Source of the DNA: an uncultured Chloroflexia bacterium
GTDB lineage: Bacteria; Chloroflexota; Limnocylindria; Limnocylindrales; CSP1-4
NCBI GenBank assembly: GCA_963813535.1
Contig: CAWEZH010000002.1
Coordinates: forward strand, 576,001 to 640,000
Direction of reading: 5' to 3'
DNA: 64,000 nt
Shown: piece by piece, positions 1-64,000 of the stretch
Layout of the letters: each line of letters starts with the position of its first letter
How positions within the stretch are numbered: the stretch's first letter is position 1
Made by a program: the position numbers and the translations under genes
The notes under the pieces: generated by a model
Told to the model about the DNA's origin: nothing
Database searches by the model: none
The model's input: only the letters and a program-made list of their open reading frames with translations

Positions 1-199
1 CGGCTTCGTCCACATGAACGAGCAGGATCCGATCATGCATGAGGCCGTCGAGCGGGTCATCGCCGCGATCGACACGCCGGGCGACCACATCAGCGAGATC
101 GGACTGCTCAAGAGCCAGGTCAAGGAGAGCCTTTCGCGGTTCCTGTACGAGCAGACCAAGCGGCGCCCGATGGTCTTCCCGGTCGTGGTCGAGGTCTGA
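1..199 (+). CDS. rnj: Ribonuclease J, C-terminal part (truncated by window edge)
   Basis: C-terminus GFVHMNE...LSRFLYEQTKRRPMVFPVVVEV matches the RNase J C-terminal motif; directly upstream of ftsK, the usual synteny. Confidence 0.85.
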   Translation, partial: GFVHMNEQDPIMHEAVERVIAAIDTPGDHISEIGLLKSQVKESLSRFLYEQTKRRPMVFPVVVEV

Positions 200-201
200 G
201 C

Positions 202-2640
202 GTGGCCAAGGCCCGCCGATCCAGTCCTCGCCCGGCCAGCCGGTCCGGTGCCAGCCGCACGCCGCGGCGGCGCATATCACGAGACCTGGCGCGCGTCTTC
301 ACGCCAGAAGTCGTGCGCTCGATCGTCGGCACCGCGATGATGGCCCTCGGTGCGATCACGCTCATCGCCCTGATCCTGCCGGGCCAGGGTGCCCTGACGG
401 ACTGGTGGCGCGACTCGATCGCGCCGTGGTTCGAGACTGGTCGCTGGCTGCTGCCGTTCCTGCTACTGGGCGGCGGCTGGTACGTGGCCGGCGGTCCGGG
501 GCGCCAACCCGGCTCCGGCTGGGGTATGACGCTGGCCGGCCTGGGCATCGCCTACATCGCCGGTCTCGGCGCACTCGAGGTCCTCAAGATCGAGCTGTTC
601 GACACCGAACGAGGTGGCGGACGCATCGGCCGCTTCCTGGCGGGGACCCTGGAGCCGCTGCTCACACCTCCGGGCACGTTCGTGCTCCTTGCGGCGATCG
701 CGGGTCTCGGGCTGATGCTCGCGTTCAACCTGCAGCTCCGCGAGTTGTTCGCGCCGGTCACCGGCGCGGCGCGCTGGGTCGGGACGACCACGGCGGAGTC
801 GATGCGTCGTGTCGGAGAGTCGCGGCCGCAGAAGCCGGCAGCCCCGCCAGAGTACGGCCGCGCCAAGGCCGCTGCCGCCGCCAAGCCGCCGGTCGCGGTC
901 CCGATGGTCTCGGCGGCCGAACTCGCGGCCGCCCGGAGCATCCTCGACGAACCGGCGCCGTTGACGAACCAGTCCCCGGTCAGCCAGACCGTGTGGACGG
1001 GGCCTCTCGACGGCGGATCGGGCGGTGCCCCAGCCCGGTTGTCACGCGGGACCGGCAACGGCAACGGGACCGGCGCGAGTCGGGTCGCGACCGCAGTGGC
1101 GACGGACGGACCGACCGCCCAGGAGTCGTTGAACGCGATCGACTGGAACCTGCCGAGCGTCGACCTGCTGGAGCCGCGAGCGGCAGGACGGGTCGGGGCG
1201 GGCGTCGATCACGAATCGAACAAGCGCCGGATCGAGGAGAAGCTGCTCAGCTTCTCGATCCCGGCCAAGGTCGTGGCGGTCAACTCGGGTCCGGTGGTGA
1301 CCCAGTACGAGGTCCGGCCGGAGCATCACGTCAAGGTGTCACGGATCGAGGCGCTGGCCGACGACCTGGCGATGGCCCTGGCCGCCCGCTCGATCCGCAT
1401 CGAGGCGCCCATCCCGGGCAAGGACGTCGTCGGCATCGAGATCCCGAACTCGGTCAGCGAGGTGGTCGGCTTCAAGCCGCTCGTCGACGAGAGCGCGATG
1501 CTCGGCTCGACCAGCCCGCTGACGTTCGCCCTCGGACGCGACGTGTCGGGCAAGGCCTATGCCGTCGACCTCGCCAAGATGCCCCACCTGCTCGTCGCCG
1601 GCGCGACCGGCTCGGGCAAGAGCGTGTGCGTGAACGCACTCATCACCAGCCTGCTGATGCGCGCACGACCGGACGAGGTGCGCCTCATCCTGGTCGATCT
1701 CAAGCGCGTCGAGCTGGCGCCATACAACGGGCTGCCGCACCTCCTCCAGCACGTGATCGTCGAGCCGAACGAGGCGAAGGCGGTGCTCAACTGGGCGGTC
1801 CGCGAGATGGAGGACCGCTACAAGCTACTGGCAGCCCACGGCGTACGCAACATCGCGGCATTCAACGCGCGTCAGGACGTGGACGCGGCCGGTGTCGACG
1901 GCGACGTCGGCGCGGAGCGGATGCCCTACATCGTGCTCATCATCGATGAGCTGGCCGACCTGATCATGCGCGAGGGCCGCAAGGTCGAGGACCCGGTCGT
2001 GAAGATCGCCCAGAAGGCCAGGGCCGTCGGCATCCACCTGGTCCTCGCCACGCAGCGGCCGTCGGTCAATGTCGTGACCGGTCTCATCAAGGCCAACGTC
2101 CCGTCACGCATCGCCTTCGCCATGGCCTCGAACGTCGACTCGCGCACGGTGCTCGATGCACAGGGCGCCGAGGACCTCATCGGTCGGGGCGACATGCTGT
2201 ACCAGCCGGTCGACCTGCCGCGGCCGGTGCGCATGCAGGGCGTGTTCGTGAGCGACCGCGAGGTCTCGGCGATCACCCAGCACTGGCTCGAGCAGACCGG
2301 CGACCGCACGTTCTACGACGAAGGCATCCTCGCGTTCGCTGATCCCGAGGATGGCGGAGGCACGGACGCGGGCCAGTTCGCCTGGCTGCGCAAGCTCGGC
2401 GTCGACGAGATGACGGTGCCCGCCGCGGAACTCGTGACCAGCTTGCAGCGCGCGAGCACGTCGATGCTCCAGACCAAGCTCAAGCTCGGCTTCGCCCGTG
2501 CGAGCCGGGTGATGGACGAGCTGGAGCGGTACGGCATCATCGGTCCACAGGATCCGCGCAACCCCGCCACGCCCCGCCAGATCTATGGATCGGACAACTG
2601 GTTTCGGACGCAGGACGACATCGATGATCCGGGGGACTGA
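202..2640 (+). CDS. ftsK: FtsK/SpoIIIE DNA translocase
   Basis: N-terminal TM helices, Walker A GATGSGKS, IIDELADL, ATQRPSV and GRGDML motifs, C-terminal gamma domain. Confidence 0.96.
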   Translation: MAKARRSSPRPASRSGASRTPRRRISRDLARVFTPEVVRSIVGTAMMALGAITLIALILPGQGALTDWWRDSIAPWFETGRWLLPFLLLGGGWYVAGGPGRQPGSGWGMTLAGLGIAYIAGLGALEVLKIELFDTERGGGRIGRFLAGTLEPLLTPPGTFVLLAAIAGLGLMLAFNLQLRELFAPVTGAARWVGTTTAESMRRVGESRPQKPAAPPEYGRAKAAAAAKPPVAVPMVSAAELAAARSILDEPAPLTNQSPVSQTVWTGPLDGGSGGAPARLSRGTGNGNGTGASRVATAVATDGPTAQESLNAIDWNLPSVDLLEPRAAGRVGAGVDHESNKRRIEEKLLSFSIPAKVVAVNSGPVVTQYEVRPEHHVKVSRIEALADDLAMALAARSIRIEAPIPGKDVVGIEIPNSVSEVVGFKPLVDESAMLGSTSPLTFALGRDVSGKAYAVDLAKMPHLLVAGATGSGKSVCVNALITSLLMRARPDEVRLILVDLKRVELAPYNGLPHLLQHVIVEPNEAKAVLNWAVREMEDRYKLLAAHGVRNIAAFNARQDVDAAGVDGDVGAERMPYIVLIIDELADLIMREGRKVEDPVVKIAQKARAVGIHLVLATQRPSVNVVTGLIKANVPSRIAFAMASNVDSRTVLDAQGAEDLIGRGDMLYQPVDLPRPVRMQGVFVSDREVSAITQHWLEQTGDRTFYDEGILAFADPEDGGGTDAGQFAWLRKLGVDEMTVPAAELVTSLQRASTSMLQTKLKLGFARASRVMDELERYGIIGPQDPRNPATPRQIYGSDNWFRTQDDIDDPGD

Positions 2641-2772
2641 GGCGAGCCCGGGGGAGCGCAGCGGCAGCCGAGCCGGGGACCTGGGGTATCCTGTGCGCGA
2701 ATCGGTCGCTTGGGCGGCGCGAGGCCCGATCGGCCGTGACGGACCCGAGCGCGAGCAGGACGGGACGGCCTA

Positions 2773-4125
2773 GTGACGACGAGGGATCAGGTCCGGCGCA
2801 CGGTCGGGGCGGAGCGCGACACGCGAGCGCCCGCCAGCGACGCGGCACCCGGTCTGCCCGAACGCCTTCTTGCTGCACGCGAGCGCAAGGGCGTCGACCT
2901 GTATCGAGCCGAGCGGGACACGAAGATCCGTGCGCGCTATCTCGCAGCGCTCGAACGGGGCGACTATCGCGAGTTGCCGGGCGCCGTCTACACGAAGGGC
3001 TTCCTGCGCAACTACGCTCTGTACCTGGGGCTCGATCCCGACGAGGTCCTGCTGCAGTGGCGTCGCGAGCGTGGCGCGCCGATGGAGCCGCAGCCCGTCA
3101 TCGCCGTCCCGCGGCCGATCGCCGCACCGCGGCGGGGATTGACGTTCTCGCCGGGCCTCATCGTCTTCGCGCTGCTGGTGGCGCTGGTCATCGGTTTCAT
3201 GGTCTGGCTCGGGTTCCAGCTGCTGCGCTTCTCGAAGCCGCCGACGATCTCGGTCACCAACCCCGCGGCCGCCGTGCTCGAGGTCGACGAGGACGCGACG
3301 TCGTACCTGCTCGAGGGCACGACGATCCCGGGCGGGTCGGTCACGATCAAGACGGCCGACGTCGAGGCACGCGCAAACGCCAATTCCGGCGGGCGCTGGA
3401 CGCTCAGCGTGGACCTTCGACGTGGCGAGAACCAGTTCCGTATCACGGCCACCGATCCGGCGACCGGCAAGGAGGCCGAAACGCCGGTCGAGCGCGTGAT
3501 CACCGTGCCGTTCCGCGTGATCGAGGCACCCACCCTCACGGTGGACCAACCGGCCGACGGCGCGACATACGAAAACGGCGCGATACCGATCCAGGGCCGT
3601 ACCACGAACGCCGGAACGGTCGTGGTGACTGCGGCATACACGGGTCCGGCGGCGACCGGCGGGAAGGGCCCGACCCCAGCGCCGCCGGGCAAGCCGGCGC
3701 CGGTGAGCGTGGCGGTGGGTGAGGATGGGACGTTCAGCGCCCCGCTCGAGCTGACCGCCGGCAAGTGGGCGATCACGGTCACGGCGTCCAGCCCGGAGGG
3801 CAAGACGACCTCGCTGACGCGCGCGGTCACGGTCGCATTCAAGGGCGTCAACCTCGTCGTGTCGATCCAGGGTGGTCGTGCCTGGTTGAAGGTCTGGGTC
3901 GATGGCAAGCTCGACCCGAAGACCGGTCCCGCCGGGAAGGTCCTCGGCAATGGGAAGACGCTGACGTTCACGGGCAAGGACTCGATCGAGGTCCGTACGG
4001 GCTCATCCGGCGTGACGAAGTTCACCCTCAATGGGACGCCGCTGGGGGCTTTGGGGAAGAGCGGTACCCCCGAGACCTGGTTGTTCGCGCCGCCCGATGA
4101 ACCGGTGATGACGCAGCGTCGCTAG
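2773..4125 (+). CDS. rodZ: RodZ-like protein (HTH_25, one TM, Ig-like repeats, DUF4115-like C-terminus)
   Basis: TKIRARYLAALERGDY..LPGAVYTKGFLRNYA HTH motif, single TM, AWLKVWVDG C-terminal motif; follows ftsK. Confidence 0.8.
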   Translation: MTTRDQVRRTVGAERDTRAPASDAAPGLPERLLAARERKGVDLYRAERDTKIRARYLAALERGDYRELPGAVYTKGFLRNYALYLGLDPDEVLLQWRRERGAPMEPQPVIAVPRPIAAPRRGLTFSPGLIVFALLVALVIGFMVWLGFQLLRFSKPPTISVTNPAAAVLEVDEDATSYLLEGTTIPGGSVTIKTADVEARANANSGGRWTLSVDLRRGENQFRITATDPATGKEAETPVERVITVPFRVIEAPTLTVDQPADGATYENGAIPIQGRTTNAGTVVVTAAYTGPAATGGKGPTPAPPGKPAPVSVAVGEDGTFSAPLELTAGKWAITVTASSPEGKTTSLTRAVTVAFKGVNLVVSIQGGRAWLKVWVDGKLDPKTGPAGKVLGNGKTLTFTGKDSIEVRTGSSGVTKFTLNGTPLGALGKSGTPETWLFAPPDEPVMTQRR

Positions 4126-4138
4126 CGGCATCGCCCGG

Positions 4139-4645
4139 ATGCCGCCACCCACCGACGAGGAGCTGCTCGATCTTGCCCGGCGGGTCGGGATCGTCTGTCG
4201 TGAGCGCGGACTCACCGTCGGCACGGCCGAATCGTGTACGGGCGGTCTGGTCGCCCACCTCATCACCGAGATCCCGGGTTCGAGCGAGTACTTCGTGGGC
4301 GGACTCGTGACGTACTCGAACCAGGTGAAGACCGCCCTGGTCAACGTCCACAGCGACGTGATCGACGCTCATGGAGCCGTCTCGGCGCAGGTCGCCAAGG
4401 CGATGGCCGAGGGCGCCCGCAACAGGCTCGCGGTGGATGTCGCCGTGGCGGTCACCGGTGTCGCCGGACCCGACGGCGGAGCGGACGCGAAGCCCGTCGG
4501 GCTGACGTACGTCGCGGTCGCGGATCCGGCAGGGGACGATGTGCGGCGGTTCCTCTGGGATAGCGACCGCGCTGGAAACAAGCGGCTGAGCGCGGCAGCG
4601 GCGCTCGGGCTCGTCCTGGATCGACTGGCCGAGCCCGGCACGTGA
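4139..4645 (+). CDS. cinA: CinA C-terminal domain protein / NMN deamidase (PncC family)
   Basis: TAESCTGG, GSSEYF, HGAVS, TGVAGPDGG and KPVG motifs. Confidence 0.9.
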   Translation: MPPPTDEELLDLARRVGIVCRERGLTVGTAESCTGGLVAHLITEIPGSSEYFVGGLVTYSNQVKTALVNVHSDVIDAHGAVSAQVAKAMAEGARNRLAVDVAVAVTGVAGPDGGADAKPVGLTYVAVADPAGDDVRRFLWDSDRAGNKRLSAAAALGLVLDRLAEPGT

Positions 4646-6153
4646 CGCGCGACGCGACGACGATCGGCGCCGGCCTCGCCGCCGCACGGGACGCGCGGCC
4701 GATCCGTCCCGGAGAACGGATCCACGTGGTCGGCGGCGCGGGTGCCGGCGCGAACGCAGCGGCCCTGCTGGCTGCCGACGCTGGCGCGATCGTCACGGCA
4801 TGCGATGCCGGCGGACCTTCTCCGTACTCCGAGGCTCTGGCGCACGCAGGCATCCCCCTTGTCGTCGGACACGATCCGGCTCACGTCGATGCAGCACCAC
4901 CGCCAGACCGGTTGGCGGTGACCAAGGCACTGACAGCCATCGACCCTGACAACGCGGAGCTTCGGGCCGCACGAGAACGCGGGATCCCGCTCGAGCCGTG
5001 GCAACAGGTGATCGCCGACGCAGCGGTCGACCGGACCCTGGTGGCGATCGCCGGCACGCACGGCAAGAGCACGACCGCCGGCTGGCTGGTCCACCTGCTT
5101 GTCGCGGCCGGGCGTGATCCGTCGGCGTTCGTGGGCGCACTGCTTCCCGGCGAAACCACGGGTGGCGCACCGGCGACGGCGCGGACGGGGAGGGGAGACG
5201 CATTCGTCGTCGAGGCGGACGAGTACGCCGGCAACTTCGACCCGTATCGGCCCGGGATCGCGATGCTCACGAGCGTCGAGTGGGACCATCCGGATGTATT
5301 CCCGAACGCTGAGGCGGTCCAGGCTGCGATCGCCGCCTGGATCGTCCGCATGCCGGACGACGGCTGGCTCGTCGCCAACGTCGGCGATGCCGGCGTCGTT
5401 GCGCTCCTCGCTCGGGCCGACATCGGGGACCGCAATGTGATGACTGTGGCTCTCGCGATCGGCAGCGGGTCGGCGGCTGCCGATCTCCGCGGCCGGATCA
5501 TCGCGGAGGACCCGGACGGGACGACGCTCGAGATCGACGGCCTGGATGTCGCCGGCCCCGTCTCGATCCGTCTTCCAACAGCCGGACGGCACAACGCTGC
5601 GAACGCGCTCGGTGTGGCCGGTGTCGCAGTCCGCCTCGGCGTCCCGGCACAGGACATCGTCCGCGGCCTCCAGACGTTCCGCGGTGTCGGTCGGCGGCTG
5701 GAACGGAAGGGCGAGGCTGGCGATGTCGTCGTCTACGATGACTACGGCCACCATCCCACGGCCATCCGCGCCACGATCGAGGCGATCCGGCAGCGCGAGC
5801 CGGGTCGCCGTATCTGGGCGGTCTACGAGCCACTGACGTACCATCGAACCGCCGCGCTGATACCCGAGTTCGCGGCATCGCTCGCGACGGCCGATGCCGT
5901 CGTCATCGCCGACATCTGGGCCGGCCGGGATCCGGACACGTCGATCGCCTCGCCTGCCGGACTTGCCGACGCGGTGGTCGCGGTCCGATCCGACATCCCG
6001 GTCGCGGCACCGGGGCCGGTCGATGCCACAGCGGAGTGGCTGGCTGGTCAGGTCCGTCCCGGTGACGCGGTGCTCGTGATGGGCGGCGGGCAGAGCTACC
6101 GGATCGCGACCGGGTTGCTCGACCGGCTCGGCAGGGAGGCCACCACTCGATGA
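4642..6153 (+). CDS. murC: UDP-N-acetylmuramate--L-alanine ligase (MurC/Mpl family)
   Basis: AGTHGKSTT, VEADEY, EWDHPD, GVGRRLE and DDYGHHPT motifs. Confidence 0.85.
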   Translation: MTRDATTIGAGLAAARDARPIRPGERIHVVGGAGAGANAAALLAADAGAIVTACDAGGPSPYSEALAHAGIPLVVGHDPAHVDAAPPPDRLAVTKALTAIDPDNAELRAARERGIPLEPWQQVIADAAVDRTLVAIAGTHGKSTTAGWLVHLLVAAGRDPSAFVGALLPGETTGGAPATARTGRGDAFVVEADEYAGNFDPYRPGIAMLTSVEWDHPDVFPNAEAVQAAIAAWIVRMPDDGWLVANVGDAGVVALLARADIGDRNVMTVALAIGSGSAAADLRGRIIAEDPDGTTLEIDGLDVAGPVSIRLPTAGRHNAANALGVAGVAVRLGVPAQDIVRGLQTFRGVGRRLERKGEAGDVVVYDDYGHHPTAIRATIEAIRQREPGRRIWAVYEPLTYHRTAALIPEFAASLATADAVVIADIWAGRDPDTSIASPAGLADAVVAVRSDIPVAAPGPVDATAEWLAGQVRPGDAVLVMGGGQSYRIATGLLDRLGREATTR

Positions 6154-6539
6154 CCATCGATCACGCCGCAGCCGCCGATCTCCTGGAGCGCTACGGCCAG
6201 TCGTGGCAGACGTTCGACGGCGATGCCTGGACCGAGCTCTTCACCGAGGACGTCGAGTACCACGAGGACCCGTTCGAACCGCCGATGGTGGGGCACAATG
6301 CGATCCGGGCCTATCTGCTGGAGGCCGCCGAGCAGCAGCAGGACGTCGAATTCACGGTCGAGCGCCACTGGGTGATCGACCCGACCGTCCTCGCGGCGTG
6401 GCATGCGAGTTACGTTCGTCGGTCGGATCGCGCGCGTGTGCGGCTGGCCGGCTTCATGACGATGGAGATCTCGGAGGACGGGCGGATCGGCCGCTTCCGC
6501 GAGTGGTGGCATCGACGCGAGTCGTCCGCCACTGGCTGA
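6150..6539 (+). CDS. SnoaL-like / NTF2-family protein
   Basis: LFTEDVEYHEDPF...GHNAIRAY and C-terminal FREWW; ATGA overlap with murC. Confidence 0.8.
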   Translation: MTIDHAAAADLLERYGQSWQTFDGDAWTELFTEDVEYHEDPFEPPMVGHNAIRAYLLEAAEQQQDVEFTVERHWVIDPTVLAAWHASYVRRSDRARVRLAGFMTMEISEDGRIGRFREWWHRRESSATG

Positions 6540-6554
6540 AACAGGAGGAGTTGC

Positions 6555-7046
6555 ATGGCGGGCGATGCGTCGTTCGATGTGGTGAGCGATTTCGACGAGC
6601 AGGAGCTCAGGAACGCGCTCGATCAAGTCCGGCGCGAGGTCGGACAGCGCTACGACTTCAAGGGCGTCACGGTCGACCTGACCCAATCGAAGGACGAGGT
6701 CGTCCTCGTCACTGACGATGAGTACCGCGCCACGGCCGTGAAGGACCTCATCGAATCGAAGGCGATCCGGCGAAACCTCTCGCTCAAGATCTTCGACTGG
6801 GGTCGCGTCGAACCGGCCGGCGGTAACAAGGTCCGCCAGGAGATCAAGCTGCGGCGCGGGCTCACCGACGAGATCGCCAAGCGGATCACCAAGCTCATCC
6901 GCGACGAGTTCCCGAAGGTCAAGTCGCAGATCCAGGGCGACGCCGTTCGCGTATCGGCGAAGAGCAAGGACGACCTCCAAAAGGTCATCGCCCGGCTGCG
7001 CGAGCTCGATGAGCCCGTTCCGCTGCAATTCCAGAACTACCGCTGA
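6555..7046 (+). CDS. yajQ: YajQ family nucleotide (c-di-GMP)-binding protein
   Basis: SFDVVS, RYDFKG, QIQGDAVRVS, KDDLQ and LQFQNYR motifs; strong SD AGGAGG. Confidence 0.95.
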   Translation: MAGDASFDVVSDFDEQELRNALDQVRREVGQRYDFKGVTVDLTQSKDEVVLVTDDEYRATAVKDLIESKAIRRNLSLKIFDWGRVEPAGGNKVRQEIKLRRGLTDEIAKRITKLIRDEFPKVKSQIQGDAVRVSAKSKDDLQKVIARLRELDEPVPLQFQNYR

Positions 7047-7057
7047 GGTCGATCGTG

Positions 7058-7162
7058 ATGCCTGGCGCCCGGTTCGCGAAGATCGTGATGGTCGCGGTGA
7101 TCGTCGTGATCGTACTCGGGCTCGTGCTGTCGACGGTCGCCTATCCGCTCGCGTTCGGATGA
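7058..7162 (+). CDS. Unannotated 34-aa single-pass membrane protein MPGARFAKIVMVAVIVVIVLGLVLSTVAYPLAFG
   Basis: Fills the yajQ-TPP gap, GAGG upstream of the ATG, GC-rich third positions, stop overlaps next start (ATGA). Confidence 0.7.
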   Translation: MPGARFAKIVMVAVIVVIVLGLVLSTVAYPLAFG

Positions 7163-9024
7163 CCGACGAGCTCGTGCCGGTCCCCGGCAGCGATACACCG
7201 CTGTCGGAAGCCCCAGAGACGGCCCTCGAACCGCATCCGGCCGACCCCGGACCCGAGACCGACGCGGCAGACGCCCACAGCGAGCCGACGGAGGCCGCCG
7301 GTGAGGCGACGGAGGCGGCCAGCGAGCCGATCGAGGCGGCCAGCGAGCCGATCGACACTGGACCGAGGACCGTCGGTCGCTTGGTGGCGGACGCGCTCCG
7401 TACCGCCGGCGTGCGCTACGCGTTCACGGTTCCGGGCGAGTCATTCCTCGGACTGCTCGACGGGCTCCACGGTGCTGGGATCCGGGTGATCGCGACACGT
7501 CACGAAGGCGGAGCCGCCTTCATGGCCGAGGCACACGGCAATCTGACCGGGCGGCCCGCTGCGTGCATCGGTACGCGCGCGGTCGGCTCATCGAACCTGG
7601 CGATCGGCATCCACACGGCCCGCCAGGACTCCTCGCCGATGTTCGCGCTCGTGGGTCAGGTGGAACGGTCCCATCGGGGGCACGAGGCCTTCCAGGAGAT
7701 CGACCAGGTCGCCACGATCGGCGGCTTGGCCAAGTGGGCCGCGGAGCCCGCCGACGCCGCCGACGTACCCGGGGTACTGGCGGAGGCACTGCGACAGGTC
7801 GCCAGTGGACGACCGGGACCGGTGCTGCTGTCGTTCCCGGAAGACCTGCTCGACGAGCTCGTACCGTCCGATATGCGCATCGCGCCCGAGCGCCCGACCA
7901 TCGGTCGACCCACTGACGCCGACATCCGACAGGTCCTCGAATTACTGGCATCGGCCGTACGGCCCGTCATCCTCGCCGGTGGGGGCGTCCTTCGCGCCCG
8001 GACGTCGACCGACCTGCTGCGGTTCGCCGAACTGCTGCAGGTCCCGATCGTCGCCGGCTGGCGGCGTGCCGATGTCGTGTCGAATGACCACCCCCTCTAT
8101 CTCGGGATGGCGGGCATCGGTGCCGCGCCGAGCGTGCGCGAGCGATTGCTGGCGGCCGACGCGATGCTCGTGATCGGCTGCCGCCTGAGCGAACCGACGT
8201 CATGGGACGACACGATCCCGGCCTCCGGGACGCGCTGGGCGTCGGTCGACATCGAGCCTCACGCGTCTCACGGACCGCGACCCGCCGACCTGACGGTCGT
8301 CGCCGATGCGCGGACATTCCTCCGCGCCGCCAACGATCGGCTCGTGGGTCGTGCCGTGCTCGATGCGGAGAAGGTTCGCCACCGCCAGGCGAACAATGAG
8401 GTCGACCGGGCCGCGTGGGAGGCGGCGTCCATCGTCGACGCCGATGCCGACGCCTGGACCGGACCGGGCGTCCACCCGGGTCGCGTCGTGACGACGCTGC
8501 GCCAGGTCCTGCCCGACGATGCGATCCTCACGACGGATGCCGGGAACTTCGCCGGCTGGGCGGGTCGCGGGTTCCGGTTCCGCCGACCCGGGACCTTCCT
8601 CGGCCCGACGTCCGGCGCGATGGGCTACGCCGTCCCGGCGGCGATCGCGGCCGCGCTGGTCCATCGCGATCGGCCGGTCGTGGCGCTGGCCGGCGACGGC
8701 GGGATGGCCATGACGATGGCCGAGCTGGAGACCGCGACCCGGGAAGGCATCCGGATCATCGTCCTCGTGTTCGACAACGAGCGCTACGGGACGATCCGGA
8801 TGTGGCAGGCGCGTCGGGGCAGCGGCGAAGGTGTCGGCACCGAGCTTGGACCGGTCGATTTCGTGGCGATCGCTCGCGGGCTCGGGGCCCGCGGGATCCG
8901 CGTCGAGCGCGACGCCGACCTGGAGTCCGCCCTTCGCCAGGCTCTCGTCGAGGATCGCTCGACGGTGATCCAGCTCGTGGTCGACCGTGCCTGGGTCTCG
9001 GTCGACCAGCCAGCGACGGCCTGA
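7159..9024 (+). CDS. Thiamine pyrophosphate-binding enzyme (acetolactate synthase-like)
   Basis: VPGESF, RHEGGAAFMAEA, GRPGPV, SGAMGY and GDGG..N TPP motif; start moved to ATG 7159. Confidence 0.9.
   Translation: MTDELVPVPGSDTPLSEAPETALEPHPADPGPETDAADAHSEPTEAAGEATEAASEPIEAASEPIDTGPRTVGRLVADALRTAGVRYAFTVPGESFLGLLDGLHGAGIRVIATRHEGGAAFMAEAHGNLTGRPAACIGTRAVGSSNLAIGIHTARQDSSPMFALVGQVERSHRGHEAFQEIDQVATIGGLAKWAAEPADAADVPGVLAEALRQVASGRPGPVLLSFPEDLLDELVPSDMRIAPERPTIGRPTDADIRQVLELLASAVRPVILAGGGVLRARTSTDLLRFAELLQVPIVAGWRRADVVSNDHPLYLGMAGIGAAPSVRERLLAADAMLVIGCRLSEPTSWDDTIPASGTRWASVDIEPHASHGPRPADLTVVADARTFLRAANDRLVGRAVLDAEKVRHRQANNEVDRAAWEAASIVDADADAWTGPGVHPGRVVTTLRQVLPDDAILTTDAGNFAGWAGRGFRFRRPGTFLGPTSGAMGYAVPAAIAAALVHRDRPVVALAGDGGMAMTMAELETATREGIRIIVLVFDNERYGTIRMWQARRGSGEGVGTELGPVDFVAIARGLGARGIRVERDADLESALRQALVEDRSTVIQLVVDRAWVSVDQPATA
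7279..7355 (+). repeat. In-frame 21-bp tandem repeat (about 3.7 copies) encoding SEP(T/I)EAA units
   Basis: AGCGAGCCGACGGAGGCCGCC / GGTGAGGCGACGGAGGCGGCC / AGCGAGCCGATCGAGGCGGCC / AGCGAGCCGATCGA. Confidence 0.85.
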
Positions 9025-9039
9025 TCGCCGGCTGTTCGG

Positions 9040-9915
9040 TCAGGACGGAACGGTCGGCAAGGCCGCCTCGGCCGCACGGATCGCGGCACCGATCCGCTCG
9101 AGCGCGGGGAGGTTCGCCGCGACGAACGCCGCCTCGTGTGGCGCGGCGACGACCGCCCGCTCTGCGTCGTAGGCCGCATCACACTGGGCCAGGACGCCCG
9201 CCACGCGGCGTTCGTCCGCCTGGAGCGCGGCGAGAGCAGCGATCGATCGAGTACCCGAGCCGAGGGACGCCGTGCGACTCCCGTACGTCTCGATGAGCTG
9301 CGCGGCGAGCGTGCGCCGGTCGGGCGGGAGGTCCGGCGCCACGGATCCGACGCAGGCCTGCCATGACGCCAGCAGGTGACGCGCGGATGGATCGGCGGCG
9401 ATGCGCCGATCGAGCTCGAGGAGCGCCGGGCGCATCGGCGCCAGCAGCCGCTCCCGCAGTCCGTACACCTCTGTCGTCGCAGCGGCCTGGCAGCCCACGG
9501 CACCGCCCTCTCCATGCAGTGCGCGGCGATAGGTATCACGGACGTCGGGCGGAGCGACGCCCTGCCGCCGGAGGTTGGGATCCACCGGCGTCACCGTTGC
9601 CGTCTGGCCGGCCGACGTCGACACCCCGAAGCCCCAGCGAGCGGCCCAGTGGATGGGCGGGAGGTCGGCATCCGGCACCGAGGGCGGCGGTTCGACCCAG
9701 GGCTCCCAGTCGACGCCATGGTCGGTCATGCATGCGGCGACGAGCGCCGCCACCGCCTCCGCGCGTCGACGATCCATATCGATACCCGGAACGTCGGCGG
9801 CCAGCGCGCCCGCGACGGTCCCCGGAACAGCGTCCGGCCGTCCTGACAGGACGCTCGTCGCCAGGCCAAGGCCACAGACGATGCCCAGGACCAGGGCGGT
9901 GTACGCCGCTCTCAC
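9040..9915 (-). CDS. Hypothetical exported or membrane-anchored helical protein
   Basis: GTG 9915 overlaps the upstream stop; N-terminal hydrophobic segment; spaced Cys (ACM, GCQ, ACV, QCD). Confidence 0.65.
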   Translation of the reverse strand: MRAAYTALVLGIVCGLGLATSVLSGRPDAVPGTVAGALAADVPGIDMDRRRAEAVAALVAACMTDHGVDWEPWVEPPPSVPDADLPPIHWAARWGFGVSTSAGQTATVTPVDPNLRRQGVAPPDVRDTYRRALHGEGGAVGCQAAATTEVYGLRERLLAPMRPALLELDRRIAADPSARHLLASWQACVGSVAPDLPPDRRTLAAQLIETYGSRTASLGSGTRSIAALAALQADERRVAGVLAQCDAAYDAERAVVAAPHEAAFVAANLPALERIGAAIRAAEAALPTVPS

Positions 9916-10514
9916 GGCAACCAGGCGGAGGGTGTGTAGAACGCGCCACCGCGCCAGGCACCGCCTTGGTAGAACGACCCGAAGCCCAGGGCCCGATAGG
10001 AGCCGCTGCCGCAATCGGACGATGTGCCCATGTCGCTCCCGGCGACCCACCCGAACGCGACCGACGTGGCGTACATGTAGCCGCTATCGCGGCAGGTGGT
10101 CCAGCCCGCGCCGCCGTACCGCTGGATGACGATCCGGGTCCGGAGCTCGCCGGCTGGCTGGGCGAACCTCGTCCCACTCGTGCACGGCCAGCGATACGAC
10201 CGTGCGACGGCATCCGCTCCACCACCCGACGCGCGGCTCAGGCCCGCGGCAAGGTGCAGGCAGCCGTTCACCGTCGATCGGTAGGGCATCCCCGAGCTGC
10301 CGCTCTGCCCGGCCGACATCAGCACCCACCGCGGCCCACCGAACACCTCGTCGTAGATACACAGGTATTTCACGCCGCTCGCCGGGTCCTCCCAGACCGT
10401 CCCCGGCACGCACGATTCACCCGGTGCGGGGCCACCCGCAGCCATCACCGGGGCCGGCACGCCGAGCGCGACGAGAAGCAGGGCGCTCGCGACGAGCACG
10501 CGCAGACCGGGCAT
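9912..10514 (-). CDS. Hypothetical secreted Cys/Gly/aromatic-rich protein
   Basis: SD GGAGG, signal peptide MPGLRVLVASALLLVALGVPAPVMA, six Cys. Confidence 0.7.
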   Translation of the reverse strand: MPGLRVLVASALLLVALGVPAPVMAAGGPAPGESCVPGTVWEDPASGVKYLCIYDEVFGGPRWVLMSAGQSGSSGMPYRSTVNGCLHLAAGLSRASGGGADAVARSYRWPCTSGTRFAQPAGELRTRIVIQRYGGAGWTTCRDSGYMYATSVAFGWVAGSDMGTSSDCGSGSYRALGFGSFYQGGAWRGGAFYTPSAWLP

Positions 10515-10617
10515 CGACGATCCTCCGTCTCCCGGCGCGCGAGGCGGGATCGCCGTCGGAGGCGAACACCCTACGGACCGGCGATCAGCGGTCCCTCACC
10601 CGCGAGTGCACGGCCGC

Positions 10618-11478
10618 TCATCCAGCGCGCGACCCGACGATCGAGAACGACAGGGGGATCCGGCCACGCTCCTCCGGCCGGACGTCACGGTGACCGCCCC
10701 ACCAGTCGACCGGATGCTCCGCGACCTGCTCGATCGCGATGCCACCACGCAGGAGTGCCGTGACGACCTCTCCGAGCGTCCATGCACGGGCGAACTTCTC
10801 GTGCTGATCGTCGTCGGCGATCGACAGCCGATCGATGTATTCGGGCGCCCAGCCTCGCGACGCCTCGGGACCGGCGAAGTAGTCGTAGTCGGTCGCGATC
10901 CACGACCCGTCGGGACCGACGTCGAACAGCCACTCGGCCGGATGACCGTCGAACAGCACGAACCGACCACCGGGCGCGAGCAGCCGGCAGACCACGCGCG
11001 CCCACGCGTCGAGATCCTGCAGCCACATGAGCGCGCCACGGCCGGTGTAGACGAGGTCGGCCGTGCCATCCAGGTCCGCTGGCGTGTCGAGCACGTCGGC
11101 CTCGACCCAGATCGCCGGCGCGTCGACCGCATCGCTCAGACGACGTGCGAGGGCGAGCATGCGGGGACTGAAGTCGACGCCGACGACCTCGTCGGCACCG
11201 AGATTCCACAGCGACAGCGTGTCCCGCCCGCCGGCACATTGGAGGTGGATCGCCCGGCGGCATCGCCCCCGGATGTCCCCGATCAACGCGGTCTCGATCG
11301 GGAAGAGATTGGACCCGCCACCGCGGATCAGCTCGACGGCCTCATCGAACCAGCCGTCATACCGTTCCGCGGCCTCATCCCATGCGGAGCGGTTGGCCCG
11401 ATGCATGGCGCGTACGTCCTCCCGCTCGCTGTCGCTGGCCGGCCGGACATGCGGCTCGTTCGTCGTCTCCTCGTCCAC
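10618..11478 (-). CDS. Class I SAM-dependent methyltransferase
   Basis: IHLQCAGGRDTLSL, VGVDFS, DLVYTGRGALMWL and LLAPGG motifs. Confidence 0.88.
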   Translation of the reverse strand: MDEETTNEPHVRPASDSEREDVRAMHRANRSAWDEAAERYDGWFDEAVELIRGGGSNLFPIETALIGDIRGRCRRAIHLQCAGGRDTLSLWNLGADEVVGVDFSPRMLALARRLSDAVDAPAIWVEADVLDTPADLDGTADLVYTGRGALMWLQDLDAWARVVCRLLAPGGRFVLFDGHPAEWLFDVGPDGSWIATDYDYFAGPEASRGWAPEYIDRLSIADDDQHEKFARAWTLGEVVTALLRGGIAIEQVAEHPVDWWGGHRDVRPEERGRIPLSFSIVGSRAG

Positions 11479-11503
11479 GCGCCGAGTCTATGCTGCCGAT
11501 GTA

Positions 11504-11533
11504 GTTGACAGCGCAACGACCTCGGGGTACCGT
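11504..11533 (+). promoter_or_regulatory. Sigma70-type promoter of pirin with overlapping inverted repeat
   Basis: TTGACA(11505)-17 nt-TACCGT(11528); GTTG-N6-CAAC palindrome over the -35 box. Confidence 0.55.
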
Positions 11534-11560
11534 GAACGGACCACAAGGAGCCACGACCCC

Positions 11561-12568
11561 ATGCCCGCCATCGTTCCCGACGACATCGCCATCCTGCCGA
11601 GGATCCCGACCCCGGATCCCGCGATCGCACGTGAGCGGCCTGTCCGCAGCATCACGCTCGCTCCCCACGGTCTGGAAGGAGAGGGCTTCCCGGTTCGGCG
11701 CGCCTTCGCGGGTGTTGCGCTCGAAGACCTCGACCCGTTCATCCACCTCGACCAGATGGGTGAGGTCGAATATGCCCCCGGCGAAGCGAAGGGCACGCCC
11801 TGGCATCCGCACCGCGGCTTCGAGACCGTCACGTACATGATCGACGGCGTCTTCGAGCACGCCGACTCAAACGGCGGCGGGGGAGTGATCACCAACGGCG
11901 ACACCCAGTGGATGACGGCGGGAGCCGGCATCCTGCACATCGAGAAGCCGCCGGACTACCTCGTCCGCAGCGGTGGCTTGTTCCACGGGTTCCAGCTGTG
12001 GGTGAACCTGCCCGCGGATCAGAAATGGGCGGCTCCCCGCTACCAGGACATCCGTGCGAGCGAGGTGGCCCTGTCCTCGACGCCAGATGGGGGCGCCCTC
12101 ATCCGCGTCATCGCGGGCGAGGTCGCCGGTCAGGCCGGCCCGGGCTCGACGTACAGCCCGATGACCCTCGTCCACGTGACGCTGAGCCCGGGCGCCCGCC
12201 TCTCGCTGCCTTGGCGACCCGACTACAACGCGCTGATCTACGTCATGAACGGCGATGGCACCATCGGAACCGAGGGTCGGCCTGTCGGGATGGGGCAGCT
12301 GGCGGTCCTCGGAGCGGGGGATGCGCTGACGGTGACTGCGGCAAACCAGCAGGAAAGCCGCAGCCCCGCGATGGACGTGCTGATCCTCGGCGGTAGTCCG
12401 ATCCGCGAACCCGTCGCCTGGATGGGCCCGTTCGTGATGAACACGCGCGAGGAAGTGATGCAGGCGGTGGCCGATTACCAGGCCGGCCGGCTGGGCAGCA
12501 TCCCCGCCGTCCACAGCGCGCCGACCCACCTCGTCGAGACGACGACGCCGACCGCGACAGAGCGCTGA
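11561..12568 (+). CDS. Pirin family protein
   Basis: DPFIHLDQMG, HPHRGFETVT, WMTAGAGILHIE, QLWVNLP and GPFVMN motifs; SD AAGGAG. Confidence 0.95.
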   Translation: MPAIVPDDIAILPRIPTPDPAIARERPVRSITLAPHGLEGEGFPVRRAFAGVALEDLDPFIHLDQMGEVEYAPGEAKGTPWHPHRGFETVTYMIDGVFEHADSNGGGGVITNGDTQWMTAGAGILHIEKPPDYLVRSGGLFHGFQLWVNLPADQKWAAPRYQDIRASEVALSSTPDGGALIRVIAGEVAGQAGPGSTYSPMTLVHVTLSPGARLSLPWRPDYNALIYVMNGDGTIGTEGRPVGMGQLAVLGAGDALTVTAANQQESRSPAMDVLILGGSPIREPVAWMGPFVMNTREEVMQAVADYQAGRLGSIPAVHSAPTHLVETTTPTATER

Positions 12569-12714
12569 TGCCCTGCTGGACGCGGGGCTGACCGCGCAAC
12601 GGGGACACCCGCCACCGAGCCCGCGCCGCCACAAACGCTCGGCTACAGTTCGTCGGTGCCCCCAGCATCGAGCCGTGATCGCGCCTGCCCGGCGACCTTC
12701 GGATACCCGAGCCA

Positions 12715-13905
12715 GTGACGGTGGGCGCCCGCGCCGTGCCGGTGGCGGTCGTTGCGGGGCTGTTCATCGCCTCGCTCGCGATGCGGCCACAGATCCTCGC
12801 GATCGGCCCGTTGCTGCCGTTGATCCGGACAGATCTGGGGCTGCCAGCCGGCATCGCGGGTCTCCTGACCACCATCCCTGTCCTGTGCATGGGCGTGTTC
12901 GCGCCGGCCGGACCACGTCTCGCCGCGCGGTTCGGGGCGTCGACGGCGTTCGCCGCCTGCCTCGTCGCGATCGTCGGCTTCGGTGTGGCTCGTGCGCTGG
13001 CGCCGAGCGTCCCGCTCCTGCTCCTGGGGACGCTCGGGATCGGCATCGCGATCGGCTCAGCGGGCGCCATCCCCTCGATGATCGTCGCCCAGCGCATGCC
13101 CACACGGCCGGCGCTCGGCACCGGTGCCTATGCAGGCGGCATCGTGGCGGGCTCGACGCTGGCGTCCGGACTTGCGGTACCGCTTGCTGTCGACGACGAC
13201 TGGCGCCGGGCACTCATGATCATCTCGCTGGCGTCGCTGCTCTCGGTCGTGGCCTGGCTCGTGCTCGTCGGCGCCGACCAACGCGATCGGGTCGTGGGTG
13301 CTGTCGCCAGGCATCTGCCCTGGCGCGATCCGACCGGCTGGTTGCTAGTCGTGGTATTCGGGCTCCAGTCGGTCCTGTTCTACGGGGTCGTGTCGTGGCT
13401 GCCGAACGCCTTCGTCGAGCGTGGCTGGAGCGCGATCGATGCCGGCGCCCTCATCGCGGTGTTCAATGGCGTCGGCCTGCTCACCACGGTCGGCCTGCCG
13501 CTGGTGGCCGACCGGCTCGGGTCGCGACGGATCCAGCTGCTCGTGTCGTCGGCGGTCGCGGTCGTCGCCCTTCTCGGTGTGATCGCGGCACCGGATCTCG
13601 CGTTCCTCTGGGTGGCGATCCTCGGCCTGTCGCTCGGCGCCGTCTTCCCACTCGTGCTGACACTGCCGCTCGATGTCGCCGACGAGCCGGCGCGCGTCGG
13701 TTCGGTGGCGGCATTGATGCTGCTCGGTGGCTACGTCCTGTCGTCGACGGGACCGGTCGTCCTCGGCGCCGCGCGTGACGTGACGGGCGACTTCGGCGCC
13801 AGCATGTGGATCCTCGTGGGGATCGCGGTCGCGCTGGTCGCCTCCTGCCTGACGCTATCGCCCGACCGCCTTCGGCGCGGCATCCATCGAGAGATCGCGG
13901 CGTGA
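12715..13905 (+). CDS. MFS transporter (CynX/cyanate-permease-like)
   Basis: About 12 TM helices; MRPQILAIGPLLP, GLLTTIP, GLQS..FY..SWLP. Confidence 0.85.
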   Translation: MTVGARAVPVAVVAGLFIASLAMRPQILAIGPLLPLIRTDLGLPAGIAGLLTTIPVLCMGVFAPAGPRLAARFGASTAFAACLVAIVGFGVARALAPSVPLLLLGTLGIGIAIGSAGAIPSMIVAQRMPTRPALGTGAYAGGIVAGSTLASGLAVPLAVDDDWRRALMIISLASLLSVVAWLVLVGADQRDRVVGAVARHLPWRDPTGWLLVVVFGLQSVLFYGVVSWLPNAFVERGWSAIDAGALIAVFNGVGLLTTVGLPLVADRLGSRRIQLLVSSAVAVVALLGVIAAPDLAFLWVAILGLSLGAVFPLVLTLPLDVADEPARVGSVAALMLLGGYVLSSTGPVVLGAARDVTGDFGASMWILVGIAVALVASCLTLSPDRLRRGIHREIAA

Positions 13906-13963
13906 CGACAGCCACCGCGAGGCGTTCCAGCGTTCTCACACCGTGGCGAAGAGCGTTGCCAGT

Positions 13964-13992
13964 TTGCAATCCAGAGCGCTGTCATGGACAAT
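13964..13992 (+). promoter_or_regulatory. Putative promoter of the leader peptide / sulfurtransferase operon
   Basis: TTGCAA(13964)-17 nt-GACAAT(13987), ending 10 nt before the leader ATG. Confidence 0.5.
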
Positions 13993-14002
13993 GCCGCGGC
14001 AG

Positions 14003-14074
14003 ATGAACCGCTACCACGTCCACCACCACTGCATGTGTCATGCCGCTGCCGAGCAGGGCAGGTGGTGTCGATAG
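14003..14074 (+). CDS. Putative attenuator leader peptide MNRYHVHHHCMCHAAAEQGRWCR (23 aa)
   Basis: Short ORF with 5 His and 3 Cys, clustered CAC CAC CAC TGC ATG TGT CAT, lying between the promoter and an intrinsic terminator. Confidence 0.7.
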   Translation: MNRYHVHHHCMCHAAAEQGRWCR

Positions 14075-14116
14075 GCGTGCGTTCCTCGTAGATCCGCACG
14101 CCGGTCCAACCCCCGA

Positions 14117-14145
14117 ACCCCTGCCGACGGCAGGGGTCTTTTGTT
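14117..14145 (+). terminator. Intrinsic terminator (attenuator) in the 5' leader of the sulfurtransferase gene
   Basis: Stem ACCCCTGCC-GAC-GGCAGGGGT followed by CTTTTGTT, about 35 nt upstream of a same-strand ATG. Confidence 0.8.
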
Positions 14146-14179
14146 ACGCCGAATCACGACCACCACAGAGGGACCCAGC

Positions 14180-15517
14180 ATGACGACCGACCAGACCAGG
14201 ACCATCGCGCTGGACGAGTTGCGTGATCGCCTCGAGGATCCTTCACTGACGCTCCTCGACGTACGGCCGCTCGCCGCCTACAACGGCTGGCGCCTCGGCA
14301 CCGAGGCGCGCGGCGGGCACATCCCCGGTGCAGCCGCGTTCCCGCTGGAGTGGCTGCAGACCGTCGACGAGCCCGAGATCGCCCGCCTGTTCGCAGGCAA
14401 GGGCGTCACCCCGGACCGGGACGTGGTCGTCTACGGCTACGGCGCAGACGACGCCGCGACCCTGGCCGATCGGATCGAGCGCTTCGGCATCCCGGACGCG
14501 CGGGTCTTCGAGGCCGGGTTCGCCGAATGGGCCAGGGATCCGTCGCTGCCGGTCGAGAAGCTGCCGAAGCACGAGAAGCTCGTGCACATCGAGTGGCTCC
14601 GGCAGGTCCTGGCGGGCGAGCGGCCGGAGGCGGCACCGCCCGGCGACTTCCTGTTGTTCCACGTGAACTTCGGCGTCCCGGAGGAGTACGCAGAGGCGCA
14701 CATCCCGGGCGCGATCTATCTCGACACCAACACGCTCGAGGACCCGGCCGATTGGAATCGACGCCCGCCGGAGGTCCTCGATGCCGCGATCCGCGCGCTG
14801 GGCATCACCAAGGACACCACGGTCGTCGTCTACGGCCGCGACACCGAGGGCCAGGCGAACGAGAAGTGGCCCGGCCGTCGCGCGGGCCAGATCGCCGCCA
14901 CACGGGCGCTGATGATCCTGACCTACGCAGGCGTCGAGGACGTGCGACTGCTCGACGGCGGCTACGACTGGTGGGTCCGCGGAAGCAACCCGGTCGAGAC
15001 CATCATCCGCGAGCCATCGCCCGTCGCGGACTTCGGCGCGGTCATCCCGGTCCGCCCGGAGGTCATCGTCGACATCGGTGAGGCCAAGGAGATCATCGCG
15101 GACCCCGACGGCGCGGCCCTCGTGAGCGTGCGCACGTGGCGCGAGCACATCGGCTCCGTGAGCGGCTACAACTACATCGGACCGGCCGGACGGATCAAGG
15201 GCGACGTCTGGGGCAACTGCGGCACGGACGCGTATCACATGCAGCACTACCGCAACGTCGACAACACGATGCGGGCGTATCCGGAGATCACGGCGAACTG
15301 GACCGAGGCGGGGATCGTCCCCGAGAAGTGGATCGCCTTCTACTGCGGCACCGGCTGGCGTGCGAGCGAAACGTGGTTCTACGCGTTCCTCCAGGACTGG
15401 CCGCGTATCGCCGTCTATGACGGGGGCTGGTTCGAGTGGAGCCAGGATCCGATGAGCAACCCGATCGAGATCGGGGTGCCGGACGTCGAGACACCTCGAG
15501 ACGTGTACGCCGCCTGA
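14180..15517 (+). CDS. Three-domain rhodanese sulfurtransferase (YnjE-like)
   Basis: Two HIPGA rhodanese signatures, active-site loop CGTGWR as in E. coli YnjE, C-terminal YDGGWFEW. Confidence 0.9.
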   Translation: MTTDQTRTIALDELRDRLEDPSLTLLDVRPLAAYNGWRLGTEARGGHIPGAAAFPLEWLQTVDEPEIARLFAGKGVTPDRDVVVYGYGADDAATLADRIERFGIPDARVFEAGFAEWARDPSLPVEKLPKHEKLVHIEWLRQVLAGERPEAAPPGDFLLFHVNFGVPEEYAEAHIPGAIYLDTNTLEDPADWNRRPPEVLDAAIRALGITKDTTVVVYGRDTEGQANEKWPGRRAGQIAATRALMILTYAGVEDVRLLDGGYDWWVRGSNPVETIIREPSPVADFGAVIPVRPEVIVDIGEAKEIIADPDGAALVSVRTWREHIGSVSGYNYIGPAGRIKGDVWGNCGTDAYHMQHYRNVDNTMRAYPEITANWTEAGIVPEKWIAFYCGTGWRASETWFYAFLQDWPRIAVYDGGWFEWSQDPMSNPIEIGVPDVETPRDVYAA

Positions 15518-15559
15518 AGCACGCTCGAGTTCGAGCGTCGCATCGACGATGACCGTGAG

Positions 15560-16666
15560 GTGACGGCCGAGCGGCTGCGGATCGGCCTCGTCGGTTGCGG
15601 GGACGTGGCGCGCCGGCACTACCTGCCGGCGCTCGCCGACCTCGCCGATCGCGTCCGTATCGTGTCGTGCATGGACGTGCGGCTCGATGCGGCCGACGCC
15701 CTGGTCGTCGACATCGCCTCCTGGTCGCCGGGTGCGCGCGCATTCGACGACCTCGACGCGATGCTCGCCGATGGTGGTCTGGATGCGGTCATCGACCTGG
15801 CGCCCGCGACGCGGCACGGGACAGTGAACCGGGCGGTCCTCGACGCCGGCGTCGCGCTCTACTCGGAGAAGCCGATCGCGGGCACGCTCGAGGAGGCGGA
15901 CGGCCTCATCGAAACGGCGAGGCGCGGCGGCGTGCCGTTCCTGTGCGCTCCGGGCGTGGCCGTCACGCGCCGGTTCGCGTGGCTGGCCGATCTCGTTCGC
16001 TCAGGACGGTACGGGCGAGCGACCCTCGTCGTCGCCCATCACGCCGATCCGGGTCCGGCGGCCTGGCGCGAATACACGGGCGACCCGCGGCCGTTCTACG
16101 GCAGGGGTGTGGGACCCGTCATCGACCATGGCATCTACCGACTCCACGGCATGACGATGCTGCTCGGACCCGTCCAGCGCGTGCAGGCCATGGGCGCGAT
16201 CGGCACGCCGACGCGCCACGTTCGCGGTGGACCGCTCACGGGCCAGACGATCCCCGTCACGACACCCGACCATGTGCTCATCAATCTCGAGTTCGCGAAC
16301 GGTGCCCTCGGTCAGCTCCTCGCCAGCTTCGGCACGGCTGCGACGCTCGCGCCGTGGATGGAGGTCCACTTCGAGCGTGCCACGGTCAGCTTCGGCGGCC
16401 AGTCCCACGAGAAGGACGCTCCGGTCAGCCTCTACGTCGACGACGAGTCACCGGCCGCTCGCGAGGGCTGGGCCCACGGCGTCGAGATCCCGGTCGATGA
16501 CGTTGCGGTGGTCGAAGCCGGGATCCGTCACTTCATCGACGTCCTGTCCGGCGACGCCGAGCCGATCCTGACCGCCGAGCACGCACGTCACGTGCTCGAC
16601 ATCATCGTGAAGGCGTATGCGTCGATCGAGGATGGCGCCTCGCACGCGACCGAAACGACCTTCTGA
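15560..16666 (+). CDS. Gfo/Idh/MocA family oxidoreductase
   Basis: IGLVGCGDVA Rossmann motif, SEKP, GPVIDHGIY. Confidence 0.9.
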   Translation: MTAERLRIGLVGCGDVARRHYLPALADLADRVRIVSCMDVRLDAADALVVDIASWSPGARAFDDLDAMLADGGLDAVIDLAPATRHGTVNRAVLDAGVALYSEKPIAGTLEEADGLIETARRGGVPFLCAPGVAVTRRFAWLADLVRSGRYGRATLVVAHHADPGPAAWREYTGDPRPFYGRGVGPVIDHGIYRLHGMTMLLGPVQRVQAMGAIGTPTRHVRGGPLTGQTIPVTTPDHVLINLEFANGALGQLLASFGTAATLAPWMEVHFERATVSFGGQSHEKDAPVSLYVDDESPAAREGWAHGVEIPVDDVAVVEAGIRHFIDVLSGDAEPILTAEHARHVLDIIVKAYASIEDGASHATETTF

Positions 16667-16674
16667 CGGACGCC

Positions 16675-18309
16675 TCAGGCGCGCTCGAGCCGCCAGGCTT
16701 CGACGGGCTCACGCTTGCCCTTCACCAGGACCGGCCCGAGCTCCTGGCCGACGCGGCCCTCGCCGAGCGCTTCCCACGTCGTCCGTCCGACGATGATCTG
16801 ACCCGGTTCGGCGACCGTCATCAGCCGCGCCGCCGTATTCGTCGTGTCCCCGATCACCGCGAAGCTCCGGCGCTCGGCAGAGCCGACATCACCAAGGACC
16901 GCCGGACCGGTGTTGACACCGACGCGGAAGACCGGCCAGCCGGGCCGGCTCGCAGCGATGGGACGTGCCGCGTCCACGATGGCACGCGCCGTGCGCGCAG
17001 CCCGGAGTGCATGATCGGGCTGGTCGCCGACCGCGTTGAAGATGGCCATGATCCCATCGCCCGCGAAGTGTTCGATGACCCCGCCGGCAGTGTCGATCGC
17101 CGGGACGACGGCTGCCCAGAAGGCATTGAGCATCTCGAGGACCTCGGTGGGCGGGCGCGTCTCACTGAACGGGGTGAAGCCCGCGAGATCCGCGAAGACG
17201 ACGCTCACGATGCGCTCCTCACCGGGCAGCGCGACGCCAGGCGTGCCACGCCGTCTGATCCGGTCGGTGACCACCGACGGCAGGTACGGCTGGAACGATG
17301 CATCGAGCCGGCGGAGCTCCTGGGCCGTACCGGCGAGCAAGGCGACCTCGTCGCTGGTGGCGCCCTCATCACGGAGCTGGTCGAGCACGGGATCGACCGG
17401 TCGACCGTCGGCCTGCGCGGAGGCCACGTCGGCGATCGCCTTCGCATGCCAGCGATCGATCTGGGTCAGCGTCGTCTCCAGGTAGAGCCCGCCGAAAGCG
17501 CCGGTCAGCGAACCGCTACGTCGGTACTCCTCGCGCGCGCCCAGGGCGATGAGTCCGAAGGCCGCCAGCATCAGGATGTGCCACTCCCACCAGCTCAACT
17601 GCCAGTTCCGGCTGACGACGACGGCGATCATGGCTTCGGCGAGGAGCACCAGCGCCACAGCGATGGTGAGCAGGATCGGACCGCCGCGCTGGCGGTACAT
17701 CCGGTAGGTTCGCCCCGCCGCGAAGACATAGAGCACGACGGCGACGATGCCCAGGATCGTCAGGGCGCCCACGCCCTCGGTGACCGGCGGCGGTCCGTCG
17801 AGCGGTGGCAACCGGGCGAGTGACAGGATGCCCCACACCACCATGAGCCCGAGGAGCCCGGCCAGGATCAGCGGCCGTGCGCGAAGGACGATAGGCCCTC
17901 CGGGACCGGCGATGGAACTCGTCGAGGCCGCTGCGAAGATCGCAGCGAGGCCAAGACCCAGCGGGGTGGCGACCGCGAACCCCGCGTTCGGCGTCTCCAG
18001 GAGGACGCCGGGCGTGGCGAGGGCATGCAGACCGAGGAAGCCGGCCGCCGACAGGAAGGCGAACGAGATCAGGACCAGGCGGGCATCGCGGAAGCGCCCT
18101 GCGGCGACGTTGGTGACATACGCCAGGGCGACGCTGACAAGGGCGGTGCTGAGCACCAACCAGAAGTGGCTCGGATGGTGCTCCCACTCGAGGTCCATCT
18201 CCGGCCGTCCGAGGAGCATCGCCAGTCCGACGAGCGGCAGCGTGATCGCGACCGGGACGGTCCACGGGACACCTCCCGGCTTCTCCCGTGCCTTGGCATC
18301 CGTCGCCAT
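16675..18309 (-). CDS. Membrane-bound class III adenylate/guanylate cyclase
   Basis: About 8 N-terminal TM helices; FADLAGFT, FAGDG, RVGVNTG and GDTTNTAARL catalytic motifs. Confidence 0.9.
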   Translation of the reverse strand: MATDAKAREKPGGVPWTVPVAITLPLVGLAMLLGRPEMDLEWEHHPSHFWLVLSTALVSVALAYVTNVAAGRFRDARLVLISFAFLSAAGFLGLHALATPGVLLETPNAGFAVATPLGLGLAAIFAAASTSSIAGPGGPIVLRARPLILAGLLGLMVVWGILSLARLPPLDGPPPVTEGVGALTILGIVAVVLYVFAAGRTYRMYRQRGGPILLTIAVALVLLAEAMIAVVVSRNWQLSWWEWHILMLAAFGLIALGAREEYRRSGSLTGAFGGLYLETTLTQIDRWHAKAIADVASAQADGRPVDPVLDQLRDEGATSDEVALLAGTAQELRRLDASFQPYLPSVVTDRIRRRGTPGVALPGEERIVSVVFADLAGFTPFSETRPPTEVLEMLNAFWAAVVPAIDTAGGVIEHFAGDGIMAIFNAVGDQPDHALRAARTARAIVDAARPIAASRPGWPVFRVGVNTGPAVLGDVGSAERRSFAVIGDTTNTAARLMTVAEPGQIIVGRTTWEALGEGRVGQELGPVLVKGKREPVEAWRLERA

Positions 18310-18365
18310 GCCCGCAGCATACGACCGGGCACGTCATGCCTTCGTCGCCCATGCATCATCACGTG

Positions 18366-19404
18366 GTGACCGACCAGACCCTGTCGCCTCGGGCGCTGAA
18401 CCGTGCCCTCCTTGCCCGGCAGTCGCTTCTCGAGCGGTCGACCCTGTCGATCGCCGAAACCGTCGAGCAGGTCGGCGGTCTGCAGACGCAGTACGCGCCC
18501 TCCGGCTATGTCGGCCTGTGGACGCGCCTGGGCGGGTTCCAGCGCGACGATCTGACCGCCGCTCTCGAAGACCGCAGCGTCGTCCAGGCGACACTGATGC
18601 GGGTCACGATCCACATCGTGTCGCGGGCCGAGTACTGGCACTACGCGCTCGGTGTCCGTGCCGCGCGGCGCGAGCTCTGGCGGCGGACATGGGCCCGCGC
18701 GACCGGGGTAGGGGAGTCTGAGGTCGAGCGTACGGCGAGCGTCCTCCGAGCAGCCCTTGCCGACGGACCCCGGACCGTCAAGGAGCTCGGCGACCTGGCG
18801 TCCGGGTTCGTCGGCACGCACGGGCTGTGGGTCGACCTCGTGCGCGTGCCACCCAGCGGGACGTGGGAGCGCCGCCGGGCCGACCGACTCGGGCTCGCAG
18901 AAGACTGGGTCGGCCCGCCCGACACCTCCGAGGCGGACGGTCTGCGGCACCTCGTCCGGGCATACCTCCGCGCGTTCGGGCCTGCGAACTGGGCCGACAT
19001 CGCTTCATGGGCGGGGATCACGACGACCGCGGCGAAGGAGGCCGCCGCACGGGCTGGAGCTGCGGACCTATCGAGACGAGGCAGGACGCGTCCTGGTCGA
19101 CCTGCCGGACCAGCCACTACCCGACCCGGACATGCCGGCTCCGGTGCGGTTCCTGCCCCACTGGGACGCCAACCTGCTCGTCCATGCGCGGCGGACCGGG
19201 CTGCTGCCGGAGGCGTTCCGTCCACGCGTGTTCTCGACGAAGAACCCCTTCTCGGTCGGCACGTACCTCGTCGACGGCAGCGTCGCCGGTGGATGGTCGC
19301 TGCGGGACGGCCGGATCGAGCTCGATCCATACATCGACCTTCCGGTTCGCGTGGGGCGCGAGGTCGAGCGTGAGCGGGAGGCGCTCGAGGCGTTCCACGC
19401 CTGA
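18366..19404 (+). pseudogene. AlkZ/YcaQ-family (HTH_42) DNA glycosylase-like gene, split by a +1 frameshift near 19050
   Basis: LNRALLARQ.LL, GLQTQY, LMRVTIH and YLRAFGPA in one frame; LELRTYRDEAGRVLVDLP and PVRFLPHWD in the next; may be a sequencing error. Confidence 0.8.
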
Positions 19405-19416
19405 CGACGGGCTCGG

Positions 19417-19812
19417 TCAGTCCGCTGACGACGTCGGGCGCATCCGGAGGAAGTCCGTGACACCGATGAGCCAGAGGAACTGGCGCACGGGGAACGGCAT
19501 CATGCGGCGGCTCGGATCGTGGATCAGCTCCGGATCTCGCAACGCGACCACCCGGCCGCGTGTCTCGAGCCGACAGCCGCCGGCCGCCAGCACGTTCTTG
19601 ACCCAATCGACGTCACGACCATAGGTCAAGGCCATGACCCACCGATCCTCCACGCGGAACACGTTCATCGGCACGCGACGGATCACACCCGATCGCCGGC
19701 CCGGGACGACGATGATGCCGAACCACGGCAGATGTCCGGCGACGAGCCGCGTCAGCGGGTTCACGACACGGGTCGTGAACGGCCGCATGAACGCCAGGCG
19801 CGTGCCGCTCAC
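19417..19812 (-). CDS. Deazaflavin (F420)-dependent nitroreductase family protein
   Basis: GRRSG..RRVP, ALTYG and DWVKNVLAAG motifs. Confidence 0.8.
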   Translation of the reverse strand: MSGTRLAFMRPFTTRVVNPLTRLVAGHLPWFGIIVVPGRRSGVIRRVPMNVFRVEDRWVMALTYGRDVDWVKNVLAAGGCRLETRGRVVALRDPELIHDPSRRMMPFPVRQFLWLIGVTDFLRMRPTSSAD

Positions 19813-19847
19813 CGGGTGGACCGTTCGGTGGCTGCCATACTCGGTGC

Positions 19848-20294
19848 ATGCAATTCAAGACCACGCTGGAGTCGGCTGGCAAGACGGCCACGGGATTTCG
19901 CGTCCCGCCCGACGTCGTCGCCTCGCTCGGCAAGGGCAGGCGCCCACCCGTCGTCGTGACGATCAACGGCTACTCGTATCGCAACACGGTGGCGGTGTAC
20001 GGTGACGAATACCTCATCGGGGTGGCCGCCGAGCACCGAGCGGGGGCCGGCGTGAACGCCGGCGACGAGCTGGACGTCGACCTCGAGCTCGACACGGCAC
20101 CGCGCGAGGTCGACGTGCCCGAGGACTTCGCCGCAGCCCTCCAGGCAGCGCCCGACGCACAGCGGTTCTTCGAGTCGCTGTCCTACAGCAACAAGCGCCG
20201 GATCACGCTGTCGATCGAGGACGCCAAGGCCCCCGAGACGCGCCAGCGCCGGATCGCCACATCGGTCGAGCGCCTCAGCGCCGGCCGAACCTGA
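19848..20294 (+). CDS. DUF1905 + YdeI/OmpD-associated domain protein
   Basis: RPPVVVTINGYSYR, PREVDVPEDF, FESLSYS and AKAPETRQRRI. Confidence 0.85.
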   Translation: MQFKTTLESAGKTATGFRVPPDVVASLGKGRRPPVVVTINGYSYRNTVAVYGDEYLIGVAAEHRAGAGVNAGDELDVDLELDTAPREVDVPEDFAAALQAAPDAQRFFESLSYSNKRRITLSIEDAKAPETRQRRIATSVERLSAGRT

Positions 20295-20332
20295 CCCCGA
20301 GCCCGGCGCCGCGATGGCGGCCGCGCCGTCGA

Positions 20333-20710
20333 TCAGGCCGGCTGGTTTCGCATCACCCACGACTCCCTGGCGAGCAGGAGCGCGACGAGCAGGATCAGGA
20401 AGCCATTGACCGGGTGCAGCGCAGCGATCGATGGATTCGATGTCCGCATGGCGACGAACATTGACTGCAGGATGACGAGCACGAACAGGACGATCGCCAT
20501 GATCGCCGCACGCCGACCCATCCGTCCGACGAGGCCAAGCACCAGGAGCACGATCGGTAGCAGACCGAGCGTGTAGCCGAGGTCGCGATGCGGGGCGAAG
20601 CCAGTCGTTGGGTCGAAGACCCCGCGTCCCGCCAGCCACACCTGGACGACGAGGCCGACGACGACCAGCCAGGCCACGACGGCATGCAGTGTTCGCGCGA
20701 CGGACCGCAT
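20333..20710 (-). CDS. Four-TM membrane protein (DUF6220-like)
   Basis: QVWLAG, H, LQ and ALHPVNG pattern; SD GGAGG before ATG 20710. Confidence 0.7.
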   Translation of the reverse strand: MRSVARTLHAVVAWLVVVGLVVQVWLAGRGVFDPTTGFAPHRDLGYTLGLLPIVLLVLGLVGRMGRRAAIMAIVLFVLVILQSMFVAMRTSNPSIAALHPVNGFLILLVALLLARESWVMRNQPA

Positions 20711-20744
20711 CAGCGCCCTCCCTCCGGATCCCTCGAGCGACAGG

Positions 20745-21423
20745 TTAGGGCTTGGGCGTACGCAGGAGAAGGTGCCAGTACGCCCAACCATCCTCCTGGT
20801 CCCGTGCCTCGTCGATCAGCGTGAGACCTTCGTCGGCCACCCACGCGAGCACCCGGTCGCGGCCCGGGTAGTAGTGGTAGCCGGCGACGTCGCCTTCGAT
20901 CACCTCGCCACGCACGGCCGGCAGGCCTCGCTCCGTGTTGGAGCGCCACGCCTCCTCGATCTCGGCGTCGTCGATCTCCTCGACCGTCACGTAGAGGTGG
21001 CCACCCGGCCGAACGGCGCGCCGCAGGACGCGGAGCACGATGGGCCAGTCCTCGGGCGGGATGTTCTCCATCGCGTCGACGGTCATCGCCGCGTCGAAGT
21101 CGGCGTCGAACGTCATCTCCTGGAGCCCGACCCGATCGAGTCGCTCGGCCAGTCCCTTCCGTCGCGCCTGCTCGAGCATGCCGGCTGACTGGTCGATGCC
21201 GACGACCCGCCGACCGGCTTCGCGGATGCGCGCGAAGTACTGCCCGGTGCCGCACGGCGCGTCGAGCACGAGGCCGTCCTCCGGGCACGTCGCCGTCAGT
21301 CGATCCACGAATGCCCCGTGCGATGTGGTCGCGTACGGCTGGGCGTCGTACTCCGGCGCTTCGGCGTCGTACTGCGCCGTCACCGCCGTCCCGCCGCTCT
21401 CTGAGCCACGCGGTCCGGTCCAT
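20745..21423 (-). pseudogene. Class I SAM-dependent methyltransferase with an apparent +1 frameshift near 21391
   Basis: VLDAPCGTG, GIDQSAGML and RPGG; N-terminus MDRTAWLRERR (ATG 21423, -10 TATGCT upstream) is one base out of frame. Confidence 0.75.
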
Positions 21424-21451
21424 GAGCGGAGCATACCGATAGGCTGTCGTG

Positions 21452-21982
21452 GTGGAGCTCGTGCCGTACGCCGACGCCGACCAGTGGCTGACATACGCAC
21501 TGGAGACGGATGCGCGCGTGATGGCCGAGCTCGGCGGGCCATGGCCAGCCGACGCGATCCCCAGGATCCACGAACGGCGATTGGCGAGCATCGAACGGGG
21601 CACGTGGTGGTTCACGCTCGTGCCGTCGCGTGGAGCGACGCCGGTCGGCATGCTCGGGATCTTCGGGTCGGAGTTCCATGGCCAGGCGATCAGCGAGGTG
21701 GGCTGGTCGGTGCTATCCGAGCACCAGGGACATGGCTACGCGACTGCCGGCCTGGCGATCCTTCTCGACCGCGCGCTCGCCGATGGGCGCTGGGGCGCGA
21801 TCCACGCCTTCCCGGGAGCGACGAACGTCGCGTCCAACGCCCTGTGCCGCAAGTTCGGCTTCGAGCTGAAGGGGGAGGAGACGATCGATTACGGGGGACG
21901 GGCGCTCCGCTGCAACCACTGGGTCCTGGACCCATCCGAGGGCACCGCGATGGCCGATGCCGAGATGGCCACGCAACCCTAG
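21452..21982 (+). CDS. GNAT acetyltransferase (RimJ/RimL-like)
   Basis: EVGW, HQGHGYAT and NVASNALCRKFGF. Confidence 0.88.
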   Translation: MELVPYADADQWLTYALETDARVMAELGGPWPADAIPRIHERRLASIERGTWWFTLVPSRGATPVGMLGIFGSEFHGQAISEVGWSVLSEHQGHGYATAGLAILLDRALADGRWGAIHAFPGATNVASNALCRKFGFELKGEETIDYGGRALRCNHWVLDPSEGTAMADAEMATQP

Positions 21983-22057
21983 AGCGACCCCATTCGCACA
22001 GACATCGTCGTTCCGTGGCATCGTTGCGATAGCAACGACCTGCCAGGAGCACCGACG

Positions 22058-22498
22058 ATGACCGATGTCTCGAACTTCGAGGACCAGCTGATCTCCGAGA
22101 TGCGCGCCCATGGAGGCGAGGTGACGGCTGGGCCGCTCGCCGGCCATCCGCTGCTGATCATGACCCACACAGGGGCCCGCTCGGGCGCTGAGCGGCGCGC
22201 CATCCTGACCTACCACCGCGACGGCGATGACTACATCGTCGCGGCCACGGCCGGCGGTTCGCGGACCGATCCTGCGTGGCTCCACAACCTGGAAGCCGAT
22301 CCCGACGTCAACGTCGAGGTCGGGAACCGCCGCTTCGACGCGACCACGTCCATCGTCGAGGGCGCGGATCGCGACCGCCTGTGGGACGACCACGTCCGGG
22401 CCCTGCCGTGGTTCGCCGACTACCCCGCCCAGACCGGTCGGGTGATCCCGATCGTGCGCATCACGCCGTCCGAGACCCGCACCGCCGACCGGGGTTGA
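22058..22498 (+). CDS. F420H2-dependent quinone/nitroreductase (Ddn family)
   Basis: GARSGAERR, PAWLHNLEADP, F.DY...T.RVIP. Confidence 0.88.
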   Translation: MTDVSNFEDQLISEMRAHGGEVTAGPLAGHPLLIMTHTGARSGAERRAILTYHRDGDDYIVAATAGGSRTDPAWLHNLEADPDVNVEVGNRRFDATTSIVEGADRDRLWDDHVRALPWFADYPAQTGRVIPIVRITPSETRTADRG

Positions 22499-22526
22499 CA
22501 AGGCTACTCTATAACCATATGGTTAT
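22495..22526 (+). promoter_or_regulatory. Promoter with a perfect 16-bp palindromic operator (ArsR autorepression site)
   Basis: TTGACA(22495)-17 nt-TATGGT(22518); ATAACCATATGGTTAT (22511-22526) overlaps the -10 box. Confidence 0.8.
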
Positions 22527-22532
22527 GGAGCG

Positions 22533-22874
22533 ATGCCAGAACAGCTCGACGCCATCTTCGGTGCCCTCGCCGACCCGACCCGGCGCGCGATCCTCGCGCG
22601 GCTGGCGGAGGGCGACGCGAGCGTCTACGAGCTGACGGCACCGTTCGACGTTTCCCAACCGGCCATCTCGAAGCACCTCAAGGTGCTCGAGTCTGCCGGA
22701 CTCATCTCGCGGACCCGCAGGGCCACAGCGCGGCTCAGCCATCTGGAGGCGGATCCCCTCCGGGAGGCGACCGAGTGGCTCGTCGACTATCGCGAGTACT
22801 GGGAAGAGAGCCATGCACGTCTGGACGCGCTGCTTGCTGCGCTCCAGGTCGACCATCAGGAAAGGAACCCATGA
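22533..22874 (+). CDS. ArsR/SmtB family transcriptional regulator
   Basis: ALADPTRRAILARL and SQPAISKHLKVLE.AGLI. Confidence 0.93.
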   Translation: MPEQLDAIFGALADPTRRAILARLAEGDASVYELTAPFDVSQPAISKHLKVLESAGLISRTRRATARLSHLEADPLREATEWLVDYREYWEESHARLDALLAALQVDHQERNP

Positions 22875-23359
22875 TGTCCAAGACGCAGATCGATGCCCCG
22901 GCCGGCGTCCCCTTCCTCGACATCACCCGCGAGTTCGACGCCCCGCGCGACCTCGTGTTCAAGGCCTACACCGAGCCGGACCTGCTGGTCCAGTGGCTCG
23001 GCCCGCGCAAGTACACGATGACGATCGACGAGTACGAACCTCGCGATGGCGGACGGTGGCGCTACGTCCACTCGGACGACGACGGTAACGCGTGGGGTTT
23101 CCACGGCGTCTTCCACGGCGACCAGACGCCCGATGGCATGCTCCAGACCTTCGAGTTCGAAGGCGCGCCCGGTCACGTCTCGCTGGAGAAGCTCGTCCTC
23201 GAGGAGCGTGACGGGAAGACGATGGTGCGCAATCACGCCGTGTACCAGTCGATCGAGGCACGCGACGCCATGGTCGAGAGCGGCATGGAGGAGGGCATGA
23301 ACGACGGCTTCGATCGCCTCGACGACCTCCTGGCACGGCTCGCGACACCGGTCGCCTGA
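22871..23359 (+). CDS. SRPBCC/AHSA1 domain protein
   Basis: ITREFDAPRDLVFKAYT, QTFEFEG and SGMEEG; ATGA overlap with arsR. Confidence 0.9.
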   Translation: MMSKTQIDAPAGVPFLDITREFDAPRDLVFKAYTEPDLLVQWLGPRKYTMTIDEYEPRDGGRWRYVHSDDDGNAWGFHGVFHGDQTPDGMLQTFEFEGAPGHVSLEKLVLEERDGKTMVRNHAVYQSIEARDAMVESGMEEGMNDGFDRLDDLLARLATPVA

Positions 23360-23360
23360 C

Positions 23361-23756
23361 GTGGACTTCAAGCTCGAGCTCGTCCCGATCCCGGTGGCCG
23401 ACGTCGACCGGGCCAAGACCTTCTACAGCGACACGGTCGGCTTCGTCGTCGATGTCGACCACCAGCCGTCCGAGGAGTTCCGGATCGTCCAGCTGACGCC
23501 ACCCGGCTCCGGCTGCTCGATCATGGTCGGAAAGGGGGCCATCAAGACGACCCCTGGCTCCGTCCAGGGTCTGCAGCTCGTCGTGGAGGACATCGAGGCC
23601 GCCCACGCCGAGCTCGTCGCTCGCGGCCTCGACATCAGCCCGATCCGCCATTTCGAGGACGGCACGTGGATCGACGGCAAGGGCGGACGCTGGAATTCGT
23701 TCGCCTTCTTCGACGATCCCGATGGCAACGGATGGGCGCTACAGGAGCGTGGGTGA
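23361..23756 (+). CDS. VOC/glyoxalase family protein
   Basis: PVADVDRAKTFY, QLTPPGS and FDDPDGNGWALQE. Confidence 0.9.
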   Translation: MDFKLELVPIPVADVDRAKTFYSDTVGFVVDVDHQPSEEFRIVQLTPPGSGCSIMVGKGAIKTTPGSVQGLQLVVEDIEAAHAELVARGLDISPIRHFEDGTWIDGKGGRWNSFAFFDDPDGNGWALQERG

Positions 23757-24277
23757 TGACCGACCGACAACCCGTCGAGACGAAGAACCTGGATATCTAC
23801 GGCGACGCCGCGCTGCCCTGGAGCCGGCCACGCGGCGTGCTCGATGCGATCGACCCATCGGCGCACATCACCTGGTTCCTGGGGACGACGGGGGCCGATG
23901 GGCGACCGCACGCGGCCGGTGTGGGCGCGCTCTGGCACGATGGCGGCCTCTATTTCACGAGTGGCGACGGGACGCGGAAGTCCAGGCTTCTCGCCGAGAA
24001 CCCGCTCGCGTCCATCTCGGTCTCGCTCGAGGGCATCGACCTGGTCTTCGAAGGCACGGTGCAGCGCGTGACGGATCGCCCGACGCTGGATGCGGTCGTG
24101 AAGCGCTACAACGACGGCGGCTGGCCCGCGTCGGTCGAAGGCGAGGCCTTTACCGCGCCGTTCAGCGCCCCGAGCGCGGGACCACCGCCATGGCGGCTGT
24201 ACCGCCTGACGTTCGACAAGGTGATCGGCGTCGCCTCCGGTGAGCCGAACGGCGCCACGACCTGGCGATTCGCCTAG
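23756..24277 (+). CDS. Pyridoxamine 5'-phosphate oxidase-like (split-barrel) protein
   Basis: FLGT..ADGRPH, YFTSG.GTRKSR.L..NP. Confidence 0.82.
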   Translation: MTDRQPVETKNLDIYGDAALPWSRPRGVLDAIDPSAHITWFLGTTGADGRPHAAGVGALWHDGGLYFTSGDGTRKSRLLAENPLASISVSLEGIDLVFEGTVQRVTDRPTLDAVVKRYNDGGWPASVEGEAFTAPFSAPSAGPPPWRLYRLTFDKVIGVASGEPNGATTWRFA

Positions 24278-24287
24278 GACGACGACC

Positions 24288-24836
24288 ATCACCGAACCCA
24301 CCATCCGCCGCGTCCGGACCGAGGACCTGCGCCCACCGGAGATCTCGAGACTTCGGGAGCTCCTGTGGGCCGCGTTCCCTCCGGGGGACGAGGGGTTCAC
24401 CGAGGATGACTGGCACCATGCCATCGGCGGCATCCACGTCGTCCTGGAGCACGCGGGTCAGGTCCTGGCGCACGCATCTGTCGTCGAGCGGACGATCCAC
24501 GTCGGGGACCGACCGTTGCGCACCGGCTACGTCGAGGCCGTCGCCGCGGCACCTGAACGGCAGCGCCACGGCTTTGGCACGATGGTGATGGCGGAGGTCG
24601 GCGCGATCATCCGCGATGGATACGAGCTCGGAGCGCTGGGGACCGGCGTGCATCCCTTCTACGAGCGGCTGGGCTGGGTCACGTGGCGCGGACCCACCGC
24701 CCTCCAGACTGCCGACGGCATCCGTCGGACACCCGACGAGGACGGTTTCATCATGGTCCTGCCGACTCCGACGTCGCCGGCACTCGATCTGGACGCGCCG
24801 ATCAGCTGTGACTGGCGACCTGGCGACGTCTGGTAG
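24288..24836 (+). CDS. GNAT acetyltransferase, AAC(2')-I-like; start codon uncertain
   Basis: F..DDW.HA.GG.H, TGYVEAVA, FYERLGW..WRGP and CDWRPGDVW as in aminoglycoside 2'-N-acetyltransferases. Confidence 0.78.
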   Translation: MTEPTIRRVRTEDLRPPEISRLRELLWAAFPPGDEGFTEDDWHHAIGGIHVVLEHAGQVLAHASVVERTIHVGDRPLRTGYVEAVAAAPERQRHGFGTMVMAEVGAIIRDGYELGALGTGVHPFYERLGWVTWRGPTALQTADGIRRTPDEDGFIMVLPTPTSPALDLDAPISCDWRPGDVW

Positions 24837-24874
24837 GACCGACGCCGTGACACCGGCGGCGTAGGCTGCAAGAC

Positions 24875-25264
24875 ATGTTCGAGTCGCTCGACTACGTCTA
24901 CATGCCCAGTCGCGACGTCCCGGCCGACATGGCGTATTTCGCCGATGTCCTTGGTGGCCGCATCGTCTTTGCGATCGACGGGATGGGCGCCCGGGTGGCG
25001 ATGATCGACCTGACCGACGGACCGCCGCGCATCCTGCTGGCGGACCACCTCGAGGGCGACCGGCCGGTCCTCGTCTATCGGGTCGCCGACCTCGAAGCGG
25101 CCGCCGATGAGCTGCGCTCGCGTGGATGGGACGAGGGTCACGGTCTCGAGATCCCGCAGGGCCCCGTTCGGTCCTTCGCGGGACCCGGTGGCCACCGCCT
25201 GGCGATCTACGAGCGGTCGAGACCCGGTGTCGAGGGCAGCTTCGAGGGCCGTCGCGACTTCTAG
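24875..25264 (+). CDS. VOC family protein
   Basis: YRVADLEAA..ELRSRGW, EIPQGP, GHRLAIYE. Confidence 0.75.
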   Translation: MFESLDYVYMPSRDVPADMAYFADVLGGRIVFAIDGMGARVAMIDLTDGPPRILLADHLEGDRPVLVYRVADLEAAADELRSRGWDEGHGLEIPQGPVRSFAGPGGHRLAIYERSRPGVEGSFEGRRDF

Positions 25265-25265
25265 G

Positions 25266-26429
25266 TCAGGCGTCCCAGGCGACAGGTAGCGTCCGGGGCT
25301 TCCGGAACACGACGCCGGTCGGTGGCGTCGCGCCAACTTCCAGATGCAGGTCCGGCCAGCGATCCAGGGCCGCCTCGAGTGCCGACTGCGTCTCCAGCCG
25401 TGCGAGATGCAGTCCGACGCAGGCGTGCGGACCCTGCGCGAAGGCGAGATGCGACCGGGCGTTCCAGCGCCGGACATCGAACCGGTCCGGGTCCGGGTAC
25501 GTGGCCGGATCGCGGTTGGCCGCCGTCAGCGACACGATGACGAGGTCGCCACGCCGGATCGTCGCTCCACCGATCTCGACGTCGCTGGTCGCATACCGGT
25601 CCACGCGCCCGGCGGCCGGCTCGAGCCGAAGCGATTCCTCGACCGCGGTGGCCGCCAGGGACCGGTCGGCCAGCACGGCCGGGAGGGCCCCGTCGGTCGT
25701 CAGCAGGTGCCAGAACAGGGAGGTCGTCATGCCTTCGCTGGTCTCGATGCCGCCGAACATCATCACCGCGGTGTTCGAGACGATCTCGCGTCGGGCCAGC
25801 GTGGCGGTGGCATCCGCAAGCACTCCTTCTCCATGGTCGATCGTCCCGCCGACGTGCCGGTCGAGGGCGGCGACGGCCTCGGGCGCCCGGTCACCGATCT
25901 CGCCACCTGCCGATACCCGGTCGACAGCTGCGACGATCTCGTCGTACCAGCCAAGCACGACCCCGGGCTCGACGTCGAGGAGGTCCAGCGCGGCCGCCAC
26001 GACACGTACGGCCAATGGGCCGGCGACATCGCGGCGGATCTCCGCTCGACCGCTGGGTCGAAGGTCGTTGACGAGCGCAAGCGCCTCCTCGCGGACTCGA
26101 TCGCCAAATCGTTCCATCACTTGCGGACGGCGGAACGCTGCGGCGAACGGGTCGCGGTGGCGGCGATGCTCATCGCCGTCCAGCGAGAGCATGCTCGGGC
26201 CGACCACCTGCGCGGTCGAGAAGCGTGGATCGTCGACGGTGAACCGCGCCGCGTCGCGCATCACCTCGATGCACAGGTCTCGGCGCGTCACCAACCATCC
26301 GTCGAGGACGGGTATCCAGGCGACAGGCTCGCGCTCGCGGAGCATTGCGAGGGTCGGATAGGGGTCCGCGTCGAGCTCTGCGAGCGTGATCGCCGCGCCG
26401 AGGCCGCCACGTTCACCGATCGTCGCCAT
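25266..26429 (-). CDS. Cytochrome P450
   Basis: GGIETS I-helix, EESLR (ExxR), ANRDP and heme motif FAQGPHACVG. Confidence 0.95.
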   Translation of the reverse strand: MATIGERGGLGAAITLAELDADPYPTLAMLREREPVAWIPVLDGWLVTRRDLCIEVMRDAARFTVDDPRFSTAQVVGPSMLSLDGDEHRRHRDPFAAAFRRPQVMERFGDRVREEALALVNDLRPSGRAEIRRDVAGPLAVRVVAAALDLLDVEPGVVLGWYDEIVAAVDRVSAGGEIGDRAPEAVAALDRHVGGTIDHGEGVLADATATLARREIVSNTAVMMFGGIETSEGMTTSLFWHLLTTDGALPAVLADRSLAATAVEESLRLEPAAGRVDRYATSDVEIGGATIRRGDLVIVSLTAANRDPATYPDPDRFDVRRWNARSHLAFAQGPHACVGLHLARLETQSALEAALDRWPDLHLEVGATPPTGVVFRKPRTLPVAWDA

Positions 26430-26505
26430 CCCGGTCAATGTACGCCCGGGCACGATCGACCTGCAGTCGGGAACCGACATTGCAAAAGCGTCGTACCTTT
26501 GTGCG

Positions 26506-27222
26506 ATGAGATCGGTGCGTGCGCAACGGTTCGGCGCCCTGCTGCTGGCAGGCGTGCTCGCGCTGGCCATCGCTCCGACAGCGGCTGCCCGGTCGTCGTT
26601 CGACCTCGATCTCGGGCGCCGGGGCGATTACGTCGCCCAGACGAACCTCGTCCAATGCGTCGGGGCGAGCATGCAGATGATGCTCAACATGATGCAGTCC
26701 CGGAATGATCGGACCGCCACGACGCAGCTCCGTCTCCAACGACTTGCGCGCAGCTTGAGCGGACCCAACCGTCAGGGGCGCCAGCGGCAAGGCGCGAGCG
26801 TCCGCGGCTGGGCCGCCGGTCTCACGCTCCTCGGTGCGGGTCCGTACAAGGTCGTCGGGTCGGACACGATCGGCGAGGCACTCCTCACGGCGGCTCGAGC
26901 GATGCGCACGACGGGCAAGCCGGTCGGCCTGCTCGTGTGGCGTGGCCGGCACGCGTGGGTGATGAGCGGCTTCAGGGCCGACCGGGATCCGCTGGTGCGA
27001 GGCGCCAGGATCACGGCCGCCATCGTCGAGGATCCGCTCCACCCGTACGGCGGCTCGAGCGTCTGGGGACGCAGCCCGAGCCCCGGGAAGCTCCTGTCGG
27101 TCTCGGCCCTCGGCCGCCAGTTCGTTCGGCGCCGTCAGTCGTCGCAGAACCCGATCCTGTCGGGCAAGTATGTGATCGTGATGCCGTTCGACATCGATCA
27201 GCGGATGCTTCGGCTCCAGTAA
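26506..27222 (+). CDS. Secreted protein with papain-like (C39-like) peptidase motifs
   Basis: Signal peptide; Q-x5-C (QTNLVQCVGASMQM), HAWVMSG, EDP. Confidence 0.6.
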   Translation: MRSVRAQRFGALLLAGVLALAIAPTAAARSSFDLDLGRRGDYVAQTNLVQCVGASMQMMLNMMQSRNDRTATTQLRLQRLARSLSGPNRQGRQRQGASVRGWAAGLTLLGAGPYKVVGSDTIGEALLTAARAMRTTGKPVGLLVWRGRHAWVMSGFRADRDPLVRGARITAAIVEDPLHPYGGSSVWGRSPSPGKLLSVSALGRQFVRRRQSSQNPILSGKYVIVMPFDIDQRMLRLQ

Positions 27223-27224
27223 CG

Positions 27225-27473
27225 ATGGGGTTCCTGCGTCGGCTCCTGGGCGGCGGACCGCAGGACGCAGACCCGGCGCCGCCCTCCGTGACCGACACAG
27301 GAGCGGTCGACGCAGAGGAGCGGGCACGCGACCTCGAGCTCCTGCGCGACGAGCAGGCTCGACTCGATGAGCTGACGCGCCGCCAGTTGCGCTACGCCGA
27401 TCACGCCTGGCAGCCGCCTGCCCAGGGCGGCGAACGGCGTGCGGACGACGCCGACGACGGCGCCGGGGGCTAG
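27225..27473 (+). CDS. Small hypothetical protein
   Basis: MGFLRRLLGG amphipathic N-terminus; starts 2 nt after the previous stop. Confidence 0.6.
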   Translation: MGFLRRLLGGGPQDADPAPPSVTDTGAVDAEERARDLELLRDEQARLDELTRRQLRYADHAWQPPAQGGERRADDADDGAGG

Positions 27474-27826
27474 ATCAGCCCGCTGCGACGGTCGATCCGC
27501 TGCAACAGCTCGTGGGCGGCGAGCTCGACCTCCTTATGGCGCCACTCCGCCGCGCGAAAGTGGCACGCGATGATGCCCGAGCGGTGGATGCGCCGGAAGT
27601 CCCCGAAGACGAACCCGTAGCGCGCCTTGGTCTCGTCCGTCGCTCCGACGGTCAGTCCGAGATGCCACTCTGCGTACTCGTCCCACGCATGGCGGGCGAG
27701 ATACGCGTTCTCGTCATCGGCGCTCGGCTGGGACTCGCCCCAATCGCTGTCGAGGACGTATTGACGGGCGTCGATCAGTCGTTCGGCCCGCGCGACCGCG
27801 CGGTCGTTCACCGTGTATCTCGCCAT
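27470..27826 (-). CDS. Conserved-looking hypothetical protein
   Basis: Protein-like composition (WHLGL, RYGFVFGDFRRIHRSG); high GC3. Confidence 0.75.
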   Translation of the reverse strand: MARYTVNDRAVARAERLIDARQYVLDSDWGESQPSADDENAYLARHAWDEYAEWHLGLTVGATDETKARYGFVFGDFRRIHRSGIIACHFRAAEWRHKEVELAAHELLQRIDRRSGLI

Positions 27827-27867
27827 CGACGACGAGTATGACCGTCTCGTCCGGCTACCATCGCCAC

Positions 27868-28506
27868 GTGGAGATCCCGATCCTGCCCGAGTCGATCGCC
27901 GGGCTACCCGTGCCCCAGGACGATGTTTCGCGATCCACCTGGCGATGGGCGCACACGGCGCTGCCGCGCTACCTCCGCTCCCATTCGATCCGCTCGTATT
28001 GCTGGGGCGCCGCGATCGGGGCGTGGGAGGGCTGGACCGTCGACTCGCGGGTCCTGTGGTGCGCCGCCCTGTTCCACGACGTCGGGCTGACGCGCATCCC
28101 GCGCAACACGATGTGCTTCGAGGTGGAGGGTGCGGAACTGGCTCGAAGGTTCCTGGAGGGACGGGGGATGGATCCGGCGACTGCGGACCGGGCCGCGATC
28201 GCGATCATCCTCCACATGCAGCCGGGCGTGACGCTGGACGACGGCGTGGAAGCCGTCCTGCTCGACCGGGCAACGTCGCTCGATGTCCGCGGCGTCGACG
28301 TGGGGCTCGTCGATCGCGTCCGAGGTACGGTCATGCGCAAGTACCCGCGCGGGGCGTTCGATCGGCTCTTCGTGCGCGCCATCGGCCGGGAGGTCGACCT
28401 TCGTGGCGACTGCCAGAGCGCCCGACTCCTGCGCGATACCGACCTCGCCGGCTGGATGGCGCGGTCGCCATGGGCGAACGACGAACCCGAGGCGGCCAGC
28501 TCATGA
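27868..28506 (+). CDS. HD-domain protein (cyanamide hydratase-like)
   Basis: HSIRSY, ALFHDVGL, FEVEGA and AIILHM. Confidence 0.85.
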   Translation: MEIPILPESIAGLPVPQDDVSRSTWRWAHTALPRYLRSHSIRSYCWGAAIGAWEGWTVDSRVLWCAALFHDVGLTRIPRNTMCFEVEGAELARRFLEGRGMDPATADRAAIAIILHMQPGVTLDDGVEAVLLDRATSLDVRGVDVGLVDRVRGTVMRKYPRGAFDRLFVRAIGREVDLRGDCQSARLLRDTDLAGWMARSPWANDEPEAASS

Positions 28507-29729
28507 ACGTCTACCGGATGCCCGGGCTCGTGCTCACGGAGCGCGAGCACACGGTCCCCCTCGATCACGCCGCACAGGACGGCGCGACCATCACGGTCTT
28601 CACGCGCGAGGTCGCCGCCCCGGACGGTACCGATCGACCGTACCTCGTGTTCCTGCAGGGCGGTCCAGGGTTCGAGGCAACGCGCCCGACGAGTCCGCCG
28701 ACCGGCTGGCTGAAGCGCGCCCTGCTCGACTATCGGGTGCTGCTGCTCGATCAACGAGGCACCGGGCGATCGACGCCGGTCGGTCCGGAGGTCCCGGGTG
28801 ACACCCCGGACCGGCAGGCCGAATACCTGACGCACTTCCGGGCCGACTCGATCGTCCGCGACTGCGAGGCGATCCGCCGCGAGCTGGGCATCGACCGATG
28901 GAGCATCCTCGGGCAGAGCTTCGGTGGGTTCACCTCGATGGCGTACCTATCGACCGCGCCGGAAGGGTTGGCGGAAGCGTTCATCACCGGCGGTCTCTCG
29001 CCGATCGGGCGTCCGGTCGACGACATCTATGGCGCGACCTACCGGCGGCTGCGCACGTCCAACGAGCGCTACTTCGCGCGATACCCCGACGATCGTGCGC
29101 GGGTCCACGACATCCTCCGTCGCCTCGAGGACGAGGATGTCCGCCTCCCCTCGGGTGATCGCCTCACAGCCCGGCGCTTCCGGCAGCTCGGGATGTGGCT
29201 GGGCGACAGCGCCGGGTTCGAGCTGCTGCACCATGTCGTGGAGCTGCCGTTCGGATCGCCGGCATTCCTGCACGACGCGGACGTTCCCGCTCGGTTCGAG
29301 CGGAACCCGATCTACGCGACCCTCCACGAGTCGTCGTACGCCGACGGCGTGCCGACTCGCTGGTCCGCGCATCGCCTGCTCCCCGACGAGATCGAGACGA
29401 AGGGCTACCTGACCGCAGAGCACGTCTTCCCCTGGATGTGGGAGGACTACGCGGGTCTGCGCGGTCACCGGGCGGCGGCGGACCTGCTGGCGGAGCACGT
29501 GTGGCCACGCCTGTACGACGCCGAGCGGCTCGAACGGAACGAGGTCCCCGTCGCCGCGACGATCTACGTCAATGATCTCTATGTCGAGCGCGACTTCGCC
29601 GAGGAGACCGCGGCGACCATCCGTGGGATCCGCATCTGGCAGACGGACGAGTACGAGCACAACGGGCTGCGCGCCGACGGTGAGCGGGTGCTCGGCCGCC
29701 TCATCGACATGGTCCGGGGCCACGCCTGA
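28503..29729 (+). CDS. Proline iminopeptidase-like alpha/beta hydrolase
   Basis: LQGGPG, LDQRGTGRS, GQSFGG nucleophile elbow and EHNGLR. Confidence 0.9.
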   Translation: MNVYRMPGLVLTEREHTVPLDHAAQDGATITVFTREVAAPDGTDRPYLVFLQGGPGFEATRPTSPPTGWLKRALLDYRVLLLDQRGTGRSTPVGPEVPGDTPDRQAEYLTHFRADSIVRDCEAIRRELGIDRWSILGQSFGGFTSMAYLSTAPEGLAEAFITGGLSPIGRPVDDIYGATYRRLRTSNERYFARYPDDRARVHDILRRLEDEDVRLPSGDRLTARRFRQLGMWLGDSAGFELLHHVVELPFGSPAFLHDADVPARFERNPIYATLHESSYADGVPTRWSAHRLLPDEIETKGYLTAEHVFPWMWEDYAGLRGHRAAADLLAEHVWPRLYDAERLERNEVPVAATIYVNDLYVERDFAEETAATIRGIRIWQTDEYEHNGLRADGERVLGRLIDMVRGHA

Positions 29730-30358
29730 TGCCGGCCGAGAAGGACGAGGGCCTCAAACGGCTCGGCGGCGGTCGCTGGCAGACGCGGGACGAGCGGTTC
29801 ACGATCGAGCCGCAATCGGGGACCTGGGCGGTCGTCGATGCCGAGCAGACGGACGACCTCGGTTTACCGCTCGTGCGCGGGCCGTTCGGCAGCCTCGGAG
29901 CGGCGAAGGAGGCGATCGCCGCGGCTCGCGATACGGATGCGCCGGCGTCGCCGCTGAAGGATCGGAAGCCCAAGCCCGCGCCGGCGGCCTCGAAGGCGGC
30001 GGCGTCCCGGAAGACGAAGAAGGCCGAAGCGCCGAAAGAGCCCGAGGAGCCGCGCTGGCTACGGGACCTCGACCCGGCCGACCGCCGCCGGGCGACGCGC
30101 CTGATCGACCGCCTGACGGAAGCCGGTGCATCTGATCCCGAAGGCATGGTCCGTCGCGACGTCGTCGGCGAGGTCCCCACCGTCGCGGCATTCGCCGTCG
30201 CGAGGGCGATCCGGGCGCTCGGCCCGAAGGCGACGGTCGGCGAGGTCGCCGATGCGCTCAGCGACGGCCGTGATGCCGAGCTGAGCGTCCGCTGGCGCCT
30301 CGTCGACGCCGACGGTCGTGAGATCCGGCTCGACTCGGAGGTGTTCGACGACGACTGA
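29729..30358 (+). CDS. Hypothetical protein with a Lys/Ala/Pro-rich linker
   Basis: TGATG coupling to the upstream gene; high GC3. Confidence 0.7.
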   Translation: MPAEKDEGLKRLGGGRWQTRDERFTIEPQSGTWAVVDAEQTDDLGLPLVRGPFGSLGAAKEAIAAARDTDAPASPLKDRKPKPAPAASKAAASRKTKKAEAPKEPEEPRWLRDLDPADRRRATRLIDRLTEAGASDPEGMVRRDVVGEVPTVAAFAVARAIRALGPKATVGEVADALSDGRDAELSVRWRLVDADGREIRLDSEVFDDD

Positions 30359-31196
30359 GAGGCTCGATCGCAGCGGCTACGAGGTCGAGGTCGACGAACG
30401 GTTCGACGGGCCTGAGCTCGACGGGCGCCTCTGGCTTCGACACTACCTGCCCCACTGGAGCTCGCGGGAGGCGACGCAAGCACGGTTCGACCTCGGGGGA
30501 GGCGAGCTTCGCCTGCGCATCGACGCCGACCAGCGACCGTGGAATCCCGAACACGACGGCTGGCTGCGCGTCTCGGGCCTGCAGACCGGCGAGTTCGCCG
30601 GTCCACCGGGCAGTCGCGCGGGTCAGCTCCAGTTCGCGGATGGCCTTCGGGTTCGCGAGGCGCAGCCGACCACGGCCCTGTACACCCCCCGCTACGGGCT
30701 GTTCGAGGTGCGTCTCAGGGCGATCGCCGACCCGATGAACATGGTGGCCCTGTGGATGATCGGCTTCGAGGATGCCCCCGAACGGTCGGCCGAGATCCTC
30801 ATCTGCGAGATCTTCGGTCGGGATATGACGCCGACCACCGCGCGGGTCGGGATGGGGCTCCGTCCGTGGGCCGATCCGGCGATCCGGGACGCCTTCGAAC
30901 AGGTGCCGATCGACATCGATGCCAGCGAGGCGCATTGGTATGCCGCTGCGTGGACGCCGGAGCGGGTTGCCTTCTACGTCGATGAGCGACTCGTGAAGGT
31001 CGTCGATCAGTCCCCGGCCTACCCGATGCAGTTCATGCTGACCCTGTACGAGTTCGGCGACGGACCGGAGCCTGCGTCGCCCGCCGACCGCTACCCCAAG
31101 GTGGCCGTGGTCGAGCGTTTCCGCGGTTGGCGCCGGACCACCGGACCGGGCGCCCGACCGCCTGCGTTCGAGGCGCCCGACATGTCGCAAGCCTAG
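30351..31196 (+). CDS. Glycoside hydrolase family 16-like protein; start uncertain
   Basis: DERFDGPELD, YGLFEVR, ALWMIG, EILICE and HWYAAAWTP..VAFYVD. Confidence 0.75.
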   Translation, partial: TTERLDRSGYEVEVDERFDGPELDGRLWLRHYLPHWSSREATQARFDLGGGELRLRIDADQRPWNPEHDGWLRVSGLQTGEFAGPPGSRAGQLQFADGLRVREAQPTTALYTPRYGLFEVRLRAIADPMNMVALWMIGFEDAPERSAEILICEIFGRDMTPTTARVGMGLRPWADPAIRDAFEQVPIDIDASEAHWYAAAWTPERVAFYVDERLVKVVDQSPAYPMQFMLTLYEFGDGPEPASPADRYPKVAVVERFRGWRRTTGPGARPPAFEAPDMSQA

Positions 31197-31206
31197 GCTG
31201 GACGAC

Positions 31207-31470
31207 ATGGACGAGCTTCTCTCGACCGAGCAGGTCGGCTGGGTCCTCGAGCGGTCAGCCGGGTCGGTGCGCGACATGATTCGTGACGGCGAGCTCGAGG
31301 CGGTGCGGGTGCCGGCGGGGTTCCGCGTCCACAAGGACGAGGTGCTGCGCGTCGCTCGCGACCGGATCGAACTGGAGACCGGGCGCCGCCTATCGGATCG
31401 TCAGCTCGAGCGCCTCATCGACACGGTCATCGAGACGAACAGCGCCAGGACCGGCGCCGCTACGTCCTGA
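31207..31470 (+). CDS. Small HTH DNA-binding protein (HTH_17/excisionase-like)
   Basis: LLSTEQV..VL..S..SVRDMIRDGELEAVRV..GFRV. Confidence 0.75.
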   Translation: MDELLSTEQVGWVLERSAGSVRDMIRDGELEAVRVPAGFRVHKDEVLRVARDRIELETGRRLSDRQLERLIDTVIETNSARTGAATS

Positions 31471-31957
31471 CGAGCGGCCAGGAGATCTCGGTCCGCAGCG
31501 TCGATTGATCGGTCGCGCTACCCGGATCGTCGACATAGGCCTCCCACGCGCCAGGTCCGTCGTCGAATCCCGGCTGGGCGTGGATCCACTCGTGCAGGGC
31601 GTCGTAGGTGCCGCCGAGACCGTCATACGGCCCGACATGGACGGCGCGCGCCACAGGACCGGCCGGGAGCTCGGATCGACCAACCTCGCCCTCCTGGACC
31701 GACGCCAATGCAGGAAGGTCCGGTGCTCCACCGGCGACAGGGAAGCCGATCTCGACATCCACGACGTCCGGACCGAAGCGGTGATAGCGCGCGAACGGGG
31801 GACCGCCGATGGTCCCGCCGGTCTCCTGGATCCGCGATGCGACGAGCGGCATATTGCGGTCGAAGGCCGCTGCCAGATCGAGCTTGGCCATGGGTTGGGT
31901 GACACGGACGACCACGGTCGGCTGCGCCTCCACCTCGACGATCTCTGGATCGGTCAT
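31460..31957 (-). CDS. GyrI-like small-molecule-binding protein
   Basis: GPPFARYH, HVGPYDGL..TY..L..WI, WEAYVDDP and RTEISWP. Confidence 0.85.
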   Translation of the reverse strand: MTDPEIVEVEAQPTVVVRVTQPMAKLDLAAAFDRNMPLVASRIQETGGTIGGPPFARYHRFGPDVVDVEIGFPVAGGAPDLPALASVQEGEVGRSELPAGPVARAVHVGPYDGLGGTYDALHEWIHAQPGFDDGPGAWEAYVDDPGSATDQSTLRTEISWPLVRT

Positions 31958-32193
31958 GTCGGACTCACCTCCTCGAAGCGGGTCTCCCTGACGACCCGCC
32001 CGGTCCGGTCGTACGTCCGCCAGACGCCGACCTGGCGGCCACGGTCGAATGCGCCGGCTCGCATCAGGCTGCCGTCGGTGCGGAAGAACTCCCACGGGCC
32101 GTGCATCTCGCCATCGAGGTGCGCTCCGGTGAACTTCGCGTTCCCGTTCGGGTAGCGGACGGTCTCGACGGACGGCAAGGAGGGCTCGGGCAC
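31954..32193 (-). CDS. Small MORN-variant repeat (YwqK-like) protein
   Basis: YPNG, G.MHGPWEFFRTDG and G.QVGVWRTYDRTG. Confidence 0.75.
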   Translation of the reverse strand: MPEPSLPSVETVRYPNGNAKFTGAHLDGEMHGPWEFFRTDGSLMRAGAFDRGRQVGVWRTYDRTGRVVRETRFEEVSPT

Positions 32194-32301
32194 GTCCTCA
32201 GTATGCCTCGCCAGTCGGGCGGAAACCTCCGGCCGAATGATGTTGACAGGCCGTTAACGAAGCCTTCCTAGAGTCGCCGCACCCGATACGAAGGAGGTTC
32301 G

Positions 32302-32718
32302 ATGATCGCCAGCACGACGCCGATCCGAGCGATCCCGCTCTTCCAGGGTTGCAGCGATCGCTCGATCGAGATCATCGCGGGGATCACGGAGGAAGCCAGT
32401 TTCCCGGCCGGAGCCGTCCTCGTGCGCGAAGGCGACGAGGGCGCATCCCTGATCGTCATCCGCAGCGGGTCTGCGACCGTCGACCAGGGCGGCCGGTTCC
32501 TCCGCCGGCTCGGTCCGGGCGACTTCCTGGGCGAGATCGCGCTCATCGACGGCCGGCCTCGGACGGCCACCGTGACAGCCGACGAGCCGATCGAGGCGCT
32601 CGTGATCGGCCGAGCGGGGTTCGCCCGGATCATGGACGAGTTCCCGGTGATCCGGTATGACCTGGTGAACGCGCTGACCCGACGGCTGCGGGACGGGAGT
32701 CCCACGCCGATCGACTGA
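32302..32718 (+). CDS. Stand-alone cyclic nucleotide-binding domain protein
   Basis: IPLF, REGDEG, GPGDFLGEIALIDGRPRTATV; SD AAGGAGG. Confidence 0.9.
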   Translation: MIASTTPIRAIPLFQGCSDRSIEIIAGITEEASFPAGAVLVREGDEGASLIVIRSGSATVDQGGRFLRRLGPGDFLGEIALIDGRPRTATVTADEPIEALVIGRAGFARIMDEFPVIRYDLVNALTRRLRDGSPTPID

Positions 32719-32759
32719 GCGCCCTCCCGGAGCCTCAGCTCGAACGGACCGGCTGACCG

Positions 32760-34415
32760 TCAGCCCCGGCGGCAGTCCCTGATGACCGCCGCGGTCGAGC
32801 TCCACACGACCGTCCTCGCCTCCTCCAGCCGGTCGAGCGGGGCGAGGCCCCGGTTCGTGATCTCCTCGCGCACGGCGTCGGCCACGCGCGCACGCAGCCG
32901 CCCGGCCCATCCGCGACCGACCTGACCGGCGTGGAGCCCGAGCAGTCGCGCGAGCAGATAGCCGATCAGCACGCTGACCAGCAATGCGGCGAACGGCATC
33001 GGGATCGACCCGAGCACCGGCACCTCCACCGTGTCCACGATGGGTCTGGCCAGGATCCACACCACCACCCAGGCGGCGGAGACGGCGATCGTGACCGCCG
33101 CGAGCATCTGCAACAGGCCCAGGACCGCCCACCAGCGGCTCGTCGGTGGCTCCAGCCGGTCCAGACCGGCGATGGCCCGATCGACGGCCCGCTCCAGCCC
33201 CTGCCGTATCGGGGCTGGCTCCAGCGTCGCGGCGAGCGCGGGCCGGACCTGCGGACTTGCGCTCGTCAGCGCCGATCCGAGGGCGGTCGCGAGCGAGTCG
33301 ACGGCCTGCGTGAGCGGTCCGCGGTCTCGCCAGCGCATCAGATGGCCGGTCGGATCGGCGACCTTCGTATCGCGACCCGACGCCCGGTAGATCAGAGATG
33401 TCAGTCGGCCCATCGGTCCGGTCCCCCGAGCGCGGGCACGAGCGCGCGTGGCCGCGACGGCCTGCCGTTCCAGACCTGGCAGGTCGACCGCGCGAAGGAC
33501 GGCGCGCGTCGCGTCGTCGATGGCCGCCGCGCGGGCGGCCGCAGACAGGAACGGCGTCGCGTCACGCTCGGGATCGACCCCGGCGTCATGCGCGAGGTCC
33601 CGAGCATGGTCGACCGCCGTCGCCGCGACCCGCGCGCGGACCACGGCCTTCGACGCGGCACCGTCGGCGAGCCAGGAGCGGAACTCGTCGACGTCGGGCG
33701 CAGGTGCCGCCGTCGTCATCAAGACCGGGACAGGCATCTGGTCGGCGACGGTCAATCGCTCACCGAGATCCGCCTCGAGGTCGTGCCGGATACGCGGTCG
33801 GTCCGTGCCGGACAGGCGATCGGCCTTGTTGACCACGATGGCCTGGCGGTCGAGACGTGGGACCCACGTTCGCAGAAAGCCGTCGTGCAAGACGGCGTCG
33901 TGGTACTTCTCGAGGTCGGTCACCCATGCGACCGCGTCGACCAACGGGAGAAGCGCCTCCACTCGCTCTCGGTGGCTGGTCGTGGTCGAGTCCATATCGG
34001 GCAGGTCGACGATCGCGATCGACCGGAGTCCGTCGGCGCTATGTTCCCGGACGTCGCCCACCCCGAGCCAGCGGAGCAACGGAGCCAGGGACTCACGCTC
34101 CGACGCAGGGACCCAGGCGATCGGTTCGCTCGTCGTCGGGCGACGCACGGACGCGGGGCTGACGTCGACCCCCGCCAAAGCGTTGAGCAGGCTCGATTTG
34201 CCGACGCCGGTCCCGCCGACCAACGCGAGCACATAGGCGTCCGACGGGAAGCCGAGGCGGCGCGCGGCGTCGGCATGCGCGTCCCGGACCGAGTCGGTCG
34301 GGATGCCGAGGAGATCGGCCGCATCGGCCGCTTCGAGCAGCGCATCGAGACAGCGGCGGAGTGCGTCGTCGGCGTCGTCGAGCGGCGGTGGCTCGGCCGA
34401 CGCGGGGTGGTCCAT
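32760..34415 (-). CDS. Dynamin-like/YfjP-type P-loop GTPase with two C-terminal TM helices
   Basis: GGTGVGKSS, RRPTT, DLPDMDS, EKYHD and NKAD; true start ATG 34415. Confidence 0.85.
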   Translation of the reverse strand: MDHPASAEPPPLDDADDALRRCLDALLEAADAADLLGIPTDSVRDAHADAARRLGFPSDAYVLALVGGTGVGKSSLLNALAGVDVSPASVRRPTTSEPIAWVPASERESLAPLLRWLGVGDVREHSADGLRSIAIVDLPDMDSTTTSHRERVEALLPLVDAVAWVTDLEKYHDAVLHDGFLRTWVPRLDRQAIVVNKADRLSGTDRPRIRHDLEADLGERLTVADQMPVPVLMTTAAPAPDVDEFRSWLADGAASKAVVRARVAATAVDHARDLAHDAGVDPERDATPFLSAAARAAAIDDATRAVLRAVDLPGLERQAVAATRARARARGTGPMGRLTSLIYRASGRDTKVADPTGHLMRWRDRGPLTQAVDSLATALGSALTSASPQVRPALAATLEPAPIRQGLERAVDRAIAGLDRLEPPTSRWWAVLGLLQMLAAVTIAVSAAWVVVWILARPIVDTVEVPVLGSIPMPFAALLVSVLIGYLLARLLGLHAGQVGRGWAGRLRARVADAVREEITNRGLAPLDRLEEARTVVWSSTAAVIRDCRRG

Positions 34416-36124
34416 CAGGACGGGGACGGGAGCGCGCGAACATCGGCCGCCGCAGCCCGCAGGTCGGTCGCCAGTTCGGCCAGGACGCCCGACGGAGGCA
34501 GCAATGCCTCGAACCGGGCACGCTCCTCCTCGAAGGTCGTCGACAGCGCTTCGTCGAGGTGCTGCCGAGCGTGCGCGACGAGCTCCGCCATCGCCGCTTC
34601 GCCGAACAATGCGGCGAGGACCTTCTGGTTGAGGAACGCGGTGGCAGCGGCGACGCCGAGCTCCGCACCCGTGATGCCACCGGTGTGCATGAACGTCGCG
34701 AGCATGACGCCGGTGCCCATCGCGTTGACGCCGACGGCGGCTCCTCGGGCAAGCAACCGCTTGGGCCGACCGTGCGCCTGGATCTCCTCGGTGATGCCTT
34801 CCATCCAGCGTTCGATGCGATCCTGGAGTCGCGCATCGAAGTCGGGGGAGGGGACCCACAACTCGGGTTCCTCGGCGATCCGCCGCCCGGCCGCCGGCGT
34901 CTCCGACCAGGCCGTGGCGGTCCGCCGCGCAGCCTCCGCCGCCTGGAGGCGGGCAACGGCGATCAGGTCCTCGGTGGTCGCGGCGCGGACCTCGGCGACC
35001 GGTGCTGTGGCAGGCCGCAGGACTGCCGATATGGCGCCGCGGATCCGGCCGATGCCCTCCGAGAAGAACCGCGTCATCTGATCCGCCCCGACGAACGTCT
35101 GCCACTGGCGCAGCGCCTCTTCGCGCAGGAACGTGCCACGACCGACTTCGTGCCGCAGCGCGTCCAGCGACGTCTCGTAGGCACGATCGGCGAGACGCCG
35201 GAGCGCCTCCACGTCGATCGATTCGTGCTCGGCGTCGTCGGCGATCTGGTCGACGCTCTCGCCGAGCCCGGTCAGTGAGCCGGTCAGCGCCCGAGCTGCG
35301 AGGTCGAGCCGTGCCTGTCGATCGGCGCGGAGGCTGGCGATCTCGTCGAGCACCGGACCGATGGCGGCACGTTCCAGCCGGTCGCCCGCGGGATCGAGCG
35401 CGCCTTCGGCGACAGCGATGACCTCCCGCGGCGGAGCGGCCTCGTCGGCGGCCTGGACGCCGTCGAGGCCCGCCTCGGTGAGCAGGCGACGGATGTCGGC
35501 CACGACCTCGGCGCGATCTCCCGCATCGGGTGGCATCCGGTTGACGATCACCTGCAGTGGCAGACCTCGCTCGCGTACGCGTTCGAGGACGCCCCAAGGG
35601 ACACGGTCCGCGTAGCGCGTGGCGGTGGTGACGAAGACCGCCAGATCGGCCGCCTCCACGAGGCGGTCCGTCAGTTCGCGATTGGCGTGCTCGACGGAGT
35701 CGATGTCCGGCGCGTCGACGAGGACGAGCCCAGGCTCGACCGCGCCGTCCTCGACGAACCGAAGCTGCGACGGCAGGACGCGGGCGAGGGTCCCATCGAG
35801 AAGTCCGACCTGATCGTCGGGATGGAGCAGGACGACCGCGACGCGGGTGGTCGGACGCAGGACGCCGGTCTCGCTGGCCGCACGACCGGCGATCGTGTTG
35901 AAGACCGTGCTCTTGCCTGCTCCGGTCGGACCGACGAGCACCACCAACAGCGGAGCATCGAGCGACGCGGCCCGGACCCGGACGTGTCCGGCGAGATGAT
36001 CGGCGAGGCGCGTCGCGCGAGCGAGCGCGGCCTCGCTCCGCGGTCTCGCCGCCAGGCGACGCTCGGCCAGCGCCTCCAGGCGCTGGACCAGGTCCCGCAA
36101 AGCCGACGGAGCGGTCCCACTCAT
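34415..36124 (-). CDS. Dynamin family GTPase
   Basis: GPTGAGKST, LRPTT, DAPDIDS and TTATRYAD, followed by a long helical stalk. Confidence 0.85.
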   Translation of the reverse strand: MSGTAPSALRDLVQRLEALAERRLAARPRSEAALARATRLADHLAGHVRVRAASLDAPLLVVLVGPTGAGKSTVFNTIAGRAASETGVLRPTTRVAVVLLHPDDQVGLLDGTLARVLPSQLRFVEDGAVEPGLVLVDAPDIDSVEHANRELTDRLVEAADLAVFVTTATRYADRVPWGVLERVRERGLPLQVIVNRMPPDAGDRAEVVADIRRLLTEAGLDGVQAADEAAPPREVIAVAEGALDPAGDRLERAAIGPVLDEIASLRADRQARLDLAARALTGSLTGLGESVDQIADDAEHESIDVEALRRLADRAYETSLDALRHEVGRGTFLREEALRQWQTFVGADQMTRFFSEGIGRIRGAISAVLRPATAPVAEVRAATTEDLIAVARLQAAEAARRTATAWSETPAAGRRIAEEPELWVPSPDFDARLQDRIERWMEGITEEIQAHGRPKRLLARGAAVGVNAMGTGVMLATFMHTGGITGAELGVAAATAFLNQKVLAALFGEAAMAELVAHARQHLDEALSTTFEEERARFEALLPPSGVLAELATDLRAAAADVRALPSPS

Positions 36125-36205
36125 CCATTCACCCTAACCGCCATCGGCGGCCGTCGTGCATGTCAGAGCGGGGCGCACCCCATCGCAGTCGGGTAGCAGT
36201 GACCG

Positions 36206-37042
36206 TCAGCGCTTGACGATGACCGCCTCGAGATACTCGTTCGGGACGATCATCGTGCCGTCTTCAGCACGATTGAACCGCCCGATCAGCTCGATGATCT
36301 CCGCTTCGAGCGCCGCACGACCGGCATCACCCACGCTCTCGAACGCCTTGAGGGTCGGACCGTAATAGGTGCGCCAGTACTCGACGTAATGCTCCGGCGA
36401 TCGATCGCGGAACGTGTAATGACGCTTCTCGAGGGTGATTTCGGCGATCTGCCCGGTGAACAGCTCGTGCAGGCGGGCCTCGGTGCCCCACTGGATGGGC
36501 GAGCGCAGACCCGCGGGCGGCGGGATGTGCTTCGCCATCACCTTGAACAGGTTGCCGATGAAGCCGTCGGGAGTGTGGGCCACGACGCCGATCCGGCCGC
36601 CCGATCGGGCGACGCGGGCGAGCTCGCTCGCCGTCTGCTCCTGGTTCGGCGCGAACATGGAGCCGAAGACCGAGCTGACGACATCGAAGCTGCCGTCCTC
36701 GAACGGCAGCGCCTCGGCGTCACCCTCGATGAACTCGACCGAGAGGCCCTCTGCATCGGCGCGTCGACGGGCGCGCTCGAGCAGGCCGGGAACGTAGTCG
36801 ACACCGACGGCATCGCAACCCCGCCGCGCGGCAGCGAGGGCAGCATTGCCGCTGCCGGTCGCGACGTCGAGCACGCGCTCGGTCGAGTGCACGTCGAGCG
36901 CCTCGATGAGGAGCTCAGACACGATCTGGATCTGGGTCCCGATCATGTGGTAGTCGCCACTGGCCCAGGTGGCCTGCTGGCGCGTCTTGATCGCCGCGAG
37001 ATCGGGCGTCGGGGTGGTGTCGGGCGCGGTCGCTTGGGTCAT
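36206..37042 (-). CDS. Class I SAM-dependent methyltransferase (UbiE-like)
   Basis: WASGDY, VLDVATGSGN and GDAEALPFEDGSFDVV. Confidence 0.92.
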   Translation of the reverse strand: MTQATAPDTTPTPDLAAIKTRQQATWASGDYHMIGTQIQIVSELLIEALDVHSTERVLDVATGSGNAALAAARRGCDAVGVDYVPGLLERARRRADAEGLSVEFIEGDAEALPFEDGSFDVVSSVFGSMFAPNQEQTASELARVARSGGRIGVVAHTPDGFIGNLFKVMAKHIPPPAGLRSPIQWGTEARLHELFTGQIAEITLEKRHYTFRDRSPEHYVEYWRTYYGPTLKAFESVGDAGRAALEAEIIELIGRFNRAEDGTMIVPNEYLEAVIVKR

Positions 37043-37217
37043 GCCGTGTCTCCCTTCGTCGTGCGTTTCAAGATGAGCATCGAGCTACATGGTCGACGCC
37101 GCATCTACGGAAATCCCTACGTTTCGGGACCGGTCGCCTCTGTCCGTTCGCCCACAGTGACATGGGACCGTCACGCAACGTCCGCCAGCCGACCTCGGGG
37201 TTCGGTAGCCTTGACGC

Positions 37218-39485
37218 ATGACCGAATACATCGAGCTGCGAGGGGCGCGCGAGAACAACCTCAAGGACATCTCGCTGCGGATCCCAAAACGGCGGATCAC
37301 GATCTTCACCGGCGTGTCCGGCTCCGGGAAGTCGTCGATCGTGTTCGACACGATCGCGACCGAGGCGCAGCGGCAGCTCTACGAGAACTTCAGCATGTTC
37401 ATCCGGAGCTTCCTGCCGCGCTACCCGCAGCCCGAGGCCGACGCCATCGAGAACCTCAGCATGGCCGTGATCGTCGATCAGAAACGGCTGGGCGGCGGGT
37501 CGCACTCGACCGTCGGCACCGTGACCGACATCTACACCGCCCTTCGCCTGCTGTTCTCGCGCGTCGGCAAGCCCCATATCGGGTACTCGAACGTGTTCTC
37601 GTTCAATGACCCGCAGGGCATGTGCCCGGAGTGCAACGGGCTCGGTCGAAAGGCCGGTTTCGTCGTCGACGACCTGGTCGACATGACGAGATCGCTCAAC
37701 GAAGGCGCCGTCAAGGTGCCGTTCTGGGGAGACTGGGACATCAGCGCTTACGCCGCGTCGGGCTTCTTCGACAATGACAAGAAGGTCGCAGATTACACGC
37801 CCGCTGAGTTGGACCTGCTCCTGTACGGCAAGGACCGGAAGTACAAGCTGCCGATCGGCGACAAGGAGATGAACGCCTCGTACTTCGGCGTGGTCGAGAA
37901 GCTCGAGCGCAAGTACGTCAGGCAGGACATCAAAGCGCTCTCGGAGCGGACCCAGAAGCAGGTCGAGCCATACATGCGCATGCGGGTGTGCCCGCTGTGC
38001 AAGGGCGCTCGCCTGAGCCAGGCCGCGCTCAGCTCGAAGATCGACGGCCACGACATCGCCGAGCTTGCCGGTCTGGAGATCGGCGACCTCATCGCCGTCC
38101 TGCGACTGATGACCGATCCGGTCGGCGAGCCGATCGTCCGGACGCTCGTCGAACGCCTGCAGCACATGGTCGACATCGGCCTCGATTACCTCAGCCTCGA
38201 TCGCGAGACGGACACGCTGTCGGGCGGGGAGTCGCAGCGCGTCAAGCTCGTCAAGCACCTCGGGAGCAGCCTGGTCGACGTCATGTACATCCTCGACGAG
38301 CCGAGCATCGGGCTCCATCCACGCGACGTCCATCGGCTGACCGAGTTGCTGCAGCTGCTGCGCGACCGCGGCAACACCGTGCTCGTCGTCGAGCACGACC
38401 CCGACGTGATCAAGGCGGCGGACCACGTCGTCGACGTCGGGCCGCTCGCCGGGAGCGCCGGCGGGGAGATCGTGTTCGAGGGATCGTTCGCCGACCTGCG
38501 GACCACCGACACGCTCACGGGCCAGTACCTGGATCGCTCACTCCCGCTCAAGGAGCGCACCCGCACGCCGACCGGCTGGCTACCGGTCCGGGACGCGCGA
38601 GCCAACAACCTCAAGGGCGTCGACGTCGACATCCCGACAGCGGTGCTCACCGTCGTGACCGGCGTCGCGGGCTCGGGCAAGAGCTCGCTGATCGACGAGG
38701 TGTTCCTCCCGGAGCACCCGGAGGCCGTGGTGATCGATCAGTCCGCCGTCGGTACGTCGACCCGCTCCAACCCGGCCACCTACACCGGCGTGATGGACGA
38801 CATCCGCAAGGCGTTCGCGGTCGCCAACACGGTGGACGCCGGCCTGTTCAGCTTCAACTCGAAGGGTGCCTGCGAGAACTGCAATGGCTCGGGTGTCATC
38901 TACACGGAGTTGTCGTTCCTCGGGGGTGTCAAGACGCCGTGCGAGATCTGCGAGGGACGTCGGTTCAAGGACGAGGTCCTCGAGTACACGCTCGATGGCC
39001 GCAACGTCTCCGAGGTCCTCGCCCTCACCGTGGCCCAGGCGCTCGAGGCGTTCACCCAGAAGGACATCCGCCGCAAGCTCCAGGCCATGAGTGACGTCGG
39101 GCTCGACTACCTCACGCTCGGCCAGCCGCTGAGCACCCTATCGGGTGGTGAATGCCAGCGGATCAAGATGGCCAGCGAGCTGCACAGGAAGGGCAACATC
39201 TACGTCCTCGACGAGCCGACGACGGGACTCCACATGTCGGATACGAGCCACCTGCTCGAGATGCTCGACCGACTGGTCGACGCCGGCAACACGGTCATCG
39301 TCATCGAGCACAACCTCGACGTGGTCCGGAACGCCGACTGGATCATCGACCTCGGGCCGGAGGGTGGAAGCCGTGGCGGACAGCTGATCTTCAGCGGAAC
39401 GCCGAGCGGGATCCTCGAGGCGCCGGGCTCACTCACCGGCGAGTATCTCCGCCGGCGCGAACCCGCGGCAGCGATCCACGCCTGA
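37218..39485 (+). CDS. UvrA-like ABC ATPase, short class II (UvrA2/DrrC-like)
   Basis: GARENNLK, GVSGSGKSS, two LSGGE and LDEP sets, CxxC zinc fingers; 755 aa, shorter than canonical UvrA. Confidence 0.9.
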   Translation: MTEYIELRGARENNLKDISLRIPKRRITIFTGVSGSGKSSIVFDTIATEAQRQLYENFSMFIRSFLPRYPQPEADAIENLSMAVIVDQKRLGGGSHSTVGTVTDIYTALRLLFSRVGKPHIGYSNVFSFNDPQGMCPECNGLGRKAGFVVDDLVDMTRSLNEGAVKVPFWGDWDISAYAASGFFDNDKKVADYTPAELDLLLYGKDRKYKLPIGDKEMNASYFGVVEKLERKYVRQDIKALSERTQKQVEPYMRMRVCPLCKGARLSQAALSSKIDGHDIAELAGLEIGDLIAVLRLMTDPVGEPIVRTLVERLQHMVDIGLDYLSLDRETDTLSGGESQRVKLVKHLGSSLVDVMYILDEPSIGLHPRDVHRLTELLQLLRDRGNTVLVVEHDPDVIKAADHVVDVGPLAGSAGGEIVFEGSFADLRTTDTLTGQYLDRSLPLKERTRTPTGWLPVRDARANNLKGVDVDIPTAVLTVVTGVAGSGKSSLIDEVFLPEHPEAVVIDQSAVGTSTRSNPATYTGVMDDIRKAFAVANTVDAGLFSFNSKGACENCNGSGVIYTELSFLGGVKTPCEICEGRRFKDEVLEYTLDGRNVSEVLALTVAQALEAFTQKDIRRKLQAMSDVGLDYLTLGQPLSTLSGGECQRIKMASELHRKGNIYVLDEPTTGLHMSDTSHLLEMLDRLVDAGNTVIVIEHNLDVVRNADWIIDLGPEGGSRGGQLIFSGTPSGILEAPGSLTGEYLRRREPAAAIHA

Positions 39486-39572
39486 CCGTCGGGGGCTGAC
39501 GGCCGGGGAGTAGGCTGGGGGCGCCCACCGACTCGACCGTTGCCAGGCCGGCTTGGGCGGGAAGGGTCCGTC

Positions 39573-40385
39573 ATGACGACGACCACCGCTACCGTGCCGC
39601 GCGATGACGGGCGTTCCGTCCGGGACCAGGTCGCGAGCGTCGCCCTGTTCGTCGCGATCACGCTGACGTTCGCCCTCATCGCCACCGTCCTCGCGATCAA
39701 CTCCGGCGCGGACCCGAACCTGCTCGCGTTCCCGTTGGCACTGGCACCAGCGCTCATCGCGATCGCCCTCGCATGGCGCGAGGGCGCAGTCCGCCAGCTG
39801 CTACGCCGGCTGGCGGTCCTTCCGGCACGGCCGATCTGGTTCGCCACCTTGTTGCTGCCGCTGGCGGCGTTCCTCGCCGTCGATGTCGTCGCCGTGGCCC
39901 TTGGCGAACCGATCACCGGCCTGTTCGACAGCGTCTTCCCGGCCGTCCTCATCGTGCCGCTGGTCGTGCTCCTTCCTGCGATCACCGAGGAGATCGGCTG
40001 GCGCGGCTTCGCCCTCCACCGATCCCTGAGCGCGACATCGCCGTTGCGTGCCGCGCTGATCCTCGGCGTCCCGTGGACACTCATCCACGTCGGCCTGTTC
40101 CTCCCCGGCCAGATGAATGCGGGAGCGGCCTACTGGTCGATGGCGACCCAGATCATGTCCATGTCGGTGATCCTGGCCTGGGTCTACGTGGGTACTGGTC
40201 GGAGCATCTTGATGGCTGCCCTCATGCACGCGCTCTTCAATGGGTTCGTGCCGCTGTCGGGCGGGGTCGAACCCGAGCTCGCCTGGGCCATCCGCGGCAT
40301 CGTGTGGCCGATCATCGCGCTCGCGATCGTCGCGCTCGGCGGGTTCCGCGGTCTCGACCTACGTGGGCAGCACACCGAGGCCTAG
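39573..40385 (+). CDS. CPBP (CAAX/Abi) intramembrane metalloprotease
   Basis: EEIGWRGF, W..IH and HALFN motifs. Confidence 0.9.
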   Translation: MTTTTATVPRDDGRSVRDQVASVALFVAITLTFALIATVLAINSGADPNLLAFPLALAPALIAIALAWREGAVRQLLRRLAVLPARPIWFATLLLPLAAFLAVDVVAVALGEPITGLFDSVFPAVLIVPLVVLLPAITEEIGWRGFALHRSLSATSPLRAALILGVPWTLIHVGLFLPGQMNAGAAYWSMATQIMSMSVILAWVYVGTGRSILMAALMHALFNGFVPLSGGVEPELAWAIRGIVWPIIALAIVALGGFRGLDLRGQHTEA

Positions 40386-40416
40386 GCGATCCGCCCGGAC
40401 CACGGAGGCGTCCGTC

Positions 40417-41070
40417 TCAGGACCCGGTGACCACCGGATCGCCCTGTCGGCCGGGCACCTTGCGAAGCCGTGAGGGGTGGCGAAGCAGAGTGATCGCCGC
40501 GCCCAGCAGCGCGCCCGAGGCGGTCTCGGCCAGGTCGGTCATGGTGTCGTCGTAGGTCAGGTCCATGCCCTTCGCGCCGAGCTTCAGGCCGACCCACTCG
40601 GCGATCTCCCAGATCCCGGCCGCCGCGATCCCCGCCAGCGCCGCGACCCCGGCCGCCTCCCATGACGTCTTGACCCGCGGCGTGGCCAGTGCCCCGGCGA
40701 CCGAGGCCACGGTCGCGCCATCGGCGAAGTGGATCAGGTCGTCGATGTGGGCGCGGCGGTAGATGCCGATCGCGTTCCCGCCCGCGTCGACGAGCAACGG
40801 CAGCGTCACGGCGAGGTCGAGCTCACGCGGATACGGCTGCGGTCGTCCGGCGACACGCCACGCCAATGGCACGAGCAGCATCCCGCCCGTATAGCCGATC
40901 GCCCGGATGCGCATCGCCTTGCCGCTATACCGCGGCGCGTTGGAGTTGACGAAGGCGTCGATCGCCAGCGCCACGACCGCGGCCTTTGCGGCGCTGATCC
41001 CGGCAACCCATACGACATCGCCAGGAGTCGGCGGTGGCGTCGTCGACGCGCTCCCGGTGGACGGGGTCAC
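40417..41070 (-). CDS. Hypothetical membrane protein (possible metal-binding DxxxH/WExxE/DT motifs)
   Basis: DDLIHF, WEIAEW and YDDTMTDL between TM helices; GTGA overlap. Confidence 0.65.
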   Translation of the reverse strand: MTPSTGSASTTPPPTPGDVVWVAGISAAKAAVVALAIDAFVNSNAPRYSGKAMRIRAIGYTGGMLLVPLAWRVAGRPQPYPRELDLAVTLPLLVDAGGNAIGIYRRAHIDDLIHFADGATVASVAGALATPRVKTSWEAAGVAALAGIAAAGIWEIAEWVGLKLGAKGMDLTYDDTMTDLAETASGALLGAAITLLRHPSRLRKVPGRQGDPVVTGS

Positions 41071-41495
41071 GGATTCCACGGCCCGACCCCGGAGATGCGT
41101 TCGGGCGTGATGTGGAGGACGAAGCCCGGCGGCGGATCCGGCATCGCCGGGAACACCACTTCCGGTCCGAGGTAGATCCGGGCCAGCCGTTGGAGCAGCT
41201 CCGGCGCGCCACCCTCCGTCACGCGGCCCAGGCCGTTGATGACCAGGTACTCGCGCAGGCCCCACTGATTGACGACGTCGGACTGGACGGTGAGCGCGAC
41301 GCGCGGGTCGCGGCGCACATTGCGCAGCTTGCGCTGGTCGTGCAGCGTGCCGATCACGATGTCACCGTCCTCGACACCGACCCAGGCCGAGCTCAGGTGC
41401 GGGGTCCCGTCGGCGTCCAGCGTCACCACGGACGCGACGGCCGCCGTCTCGAGCAGCCGTCGCGCAGGGACCGGCAGATGGTCAGCCGGCGACAA
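41067..41495 (-). CDS. PPOX-class F420-dependent oxidoreductase
   Basis: TLDADGTPH and KLRNVRRDPRVAL. Confidence 0.88.
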   Translation of the reverse strand: MSPADHLPVPARRLLETAAVASVVTLDADGTPHLSSAWVGVEDGDIVIGTLHDQRKLRNVRRDPRVALTVQSDVVNQWGLREYLVINGLGRVTEGGAPELLQRLARIYLGPEVVFPAMPDPPPGFVLHITPERISGVGPWNP

Positions 41496-42252
41496 GCGTC
41501 ATCAGCCCGAAGGATGCCCCTTGCGGATCGCTCACGATCGACATGCGCCCGCCGGGGAAGTCGAGCGGCGGGACGAGCTCTGACGCCCCCGCATCGATCG
41601 CTTGCCGATGCGTCGCATCCACGTCGTCCACGGTGAAATAGGCCATCCAGTAGTTCGGCACGTTCGCCGGCACCATCGGGTCCATCTCCGTCGCGCCCGC
41701 GATGCTCTCGCCGTCGACCTGGAACTCCGTGTACGGCTGGGAATCGGATCCTGTCGTCTTGAGACCCCAGCCGAAGACCCGCTCATAGAACGGCAGTGCC
41801 GATGCCACGTTTCGGGCGTTCAGGTCGGCCCACCCGAAGGCCCCCTGTCCGGTGGTCTGGAAGCCACCCATCCGCGTCGATTGCCAGGCCGAGATGAACG
41901 CCCCGGTCGGGTCCTGGAAGACTGCCATCCGGCCCTGATCGCCGACGTCGAACGGCGCGGCGACGACCGATCCGCCGGCGGCCATGACGGCGTTCGCAAG
42001 AGCGTCGACGTCGTCGGTGCCGACATAGACGTTCCAGGCTGCGGGCTGATCAGGTGACTGCGTGCCGCCGATCCCGGCCACGTCACGGCCGTCGAGTTTC
42101 GCGCGGCCGTAGCCGCCGTACTGGGGATCCGGGTTGACCTCGATCTCCCAACCGAACACCGTGGAATAGAAGTCCCGGGCTGCCCCGGGGTCTGGTGCCG
42201 ACAGGTCGATCCAGGTCGGCTTGTTCGTCAATGCCGTTGCCGCTTCTGCCAT
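41482..42252 (-). CDS. Two-domain VOC protein (CFP32-like)
   Basis: WIDL, FYSTVFGW, GRMAVFQDPTGA, with a repeated second domain. Confidence 0.9.
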   Translation of the reverse strand: MAEAATALTNKPTWIDLSAPDPGAARDFYSTVFGWEIEVNPDPQYGGYGRAKLDGRDVAGIGGTQSPDQPAAWNVYVGTDDVDALANAVMAAGGSVVAAPFDVGDQGRMAVFQDPTGAFISAWQSTRMGGFQTTGQGAFGWADLNARNVASALPFYERVFGWGLKTTGSDSQPYTEFQVDGESIAGATEMDPMVPANVPNYWMAYFTVDDVDATHRQAIDAGASELVPPLDFPGGRMSIVSDPQGASFGLMTLVAG

Positions 42253-42464
42253 GGCTCGATCCTCCGTCGAGTGTCCATCGGCGATGCGCGCCGGGCGCGC
42301 CTGGGGGCGTCGATTGTCGCACGGACCTGTCAGGCCGACCCACCGGACCGAGGCGCACCAGGGCCTCGTCCATCACCAGGCGAGAACAGCACGACGAGCG
42401 CCACCAGGCGCTCGTCGTGCTGTTCGAAGTCCGGTCTCCCGCCCGGGGAGACCGCGTGACCGAC

Positions 42465-43025
42465 CTATCCAGGCGTGTCGGTCGACGAGGGTGGCGGTCC
42501 GCCTGGGGCGGGAGGTGCCGCGGGGGCAGGGGCCGGTGCCGGCGGCGGGGCCGCCATCGCCTGTGCGGCAGCGGCGTTCGCCCTCTGCGCTTCTTCGAGC
42601 GCTGCCCGCTGGTCGGGTGTCAGCAGCGACATCTCGTGCTCCATGAACTGATTCCGGACGCCGGGATAGTTCAGGTAGAAGAAGATCGCGATCGACAGCA
42701 GGTAGGCGATCATCTCGGACTCCGTGGTGGCCGTGCCACCGAGGATCGCAAAGAAGCCGAAGATGATCGTGAAGAGGCTGATGAAGTTGCCGAACGACCA
42801 GGCGTAGGCGCGCACGTTCCAGAAACCCATCGCGACCCAGAACCAGATCGCGGCAAGGATCACCGCCCACAGCGCCTGACCCCATTGGGCTTCAGGGAAT
42901 GACACTTCCTTGCCGAAGAACGTCCAGCTGACGACCCCCAGGAACAGGAGGACCCGCCATACTTGGAAGAGGCCGGCCAGGCCTGCCCCCAAGGCGAGCA
43001 ATGTCACCCCGATCGGTCGATTCAT
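42465..43025 (-). CDS. Four-TM membrane protein with a Pro/Ala-rich tail
   Basis: MNRPIGVTLL start with SD GGAGG; four hydrophobic segments; YL..PGVR. Confidence 0.75.
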   Translation of the reverse strand: MNRPIGVTLLALGAGLAGLFQVWRVLLFLGVVSWTFFGKEVSFPEAQWGQALWAVILAAIWFWVAMGFWNVRAYAWSFGNFISLFTIIFGFFAILGGTATTESEMIAYLLSIAIFFYLNYPGVRNQFMEHEMSLLTPDQRAALEEAQRANAAAAQAMAAPPPAPAPAPAAPPAPGGPPPSSTDTPG

Positions 43026-43371
43026 CGTTGTTTGCCCTCCCATTGCTGGTGCTCGTTCCCGAGCCGCTTGACGCCCGGCATCATCAGTCGCCCACGAAAT
43101 GTGGTGGTACGCGACGATGCTAGTCCTCGGTGCGTCGATACACCATGCCCGACACGCACTTCGTGGGGTGCGCCGACACGCCAAATCTGACGGTGTGGGC
43201 ACCATCGGTCTGACTGCGACGCCCCCGGGACGGGCCGTAACAGGGTGCTGCAATGTCAAGCGCCCGCTTTGCGGCGCGCCCGCTCGACGGACCGTGAGAG
43301 TCTGGTACGCGACATGCCCTTCGACATGAGCGACGGAAGCGGTGGTCCGACCGCGGTCCTGACGTAACGGC

Positions 43372-44343
43372 GTGAACGAGCTCGCGTATCGGGCGGCGGA
43401 ACGCCGGCTGTGGCGATCCATCGGTGCCAGGCCGGTCGAACGGACCATCCATCTCGAGCGGATCGACGTCGACGTGCGGATCCAGGAGGTCGGCCAGGGT
43501 CCGCCGGTCCTGTTCATCCATGGCGTCGCCACGAGCGGTGTCAGTTGGGCCGGTCTCGCGGCACGGGCCGGGGGGTTCCGGTGTCTGATCCTGGATCGAC
43601 CGGGTACGGGGCTGAGCAGCCCGCTGGGCCGTCCGATCGACCCGGAGACACTCGCCGAGATGGCCGACGTCCTCGTCGCCGACGTCCTCGATGCCCTCGA
43701 CCTGCCATCGGCCCACCTTGTCGCGAGCTCGTTCGGTGGCTACATGGCGTTGCGCTCGGCGGCGGCCACGCCCGAACGCGTCAAACGGATGGTCCAGTTC
43801 AGCTGGCCGGTCGGAGCGCCGACCCGGACGCTGCCCCTGTTCCTCCGCGCGATGAGTGTTCCTGGCTTCGGTCGGCTGGTGGCGTCCATCCCCCGGAACG
43901 AGCGATCGATGCGGATGCTCTTCCGCCAGATGGGTCACGGCGACAAGCTGGCCGACGGACGCATCACGGAGGCCGACCTTGCGGCGTACCTGGCGCTGCT
44001 CCGCTACACGGACACGATGCGCAACGAGTTCGCGCCCGCCAGGGCGTTGATCTCGCCGCTCGGTGGGCTCGAACGCCTGCATCTGCCCGACGATGTCCTG
44101 GCCCGGGTCGCGTGCCCGACCCTGTTCATCTGGGGCGGTCGTGACCCGTTCGGGGGCGAGGACGCAGCCCGGGCACTCGTCGCGCGCATGCCCTCGGCCG
44201 AACTCGCGCTGATGCCGAGCGCCGGTCATAGCCCGTGGCTGGACGAGATGGACGCATGCGTATCGGCGATGACGTCGTTCCTCGACACCGGCGCGGCGCG
44301 TCCTTCGACGGTCGAACGGTCGAAGCGGGCGGCGATCGCATGA
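43372..44343 (+). CDS. Alpha/beta fold hydrolase
   Basis: LFIHG, DRPGTGLS, ASSFGG and GHSPW. Confidence 0.88.
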   Translation: MNELAYRAAERRLWRSIGARPVERTIHLERIDVDVRIQEVGQGPPVLFIHGVATSGVSWAGLAARAGGFRCLILDRPGTGLSSPLGRPIDPETLAEMADVLVADVLDALDLPSAHLVASSFGGYMALRSAAATPERVKRMVQFSWPVGAPTRTLPLFLRAMSVPGFGRLVASIPRNERSMRMLFRQMGHGDKLADGRITEADLAAYLALLRYTDTMRNEFAPARALISPLGGLERLHLPDDVLARVACPTLFIWGGRDPFGGEDAARALVARMPSAELALMPSAGHSPWLDEMDACVSAMTSFLDTGAARPSTVERSKRAAIA

Positions 44344-44402
44344 GGCTCCCACCTCGCCGACCGTAGGGCACACTTTCTCTTGTGACCCCTCGCCGATCCG
44401 CC

Positions 44403-45350
44403 ATGCCCGACTTCATCCCGCCGATGCTCGCGACGCTGGTAGCCGCGCCGTTCGATGACCCGGACTGGTCGTTCGAGATCAAGTGGGACGGCTTCCGCGT
44501 CGAGACGGTGGTCGACCGCGGCAAGGTGCGGATGTGGACGCGCGGGCAACAGGATGCGGCACGCTATTTCGGGCCGTTCCTTGATCCGGCCGACTGGATC
44601 GCCGCCGACCAGGCGATCGTCGATGGCGAGGTGATCGCGCTCGACGACCACGGCGAACCCGACTTCGCCCTCCTCCAGGCGCGCATCAAGGGTCGCGGCA
44701 CGGGAGGATCACCGACGCCATTCGTCTACGAGGTGTTCGACCTGATGCACCTCGACGGTCGATCGCTGCTCGACGAGCCACTGGACGTTCGCCGGGCGCT
44801 CCTGAAGGACGTCATCGGCGCCGATCCGCGTGTCCGGCTCAGCGAGGACATCGCAGGGGAGGGGCTGGCGTTCTTCGAGGCCGCGAGGAAGCGTGGTCTC
44901 GAGGGCATCATGGCCAAGGACCGGCGCTCTCCATACCTGCCCGGCAAGCGCGCGATGTCGTGGCAGAAGGTCAAGATCCGGCCCGAGCAGGAGCTCGTCG
45001 TCGGCGGGTGGACCAAGGGCACCGGCAAAGCCGTCGAGCTCGGGGCATTGTTGGTCGGCGTGTATGAGGACGGCGCGCTCCGCTATGCGGGCAAGATCGG
45101 TGCCGGTTTCAATGACGCCATCCGCCGCGAGCTGCTCGAGGCGATCGCACCGCTCGCTGCCGATGCACCACCGTTCGCGGAGCCACCGCCACGCGCCGTG
45201 TCGAAGAGCGCCCTCTGGCTACGTCCCGACCTGGTGATCAGGGCCGAGTTCGCCGGCTGGACCGGGGACGGCCTCGTCCGCCAGGCGGCCTACAAGGGTT
45301 TCGATCTCGGGAAGGATCCCCGCAAGGTCCGTCGGGAGATGCCGCGATGA
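44403..45350 (+). CDS. ligD: ATP-dependent DNA ligase (LigD ligase domain only)
   Basis: PMLATL, EIKWDGFR adenylation motif, DGEV, FDL, EGIMAK and WQKVK. Confidence 0.9.
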   Translation: MPDFIPPMLATLVAAPFDDPDWSFEIKWDGFRVETVVDRGKVRMWTRGQQDAARYFGPFLDPADWIAADQAIVDGEVIALDDHGEPDFALLQARIKGRGTGGSPTPFVYEVFDLMHLDGRSLLDEPLDVRRALLKDVIGADPRVRLSEDIAGEGLAFFEAARKRGLEGIMAKDRRSPYLPGKRAMSWQKVKIRPEQELVVGGWTKGTGKAVELGALLVGVYEDGALRYAGKIGAGFNDAIRRELLEAIAPLAADAPPFAEPPPRAVSKSALWLRPDLVIRAEFAGWTGDGLVRQAAYKGFDLGKDPRKVRREMPR

Positions 45351-45483
45351 GCACAGCGTTGACATGACGACGGTGTGCTTGCCGAAATAGCGGCTGGACG
45401 CGCGAGCCGTTCACGAGCGAGAGCGGCCAGCACGTCTCGGTCTGGCAAAGGGCAGCCGGGGCGGCGGCCGTCGGAAGCTCTGG

Positions 45484-46845
45484 CTAGGGACTCCAGAAGC
45501 CGATCTCGCCGTCCAGGGCGATCGGCTCCGATCCATCCGGAAAGTGCACGCTGACGCGGGTCACGCCGTCGGGGCCCACCTCCGGCAACAGGATCGACGA
45601 GCTGTCCGGAGCCCAGACCCGATGACTGAGGGCGTACTGGTCGAAGTAGGCGAGGAAGGCGCTCACGAAGCGCTCGCCCGGTCGGACGATCGGCTGGGAC
45701 AGGATCTCGCCCGAGGCGACGTCGACGAACAACAACCTGACCTCCGTGTCCGGCTCGGCTGACGGGGCGCCCGCCTGCGTCGCCGAACCGACTGCTGGCT
45801 GGACGCGCAACGCCGCGATCGTCCTGCCGTCGGGCGACCACCAGAAGCTGACGACCAAGCCGTCGACCAGCGTCCGGATCTCGCCCGACGCCGCGTCCAT
45901 GAGCCGGATCGGCCCAAGAGGGAAGCCCGGCAGGTCACCAGGCTCGCTCGGACCGATCGACGCGACCCGTCCACCGGCGGGATCGAACACCACAGCGGTC
46001 TGGCCGAACGCCGACATCACGTGCTCGTTCGACCCGTCACGACGTGACACGACGACATCGCCGGGACCCCCGATGGCGCCACGGACGAAGGCGATCGACT
46101 CGTGGTCGGGGCTGACGACGCCCGAACGGAAGTCGCCGGGCTTCTCGAGTCCAGGACCGGCGGCACCACCATCGAGCTCGATCTCGCCGAGGAAGGCGTC
46201 CGACCCGACGCCGATATGAGCGAACAACCGATCACCGGCAAGCCAGTCGTAGTAGAAGGGGTTGCCCGACTTGACCACCGAGCCGGCACCGCTACCGTCG
46301 ACGGGGGCACTCCCGTCCGCCGGCGCGAGCCGTAGCGAGAGCACGTCGGCCTCGGTCGCCAGGAAGGACACGCGGTCACCTTCCGGCGTCCAGAACAGGT
46401 AGAACGGTGCGGCGCTCGCCTTCTCGAAGACGACGACCGGATCGGCCTGCGCGGCGCCGAGGTCGGCCGCGTCGAACACGACGACGGACGACTGCGTCCC
46501 GTCGGAGCGGACGGCCGCGATATGCGTGCCATCGGGCGACCAGGTGGGGAAGCCGAACTGACCGTCCGCCGCATCCGCCAGGAGCGCCGATCCGCCATCC
46601 GCGCCGACGACCGAGATCGACCCATCGGCGCCCAGGAGCGCGATCGAACCAGACGATGCGATCGACCGCCCTGGACTCGCAGCCGCGCTGGGTGCCGGGC
46701 TCGCGTTCGTGCTGGATGACGGAGCCACACTCGGGGAGGCGGGGGCTGTCGGAGCGGGCGAGGGCGACGGCTCGCCGCATGCCGCTGCGGCGACCAACAT
46801 CAGGGTCGCCGCGACCGCGAGGGCGCGAGAGCCCGTCGACGCCAT
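45484..46845 (-). CDS. Lipoprotein with TolB/PD40-like beta-propeller repeats
   Basis: Lipobox-like AAAC, Ser/Pro linker, repeated WSPDG/WTPEG/WAPDS motifs. Confidence 0.8.
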   Translation of the reverse strand: MASTGSRALAVAATLMLVAAAACGEPSPSPAPTAPASPSVAPSSSTNASPAPSAAASPGRSIASSGSIALLGADGSISVVGADGGSALLADAADGQFGFPTWSPDGTHIAAVRSDGTQSSVVVFDAADLGAAQADPVVVFEKASAAPFYLFWTPEGDRVSFLATEADVLSLRLAPADGSAPVDGSGAGSVVKSGNPFYYDWLAGDRLFAHIGVGSDAFLGEIELDGGAAGPGLEKPGDFRSGVVSPDHESIAFVRGAIGGPGDVVVSRRDGSNEHVMSAFGQTAVVFDPAGGRVASIGPSEPGDLPGFPLGPIRLMDAASGEIRTLVDGLVVSFWWSPDGRTIAALRVQPAVGSATQAGAPSAEPDTEVRLLFVDVASGEILSQPIVRPGERFVSAFLAYFDQYALSHRVWAPDSSSILLPEVGPDGVTRVSVHFPDGSEPIALDGEIGFWSP

Positions 46846-46933
46846 CACGTAACGATACGCGCCGGGCATGACGTCGGATGCGGTCTCGATCCGTGACAGC
46901 GAACCTGTCAGCCGGTGACCCGACGCTACCGAC

Positions 46934-47185
46934 ATGGCAGGCGGTTCGGGTGACTTCAGACGCGCCGAGGCAGCGTGGTCGGCGGGGCGGCGCATGATCG
47001 CCCGCAAGGATCGGCCGTGCTACCGCGTGGCGGAGACGGGTGACGGGACGACGTTCCACATCATCGAGCTGCCGTGGATCGCGCCGTTCGCGGCGACCCG
47101 GTCGACCGCCGTCGAACGCGCACGGCAGACGGTCAGCGCCTGGCTCGACGTCGACCCGCAGGCCTTCGATATCGAGCGCGACTAG
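46934..47185 (+). CDS. Small HicB-like (antitoxin N-terminal fold) protein
   Basis: IELP......TRS.AVERAR..V..WLDVDP..FDIE resembles actinobacterial HicB-like proteins. Confidence 0.55.
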   Translation: MAGGSGDFRRAEAAWSAGRRMIARKDRPCYRVAETGDGTTFHIIELPWIAPFAATRSTAVERARQTVSAWLDVDPQAFDIERD

Positions 47186-47352
47186 TGCGACACGATTGCC
47201 AGTGTCGCCAAAGCACCGCATTCTTGGGCCTGGTGCTTCGGCGCACCCCGGGCTAGGAAGAAAGGACTACCCTTCAACACGACCCGGCGAGGGGACAGCG
47301 CCGGCCATGATCGATCCGCGATGCGGGCCTAGCCTCAGGGGGAGTCCAGGTC

Positions 47353-49335
47353 ATGTCGCTGCTTCAACGGATGGAGCGCGCCCAACGAGCGAAAGCGGCG
47401 GAAGCCGCCGCCGCCAACGGTGAAAGCGCTCCGGACCAACTCGAAGAACCATCGCCGCCCGCTCCCGAGACCGCCGCGGTCACGGTCAGCCCCGAGGCGC
47501 CGTCCAACGGTCATGCGCCCGCGCTGGTCGCCATCCCGGTGGGGCCGGCTGTGTCCGGTGGTCTCATGGGCCCCGCCACACCGACCGGGCTCATGCGACC
47601 GGCCCCGACGCCGGCCCGCGAGGAGCTGATCCGCGAGGTCCGCATCCGCCTCCAATCCGAGATCGTCGGCGCGTTCAAGACGTTGCTCGACGCCACGGAG
47701 GACGAGGCCCAGGAACGGATCGCCGCCCTGGTGGATCGCACGATCGCCAAGGGCGCGTATGCCGTGACCCGCGAGGAACACGAGCGGCTCGTCGAGGAGA
47801 TGGTCCACGACGTCACGGGCTTCGGCCCGCTGGAACCGCTCTTGTCCGACCCGTCCATCACCGAGGTGATGGTCAACGGGCCCGATCACATCTACATCGA
47901 GCGGGGCGGCAAGATCGAGCGGATCGACAGCGTCTTCCTCAACGACCAGCACGTCCTGCGCGTCATCGACCGCATCATCACCCCGCTCGGACGCCGGATC
48001 GACGAAAGCAGCCCACGGGTCGACGCCCGACTGCCAGATGGCTCGCGCGTCAATGCCGTCATCGAACCGCTCTCATTGGTCGGACCGGTCATCACGGTCC
48101 GCAAGTTCTCCAAGACGCCGTATACCGTCGACGACCTGATCGGGTTCGGGACCGCCACGCCCGCGATGTTCGACTTCCTCCAGGCGTGCATCGAGGCTCG
48201 ACTCAACGTGTTCGTGTCCGGTGGCACCGGGTCCGGCAAGACCACGACGCTCAACGTCCTGTCGACGTTCATCCCGAACGACGAACGGATCGTCACGATC
48301 GAGGACGCTGCCGAGCTCCAGATGCGCCAGGACCACGTCATCACGCTGGAATCCAGGCCGCCCAACCTCGAGGGCGAGGGCGAGATCACGATCAGGAACC
48401 TGCTGCGCAACGCGATGCACATGCGGCCCGACCGGATCATCGTCGGCGAGTGCCGGGCGGGCGAGGCGCTCGACATGCTCCAGGCGATGACCACCGGTCA
48501 CGATGGATCGCTGTCCACCGGCCACGCCAACAGCCCCAGGGACATGCTGCGGCGGCTCGAGACGATGGTGCTCATGACCGGCTACCAGCTGCCGCTCCGG
48601 GCGATCCGCGAGCAGATGGCCTCCGCCGTGGACATCATCGTCCACACGGCGCGTCTCAAGGACGGCAGCCGCAAGATCGTCAACATCACCGAGGTGTATG
48701 GGATCGAGGACGACGAGATCCTGACCCACGACATCTTCCGGTTCGTGCAGACCGGCTATCACGACGGCCGGATCGAGGGCTCCCTCCAGCCGACGGGTCT
48801 GCGGCCGACCTTCATGGCCCAATTCGCGCGGGCCGGCATCGAGCTTCCTCCTGGGGAGTTCGGGATCCCGCCCGATGACCCGGAGAACCCCGTACGGCCG
48901 CAGAAGAGCCGGTTCGGCGCCCGGATGACGAGCAGCGCCGAGTACGCGGCCGTGCCCGCCGGCGACGGCAAGGCCGTCGTCGCGGGCGGCATGGTCTACG
49001 TCTCGTCGATCGGCCCGGTCGACCCGGAGACGGGTGAGGTCATCTCAGGCACGATCAAGGAGCAGACGCGGCGCTGCATGACGAGCCTCAGCGACCGGCT
49101 CGAAGCCGCGGGGAGCTCGATGGGCAAGGTCGTCTGGGCGAACTGGTCGCTGAGGGACGCGTCGGACTTCGACGAGTTCAATGAGGAGTGGAACCGCTGG
49201 TTCCCCAAGACCCCGCCGCTGGGCCAGCTGACGGTCATGCCGCCCCTCCAGCGGCGAGCCGGCTTCGGCGTCTCGCTCGGAGTGATCGCCACGGTCGACG
49301 ACGTGGTGATCGACGAGGTCGGCAGCGGCTGGTGA
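47353..49335 (+). CDS. CpaF/TadA secretion ATPase fused to a C-terminal Rid (YjgF/YER057c/UK114)-like domain
   Basis: GPLEPLL.DP..TEVMVNG, DARLPDGSRVN, GGTGSGKTT, IEDAAEL, RPDRIIVGE, TGH; then VYVSSIGPVDPETGEVISGTIKEQTRR..LEAAGSSM. Confidence 0.9.
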   Translation: MSLLQRMERAQRAKAAEAAAANGESAPDQLEEPSPPAPETAAVTVSPEAPSNGHAPALVAIPVGPAVSGGLMGPATPTGLMRPAPTPAREELIREVRIRLQSEIVGAFKTLLDATEDEAQERIAALVDRTIAKGAYAVTREEHERLVEEMVHDVTGFGPLEPLLSDPSITEVMVNGPDHIYIERGGKIERIDSVFLNDQHVLRVIDRIITPLGRRIDESSPRVDARLPDGSRVNAVIEPLSLVGPVITVRKFSKTPYTVDDLIGFGTATPAMFDFLQACIEARLNVFVSGGTGSGKTTTLNVLSTFIPNDERIVTIEDAAELQMRQDHVITLESRPPNLEGEGEITIRNLLRNAMHMRPDRIIVGECRAGEALDMLQAMTTGHDGSLSTGHANSPRDMLRRLETMVLMTGYQLPLRAIREQMASAVDIIVHTARLKDGSRKIVNITEVYGIEDDEILTHDIFRFVQTGYHDGRIEGSLQPTGLRPTFMAQFARAGIELPPGEFGIPPDDPENPVRPQKSRFGARMTSSAEYAAVPAGDGKAVVAGGMVYVSSIGPVDPETGEVISGTIKEQTRRCMTSLSDRLEAAGSSMGKVVWANWSLRDASDFDEFNEEWNRWFPKTPPLGQLTVMPPLQRRAGFGVSLGVIATVDDVVIDEVGSGW

Positions 49336-49379
49336 CGTTCCCCGGCTCCAGCCCCGCTCCGGGCTAGGTCGCCACCAAC

Positions 49380-50000
49380 CTAGGAGTCGTCGTCCCCGAC
49401 CAGGGGGACCGGCACGACGTGCTCCGCGAGGAACCAGACCTGCAGCTCGTGGCGGCGCAGCACGTCGCCCATCAACAGGTCGTTGGAGCCCCAGTCCTCC
49501 GACTCCTCCGTCGTCTTGATGCCCGCCCGGACCTTCTCGATGATGATCTCGTGAGCATGCAGGGTCCGGTCGATCATGACCGCGACCTCTTCTCGGCCGT
49601 CGGGGGGTCGAGGGATCGTCGTCAGCTCGGCAGCGTGGCGCGGGTCACCGACCGCGATACCGCCGAGGCTCTGGATCCGCTCTGCCAACAGGTCGACGAG
49701 CTCGCCCTGCTCCTCGTAGTGCTTGTCGAACAGCAGGTGGAGCTGGTAGAAGGTCGGGCCTGACACGAGCCAGTGGTTCTTCTTGTACAGCGCGTAGAGG
49801 ACCATCGAGTCGGCGAGGATCTCGTTGAGCAGGTCGCAGCTCTCGGCGCGCGCCGTGTCCTTGAGCGCGATCGGCAGCGTCCGCAGGGTCCCGAACCGCT
49901 GGAGCTCCGGACCGTGCTCGTCGAGTCGCGGTTGGGCCGACCGGCGACCGGAGCCGTTGCGCGCCGAGGAGCTGGATCGGGTCGATCGGGTCGTGGCCAT
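49380..50000 (-). CDS. dps: Dps family DNA-protecting ferritin-like protein
   Basis: KKNHWLVSGPTFYQLHLLFD, DLLAERI and WFL. Confidence 0.93.
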   Translation of the reverse strand: MATTRSTRSSSSARNGSGRRSAQPRLDEHGPELQRFGTLRTLPIALKDTARAESCDLLNEILADSMVLYALYKKNHWLVSGPTFYQLHLLFDKHYEEQGELVDLLAERIQSLGGIAVGDPRHAAELTTIPRPPDGREEVAVMIDRTLHAHEIIIEKVRAGIKTTEESEDWGSNDLLMGDVLRRHELQVWFLAEHVVPVPLVGDDDS

Positions 50001-50121
50001 CCGGGGACCTCCGAGTGGGAGAGACATCGTTGTCTGGGACAGCGTGCGCCGATGGAGGTCCGTATCCCATCAGCACCCGGGCGATGGCCTTGCGGTGGTC
50101 TTGCGTCGTCGCCCGGGACGA

Positions 50122-50553
50122 TCAGCGAGCGTGCCGATCTCGCGCGCCGGCCAGGCGATCGTGGGCGAGTGCGATCAACGGGACGACGACATCGCGGAAC
50201 GTCCTCTCGCTCGGGTTCAGGATCGAGATCCAGAGCTGCTGACCATAGACGGGGTGGGGGAGGAGTCGGTCGAGCGCCGTGTAGTCAGGCTCGGCGTCGG
50301 TGGCGGCGATGCTCTCGAACGTCTGTCGGTCTACGCCGAGGTTCAACCGGAAGACGTTCGGCCGGCTCAGGTCCGAGGCGTCGTCGTGCGCATCCGTGGT
50401 GACGATCGTCGCGTAGTTGGGCCAGTGCTTCTCGGCGTCGAGCGAGAAGAACCAGGCATCCATCGCCTCGACGACGTCGGTCTCCGGGTAGGTCGCGAGG
50501 ATGTACCCGACGATGGTTTCCGACGTAGGGCCGGAGGGCAGAAGATTCGACAT
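50122..50553 (-). CDS. DUF6194-like protein
   Basis: ATIVT.D, SDLSRPNVFRLNLGV, LPHPVYG..WISILNP. Confidence 0.75.
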   Translation of the reverse strand: MSNLLPSGPTSETIVGYILATYPETDVVEAMDAWFFSLDAEKHWPNYATIVTTDAHDDASDLSRPNVFRLNLGVDRQTFESIAATDAEPDYTALDRLLPHPVYGQQLWISILNPSERTFRDVVVPLIALAHDRLAGARDRHAR

Positions 50554-50636
50554 GTCGCCATCGTGCAGGATGCATGTCAAGTGGTGCCGCGCGCCGGTCC
50601 GGATGGTCGTACGCTGCGCGTGGAGGATCCAGCCTG

Positions 50637-50828
50637 ATGTCGAAGAAGGGCAAGGACGGCAAGAAGGCCAAGGGCTCGGCCCGCAAGAAGGGCAAGGGCA
50701 AGAAGGCGCGGTCGGTGCCGATCGACCCGACGCTGCGGTCGAGATTCACCCTCCCCGGGCTCGTAGCGGTGGCGATCGGCGTCGCGCTCGTCGCGGGCTT
50801 CACGAGCCTCTGGCGCATCCGCCGCTAG
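50637..50828 (+). CDS. Small Lys-rich, C-terminally membrane-anchored protein (63 aa)
   Basis: SD GGAGG; MSKKGKDGKKAKG... plus one TM and an RIRR tail. Confidence 0.7.
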   Translation: MSKKGKDGKKAKGSARKKGKGKKARSVPIDPTLRSRFTLPGLVAVAIGVALVAGFTSLWRIRR

Positions 50829-50862
50829 GGAGGCGTCCGATCGCGCTCGACGGTGAGGGACG

Positions 50863-51846
50863 ATGAAAGCTGCCATCTGCGACCGGTATGGCACGCCCGA
50901 CAACGTGCGGGTCGAGGACGTCGACAAGCCGACGCCGGGGCCCACAGACGTGCTCGTCCGCGTCCATGCCGCCTCGGTCAACCGGGCCGATCTCGACGGG
51001 ATCGAGCCACGACCACAGTTCGTGCGCGCCTTCGTGGGGCTTCGGGCGCCGCGCAACCACCGGATCGGCATCGACGTCGCCGGGGTGGTCGAGTCGGTCG
51101 GGGACGGCGTGACGCGGTTCAAGCCCGGCGATGCGGTCTTCTCCGACCTGTTCACGGCGACCGCCGGATCCTTCGCCGAGTACGTCAACGCCCCTGAGAC
51201 GTCATGGCAGACCATCCCCGCCGGGATGTCGTTCGAGGACGCCTCCACGTTGCCGCACTCGGCTGTCCTGGCGCTGCAGGGGCTGCGGCTCCGCAACGGG
51301 CGGACGCCGAAGCCGGGCGACAAGGTCCTCGTCGTGGGCGCGTCTGGGAACGTCGGCCCGTTCGCGGTCCAGATCGCAAGATCGATGGGCGCCGAGGTGA
51401 CCGGCGTATGCCGCACGGAAAAGGTCGACTTCGTGCGCTCGCTCGGCGCCGATCACGTCATCGACTATCGAACTACCGACTACACGGCGAGCGGCGAGAC
51501 GTATGACTGGATCGTCGATACCGACTCGCACCACTCGGTCTTCCGGGTCCGACGAGCGCTCGCGCCCGGGGGCACCTACCTGACGCTCGGTGGCACCTCG
51601 GGGCCGATCCTGAGTGCGTTGATCTTCGGTTCGATCCTCTCGTTGTTCGGCGGAAAGCGGTCGATGCTCATGTTGTGGTGGAAGCCATTCCACAAGCCCG
51701 ACGTCGACCACCTCAAGAAGCTGATCGCCGACGGCAAGGTGCGGCCGGCGATCGACCGACGTTACCCGCTGGACGAGACCGCCGACGCCTTGCGATGGGT
51801 CGATGACGGCCACTCGAAGGGCAAGGTCGTGATCACGGTTCCGTGA
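50863..51846 (+). CDS. MDR family NAD(P)-dependent oxidoreductase (quinone reductase-like)
   Basis: VHAASVN, GIDVAGVV, GASGNVG, LGADHVIDY and GKVVI. Confidence 0.92.
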   Translation: MKAAICDRYGTPDNVRVEDVDKPTPGPTDVLVRVHAASVNRADLDGIEPRPQFVRAFVGLRAPRNHRIGIDVAGVVESVGDGVTRFKPGDAVFSDLFTATAGSFAEYVNAPETSWQTIPAGMSFEDASTLPHSAVLALQGLRLRNGRTPKPGDKVLVVGASGNVGPFAVQIARSMGAEVTGVCRTEKVDFVRSLGADHVIDYRTTDYTASGETYDWIVDTDSHHSVFRVRRALAPGGTYLTLGGTSGPILSALIFGSILSLFGGKRSMLMLWWKPFHKPDVDHLKKLIADGKVRPAIDRRYPLDETADALRWVDDGHSKGKVVITVP

Positions 51847-53047
51847 CGGGCTGAGGCTCCGAAGCCCGGGTCCATGCCTCGCGGTACAGGGCCCGGGCCG
51901 CGAGGATCTGGCGCACACCGGCGACCTCGGGGTCGAACTGGTCCGAGCGGTACTTCGGGTCGGTGATCGACAGGCCACTGAAGTACAGGCCGACGATCCC
52001 GCCCAGGACGGCGCTGACGATCAACAACTCCTCGGACAGCGTCCGAAGCTCGTCCAGCAGGACGACCGCGATCAGATCGCGCGTCGGGCCGCCGACCCAG
52101 CCCACCTGTACCGACGCGGGGATCGCGATGAGGGCGAACACGACGAGGAAGGCCATCACGACGAAGCCGACAGCGGCGGCCTGCAGCAGCTGCGGGATGA
52201 CCACGAGCAGCGTGACATTGCTCCGCTGGAGCCAGGTGAGACGAGGGGCGGGGACGGCGTCGCTGCCACTCGTCGCGATCAAGGGCTCGGCGGGGGTGTC
52301 GGCGGCATCGGCCAGGACGCCATCGACGTCGGTCCGGCTCTCGATGCGCGCGAGTTCGCGACGAAACGAGATGACGACCAGCAATGACGCCACGAAGAGG
52401 AGCAGGAGGAGGATGAGGCCGAGTTCCATCCAGCTCATGACGTGGGCGGCTTCCCACATCTCGGTCGCGAACAGGAGGAACACGACAAGGATCAGGAGCA
52501 CCGGCAACGTCCGCGCGACCAGCTCGACGATATGCGTCAACTCGAGCCACAGGCGTTCGATCGCCCACGCACCGATCTCGATCAGCCCGAAGCCGATGAT
52601 CACGTAGATCACGCCAACGCCCGTCAATGCGCCGAGGAACGCCCGGATCGCCTCGCCGGCATCAGCGTCGATGACGGCCGCAGGGAGGGCGGGCAGGAGG
52701 GCGATCGCGCCGATGTCGATGTAGTCGAAGGTCGAAGGCCGCAGCCGGGCGGGTCGGCCGCGCAGACGACTGAAGACGACCCAGGCCAGCGCCATCCACG
52801 CGATCGTCACCGCGATGCCGCCAAGGTTCATGCCGAGCGGCCAATCAGGTCGGGTGCCCCAGTCACGGACGGTGCCGACGATCAGCCAGATTGAGATGAG
52901 CGGCGCCGCGCGGGAATCCATCGCCGATTCGGAGCTGTAGCCCTCGATGAGCTGCGGCACGCCGCGCCGGGCGAACCACCGCTCGATGTCACGGCGGAGG
53001 TCCGGGGTGAGCGTCACGGACCCAGGGGCGGGGAGCGCCATGAGCAC
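51833..53047 (-). CDS. Hypothetical multi-pass membrane protein
   Basis: ERWFARRGVP, RTLPVLL, several TM helices. Confidence 0.75.
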   Translation of the reverse strand: MLMALPAPGSVTLTPDLRRDIERWFARRGVPQLIEGYSSESAMDSRAAPLISIWLIVGTVRDWGTRPDWPLGMNLGGIAVTIAWMALAWVVFSRLRGRPARLRPSTFDYIDIGAIALLPALPAAVIDADAGEAIRAFLGALTGVGVIYVIIGFGLIEIGAWAIERLWLELTHIVELVARTLPVLLILVVFLLFATEMWEAAHVMSWMELGLILLLLLFVASLLVVISFRRELARIESRTDVDGVLADAADTPAEPLIATSGSDAVPAPRLTWLQRSNVTLLVVIPQLLQAAAVGFVVMAFLVVFALIAIPASVQVGWVGGPTRDLIAVVLLDELRTLSEELLIVSAVLGGIVGLYFSGLSITDPKYRSDQFDPEVAGVRQILAARALYREAWTRASEPQPVTEP

Positions 53048-53107
53048 GAGCGTACCGGACCTGTGCCATCACGGATCCCCCTTGTCGCCGCGGCGTAGAG
53101 TGCCGGC

Positions 53108-53773
53108 GTGAACGCCGCCGAGTCAGACCTGCGCGTCGTCATCGCCGATGACTCGGCGCTCCTTCGGGAGGGGATCGCGCGGCTGATCGAGGAATCGGGT
53201 GGGACCGTCGTCGCCAAGGTCGCCGATGGCGACGCGTTCGTGGCGGCCGTCATCGAGCATCGACCCGATGTCTCGGTGGTCGATGTACGGATGCCACCCA
53301 CCCAGCGTGACGAAGGCCTGCGTGCCGCCATCGAGGCCCGCCGGCGCGTGCCCGGGACGCCGATCCTGGTGCTCAGCCAGTACGTGGAGCGGCAGTACGC
53401 GACCGAGCTACTCGCCGACCGCGGTGGTGGTGTCGGCTACCTGCTCAAGGACCGAGTCGGCGACATCCCGGAGTTCATGGATGCGCTGCGACGCGTCGCG
53501 CGCGGCGGCACGGCACTCGACTCGGAGGTCGTCGCCCAGCTGATGGTCCGCAACAAGCCCGACGACCCGCTGGCGGCGCTGACGCCGCGCGAGCGGGAGG
53601 TGCTGGCCGCCATGGCCGAAGGTCGTACCAACGTCGGCATCGCGAGGCTTCTCACCATCACCGAAGGCGCGACCGAGAAGCACATCAGCAACATCTTCGG
53701 CAAGCTCGAGCTGCCCCAGACGGAGGGCGATCACCGCCGGGTGCTCGCGGTGCTGACCTACCTGGGCTCCTAG
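53108..53773 (+). CDS. NarL/LuxR-family response regulator
   Basis: ADDSALLREG, DVRMPP, GYLLK and LTPREREVL..MAEG. Confidence 0.95.
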   Translation: MNAAESDLRVVIADDSALLREGIARLIEESGGTVVAKVADGDAFVAAVIEHRPDVSVVDVRMPPTQRDEGLRAAIEARRRVPGTPILVLSQYVERQYATELLADRGGGVGYLLKDRVGDIPEFMDALRRVARGGTALDSEVVAQLMVRNKPDDPLAALTPREREVLAAMAEGRTNVGIARLLTITEGATEKHISNIFGKLELPQTEGDHRRVLAVLTYLGS

Positions 53774-55131
53774 ACAGGTGCCTCGACCGGGGCCGGGAAC
53801 ACGGCCCGCACGAGGGTCGGGCCGCCGCGCGGACTCGACACGGAAAACGCGCCGTCGACACCCGCGACACGGCTCGCCAGACCCGCCAGACCGCCACCAG
53901 GCTCGATGGCGGCGCCGCCGGTCCCGTCGTCCCAGATCTCGACGACCAGCTGCGCTCCCTCGCGACGGCAGCGGACCTCGCAGCGCGCCGCCCCACTGTG
54001 CTTGGCGACATTCGCGAGCGCCTCGGACGCGACGAAGTACGCAGCACGCTCGACAGCGGGAGGCAGACGCTCACCAGGCGCGAGCTCGCTGATCACCGCC
54101 GTCCGGATCCCGCCGAGGCTCGTGATCGACTCGATGGCGGGAACCAGGCCCCGGTCCAATAGGATGGCCGGCGCGATCCCGCGCACCAGCTGGCGGATCT
54201 CGGCCAGTGCCGCCCGCGCCTGCTCCTGGCCCTCGCGGACCAGCTCCTTCGCGCCCTCCGGATCGGTGTCGATGCGCTCGCTCGCAAGCCCCAGGTCGAT
54301 CGAGAGCCTGACCAGGCGCGGCTGCGCACCGTCGTGGAGATCACGCTCGATGCGACGGAGCTCGCTCGCCTCGACGTCGAGCACCGCCGATCGACTCTCC
54401 CGGAGCGTCTCGACCTGGCGCCGGAGCTCGCGGCTCTCCGACGTGCACAGCAGACCGACCACGACCTGCCGGTGCAGCGCGAGCACCAGCTGCGACAGCG
54501 AAGCGGCGACGAACAGCAGGATCACCCCGGCGACCGGCCCGAGCCACGCGAGCTCCACGATCGCGACGGGCACGCTCGGGAGCCGCTCGATCCAGAGGGG
54601 CAGGGTCAGCGATACGAGCGCCAGCGCCCATGCGATACCGACAACGAGGAACTCGATGATCGTGAGCGGGAGGTTCACCGCGACGTAGAGGACGTCGCGC
54701 CAGCGGGCCTCGTCGGCGAACTCCGCACGCAGGATGTCGAGGATGCCGCCTCGAAGCGGCCGATACGGGTGCGGGATGGGTCGGTCGACCTCGCCGACGA
54801 ATACGCGCCAGCGCTCGACCCGGGCGACGAGCCGGGATCCCTCGATGGCGAGCGCGATGAGGACCACCCCGATCCCGGCAAGCAGCACCGTCAGGCCGGT
54901 CGAGACCAGGGCGACGACGGCCGCGAAGGCGAACGTACCGACGAACAGCCCGATGATGATCGCGCCGTTGGCGTACCAGGTGGTCGGGTGGATCGGCGAG
55001 AGCAGGAACGCCCGAAGCGGAGAACGAGCGATCCCCGGTCGAGCGAAGCTCGCTCCACCGGGGATGCGGGCCGAGGCGAGCCCGGCCAGGATCAGCAGCA
55101 GCCCTGTCACCAGGACGACTGCCTCGATCAC
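53770..55131 (-). CDS. Sensor histidine kinase (HisKA_3, membrane sensor domain)
   Basis: RIERDLHDGAQ, EALANVAKHS, DDGTGG and GLAGL. Confidence 0.92.
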   Translation of the reverse strand: MIEAVVLVTGLLLILAGLASARIPGGASFARPGIARSPLRAFLLSPIHPTTWYANGAIIIGLFVGTFAFAAVVALVSTGLTVLLAGIGVVLIALAIEGSRLVARVERWRVFVGEVDRPIPHPYRPLRGGILDILRAEFADEARWRDVLYVAVNLPLTIIEFLVVGIAWALALVSLTLPLWIERLPSVPVAIVELAWLGPVAGVILLFVAASLSQLVLALHRQVVVGLLCTSESRELRRQVETLRESRSAVLDVEASELRRIERDLHDGAQPRLVRLSIDLGLASERIDTDPEGAKELVREGQEQARAALAEIRQLVRGIAPAILLDRGLVPAIESITSLGGIRTAVISELAPGERLPPAVERAAYFVASEALANVAKHSGAARCEVRCRREGAQLVVEIWDDGTGGAAIEPGGGLAGLASRVAGVDGAFSVSSPRGGPTLVRAVFPAPVEAPV

Positions 55132-55592
55132 GTGCCGGTCAAGTCGGTCGACTCCACCGGATCGGTCGTCTCGCGGCGCATCGCGCCGACGACCAGCAGG
55201 GCCCCGATCCCGACGATGAACGCCGGGGCGAGGTAGCGCCACGAGTCCTGCCACGAGGGCAGGAAGGCGTCGAGGAGCGCGAGGCCCCCGAACAGGATCA
55301 ACGCGACCCCGAAGAACGTCGCGAGTCGACCCGTCCCCTCGCCACGAGCGGCGTGACGGTGGCCCTCAGGCAGGGCGGCAAGTTGGGTGGCTTCCATGTC
55401 GGTCAGGGGTTCGATCGGCACGATGATCGCCATGACGAGGTACAGCAGGATGCTGAGACCGCCGGTGACGAAGATCGATACGAACCAGAGCAGCCGGACG
55501 ATGGTCGGGTCAGCGTCGAAGTACTCGGCCATGCCGGCCGAGACTCCGGCAAGACGTCGGTCATGACGGCAACGATAGAGACGGCGATTCAC
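55128..55592 (-). CDS. PspC domain protein
   Basis: RLYR...DRRLAGVSAGMAEYFDADPTIVRL..Y..P; SD GGAGG before GTG 55592. Confidence 0.88.
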   Translation of the reverse strand: MNRRLYRCRHDRRLAGVSAGMAEYFDADPTIVRLLWFVSIFVTGGLSILLYLVMAIIVPIEPLTDMEATQLAALPEGHRHAARGEGTGRLATFFGVALILFGGLALLDAFLPSWQDSWRYLAPAFIVGIGALLVVGAMRRETTDPVESTDLTGT

Positions 55593-55969
55593 CTGCATCC
55601 TCCCATCGGATCGATCTGGACGTTGCCGAAGTCGATGTGGACGTCGGCCTCGTCGCAGTAGTGGTAGCGGTCATAGGCGGCCTCGAGCGCGTCCCACGCC
55701 CCGCGCTCTGTGGCCAGGCGCGGCGCGGTGACCAGGGCCCCGCCGAGGATGAGCCCGGGTAGAGCGGCGGCGAGCAAGCCCGTCGCCAGGCTGGCTTGGG
55801 TCCGGCGCAGCGCGATCCCCAGACCGATGGCGATGACCGCCAGGGGCCAGAGACGCAGGGCGTCGGTCAGCGCGGCCGTCGTGAGCTGCCCAAGGTCGGC
55901 GAGCGCGATCGCGGCGCCGATGGCCAGCAGGAACACGCCCGTGTAGAGGAGCGTGCGGTTGAGCCGCAT
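55589..55969 (-). CDS. LiaF/LiaI-like (DUF5668) membrane protein
   Basis: GVFLLAIG...LRLWPL..IAIG pattern; coupled to the PspC gene. Confidence 0.65.
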   Translation of the reverse strand: MRLNRTLLYTGVFLLAIGAAIALADLGQLTTAALTDALRLWPLAVIAIGLGIALRRTQASLATGLLAAALPGLILGGALVTAPRLATERGAWDALEAAYDRYHYCDEADVHIDFGNVQIDPMGGCR

Positions 55970-56127
55970 CGGGTATCCCTTCCCTCCTGTATCCGAGGCA
56001 CGTTGCCGGTCATCCGTCGATCACGTTCGTGCCTGTCGTCACTGTGCGTGGAGGGGAGTCGTGCGCCCAGCCGGGCACCCGGCGTCTGTCGCAGTAGGGA
56101 TAACCCCCGTCCCCGGCCGGCCGGACC

Positions 56128-56499
56128 TCAGACGTGCTGGTCGACGATGATCGGATTGCCGTCGGGATCGACGATGACGAAGCTGCCGGGCCCGGACCCC
56201 GTCTCATCGACCTCGGCGACGAACTCCACATCCTGGGACTTGAGCCGGCGCTGGAGCTCGCGGACATCGGTGAACGACCCGACGGCGCTGGCGTCCTGAT
56301 CCCAGCCGGGATTGAAGGTCAGGGAGTTCCGTTCGAACATGCCCTGGAAGAGGCCGATGATGTGGTCGCCATTCTTGAGGATCAGCCAGCCCTGCGCGGG
56401 GTCGCCGCCCATCGGTTCGAACCCGAGCCGCTCGTAAAAGCGTCGCGACGCCTCCAGATCCTTGACGGACAGGCTGACGGAGAATGCGCCGAGGTCCAT
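56128..56499 (-). CDS. VOC family protein
   Basis: MDLGAFSVSLSVKDL..S..FY, LFQGMF, TFNPGWD and DPDGNPI. Confidence 0.9.
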   Translation of the reverse strand: MDLGAFSVSLSVKDLEASRRFYERLGFEPMGGDPAQGWLILKNGDHIIGLFQGMFERNSLTFNPGWDQDASAVGSFTDVRELQRRLKSQDVEFVAEVDETGSGPGSFVIVDPDGNPIIVDQHV

Positions 56500-56679
56500 C
56501 GTTCCCTCCATCGGTCGGCGATCGAGCCGCCCAGCCAGTCTATCGAAGGGGCGTCACCAGCTGGACGACGGTGTGCCCACGTTCCGAGTCATGACGTGTG
56601 CACCGGTTGGCGCCGTGTGGGGGTCCCGGTTCACGCTCGCCCCGAGGGGTCCATATGCGACCCGATGGAGGGCCGGAAC

Positions 56680-57672
56680 ATGGCTTCCAAGTACAGCTTC
56701 CTCGTCATCAAGTATCCGAAGCGCGAGACGGCGGACACGGCGCTCGGCGTGCTCAAGCAGCTCGGCCGCGAGGACGTCGTGAAGCTCCGGGATGCGGTCG
56801 CCATCACCAAGACCGACAAGGGCAAGATCAAGCTCCACCAGACGAAGGACGACTCGGTCGGCAAGGGCTTTGTGAAGGGTGGCTTCATCGGCATCCTGTT
56901 CGCCGCCCTGTTCGGCCCGGTGGGCTGGATCGCGCTCGGCGCGGCGGCCGGCGGGGTCTTCGCGGGCTTCGACCGAGGCATCAAGAACAAGCTGCTCAAG
57001 GAGTTGGGTCAGGACATGACTCCGGACGAGTCGGCGATCGCCATCCTCGTGGAAGAGGCCGATTGGCAGACGGCGTTCGAGCGCATGCGGGCGCAGGGGT
57101 TCGGCGGCCAGCTCGTCATCTCGGAGATCGTCGCCGAGGACCTGGCGGAGGTCGAGAAGCTGCTCGAGGACCCGAAGACCGTCGAATCCGTACCCGAAGA
57201 ACTGGAGCTCCCGGCTCCGGCAGAGCCGGCGGCTGTCGGCGTCGCCGCGGTCGGATCTGCGGCCGCCATGCGGGTCGTGGAGATCGAGGGCATCGGGTCA
57301 TCCAACGCCGAGAAGCTCGTTGCGATCGGCATCAAGACCACGGACGACCTGCTGATGGCCGGAGCGAAGCCGAGCGGACGCGAGCACGTGGCCAAGACGA
57401 CGGGCATCAGCGGCGACCTGATCCTCGGCTGGGTCAACGACGCTGACCTGATGCGGATCCCCGGTGTCGGCCCGGAGTACAGCGACCTGCTCGAGGCGGC
57501 GGGTGTCGATTTCCCGGCAGAGCTCGCCCTCCGGAACCCGAAGAACCTCGAGATCACCGTCCAGGAGGTCGTCGCGGCGCGACCGGGCATCGTCCGCCGG
57601 ATCCCGGGTGAGGCCGAGATCACCGCGTGGATCGAGGAGGCAGGCAAGCTCGAGAAGGTCGTCGAACACTGA
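56680..57672 (+). CDS. DUF1269 membrane domain fused to a DUF4332 (HhH) domain
   Basis: DAVAI.K...GKIKLHQ, glycine-zipper TM; C-terminal IEGIG, ADLMRIPGVG..YSDLLEAAGVD and WIEEA. Confidence 0.8.
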   Translation: MASKYSFLVIKYPKRETADTALGVLKQLGREDVVKLRDAVAITKTDKGKIKLHQTKDDSVGKGFVKGGFIGILFAALFGPVGWIALGAAAGGVFAGFDRGIKNKLLKELGQDMTPDESAIAILVEEADWQTAFERMRAQGFGGQLVISEIVAEDLAEVEKLLEDPKTVESVPEELELPAPAEPAAVGVAAVGSAAAMRVVEIEGIGSSNAEKLVAIGIKTTDDLLMAGAKPSGREHVAKTTGISGDLILGWVNDADLMRIPGVGPEYSDLLEAAGVDFPAELALRNPKNLEITVQEVVAARPGIVRRIPGEAEITAWIEEAGKLEKVVEH

Positions 57673-57682
57673 GCACGGATGG

Positions 57683-57711
57683 CGATGGCGTCCGGCTGCC
57701 GGACGCCATCG
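57683..57711. terminator. Perfect 14-bp inverted repeat between convergent genes (probable bidirectional terminator)
   Basis: CGATGGCGTCCGGC-T-GCCGGACGCCATCG. Confidence 0.7.
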
Positions 57712-57747
57712 TTCGTCGTCGTTGCTCGTTGTCGATCCGCGTCGCCG

Positions 57748-59175
57748 CTACCCCAGGACGGCCCAGCGGTAGGTCAGTCGTACCTTTGCGACGTCGAAGG
57801 ACCGGGCCCCGCCGGCGTACGGCACGCTGACGAGTCCCCACGCCGTGCGCCGATCGAGGTGCTGCGCCGAGCTGGCACCGATCGACCACCAGCGGTAGGA
57901 CGGCCCCATCAGCTTCTGGTCGTAACAGTCGACGCCTAGCGGCGGGCAGTACGTGCGATTCCACAGGCCTTCAGCGACCTTCGTGCCGTTCGGTGATCGG
58001 CCGAGGACCTTGAAGGTGATCGTGTTGCCGTAGCGCAGGGCGGCCTTGACCGTGAAGCGGTAGGCGACGGCCACGCCGGCACGCCCGGAGTTCAGCCGCA
58101 CGCCGCGGTAGTACGCCGATCGCGACGGGCTGATGGTGCCATTGCCTGGGTCGGCGGCAGCACGGATCTGCGAGCCGTACAACGTGATCGACGAGGTCGT
58201 CCAGCGCAGGCGCTTGTGCGAGATGGCGACCCTGAACGTGGCGGTCTTGACGTTGGCTGCGTCGTCGGTGATCCGTTGGACGATCCGGTAGGTGCCCGCC
58301 TTGAGGATCGCTCCGGCCGCGTTTCGACCATTCCAGCTGTAGGTGTACGCGCCGACCCCGCGGTGGCCCAGGTCGAAGGTCCGGAACAGGACGTTGGACG
58401 GCGTGTAGACGCGGATCACGACCGATGCAGGCTCGCGAAGCGTGCCGCGGAGGGCATTCGTGTCGCGGTAGGTGTCCCGGAAGGGATAGAAGGTCGCGTA
58501 CTGGACACCAGCCATCGCATCGACACCCGAATCGGGCTGGATCGTCTGGGTGAGTCCGTCCTCTGACGGACCGTAGTCCCCGTGGCCCGTGTACGTGGCC
58601 GTCAACGCATGGCTTCCGGCATCGAGGAGCCCGGTGAACGCAACCGACGTGTCCCCGGGCGCGACGGAACCTGTCGCGATGGTCGATCCATCGAATGCAT
58701 CGGCGATCGTCACGGTCCCGCCGGTCACCGACGACGGCGATACGGTCGCGGTGATCGTGACCGATTGCGTCGACAGCGCCGGGTTCCTGTTCGATGTGAG
58801 CGAGGTCTGCGTCGGGATGCCGACCTGGACGGTCTTGGCCGCGCTCTCACTGGCTTCCCAGTCGGCGAACGCGCCGAAACTGGCCTTCACGGTATGTGAC
58901 CCGGCGGACAGCGACAGCTCCGTCGACGCGTCACCGTTCGAGTCGAGCGGCGCTGGCAGTCCGCCACCGCCGTCGACGATGAACGAGACGGCGGGAATGA
59001 ACCCGCCGGTCGGTTGTGGCGCCGGCGTGACGTGCGCGCTGACCGTGAACGAGCCGTACTGCGTGCCCGACGGCACATCCAGCGTCGTGGTCGTGGCCGT
59101 GGCGGCCCGCGCCGCGATCGGCGTGGCGAGCGTCGCTACGAGCGCGACGACGAGGACGAACGTGGCGTGTCTCAT
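57748..59175 (-). CDS. Secreted protein with bacterial Ig-like repeats and an FlgD-like Ig domain
   Basis: Signal peptide; two GSH..TA.Y/F repeats; YSWNGRNAAG..LKAGTY motif. Confidence 0.8.
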   Translation of the reverse strand: MRHATFVLVVALVATLATPIAARAATATTTTLDVPSGTQYGSFTVSAHVTPAPQPTGGFIPAVSFIVDGGGGLPAPLDSNGDASTELSLSAGSHTVKASFGAFADWEASESAAKTVQVGIPTQTSLTSNRNPALSTQSVTITATVSPSSVTGGTVTIADAFDGSTIATGSVAPGDTSVAFTGLLDAGSHALTATYTGHGDYGPSEDGLTQTIQPDSGVDAMAGVQYATFYPFRDTYRDTNALRGTLREPASVVIRVYTPSNVLFRTFDLGHRGVGAYTYSWNGRNAAGAILKAGTYRIVQRITDDAANVKTATFRVAISHKRLRWTTSSITLYGSQIRAAADPGNGTISPSRSAYYRGVRLNSGRAGVAVAYRFTVKAALRYGNTITFKVLGRSPNGTKVAEGLWNRTYCPPLGVDCYDQKLMGPSYRWWSIGASSAQHLDRRTAWGLVSVPYAGGARSFDVAKVRLTYRWAVLG

Positions 59176-59386
59176 CAGATCCCCTCGGGCTTGGCACACG
59201 CGTGCCGGTCAGGCGCGTCTGCGCCATCCGTCCCGTCGTGCACAAGGACGACGCCCGACTTCGTCGGCTGTTACACGCCGGACGCCGCACGATACGCGGC
59301 CGGTGTCACGGAGGCGCGACAACCGGCGCTGTGATCTCGGCGCACACTGGTGACATCGCCGCAGAAGACATTTCGACGAGGGGATC

Positions 59387-61067
59387 GTGAGCCCACGACG
59401 GCTGGCCGGCGTCCTGGCAAGCCTGCGGCGCAATGGCGCCCTCGGGCGGGTCCAGGTCGCGTTCCTCCTCGCGACGATGGTCGAGTGGGCAGCGTGGCTG
59501 TCGCTCGTGGTGTTCGCGTTCGAACGCGGCGGCGCGACGGAAGCCGGGGTCATCGGGTTCGCGGTCGCCGTCCCGGCGATCGTCGTTGCACCTACGGCCG
59601 CGATCCTGGGTGACCGATTCCCGCGGTCGCGCGTCATGCTCGGGGCGTACCTCGCCCAGGCCGTGGCGTTCGTCGCGACCGCGCTGGCGTTCGTGCTCGG
59701 CGCCGCGCTCGTGGGCTATGCGTTGGGCATCGTCGCGATGGCGCTGATCGCGCTCGTTCGGCCGTTGCTTGCATCGCTCCTCCCGGAAGTCGCCGAAACG
59801 CCCGAGGAGCTCACGGCCGGGAACGTCGCCACCGGGCTGGGGGAGGGGCTCGGCGCCCTGGGTGGCTCGCTGGCCGCCGGGGTCCTCTTCGCGCTGGCGG
59901 GCGTCCCGTTCGTCCTGATCGCCGGCGCCGGGGCGATGGTCGTAGCGTCGATGCTCATGCTGCCGCTGGCTCTGCGGGCTCGGTCGATCGAACGGACCTC
60001 GATCCGGTCTGCGGGTGCAGGGTTCGCCGCGACCGCGCGCAACGTCGCCCGTGAGCTGTCAGCCGGCGCCGCGACCGTGCTCGGCGATAGTCGGCTTGCG
60101 GCACTGTCAGGTCTGATGGGCGTCACCATCGGCACGCTTGGTGCCCTCAGCGTGCTCATCGTCATCGTGGCGATCGACGTCCTCGGCTTCGACCAGGATG
60201 CGACCGGGTACCTGACCGCGGTCGGCGGGCTCGGGGCGCTCCTGGGATCGCTCGTCGCCACATCGCTCGTCGGTCGTGAGCGGCTCGCTGCCCCGATGCT
60301 CGCCTCGGTGGTCGTATTCGCCGTGGCCGTCGCCGCGGTCGGGCTCGGGACGAGCCCACTGCCGGTCGTGCTCGCGCTGATCGCGACCGGGATCGGCTGG
60401 TCGGTGGCCTACGTCGCGGCGACCTCGATGACCCAGCGGCTCGCCGGCGACGACGTCATGACCCGAGTCTTCGGCGTGAACGAGTCGCTCCAGACAGGGG
60501 CGGAGGCGATCGGCGGTCTGCTGGTCCCCATCCTCGTCGTGACGATGGGGCCGGGCGGAGCGCTGATCACGCTCGGTGTCGGGCTCATGATCGTCGCCGT
60601 GATCGCCGCCCCGACGCCTTCTCCGCGCAGATCGCGTCGATGAAGGATTCCTCCACGATCTCGCGGTCATCAGAGCCGTGCCGATGTTCGGCCCGTTATC
60701 GGGACCGGTCGTCGAGCGCCTGGCATCAGGCGCGGAGCGCATGGCGGTCGCTCCCGGCGCCGCGGTGATCCACGAGGGTGATCCGGGCGATCAGTTCTAC
60801 GTCATCGTCGAGGGCCGGGTCCGGGTCGCGGCCCGCGGCCGTGACGCTGGCGAGCTCGGCCCCGGCGGCTCGTTCGGGGAGATCGCGCTCATCCGCGATG
60901 TGCCGCGGACGGCGACGGTCCGAGCCATCGACGCGACGGTGCTTCTCGCGATCCGGCGAGAGCCATTCCTCGAAGCACTCACCGGGCAGCCACGGAGTCG
61001 AGCCGTCGCTGCCGACCTCGTCACGGAGCACCTGTCCGCCGATAGCGCCGCCGCGGCTGACAGCTGA
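59387..61067 (+). pseudogene. MFS transporter-cNMP-binding domain fusion, interrupted by a +1 frameshift at about 60617
   Basis: 12-TM MFS; deleting one C gives ...APT-LLRADRVDEGFLHDLAVIRAVPMF and a GSFGEIALIRDVPRTATV CNB domain. Confidence 0.8.
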
Positions 61068-61353
61068 CGCGCTCGAGCCTCGACGATCGACGAAAACGGT
61101 CCCGAGACGCCCGCCGTCTACTTTGAACCAAATCACCTATTCGCGACGCCATACGCAGTAGAGATCCACATCGAGTCATGCGTGGCAGGCAGCTGACGCC
61201 GGCGCTGACCGACCCGAGATAGGACGTCGGTGGATCACACAGAGAGGGGAGGGACGCATGGCCGAACTCGAGCTGCGATCGAGCGCCTGACCCGAGATAT
61301 CGGCACTCGCCGCGCTCGGCGCGCCAAGGAAGCCCGGATTCGAGGACAGACGT

Positions 61354-62679
61354 ATGACGCATTCCCGGCACCATTCGAGGGCCAGGCTCTGGCTGTCGAC
61401 GCCGTTGGCGGTCGCGATGATCGTCGCTTCGATGCTGATACCGGCCACATCGGTCGCGGCCCGCGAGCCGACCGACATGGTCCTCGAGTGGAACATCAAC
61501 GCCGTCAACGCGATCGGCAATCCCCCGGCCACGACCCCGCCGGCCGCGACCCCACCCGGTCTCGGCCAGCCCCCACCGCTCGCGCCGATCCACCTCGCGA
61601 TGGTCCACGGTGCGATCTATGACGCCGTGATGGCGATCGTCGACACCCACGAGCCCTACCTGAAGGGTCTCAACGCCCGGAGGTCGTCCTCCCAGGCGGC
61701 CGCGGTCGCGGCCGCGGCGCACGGCGTCCTTGTCGGCCTCGCCGCTGCATCGCCAGAGGTCAAAACCAGCGTGGACCGCCTCTATGCCGCGTCGCTTGCG
61801 AAGATCAGCAACGGCACGGCCAAGCAGCGCGGGATCACCGTCGGCAAGGCCGCAGCGGCAGCGATGCTCGCGAAGCGCATGGGCGACGGCCGCTTCGGCA
61901 CGTACGCGTTCCCGACCGGCACCGATCCCGGCGAGTGGCGCCTCGTGCCGCCGGCCAACACGAACAGCTTCGGATGGGTGAGCCTCGTCAAGCCATTCAC
62001 TCTGCGGAGCCAGGACCAGTATCGGATCGGGCGGCCCTTCCCCTTGACCAGCGCCAGCTACGCCCGCGAGTTCAATGAGGTCAAGCGCCTCGGTGGGGCG
62101 ACGTCGACCCGAACCCCCAAGCAAGCCAAGCTTGCCAGCTGGGCGTCGGTCAACCCCTTCGCGATGATCAACCGCGGCCTCCGCGACATCGCGGTCAAGC
62201 GCCATCTTTCGACGAGCCAGCAGGCACGGCTGTTCGTGATGACGAGCATGTCGGCAGCCGACTCGTTGATCGCATGCTGGGAGAACAAGGACCACTGGCT
62301 CTTCTGGCGGCCACAGACCGCGATCCAATTGGCAGGGACCGACGGGAACGCGGCCACTGTGGCCGACCCCGACTGGACCTCGCTGATCCCGAACCCCGGC
62401 TACCCGGATCCGCCATCGGGTTTCAACTGCTTCACGTCCGGGTCGATGAACGCCGCTCGCGCCTACTTCGGGACGAACCGGATGCGGTTCGATCTGACGA
62501 GCGTCGGGGCGGCCCCGGTCACCCGGCACTACACCCGATTCAGTGGCCCCATCGCTGACGCGATCGAGGGTCGCATCCTCGTCGGCCTGCACTTCCGTCG
62601 AGCCGACGTCCAGGGAGCCTGGCTCGGCCAGAAGGTCGCAGGGTATCTCTCCACGCACTTCTTCGAGCGAGACGACTGA
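61354..62679 (+). CDS. Secreted vanadium-dependent haloperoxidase-like (PAP2 superfamily) protein
   Basis: Signal peptide; AMVHGAIYDAV, K-x6-RP (KDHWLFWRP), PSG(F), R-x5-H (GRILVGLHF..AD). Confidence 0.85.
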   Translation: MTHSRHHSRARLWLSTPLAVAMIVASMLIPATSVAAREPTDMVLEWNINAVNAIGNPPATTPPAATPPGLGQPPPLAPIHLAMVHGAIYDAVMAIVDTHEPYLKGLNARRSSSQAAAVAAAAHGVLVGLAAASPEVKTSVDRLYAASLAKISNGTAKQRGITVGKAAAAAMLAKRMGDGRFGTYAFPTGTDPGEWRLVPPANTNSFGWVSLVKPFTLRSQDQYRIGRPFPLTSASYAREFNEVKRLGGATSTRTPKQAKLASWASVNPFAMINRGLRDIAVKRHLSTSQQARLFVMTSMSAADSLIACWENKDHWLFWRPQTAIQLAGTDGNAATVADPDWTSLIPNPGYPDPPSGFNCFTSGSMNAARAYFGTNRMRFDLTSVGAAPVTRHYTRFSGPIADAIEGRILVGLHFRRADVQGAWLGQKVAGYLSTHFFERDD

Positions 62680-62704
62680 CCACTGACGGAAACGAGCAAC
62701 ACGT

Positions 62705-62737
62705 GACCCCCGGCCCCTCGAGGATGGGCCGGGGGTC
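62705..62737 (+). terminator. GC-rich hairpin after the haloperoxidase-like gene
   Basis: GACCCCCGGCCC-N9-GGGCCGGGGGTC 12-bp stem. Confidence 0.7.
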
Positions 62738-62799
62738 GTTCCATGCTCGCCAGGGCGTGGCTGGACGCTGACCAGCGCCCGGTCGATACTCAGAGGGCC

Positions 62800-64000
62800 A
62801 TGACCGAACGTCCGGACGCCGCGGCCCGCCGGCGCTACGACGAGCTGTACCGCCGCTCACTGGATGACAGCGAGGCGTTCTGGCTGGAGGCGGCAGCTCG
62901 GCTCGACTGGACCACGCCGCCACAGCGGGCCCTCGAGCTCCGCGATCCGCCGACCTTCGCTTGGTTCCCGGGCGGTCGCACGAACCTCTCGACCAATGCG
63001 CTGGACCGTCATGTGGCGTCAGGCCGTGGCGATGCGACGGCGTTGATCGCGCTCGACGAACGAGGCGGCCGACGTTCGCTGACCTATCGCGAGTTGCTCG
63101 ACGACGTGGAAAGGGTCGCCGCGGGCCTGCGCGGTCTCGGCATCGGGATGGGCGACCGCGTCACGATCTACATGCCGACGTCGGCCGAGGCGATCGTCGC
63201 GATGCTGGCCACGGTCCGGATCGGCGCGATCCACTGCGTGGTGTTCGCCGGCTTCGGTGCCGGCGCGCTGGGCGACCGGATCCGGGCCAGCGGGTCCAGG
63301 CTCGTGATCGCGACGGACGTGACCTTTCGAAAGGGCAAGAACGTCGACCTGCTGTCCATCGTGGACGACGCCCTCGCCGCCGGCCGGGGCGACATCGAGC
63401 GGGTCGTGGTCCTGCGACGGGACGCGGATTCCCGCCCGCCGCGCGACGGCGAACTGTCATGGGATGACCTGTTGCGCGCTGGTGCCGGTCAGGACGGCGG
63501 TGTCGCCGACACATCGGCCGAGGACCCCGCGTTCATCCTCGCGACCTCCGGCACGACCGCCAAGCCGAAGCTTGCCGTCCATACCCATGGCGGCTACGGC
63601 GTCCACATCGCCTCGATGGGCGATTGGGTATTCGGATTGCGTGCCGGCGAGACCTGGTGGTCGACGTCCGACATCGGCTGGGTCGTCGGCCACAGCTACA
63701 TCGTGTACGCGCCGCTCATGGCCGGGGTCGCCACGATCGCCTGGGAGGGCGCACTCGATCACCCGGACGCCGACAACCCCTGGTCGATCATCGAACGCGA
63801 GGGCGTGACCGGCGCATTCAGCTCGCCGACCGCGATCCGACTCCTGATGCGGTATGGGGAAGTCGTTCCGCGGCGGCACGATCTCAGCAAACTCGAGCGC
63901 ATGTTCTCGGCCGGCGAGGTCCTCAACGCGCCCGCCTGGGAGTGGCTCCAGCGGACGGTGTTCGAGGATCGCGTCCCCGTGATCGACCACATGTGGCAGA
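62800..64000 (+). CDS. acs: Acetate/propionate--CoA ligase, runs off the window end (absent from the ORF track)
   Basis: YRRSLDDSEAFW, WFPGGRTN, ATSGTTAKPK, SDIGWVVGHSYIVYAPL, AGEVLN and IDHMWQ. Confidence 0.88.
   Translation, partial: MTERPDAAARRRYDELYRRSLDDSEAFWLEAAARLDWTTPPQRALELRDPPTFAWFPGGRTNLSTNALDRHVASGRGDATALIALDERGGRRSLTYRELLDDVERVAAGLRGLGIGMGDRVTIYMPTSAEAIVAMLATVRIGAIHCVVFAGFGAGALGDRIRASGSRLVIATDVTFRKGKNVDLLSIVDDALAAGRGDIERVVVLRRDADSRPPRDGELSWDDLLRAGAGQDGGVADTSAEDPAFILATSGTTAKPKLAVHTHGGYGVHIASMGDWVFGLRAGETWWSTSDIGWVVGHSYIVYAPLMAGVATIAWEGALDHPDADNPWSIIEREGVTGAFSSPTAIRLLMRYGEVVPRRHDLSKLERMFSAGEVLNAPAWEWLQRTVFEDRVPVIDHMWQ

What the first reader, a model, noticed from the sequence alone, without database searches (positions are those of the whole stretch)
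13964..15517. Unannotated His/Cys leader-peptide attenuator controlling a YnjE-like sulfurtransferase
Seen, in order: promoter-like TTGCAA-17-GACAAT; a near-leaderless 23-aa ORF MNRYHVHHHCMCHAAAEQGRWCR (14003-14074); a hairpin GGCGTGCG..CGCACGCC (14074-14102); an intrinsic terminator ACCCCTGCC/GGCAGGGGT-CTTTTGTT (14117-14145); then the rhodanese ATG. The leader's 3' part GCAGGGCAGG (14053-14062) is complementary to the terminator 5' arm CCCTGC/CCTGCC. A ribosome stalled at the His/Cys-Met-Cys codons would leave it free to form an antiterminator, while full translation would mask it. Known: ribosome-mediated attenuation, and Cys-rich leaderless uORFs controlling sulfur genes in mycobacteria. 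Inference: a terminator-type attenuator sensing Cys/Met supply, or His or metal via the HxHHHCxCH nascent peptide. I do not recognise this combination as described for a YnjE-type gene.
Basis: partly seen in the sequence, partly recalled or inferred. Interest (0 to 1): 0.82.

Follow-up and report, generated by a model that had tools for sequence, protein, structure and literature searches.

The report
Cysteine-sensing attenuator with second mini-ORF
A tiny cysteine-codon reading frame and a switchable transcription stop signal sit in front of a sulfur-transfer enzyme gene in uncultured Chloroflexota and most likely switch the gene on when cysteine runs short; the principle is textbook, but a conserved overlapping second mini-frame suggests an undescribed way of keeping the switch off.

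Summary
Promoter, 23-codon leader ORF, hairpin, antiterminator and terminator lie where stated. The same leader stands before the orthologous three-domain rhodanese in 78 of 108 loci examined.

Conserved: an in-frame start, a Cys-x-Cys pair with strong bias to the rare UGU codon, and the pairing segments. Not conserved: the His run, confined to one clade, where it pairs with the RNA. His or metal sensing is therefore unlikely. Best reading: a classical ribosome-mediated transcription attenuator that reads Cys-tRNA supply (about 0.75; inferred, no experiment).

The target is closer to EanB-type enzymes than to YnjE, but no EanA/EgtD was found, so it is not filed as an ergothioneine synthase.

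[quoted passage not shown] A GUG in that frame overlaps the last Cys codon. In all 10 leaders lacking the first stop, the loop stop is in frame instead. This points to termination-reinitiation on an overlapping mini-ORF.

This scan already reported the attenuator on other genomes; two word look-ups found no note of the second frame or the EanB link.

The parts
13964..13992 (+). Promoter-like site: -35 TTGCAA, 17 nt, -10 GACAAT; predicts a leaderless or nearly leaderless transcript
   Evidence: conserved spacing to an in-frame ATG in homologues; not detected by the consensus scan; start site not mapped
14003..14074 (+). Leader ORF (uORF1), 23 codons, MNRYHVHHHCMCHAAAEQGRWCR
   Evidence: homologous ORF in 78 of 108 loci
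14015..14029 (+). His-codon run; clade-specific; its CAC repeats pair with GUGGUG of segment 2
14030..14038 (+). Control codons Cys-Met-Cys (TGC ATG TGT); inferred stall site
   Evidence: Cys at these two positions in 50 and 55 of 62 leaders; second one UGU 53:2
14040..14050 (+). Segment 1 (ends in CUGCC); can pair with segment 2, or with the terminator 3' arm when the antiterminator is formed
14053..14068 (+). Segment 2, antiterminator strand (GCAGGG core 14053-14058); encodes Q-G-R-W-C, conserved at the nucleotide level
14065..14091 (+). Putative overlapping mini-ORF (uORF2) in the -1 frame: GTG 14065, 8 codons, TAG 14089-14091 in the hairpin loop
   Evidence: translation not shown
14074..14102 (+). 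Hairpin P3 (8-bp stem, about -15 kcal/mol) that brings segment 2 next to the terminator arm
   Evidence: 5 of 8 pairs with changes on both sides
14117..14145 (+). Intrinsic terminator, 9-bp stem 14117-14137 (-17.1 kcal/mol) and U tract
14168..14173 (+). Shine-Dalgarno-like GAGGGA of the rhodanese gene
   Evidence: 16S 3' end found in the genome
14180..15517 (+). Regulated gene: 445-aa three-domain rhodanese of the EanB/YnjE group, no signal peptide seen; catalytic loop CGTGWR (Cys389)

Best explanation
A classical ribosome-mediated transcription attenuator that measures charged tRNA-Cys. Transcription starts just before the leader ATG (inferred). As the terminator's 5' arm emerges, segment 2 pairs with it across hairpin P3 unless a ribosome covers segment 2 (computed). 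With ample Cys the ribosome passes the Cys-x-Cys codons, sits on the Gln-Gly-Arg-Trp-Cys codons and the stop, masks segment 2, and the terminator forms. With scarce Cys it stalls at the wobble-read UGU codons upstream of segment 2, the antiterminator forms first, and the rhodanese gene is transcribed (inferred). Because the untranslated nascent RNA tends to antiterminate, the off state needs the ribosome to dwell on segment 2; the last UGU codon, the hairpin in front of the ribosome and reinitiation on the -1 mini-ORF probably lengthen that dwell, and the loop stop keeps such ribosomes out of the terminator (inferred, weaker). The enzyme most likely supplies sulfane sulfur for the genome's CysO/CysM-type cysteine route (inferred from gene content only).
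For: Leader in 78 of 108 orthologue loci, proteins 67-94% identical. In-frame ATG 57 of 59. Cys is 15.7% of leader residues against 0.6% of codons in 1731 long ORFs of the genome. UGU:UGC is 102:45 upstream and 62:1 at the last Cys, against 18% UGU genome-wide and 1:110 in the rhodanese genes themselves; one tRNA-Cys(GCA). Nearest Cys lies 3-6 codons before the Gln codon in 63 of 65. Nascent-RNA folds: antiterminator above 0.5 in 83 of 86 (stall at first Cys), 78 of 86 (last upstream Cys), 0 of 86 (ribosome at last Cys or stop); in the window the boundary lies between codons 15 and 17. Target is a sulfurtransferase; genome has moeZ-, cysO-, cysM- and mec-like genes in a row and a cystathionine beta-synthase, while PAPS reductase and CysE were not found. 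A differently built leader with a Cys pair precedes the same gene in six other loci.
Against: No experiment. The antiterminator shows conservation but no change on both sides of any pair. At equilibrium on the full-length RNA a stall at the last upstream Cys gives the terminator in 65 of 86, so the switch must be kinetic. Any stall at codons 2-15 would allow the antiterminator, so folding does not single out Cys. Only 2-3 control codons. UGU bias could partly serve RNA pairing (U-G pairs). Two RNA contigs run through the terminator rather than ending at it (contigs cannot show ends or strand). The enzyme's substrate is unknown.
Confidence: 0.75

Rival explanations
1. Same attenuator, but the signal is broader than Cys-tRNA charging: it reports slow decoding of UGU/UGG codons (for example loss of a sulfur-containing tRNA modification) or, in this clade, also His or Met shortage.
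For: Strong UGU preference; stalls at His or Met codons also leave the antiterminator free; His 7.3% and Met 4.6% of leader residues; HisG not found in this 93% complete genome.
Against: His absent from 20 of 58 and internal Met from 14 of 58 leaders; His run explained by pairing and confined to one clade. tRNA modification status was not examined.
Confidence: 0.12
2. The nascent peptide binds a metal or a persulfide through CxC (and His) and arrests the ribosome, as CruR does for copper.
For: Cys spacing is mostly CxC rather than a run; CruR senses copper through a CXXC motif in a uORF (PMC9426467, abstract).
Against: Synonymous UGU bias is not needed by a peptide sensor; the residues after CxC are variable and the QGxWC tail is fixed as nucleotides (CAG 59, GGC 61 of 65; W replaced by R or G with NGG kept); the arrest would have to occur within about four codons of CxC; CruR uses a C-terminal RAPP arrest motif and Rho, neither seen here; no metal gene is under this leader.
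Confidence: 0.06
3. No translational sensing: the ORF is incidental and the element is a plain terminator of the upstream gene, a protein-binding site or a riboswitch.
For: In the window the MFS gene ends 211 nt before the terminator on the same strand; several positions are invariant as nucleotides.
Against: Start, frame and stop conserved while the N-terminal codons vary freely; upstream neighbours differ between loci; no Rfam family matches the window; 34 nt between U tract and ATG leave little room for a separate promoter.
Confidence: 0.05

Closest known systems
Classical leader-peptide transcription attenuators (E. coli trpL, pheL; Salmonella hisL)
   Same: Short ORF with control codons, mutually exclusive antiterminator and intrinsic terminator, basal level tied to ribosome release at the leader stop (PMC3082878, passages).
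   Different: Cys codons; nearly leaderless; extra hairpin P3 between the stop and the terminator; conserved second-frame stop. In pheL the alternative-frame stop position is not conserved and the frameshifting is called apparently incidental.
uORFC-8-2 motif before cysS in Rhodobacterales (Brewer et al. 2021, PMC8632094, passages)
   Same: Predicted uORF with two Cys codons plus intrinsic terminator; same proposed logic.
   Different: Tandem Cys with UGC dominant there; CxC with UGU dominant here; other phylum, other target, no shared sequence tested; also only predicted.
Mycobacterial polycysteine leaderless sORFs, Ms5788A/Rv0815A (bioRxiv 10.1101/834739, passages; PMC1262725, passages; PMC13096801, passages)
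   Same: Leaderless Cys-codon uORF senses Cys; the operon includes a sulfurtransferase (cysA2).
   Different: Eight consecutive Cys; control is translational through Shine-Dalgarno access, shown not to be by transcription termination; no terminator.
EanB ergothioneine synthase of Chlorobium limicola (PDB 6H98, 6KTV; the tool labels them only 'Sulfurtransferase', the name is recalled and fits the Tyr and Thr variants)
   Same: Best solved-structure match (402 bits, full length); Tyr353, Cys412, Thr414, Arg417 equivalents present (Tyr330, Cys389, Thr391, Arg394); shares the insertion in domain 2 that YnjE lacks.
   Different: No EanA/EgtD methyltransferase found in this genome or over cut-off in 61 searched; the same four residues are also in YnjE, so they do not decide.
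E. coli YnjE
   Same: Three rhodanese domains, CGTGWR loop, 38% identity.
   Different: YnjE is periplasmic with a signal peptide and has poor activity on thiosulfate (PMC10215317, passages); it lacks the domain-2 insertion.
CruR copper-responsive uORF (PMC9426467, abstract)
   Same: uORF with a Cys pair controlling downstream transcription.
   Different: Larger DUF2946 protein, RAPP arrest, Rho-dependent, copper genes.

Membership tests
Classical leader-peptide transcription attenuator | Short translated ORF before the regulated gene, conserved start, frame and stop | tested here: met
   ORF conserved; translation itself not shown
Classical leader-peptide transcription attenuator | Control codons for an amino acid related to the regulated function | tested here: met
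   Cys 15.7% vs 0.6%; target is a sulfurtransferase
Classical leader-peptide transcription attenuator | Intrinsic terminator before the gene | tested here: met
   (91% of cells paired, U tract in the alignment)
Classical leader-peptide transcription attenuator | Antiterminator exclusive with the terminator | tested here: met
   98% paired, but no two-sided changes; folds
Classical leader-peptide transcription attenuator | Geometry: stall frees, full translation masks the antiterminator strand | tested here: met
   constraint folding; equilibrium folds less clean
Classical leader-peptide transcription attenuator | RNA polymerase pause that couples transcription to translation | tested here: inconclusive
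   Y-G steps spread 9-14 nt after P3 with other peaks
Classical leader-peptide transcription attenuator | Read-through rises when the cognate aminoacyl-tRNA is scarce | not testable with these tools
   needs reporter or Term-seq
Mycobacterial polycysteine translational attenuators | Run of consecutive Cys codons at the 3' end of the uORF | tested here: not met
   2-3 upstream Cys, mostly CxC
Mycobacterial polycysteine translational attenuators | Control by Shine-Dalgarno sequestration, no intrinsic terminator | tested here: not met
   conserved terminator present
CruR-type metal-sensing uORF | CXXC motif plus C-terminal RAPP arrest motif, DUF2946 | tested here: not met
   no Pfam match for the peptide; no RAPP in leaders shown
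Rfam families (riboswitches, T-box, leaders) | Match at gathering score | tested here: not met
   0 matches in the window
EanB ergothioneine synthase | Three rhodanese domains with Tyr353, Cys412, Thr414, Arg417 | tested here: met
   also met by YnjE, so not diagnostic
EanB ergothioneine synthase | Histidine methyltransferase EanA/EgtD in the locus or genome | tested here: not met
   PF10017 not found in own genome (93% complete); 0 of 61 over cut-off
EanB ergothioneine synthase | Sulfurises trimethylhistidine | not testable with these tools
   needs enzyme assay
YnjE | N-terminal signal peptide, no domain-2 insertion | tested here: not met
   alignment starts at residue 16 vs 33 of YnjE and the insertion is present; signal peptide judged by eye only

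The most novel reading that the evidence does not exclude
A two-frame attenuator. After finishing the leader peptide the ribosome reinitiates 7 nt upstream, on a GUG that overlaps the last Cys codon and is preceded by the SD-like AGGG of the antiterminator strand, translates a 5-9 codon mini-ORF into the loop of hairpin P3 and stops there. This holds segment 2 and P3 open until the terminator is made and so sets the basal leak, while the loop stop protects the terminator. Termination-reinitiation would then be a built-in timer of a transcription attenuator. The regulated EanB-like enzyme without EanA may in addition have an undescribed sulfur acceptor.
Probability: 0.4. Interest if true: 0.72.

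Novelty: new variant of a known kind. Interest (0 to 1): 0.55.

Why it matters
Cysteine-sensing leaders have been shown only as translational switches in mycobacteria and predicted once with a terminator before cysS. This family gives more than 100 natural variants of a terminator-type Cys attenuator in an abundant uncultured group, and ties an uncharacterised EanB/YnjE-type sulfurtransferase to sulfur limitation. The second-frame stop is a sharp, cheap-to-test sign that ribosome behaviour after the leader stop (release versus reinitiation) is under selection, which bears on the old question of how basal read-through of attenuators is set.

Tried and rejected
Rfam scan of the window: no match. 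Pattern search of 401 class genomes: 12 hits, all before the rhodanese; the pattern's gap was too short to match the window itself, so it undercounts. Ergothioneine pathway: EgtD not found, EgtB only partial matches below cut-off. Programmed -1 frameshift as entry to the second frame: considered and rejected by inspection, because the P-site and A-site tRNAs cannot re-pair on GUG; not computed. Loop stop as an RNA motif at fixed distance from the 3' arm: distance varies, all three stops occur, UGG hardly ever. Pause-site spacing: inconclusive. Genome-wide control for promoter-to-ATG spacing: uninformative, 17 sites and none before a long ORF. Anti-SD pairing before the GUG: median -4.7 against -6.5 kcal/mol for the rhodanese start, with no random control. 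RNAalifold did not recover P3 on the MAFFT alignment. Masking at the second stop still allowed the antiterminator in 53 of 86 nascent folds because the model lets RNA pair across the ribosome; in the window it did not. Static folds of the second leader type showed no switch. RNA runs: nine with small shares, four laid; lack of cover upstream of 14009 and over most of the gene is not used as evidence. The careful tree did not finish; the quick tree was used. Supplements of the papers were not read; those of PMC8632094 may list further uORF motifs.

Full report
OBSERVATION. The terminator is the only one found in 13600-15800; the promoter was not found by the consensus scan. Rfam has no match. 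The RNA cut before the terminator's 3' arm folds into an antiterminator, the full RNA into the terminator.

HOMOLOGUES. I collected loci by the protein alone. Titles of the named relatives are mostly Limnocylindria/Chloroflexota. Of 110 loci two were dropped (one distant paralogue, one without upstream DNA). 78 of the remaining 108 carry this leader (the count includes the window and duplicates between the two searches); 65 are unique, 59 after a 90% filter. 75 were anchored by a pattern that requires NGG before the last Cys codon, three by hand, so counts at that spot are partly conditioned. With these and 12 class-wide hits the set is 109 unique leaders, 89 at 90%. Every leader with enough downstream DNA lay before this gene; no second copy was found in the own genome.

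WHAT IS CONSERVED. The first ATG after the promoter motif is in frame with the last Cys in 57 of 59. Cys makes up 15.7% of leader residues against 0.6% in the genome; 57 of 58 have at least two Cys before the last. Cys codons are UGU 102:45 upstream and 62:1 at the last position, while the genome uses 18% UGU, the rhodanese genes 1 in 111, and there is one tRNA-Cys(GCA). That UGU is read more slowly by wobble is my recall, not a result. His is absent in 20 of 58 leaders; the run is confined to one clade (SH-aLRT 99, 15 rows, quick tree), uses CAC and pairs with GUGGUG in most of the 11 folds shown. The tail QGRWC is fixed as RNA: CAG 59 and GGC 61 of 65, Trp replaced by Arg or Gly with NGG kept.

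STRUCTURE. On a 59-row alignment P3 is 84% paired with 5 of 8 pairs changed on both sides, the terminator 91%. The six-pair antiterminator core is 98% paired but shows no two-sided change, so it is conserved, not covarying. A 1:2 helix is 79% paired (another register). Segment 1 can also pair with the terminator 3' arm and stabilise the open state (83%). With a 27-nt ribosome mask on 86 of 89 leaders, the nascent RNA forms the antiterminator in 69 (no ribosome), 83 (first Cys), 78 (last upstream Cys) and 0 (last Cys, or stop). At equilibrium on the full RNA the terminator wins in 49, 32, 65, 81 and 74 of 86: the switch must be kinetic, and the off state needs a ribosome on segment 2. In the window the boundary lies between codons 15 and 17; His or Met stalls would also open it.

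THE SECOND FRAME. In the protein-selected set 48 of 58 leaders with a normal first stop have a stop codon in the P3 loop in the -1 frame, 4 in +1, 2 in frame; in the pattern-selected set 23, 3 and 0 of 41. Shuffling the loop gives a mean of 8.5 and a maximum of 18 against 49 observed in 73. The stop sits at +14, +17, +20, +23 or +26 from the last Cys, always 3n+2, as TGA, TAG or TAA, and these states are scattered over the tree. Reverse-strand and linker controls give at most 6 of 89 in any frame. A GUG in the same frame lies within -4 to +5 in 65 of 65; it is kept in one leader that lost the last Cys, and is replaced by a GUG overlapping the stop in another. Leaders with a stop right after the GUG keep the loop stop less often (4 of 11 against 53 of 70, Fisher p = 0.013, not corrected for kinship). 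All 10 leaders without the first stop end in frame in the same stretch and none has a -1 loop stop; on the tree these fall in four places, with modest support. This fits reinitiation after termination better than fresh initiation, which would not depend on the first stop. Against: 10 of 58 and 18 of 41 lack the loop stop; the GUG is also explained by pairing with segment 1; the SD is weak; whether the stop is a timer or only a safeguard cannot be told from sequence.

THE TARGET. Best PDB matches are 6H98 and 6KTV (402 bits) before YnjE (299). That these are EanB is recalled; the deposited Tyr-to-Phe and Thr-to-Val/Ala variants match the residues named in two reviews (PMC10903977, PMC9103826, passages). 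The catalytic residues are present but also in YnjE. EgtD/EanA was not found, and many EanB-like enzymes have no known function (PMC9516567, passages). So ergothioneine synthesis is not supported. The genome (93% complete) lacks detectable PAPS reductase and CysE but has moeZ-, cysO-, cysM- and mec-like genes in a row (several below curated cut-offs). In mycobacteria that route needs sulfane sulfur of unknown source (PMC3227635, passages). Supplying it is my best guess, about 0.4.

EXPRESSION. Two RNA runs from two studies hold contigs covering 14009-14191 and 14012-14175 with one differing letter each. They cover the leader and bridge the terminator. Contigs show neither strand nor ends, and no DNA run was laid; this is a weak hint only.

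PRIOR WORK. Terminator-type Cys attenuation was predicted for uORFC-8-2; Cys-sensing leaderless uORFs are shown in mycobacteria as translational switches over an operon with a sulfurtransferase. Nine literature searches (open-licence PMC and bioRxiv only) listed no paper on this element, on Chloroflexota Cys leaders, or on a conserved overlapping mini-ORF inside an attenuator. PMC4833913 (abstract) proposes reinitiation from leader genes onto structural genes, a different case; in pheL the second-frame stop is not conserved. Supplements were not read. Earlier notes of this scan describe the same attenuator on at least four other genomes; I saw only their short texts, and word look-ups for the second frame and for EanB returned nothing.

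VERDICT. A real, conserved, very probably Cys-sensing transcription attenuator: new variant of a known kind. The His/metal idea is not supported. The conserved second-frame stop is the surprising part and is directly testable. Interest 0.55.

Noticed in passing
L028, L029, L073, L085, L086, L097, about 150-280 nt before the rhodanese start: A second leader type before the same gene: GTG/ATG-started ORF of 21-34 codons with a Met-Cys-x-Cys/Trp core, and in most a different, longer terminator. Static folds showed no switch.
   Followed up: partly
L015 (same DNA as L079), about 110 nt before the rhodanese start: Promoter and terminator kept, middle of the leader missing; a 32-codon GTG ORF with three Cys codons runs through the terminator. 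Deletion relic or a third design.
   Followed up: partly
L088-L091, L093, L099, L102, L104; L094, L098, L105: Orthologues in Actinomycetota lack the leader; eight share a TTTACTTT motif upstream. Three others share a TTGACTAT motif, a full inverted repeat in L105, which resembles Rrf2-family operators (resemblance recalled, untested).
   Followed up: no
window 12715-13905: CynX/NimT-like MFS gene (below curated cut-off); its cluster lies next to the rhodanese in 22 of 80 loci, upstream or downstream (rough ORF calling), suggesting a functional link.
   Followed up: partly
window 15560-16666: Gfo/Idh/MocA oxidoreductase 42 nt after the rhodanese, same strand; probably co-transcribed here; its cluster follows the gene in 11 of 80 loci.
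   Followed up: partly
L244 (G000:C2:1930865-1934728) and L245: moeZ-like, cysO/SAMP-like, cysM-like and JAB-protease genes in a row; separate cystathionine beta-synthase.
   Followed up: partly
own genome: HisG, PAPS reductase and CysE not found; two CysRS-like genes; a tRNA-Sec; one tRNA-Cys.
   Followed up: no
G001, G007, G011, G012, G015, G017, G019, G020, G029: Rhodanese match split in pieces, as from frameshifts; may be assembly errors.
   Followed up: no
L032, L033, L038, L049 upstream, opposite strand: ORFs that look like molybdate-regulator and ABC-permease genes near the locus (clusters 15 and 16; labels by eye, not tested).
   Followed up: no

What the first reader, a model, noticed from the sequence alone, without database searches (positions are those of the whole stretch)
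47353..49335. Orphan Tad-pilus ATPase fused to a catalytically degenerate Rid/YjgF domain
Seen: a complete CpaF/TadA ATPase continues in frame through a Pro-rich linker into about 110 aa (from about 48961) that follow the RidA pattern (AVVAGGMVYVS..GPVDPETGEVISGTIKEQTRR..L...LEAAGSSM.KVV....L.D..DF..FNE.W..WFP..PP). The catalytic Arg of the PAR motif is replaced (PPLG), and the C-terminal VEIE is VSLG. No tadB/C, flp or cpaB/E genes flank it. Known: Rid domains are trimeric small-molecule-binding folds and need that Arg for imine deaminase activity; TadA is hexameric. Inference: a metabolite-sensing alternative pilus motor, whose Rid cap (two trimers per hexamer) may couple metabolic state to Tad pilus activity encoded elsewhere. 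I know of no described system with this fusion.
Basis: partly seen in the sequence, partly recalled or inferred. Interest (0 to 1): 0.78.

Follow-up and report, generated by a model that had tools for sequence, protein, structure and literature searches.

The report
Pilus motor ATPase with Rid cap
This is a real, conserved gene of uncultured soil Chloroflexota in which a second copy of the Tad-pilus motor ATPase carries an enzymatically dead, probably trimer-forming Rid domain on the face that recent work links to pilus retraction, so it may be a natural extension-only motor.

Summary
ORF 47353-49335 (660 aa) is a complete CpaF/TadA ATPase running in frame into a Rid-fold domain whose catalytic Arg is Gly. 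It is not an assembly artefact. The same fusion occurs in 32 of 44 other genomes of the same Limnocylindria family and in 46 named Chloroflexota MAG loci. It was not found outside that family among the genomes searched. The scan had already noted this fusion in three other genomes.

The ATPase is a fast-evolving paralogue of the canonical CpaF, which sits in a complete tad locus on another contig. The Rid part joins exactly at the canonical C-terminus. It has lost Arg105, Tyr17 and Glu120, while its nearest stand-alone relatives keep Arg and Tyr. It is predicted to trimerise.

Extension-face contact residues are invariant in the fusion clade. The Arg whose mutation stops retraction in Caulobacter is kept in only 12 of 52 fusions, against 31 of 31 canonical copies.

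Best reading (about 0.45): an accessory Tad motor whose capped C-terminal face no longer serves retraction. Metabolite sensing is weakened but not excluded. I found no paper describing the fusion. Novelty: new variant of a known kind.

The parts
47353..49335 (+). Whole gene: CpaF paralogue fused to a Rid domain, 660 aa plus stop
   Evidence: N-terminus MSLLQRMERAQ is conserved in 43 homologues.
47353..47616 (+). NTD0, residues 1-88: a conserved N-terminal helix (1-21), then a variable Pro/Ala-rich disordered stretch
   Evidence: alignment; (helix 3-21, pLDDT below 50 for 23-86). The canonical paralogue starts MSLLKRIESARP. Layout follows C. crescentus CpaF (PMC11300603, passages read).
47617..47817 (+). 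NTD1 three-helix bundle, residues 89-155. This is the fastest-evolving ordered part.
   Evidence: Helices 89-113, 116-134 and 140-155. Pairwise identity 0.49 in fusions against 0.96 in canonical copies. dN/dS 0.54.
47818..48162 (+). NTD2, residues 156-270, with the extension-face helix and loop 8 (GRRID, residues 213-217)
   Evidence: Equivalents of G204, R205, R206 and D208 are invariant, apart from 1 R-to-H in 41 fusion rows. Residue roles come from PMC12019362.
48163..48861 (+). ATPase C-terminal domain, residues 271-503: Walker A GGTGSGKTT (290-298), Asp box, pore loop 334-346, Walker B E366, His box, C-terminal-face motifs
   Evidence: 391 bits to solved CpaF structures 8rkd, 8rjf and 9e24.
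48538..48540 (+). Arg396, the equivalent of C. crescentus CpaF R387 (retraction-critical)
   Evidence: Mapped through the alignment. Arg here, but K23 R12 P9 Q3 N2 A1 G1 S1 in 52 distinct fusions, against R in 31 of 31 canonical copies.
48862..48966 (+). Linker, residues 504-538, Pro-rich and poorly conserved, starting at the canonical C-terminus
   Evidence: The canonical copy ends ...LPPGLFGFTY and the fusion continues LPPGEFGIPPDD.... Pairwise identity 0.45, dN/dS 0.60, pLDDT 46-75.
48967..49299 (+). Rid (YjgF/L-PSP) fold domain, residues 539-649, non-catalytic
   Evidence: Pfam 57.8 bits. AF2 pLDDT above 93. Foldseek TM 0.78-0.90. VIA Z up to 18.1, rmsd 1.3 over 106 residues. Trimer predicted. 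dN/dS 0.31.
49222..49224 (+). Gly624 at the position of the catalytic Arg105 of RidA
   Evidence: Invariant in 43 of 43 homologues. The P-x-G-Q motif is in 49 of 52 distinct fusions; the other 3 have frame-shifted tails.
49300..49332 (+). Short variable C-terminal tail, residues 650-660
   Evidence: Absent or different in most homologues. pLDDT 43-58.

Best explanation
The gene encodes a lineage-specific second copy of the Tad (Flp) pilus motor ATPase CpaF. It arose once by duplication of the resident cpaF inside Limnocylindria. At the native C-terminus it acquired a flexible linker of about 35 residues and a Rid-fold domain. That domain has lost the imine-deaminase residues and is kept mainly as a trimer-forming module.

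Shown: domain identity, fold, conservation, single origin, intact ATPase motifs and intact extension-face contact residues.

Inferred: the protein forms the usual hexamer and works on the single Tad machine encoded on another contig, docking to TadB/TadC with its N-terminal (extension) face. Its C-terminal face, which in Caulobacter CpaF is needed for retraction and is blocked by a C-terminal mCherry tag, is occupied by two Rid trimers per hexamer and no longer needs the retraction-critical Arg. On this reading the paralogue drives extension but not retraction. The balance between capped and uncapped CpaF would then set how long pili stay out.
For: Identity:
- T2SSE plus Rid domains; 391 bits to solved CpaF.
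- Walker A Lys, Walker B Glu and the Asp box are invariant.

Real and conserved:
- The 120 of 120 best database hits carry both Pfam domains.
- A full-length match is present in 32 of 44 other family-f1 genomes.
- There are 46 named MAG loci, of which 30 give one open frame of 605 or more codons ending in the Rid motif.

One Tad machine:
- The genome has only two T2SSE and two T2SSF genes. The complete tad locus is on C3.
- 31 of the 32 genomes with the fusion also have a canonical CpaF.

Origin:
- The fusion ATPases form one clade (SH-aLRT 100) inside the class clade.
- Grouping them with the canonical f1 copies is not rejected (p-AU 0.53).
- The join is at the canonical C-terminus.

Asymmetry between the two faces:
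- Equivalents of G204, R205, R206, D208, E331 and G334 (extension face, PMC12019362) are invariant in the 41 fusion rows, with one R-to-H exception.
- The R387 equivalent is Arg in 12 of 52 fusions and non-basic in 17, against 31 of 31 canonical copies.
- 7 of the 15 sites fixed differently between the paralogues lie in residues 432-488 (binomial p 0.024).

Literature: R387A and a C-terminal mCherry fusion abolish visible retraction in C. crescentus (preprint 10.64898/2026.02.24.707734; abstract, passages and part 2 of the main text read).

Cap:
- Rid fold confirmed.
- Trimer score 0.87 against a best control of 0.00. That mark was reached by 20 of 30 solved pairs and 1 of 23 single chains. 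Runs agree in at least 74% of contacts; partner pLDDT at least 83.
- Predicted interface residues are invariant in 16 of 32 cases, against 15 of 79 for the rest of the domain (Fisher p 0.0014).
- Rid dN/dS is 0.31.
Against: - Nothing here is experimental, and the organism is uncultured.
- The inversion model is itself a preprint that leans on AlphaFold3 models plus mutants.
- In this window's copy position 396 is still Arg, and Lys (23 of 52) is a conservative change.
- The beta13-beta14 turn (HTARLKDGSRK) and much of the C-terminal motif stay conserved within the fusion clade. The preprint reports that these decay in single-orientation motors.
- The linker is long and looks flexible, so the cap may swing away rather than block.
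- The part that evolves fastest is NTD1, on the extension side (12-fold). The whole ATPase diverges about 5 times faster than the canonical copy, so some relaxation is general.
- His383 of the His box is Gln in 12 of 41 fusion rows.
- The gene was not found in 12 of 44 family genomes, so it is dispensable.
- The trimer pass may reflect the model's memory of the many solved Rid trimers, and buried interface residues tend to be conserved anyway.
- The hexamer with its caps could not be modelled (size limit), so the geometry is inferred.
Confidence: 0.45

Rival explanations
1. Ligand-gated motor. The Rid cap binds a small metabolite at its inter-subunit pocket and so couples metabolic state to motor activity or direction.
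For: Rid folds bind small carboxylates at the subunit interface (PMC4433059, passages read). The domain is under purifying selection (dN/dS 0.31). The former active-site stretch P-x-G-Q-x-T is invariant and lies in the predicted interface. Replacing Arg by Gly, and a small residue at the Tyr position, would enlarge the pocket.
Against: The carboxylate-binding Arg105, the Tyr17 position and the Glu of VEIE are all replaced, whereas the nearest stand-alone relatives keep Tyr and Arg. Arg-less Rid4-7 proteins have no known ligand or activity (PMC4433059). No metabolic gene is a conserved neighbour. The invariant residues are explained as well by trimer contacts.
Confidence: 0.2
2. Assembly clamp without a directional role. 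Rid trimerisation only helps three neighbouring protomers come together, or ties hexamers to each other, stabilising or localising a weakly assembling paralogue.
For: Predicted trimer. Interface residues are the best conserved. CpaF hexamers are C2-symmetric dimers of trimers (preprint text read; PMC11300603). The fusion ATPase evolves fast and may assemble poorly on its own.
Against: This does not explain why the retraction-critical Arg, and not its invariant neighbours GHAN..DMLRRL, became free to vary, nor the clustering of fixed differences on the C-terminal face.
Confidence: 0.15
3. A motor for something other than the Tad pilus, or a competitive inhibitor. The orphan ATPase works without TadB/TadC, or binds them unproductively to shut the pilus down.
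For: Orphan, apparently monocistronic gene with unconserved neighbours. NTD1 is only 32% identical to the canonical copy of the same genome. The best NCBIfam model, TIGR03819, is below its cut-off (328.6 against 373.15). His383 is Gln in 12 of 41 rows.
Against: All six extension-face platform-contact residues and the catalytic motifs are invariant. The conserved N-terminal peptide is shared with the canonical copy. No second platform gene exists in the genome. It co-occurs with canonical CpaF in 31 of 32 genomes.
Confidence: 0.15
4. Decaying or neutral duplicate, or an assembly or annotation artefact such as a lost stop or a chimera.
For: Five-fold faster divergence than the canonical copy. 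Not found in 12 of 44 family genomes. Several long-read MAG copies carry frameshifts.
Against: The same junction is present in 46 independent MAG loci from many studies. dN/dS is well below 1 in the ATPase (0.11-0.18) and the Rid part (0.31). Catalytic residues are invariant. The clade is old enough to span identities down to 47%.
Confidence: 0.03

Closest known systems
CpaF/TadA, the bifunctional motor ATPase of Tad (type IVc, Flp) pili (C. crescentus CpaF; PDB 8rkd, 8rjf, 9e24)
   Same: Same domain order: disordered N-terminus, three-helix NTD1, NTD2, CTD. 391 bits over residues 118-497. All nucleotide-binding motifs and the platform-contact residues of loop 8 and the pore loop are present. 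63% identical to the canonical CpaF of the same genome.
   Different: It carries about 155 extra C-terminal residues (linker plus Rid). It is not in a tad operon. It evolves about 5 times faster. Across the clade the R387-equivalent is not conserved.
C. crescentus CpaF-mCherry C-terminal fusion and the R387A mutant (preprint 10.64898/2026.02.24.707734)
   Same: A bulky domain sits on the C-terminus of CpaF, on the face proposed to engage the platform for retraction. The retraction-critical Arg is dispensable.
   Different: This one is natural, not engineered. The cap is a 12-kDa domain predicted to trimerise, on a linker of about 35 residues. It coexists with an uncapped paralogue. Its phenotype is unknown.
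Rid (YjgF/YER057c/UK114) family, especially the Arg-less subfamilies Rid4-7
   Same: Rid fold (Z 18.1). Predicted homotrimer. Lacks the Arg needed for imine hydrolysis, like Rid4-7 (PMC4433059).
   Different: The PMC4433059 passages read report Trp (Rid4, Rid7) or a variable residue (Rid5, Rid6) at the Arg position and say these subfamilies keep the Glu. Here the residue is Gly and the Glu is also lost. Its nearest relatives are Arg-bearing stand-alone proteins with the NEEWxRWFPxxPPARQ motif, so the loss is recent and specific to this clade. It is fused to an ATPase. The passages I read in that paper describe only Rid-Rid tandem fusions.
Dedicated extension and retraction motor pairs (PilB/PilT) and ligand-sensing pilus ATPases (MshE with its N-terminal c-di-GMP domain; recalled, not tested here)
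   Same: Two paralogous motors share one platform, possibly with divided labour. An accessory domain on a pilus ATPase modulates activity.
   Different: Both paralogues here are CpaF-type, and the specialisation would come from a cap rather than from a PilT-type AIRNLIRE face. The accessory domain is C-terminal and of the Rid fold.

Membership tests
CpaF/TadA (PilT/VirB11-like T2SSE ATPase of Tad pili) | T2SSE domain above the Pfam cut-off and close similarity to solved CpaF | tested here: met
   206.3 bits against 24.9. E 3.9e-116 and 391 bits to 8rkd, 8rjf and 9e24.
CpaF/TadA (PilT/VirB11-like T2SSE ATPase of Tad pili) | Walker A, Asp box, Walker B and His box | tested here: met
   GGTGSGKTT, TIEDAAEL, DRIIVGECR and TGHDGSLSTGHAN are present. 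K296, E317, E366 and H391 are invariant. H383 is His here but Gln in 12 of 41 family rows.
CpaF/TadA (PilT/VirB11-like T2SSE ATPase of Tad pili) | Platform-contact residues of the extension face (loop 8 G-R-R-x-D, pore loop E and G) | tested here: met
   All six are present here and invariant in the family, apart from 1 R-to-H in 41 rows. Residue list from PMC12019362.
CpaF/TadA (PilT/VirB11-like T2SSE ATPase of Tad pili) | Encoded in a tad operon next to tadB/tadC, cpaE/tadZ and flp | tested here: not met
   No tad family among the 19 neighbours. The genome's only T2SSF genes are on C3. Context is not conserved in 14 related loci.
CpaF/TadA (PilT/VirB11-like T2SSE ATPase of Tad pili) | Retraction-face Pro-Arg (P386, R387 of C. 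crescentus), for a dual-orientation motor | tested here: inconclusive
   Present in this copy (P395, R396). Across the clade Arg is kept in only 12 of 52, while canonical copies keep it in 31 of 31.
CpaF/TadA (PilT/VirB11-like T2SSE ATPase of Tad pili) | Hexamer that hydrolyses ATP and binds TadB/TadC | not testable with these tools
   The full-length AF2 model was poor (pLDDT 51.7). The hexamer exceeds the complex tool's size limit.
TIGR03819 (TadA family conjugal transfer-associated ATPase) | Score above NCBIfam's curated cut-off | tested here: not met
   328.6 bits against 373.15.
Rid superfamily (PF01042, YjgF/YER057c/UK114) | Pfam domain above cut-off and the chorismate-mutase-like Rid fold | tested here: met
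   57.8 bits against 27.3. pLDDT above 93 over the domain. Foldseek TM 0.78-0.90, rmsd 1.3-1.8. VIA Z 18.1.
Rid superfamily (PF01042, YjgF/YER057c/UK114) | Homotrimer | tested here: inconclusive
   The model supports it: 0.87 against a best control of 0.00, a mark reached by 20 of 30 solved pairs and 1 of 23 single chains, with contacts agreeing in at least 74% and pLDDT at least 83. It may be passing on likeness to solved Rid trimers.
RidA subfamily (imine/enamine deaminase) | Arg105 (PAR motif), essential for imine hydrolysis | tested here: not met
   Gly624, invariant in 43 of 43. TIGR00004 scores 53 bits against a cut-off of 106.25.
RidA subfamily (imine/enamine deaminase) | Tyr17 and Glu120 | tested here: not met
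   The Tyr position is Asp538 here and varies (D, P, I, H) in the clade. VEIE is VSLG.

The most novel reading that the evidence does not exclude
The Rid cap is a ligand-gated direction lock. [quoted passage not shown] This would switch the motor between extension-only and bidirectional, giving soil Limnocylindria metabolic control over pilus retraction. It would also be the first case in which nature tunes the proposed motor inversion with an accessory domain.
Probability: 0.12. Interest if true: 0.85.

Novelty: new variant of a known kind. Interest (0 to 1): 0.6.

Why it matters
How one ATPase both extends and retracts Tad pili is an open question. The current proposal is that the hexamer flips over and uses its C-terminal face for retraction, and it rests on models and a few Caulobacter mutants. 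This clade looks like a natural experiment on that proposal. The genomes hold an uncapped CpaF that keeps the retraction Arg without exception, and a capped paralogue in which that Arg is free to vary while the extension-face contacts stay fixed. If the capped copy proves to be extension-only, that would give independent evolutionary support for the inversion model. It would also show a route from single-motor to two-motor pilus systems, and give the Arg-less Rid fold a first structural, non-enzymatic role. The construct is easy to test in Caulobacter.

Tried and rejected
- Full-length AF2 model with a shallow alignment of 43 close homologues: mean pLDDT 51.7 and the ATPase part about 30, so unusable. 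I modelled the Rid part alone instead.
- Gene neighbourhood: 14 related loci of about 18 kb show no conserved partner. Leucyl-tRNA synthetase is divergent in 5 of 14, and synteny holds only within the genus.
- Promoter and terminator scan of 46900-49600: 0 sites of either kind.
- Read support across the junction: 4 runs laid, all short Logan contigs of soil, permafrost and rhizosphere metagenomes, and no contig bridges 48850-48960 with 31 or more letters on both sides. RNA-library contigs cover 48707-48883 (X17) and 48958-49108 and 49121-49335 (X16), but DNA carry-over cannot be excluded. This says nothing firm on the junction or on transcription. The junction question is answered by the 46 independent MAG loci.
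- The figure of 2386 hits is not a count of fusions, because the query part included 75 ATPase residues. Only the 120 listed rows were inspected.
- Short proteins that begin at the linker (P0123, P0125 and others), and two odd architectures (ABC2_membrane_2 plus Rid in P0140; an aldehyde dehydrogenase end plus Rid in P0155), are probably truncated or chimeric gene calls on short contigs.
- Placement of the duplication: the free tree puts the fusion clade outside canonical f1+f4 with weak support (83 and 88), but holding it with f1 is not rejected (p-AU 0.53). The timing stays open.
- Earlier-findings look-up by words added nothing beyond the look-up by sequence.
Full report
**Observation**

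The window holds one uninterrupted ORF at 47353-49335 (+), 660 aa.
- Pfam finds T2SSE at residues 155-431 (206.3 bits) and Ribonuc_L-PSP at residues 540-620 (57.8 bits, cut-off 27.3).
- NCBIfam's best model is TIGR03819 at 328.6 bits, below its cut-off of 373.15. The RidA model TIGR00004 scores 53 bits against 106.25.
- HMMER alignment to PDB 1xrg places Gly624 of PPLG opposite the Arg of PAR.
- Alignment with this genome's own RidA places VSLG opposite VEIE and Asp538 opposite Tyr17.

**Not an artefact**

- A database search with residues 430-660 listed 120 best proteins, and all 120 carry PF00437 and PF01042 at 71-93% identity. Some are named Candidatus Limnocylindrales.
- In 151 genomes of the same class, a match running from the ATPase to about residue 647 is present in 32 of 44 other genomes of family f1. 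It is absent from the listed matches of families f2 to f5, whose matches end near residue 505.
- In 301 genomes of the phylum, full-length matches again come only from f1 (11 of 15 other f1 genomes in that sample).
- These two tallies include 7 and 4 unpublished genomes. None of them holds the fusion, and no sequence was taken from them.
- A scan of named genome records returned 46 relatives. All are Chloroflexota or Limnocylindrales MAGs, except one labelled Saccharimonadales and one labelled Anaerolinea.
- 30 of the 46 give a single open frame of 605 or more codons ending in the Rid motif. Most of the rest sit at contig ends or are long-read MAGs with frameshifts.
- An exhaustive HMMER search with residues 490-660 found only 18 cluster representatives at E below 1e-30, mostly fragments of the same fusion. 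The family is narrow.
- The scan had already noted this fusion on three other genomes.

**The genome's Tad machine**

The genome (3.28 Mb, 69% G+C, 3 contigs) has two T2SSE ATPases and two T2SSF platform genes. The other ATPase lies on contig C3 in a complete tad locus. That locus holds a LuxR-type response regulator and kinase, four or five tandem Flp pilin genes, CpaB/RcpC, a REC-ParA protein of the CpaE/TadZ type, CpaF (469 aa), TadB, TadC and DUF192.

Around the fusion gene there is no tad gene. The neighbourhood is not conserved in 14 related loci. 31 of the 32 genomes with the fusion also have a canonical CpaF.

**Origin**

- The canonical CpaFs end ...LPPGLFGF(S/T)Y. The fusion reads ...LPPGEFGIPPDDPENP... 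and goes on, so the join is at the native C-terminus.
- In a tree of 61 ATPase parts the 20 fusion rows form one clade (SH-aLRT 100) on a long stem. That clade sits inside the clade of the class (99).
- The free tree puts the fusion clade beside canonical f1+f4 with weak support. A tree holding it with canonical f1 is not rejected (p-AU 0.53).
- One row (L023, frame-shifted) was left out of the tree.
- In 12 genomes that have both paralogues, the fusion ATPase is 5.0 times more diverged than the canonical one. By region the ratios are NTD1 12-fold, NTD2 5.3-fold, CTD core 2.9-fold and C-terminal face 3.5-fold.

**The Rid part**

- With an alignment of 52 diverse relatives, AF2 gives pLDDT above 93 over residues 539-649.
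- Foldseek's best matches are RidA, YjgF and YabJ structures (TM 0.78-0.90, rmsd 1.3-1.8 Å). VIA-align gives Z up to 18.1.
- The nearest stand-alone relatives (37-46% identical) share the NEEWxRWFP motif but keep YSQA and PPARQ. The loss of Tyr and Arg is therefore specific to the fusion clade.
- Arg105 is essential for imine hydrolysis, and the Arg-less subfamilies Rid4-7 have no known activity (PMC4433059, abstract and passages).
- dN/dS (Nei-Gojobori, 21 sequences, 210 pairs; rough in a genome with such strong codon bias) is 0.31 for Rid, 0.11 for the CTD core, 0.60 for the linker and 0.54 for NTD1.
- A three-copy prediction of residues 529-651 scored 0.87 against a best control of 0.00. 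That mark was reached by 20 of 30 solved pairs and 1 of 23 single chains. Contacts agree in at least 74%, and pLDDT is at least 83. Many Rid trimers are solved, so this pass may come from likeness.
- The predicted interface includes the fusion-specific Trp595 and Asn597 and the former active-site stretch P622-Q633. 16 of its 32 residues are invariant, against 15 of 79 elsewhere in the domain (Fisher p 0.0014). Buried residues are conserved in any case, so this is consistent with trimerisation but not decisive.

**Link to motor direction**

It proposes that CpaF drives extension with its N-terminal face on the platform and retraction with its C-terminal face. It reports that R387A and a C-terminal mCherry fusion abolish visible retraction in C. 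crescentus.

PMC12019362 (passages) names the extension-face contacts: G204, R205, R206 and D208 on loop 8, and E331 and G334 on the pore loop. I mapped these through the alignment, with an offset of +9.
- All six extension-face equivalents are invariant in 41 fusion rows (one R-to-H) and in 31 canonical rows.
- The R387 equivalent (position 396) is Arg in 31 of 31 canonical copies. Among 52 distinct fusions it is K23, R12, P9, Q3, N2, A1, G1, S1, while its neighbours GHAN..DMLRRL stay fixed.
- Of 15 sites fixed differently in the two paralogues, 7 lie in residues 432-488 (binomial p 0.024).

**Against this reading**

- This window's own copy still has Arg396.
- Lys is a mild change.
- The beta13-beta14 turn and much of the C-terminal motif remain conserved within the clade.
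- NTD1, on the extension side, is the most relaxed part.
- His383 is Gln in 12 of 41 rows.
- The linker is long and probably flexible.

**Verdict**

The gene is a real, clade-specific CpaF paralogue with a non-catalytic, probably trimeric Rid cap. The most likely mechanism (about 0.45) is an accessory motor for the single Tad machine that extends but does not retract pili.

The rivals are a ligand-gated cap (0.2), an assembly clamp without a directional role (0.15), a platform-independent or inhibitory role (0.15) and decay or artefact (0.03).

Three full-text searches found no paper describing the fusion: CpaF+RidA (4 unrelated papers), Limnocylindria+pili (0) and YjgF+TadA+pilus+fused (0).

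Noticed in passing
G000 contig C3, locus L036 about 6681-8288: Four or five tandem Flp-type pilin genes (shared core GQGLAEYALILALIAIIAIIALIFLGNQVSTILSTVG) lie upstream of cpaB in the main tad locus. A LuxR-type response regulator and HisKA_3 kinase pair precedes them.
   Followed up: partly
window 37215-39485 (+): A 756-aa protein with ABC_tran and UvrA DNA-binding domains, i.e. a UvrA-like paralogue. It is followed by a CAAX-protease-like membrane protein at 39540-40385.
   Followed up: no
window 44382-45350 (+): A stand-alone ATP-dependent DNA ligase (DNA_ligase_A_M plus A_C, 322 aa), LigD or LigC-like, two genes upstream of the fusion.
   Followed up: no
window 53108-55254 and 55589-55969: A LuxR-type response regulator, a sensor kinase (Sensor plus HisKA_3) and a LiaF-like membrane protein, i.e. 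a cell-envelope-stress type module.
   Followed up: no
proteins P0129, P0133, P0148 and many others: Many proteins of about 400 aa with three Rid domains in tandem (covalent pseudo-trimers). These are the known 3x-Rid type mentioned in PMC4433059.
   Followed up: no
proteins P0123, P0125, P0127, P0134, P0154: Short proteins (164-226 aa) that begin with Met exactly at the ...PTF...LPPGEFGIPP... end of the ATPase and carry the Arg-less Rid domain. They are either truncated gene calls or split forms, and this could not be resolved.
   Followed up: partly
The genome search class table, family f3: Genomes of family f3 show 3-5 CpaF-like matches each, against 1-3 in f1 and mostly 1 in f4. CpaF paralogy is therefore common in the class even where the Rid fusion was not found.
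   Followed up: no
fusion family, residue 383 (window 48499-48501): The first His of the His box (TGHDG) is Gln in 12 of 41 fusion rows but His in 31 of 31 canonical CpaFs. It is His in this window.
   Followed up: partly
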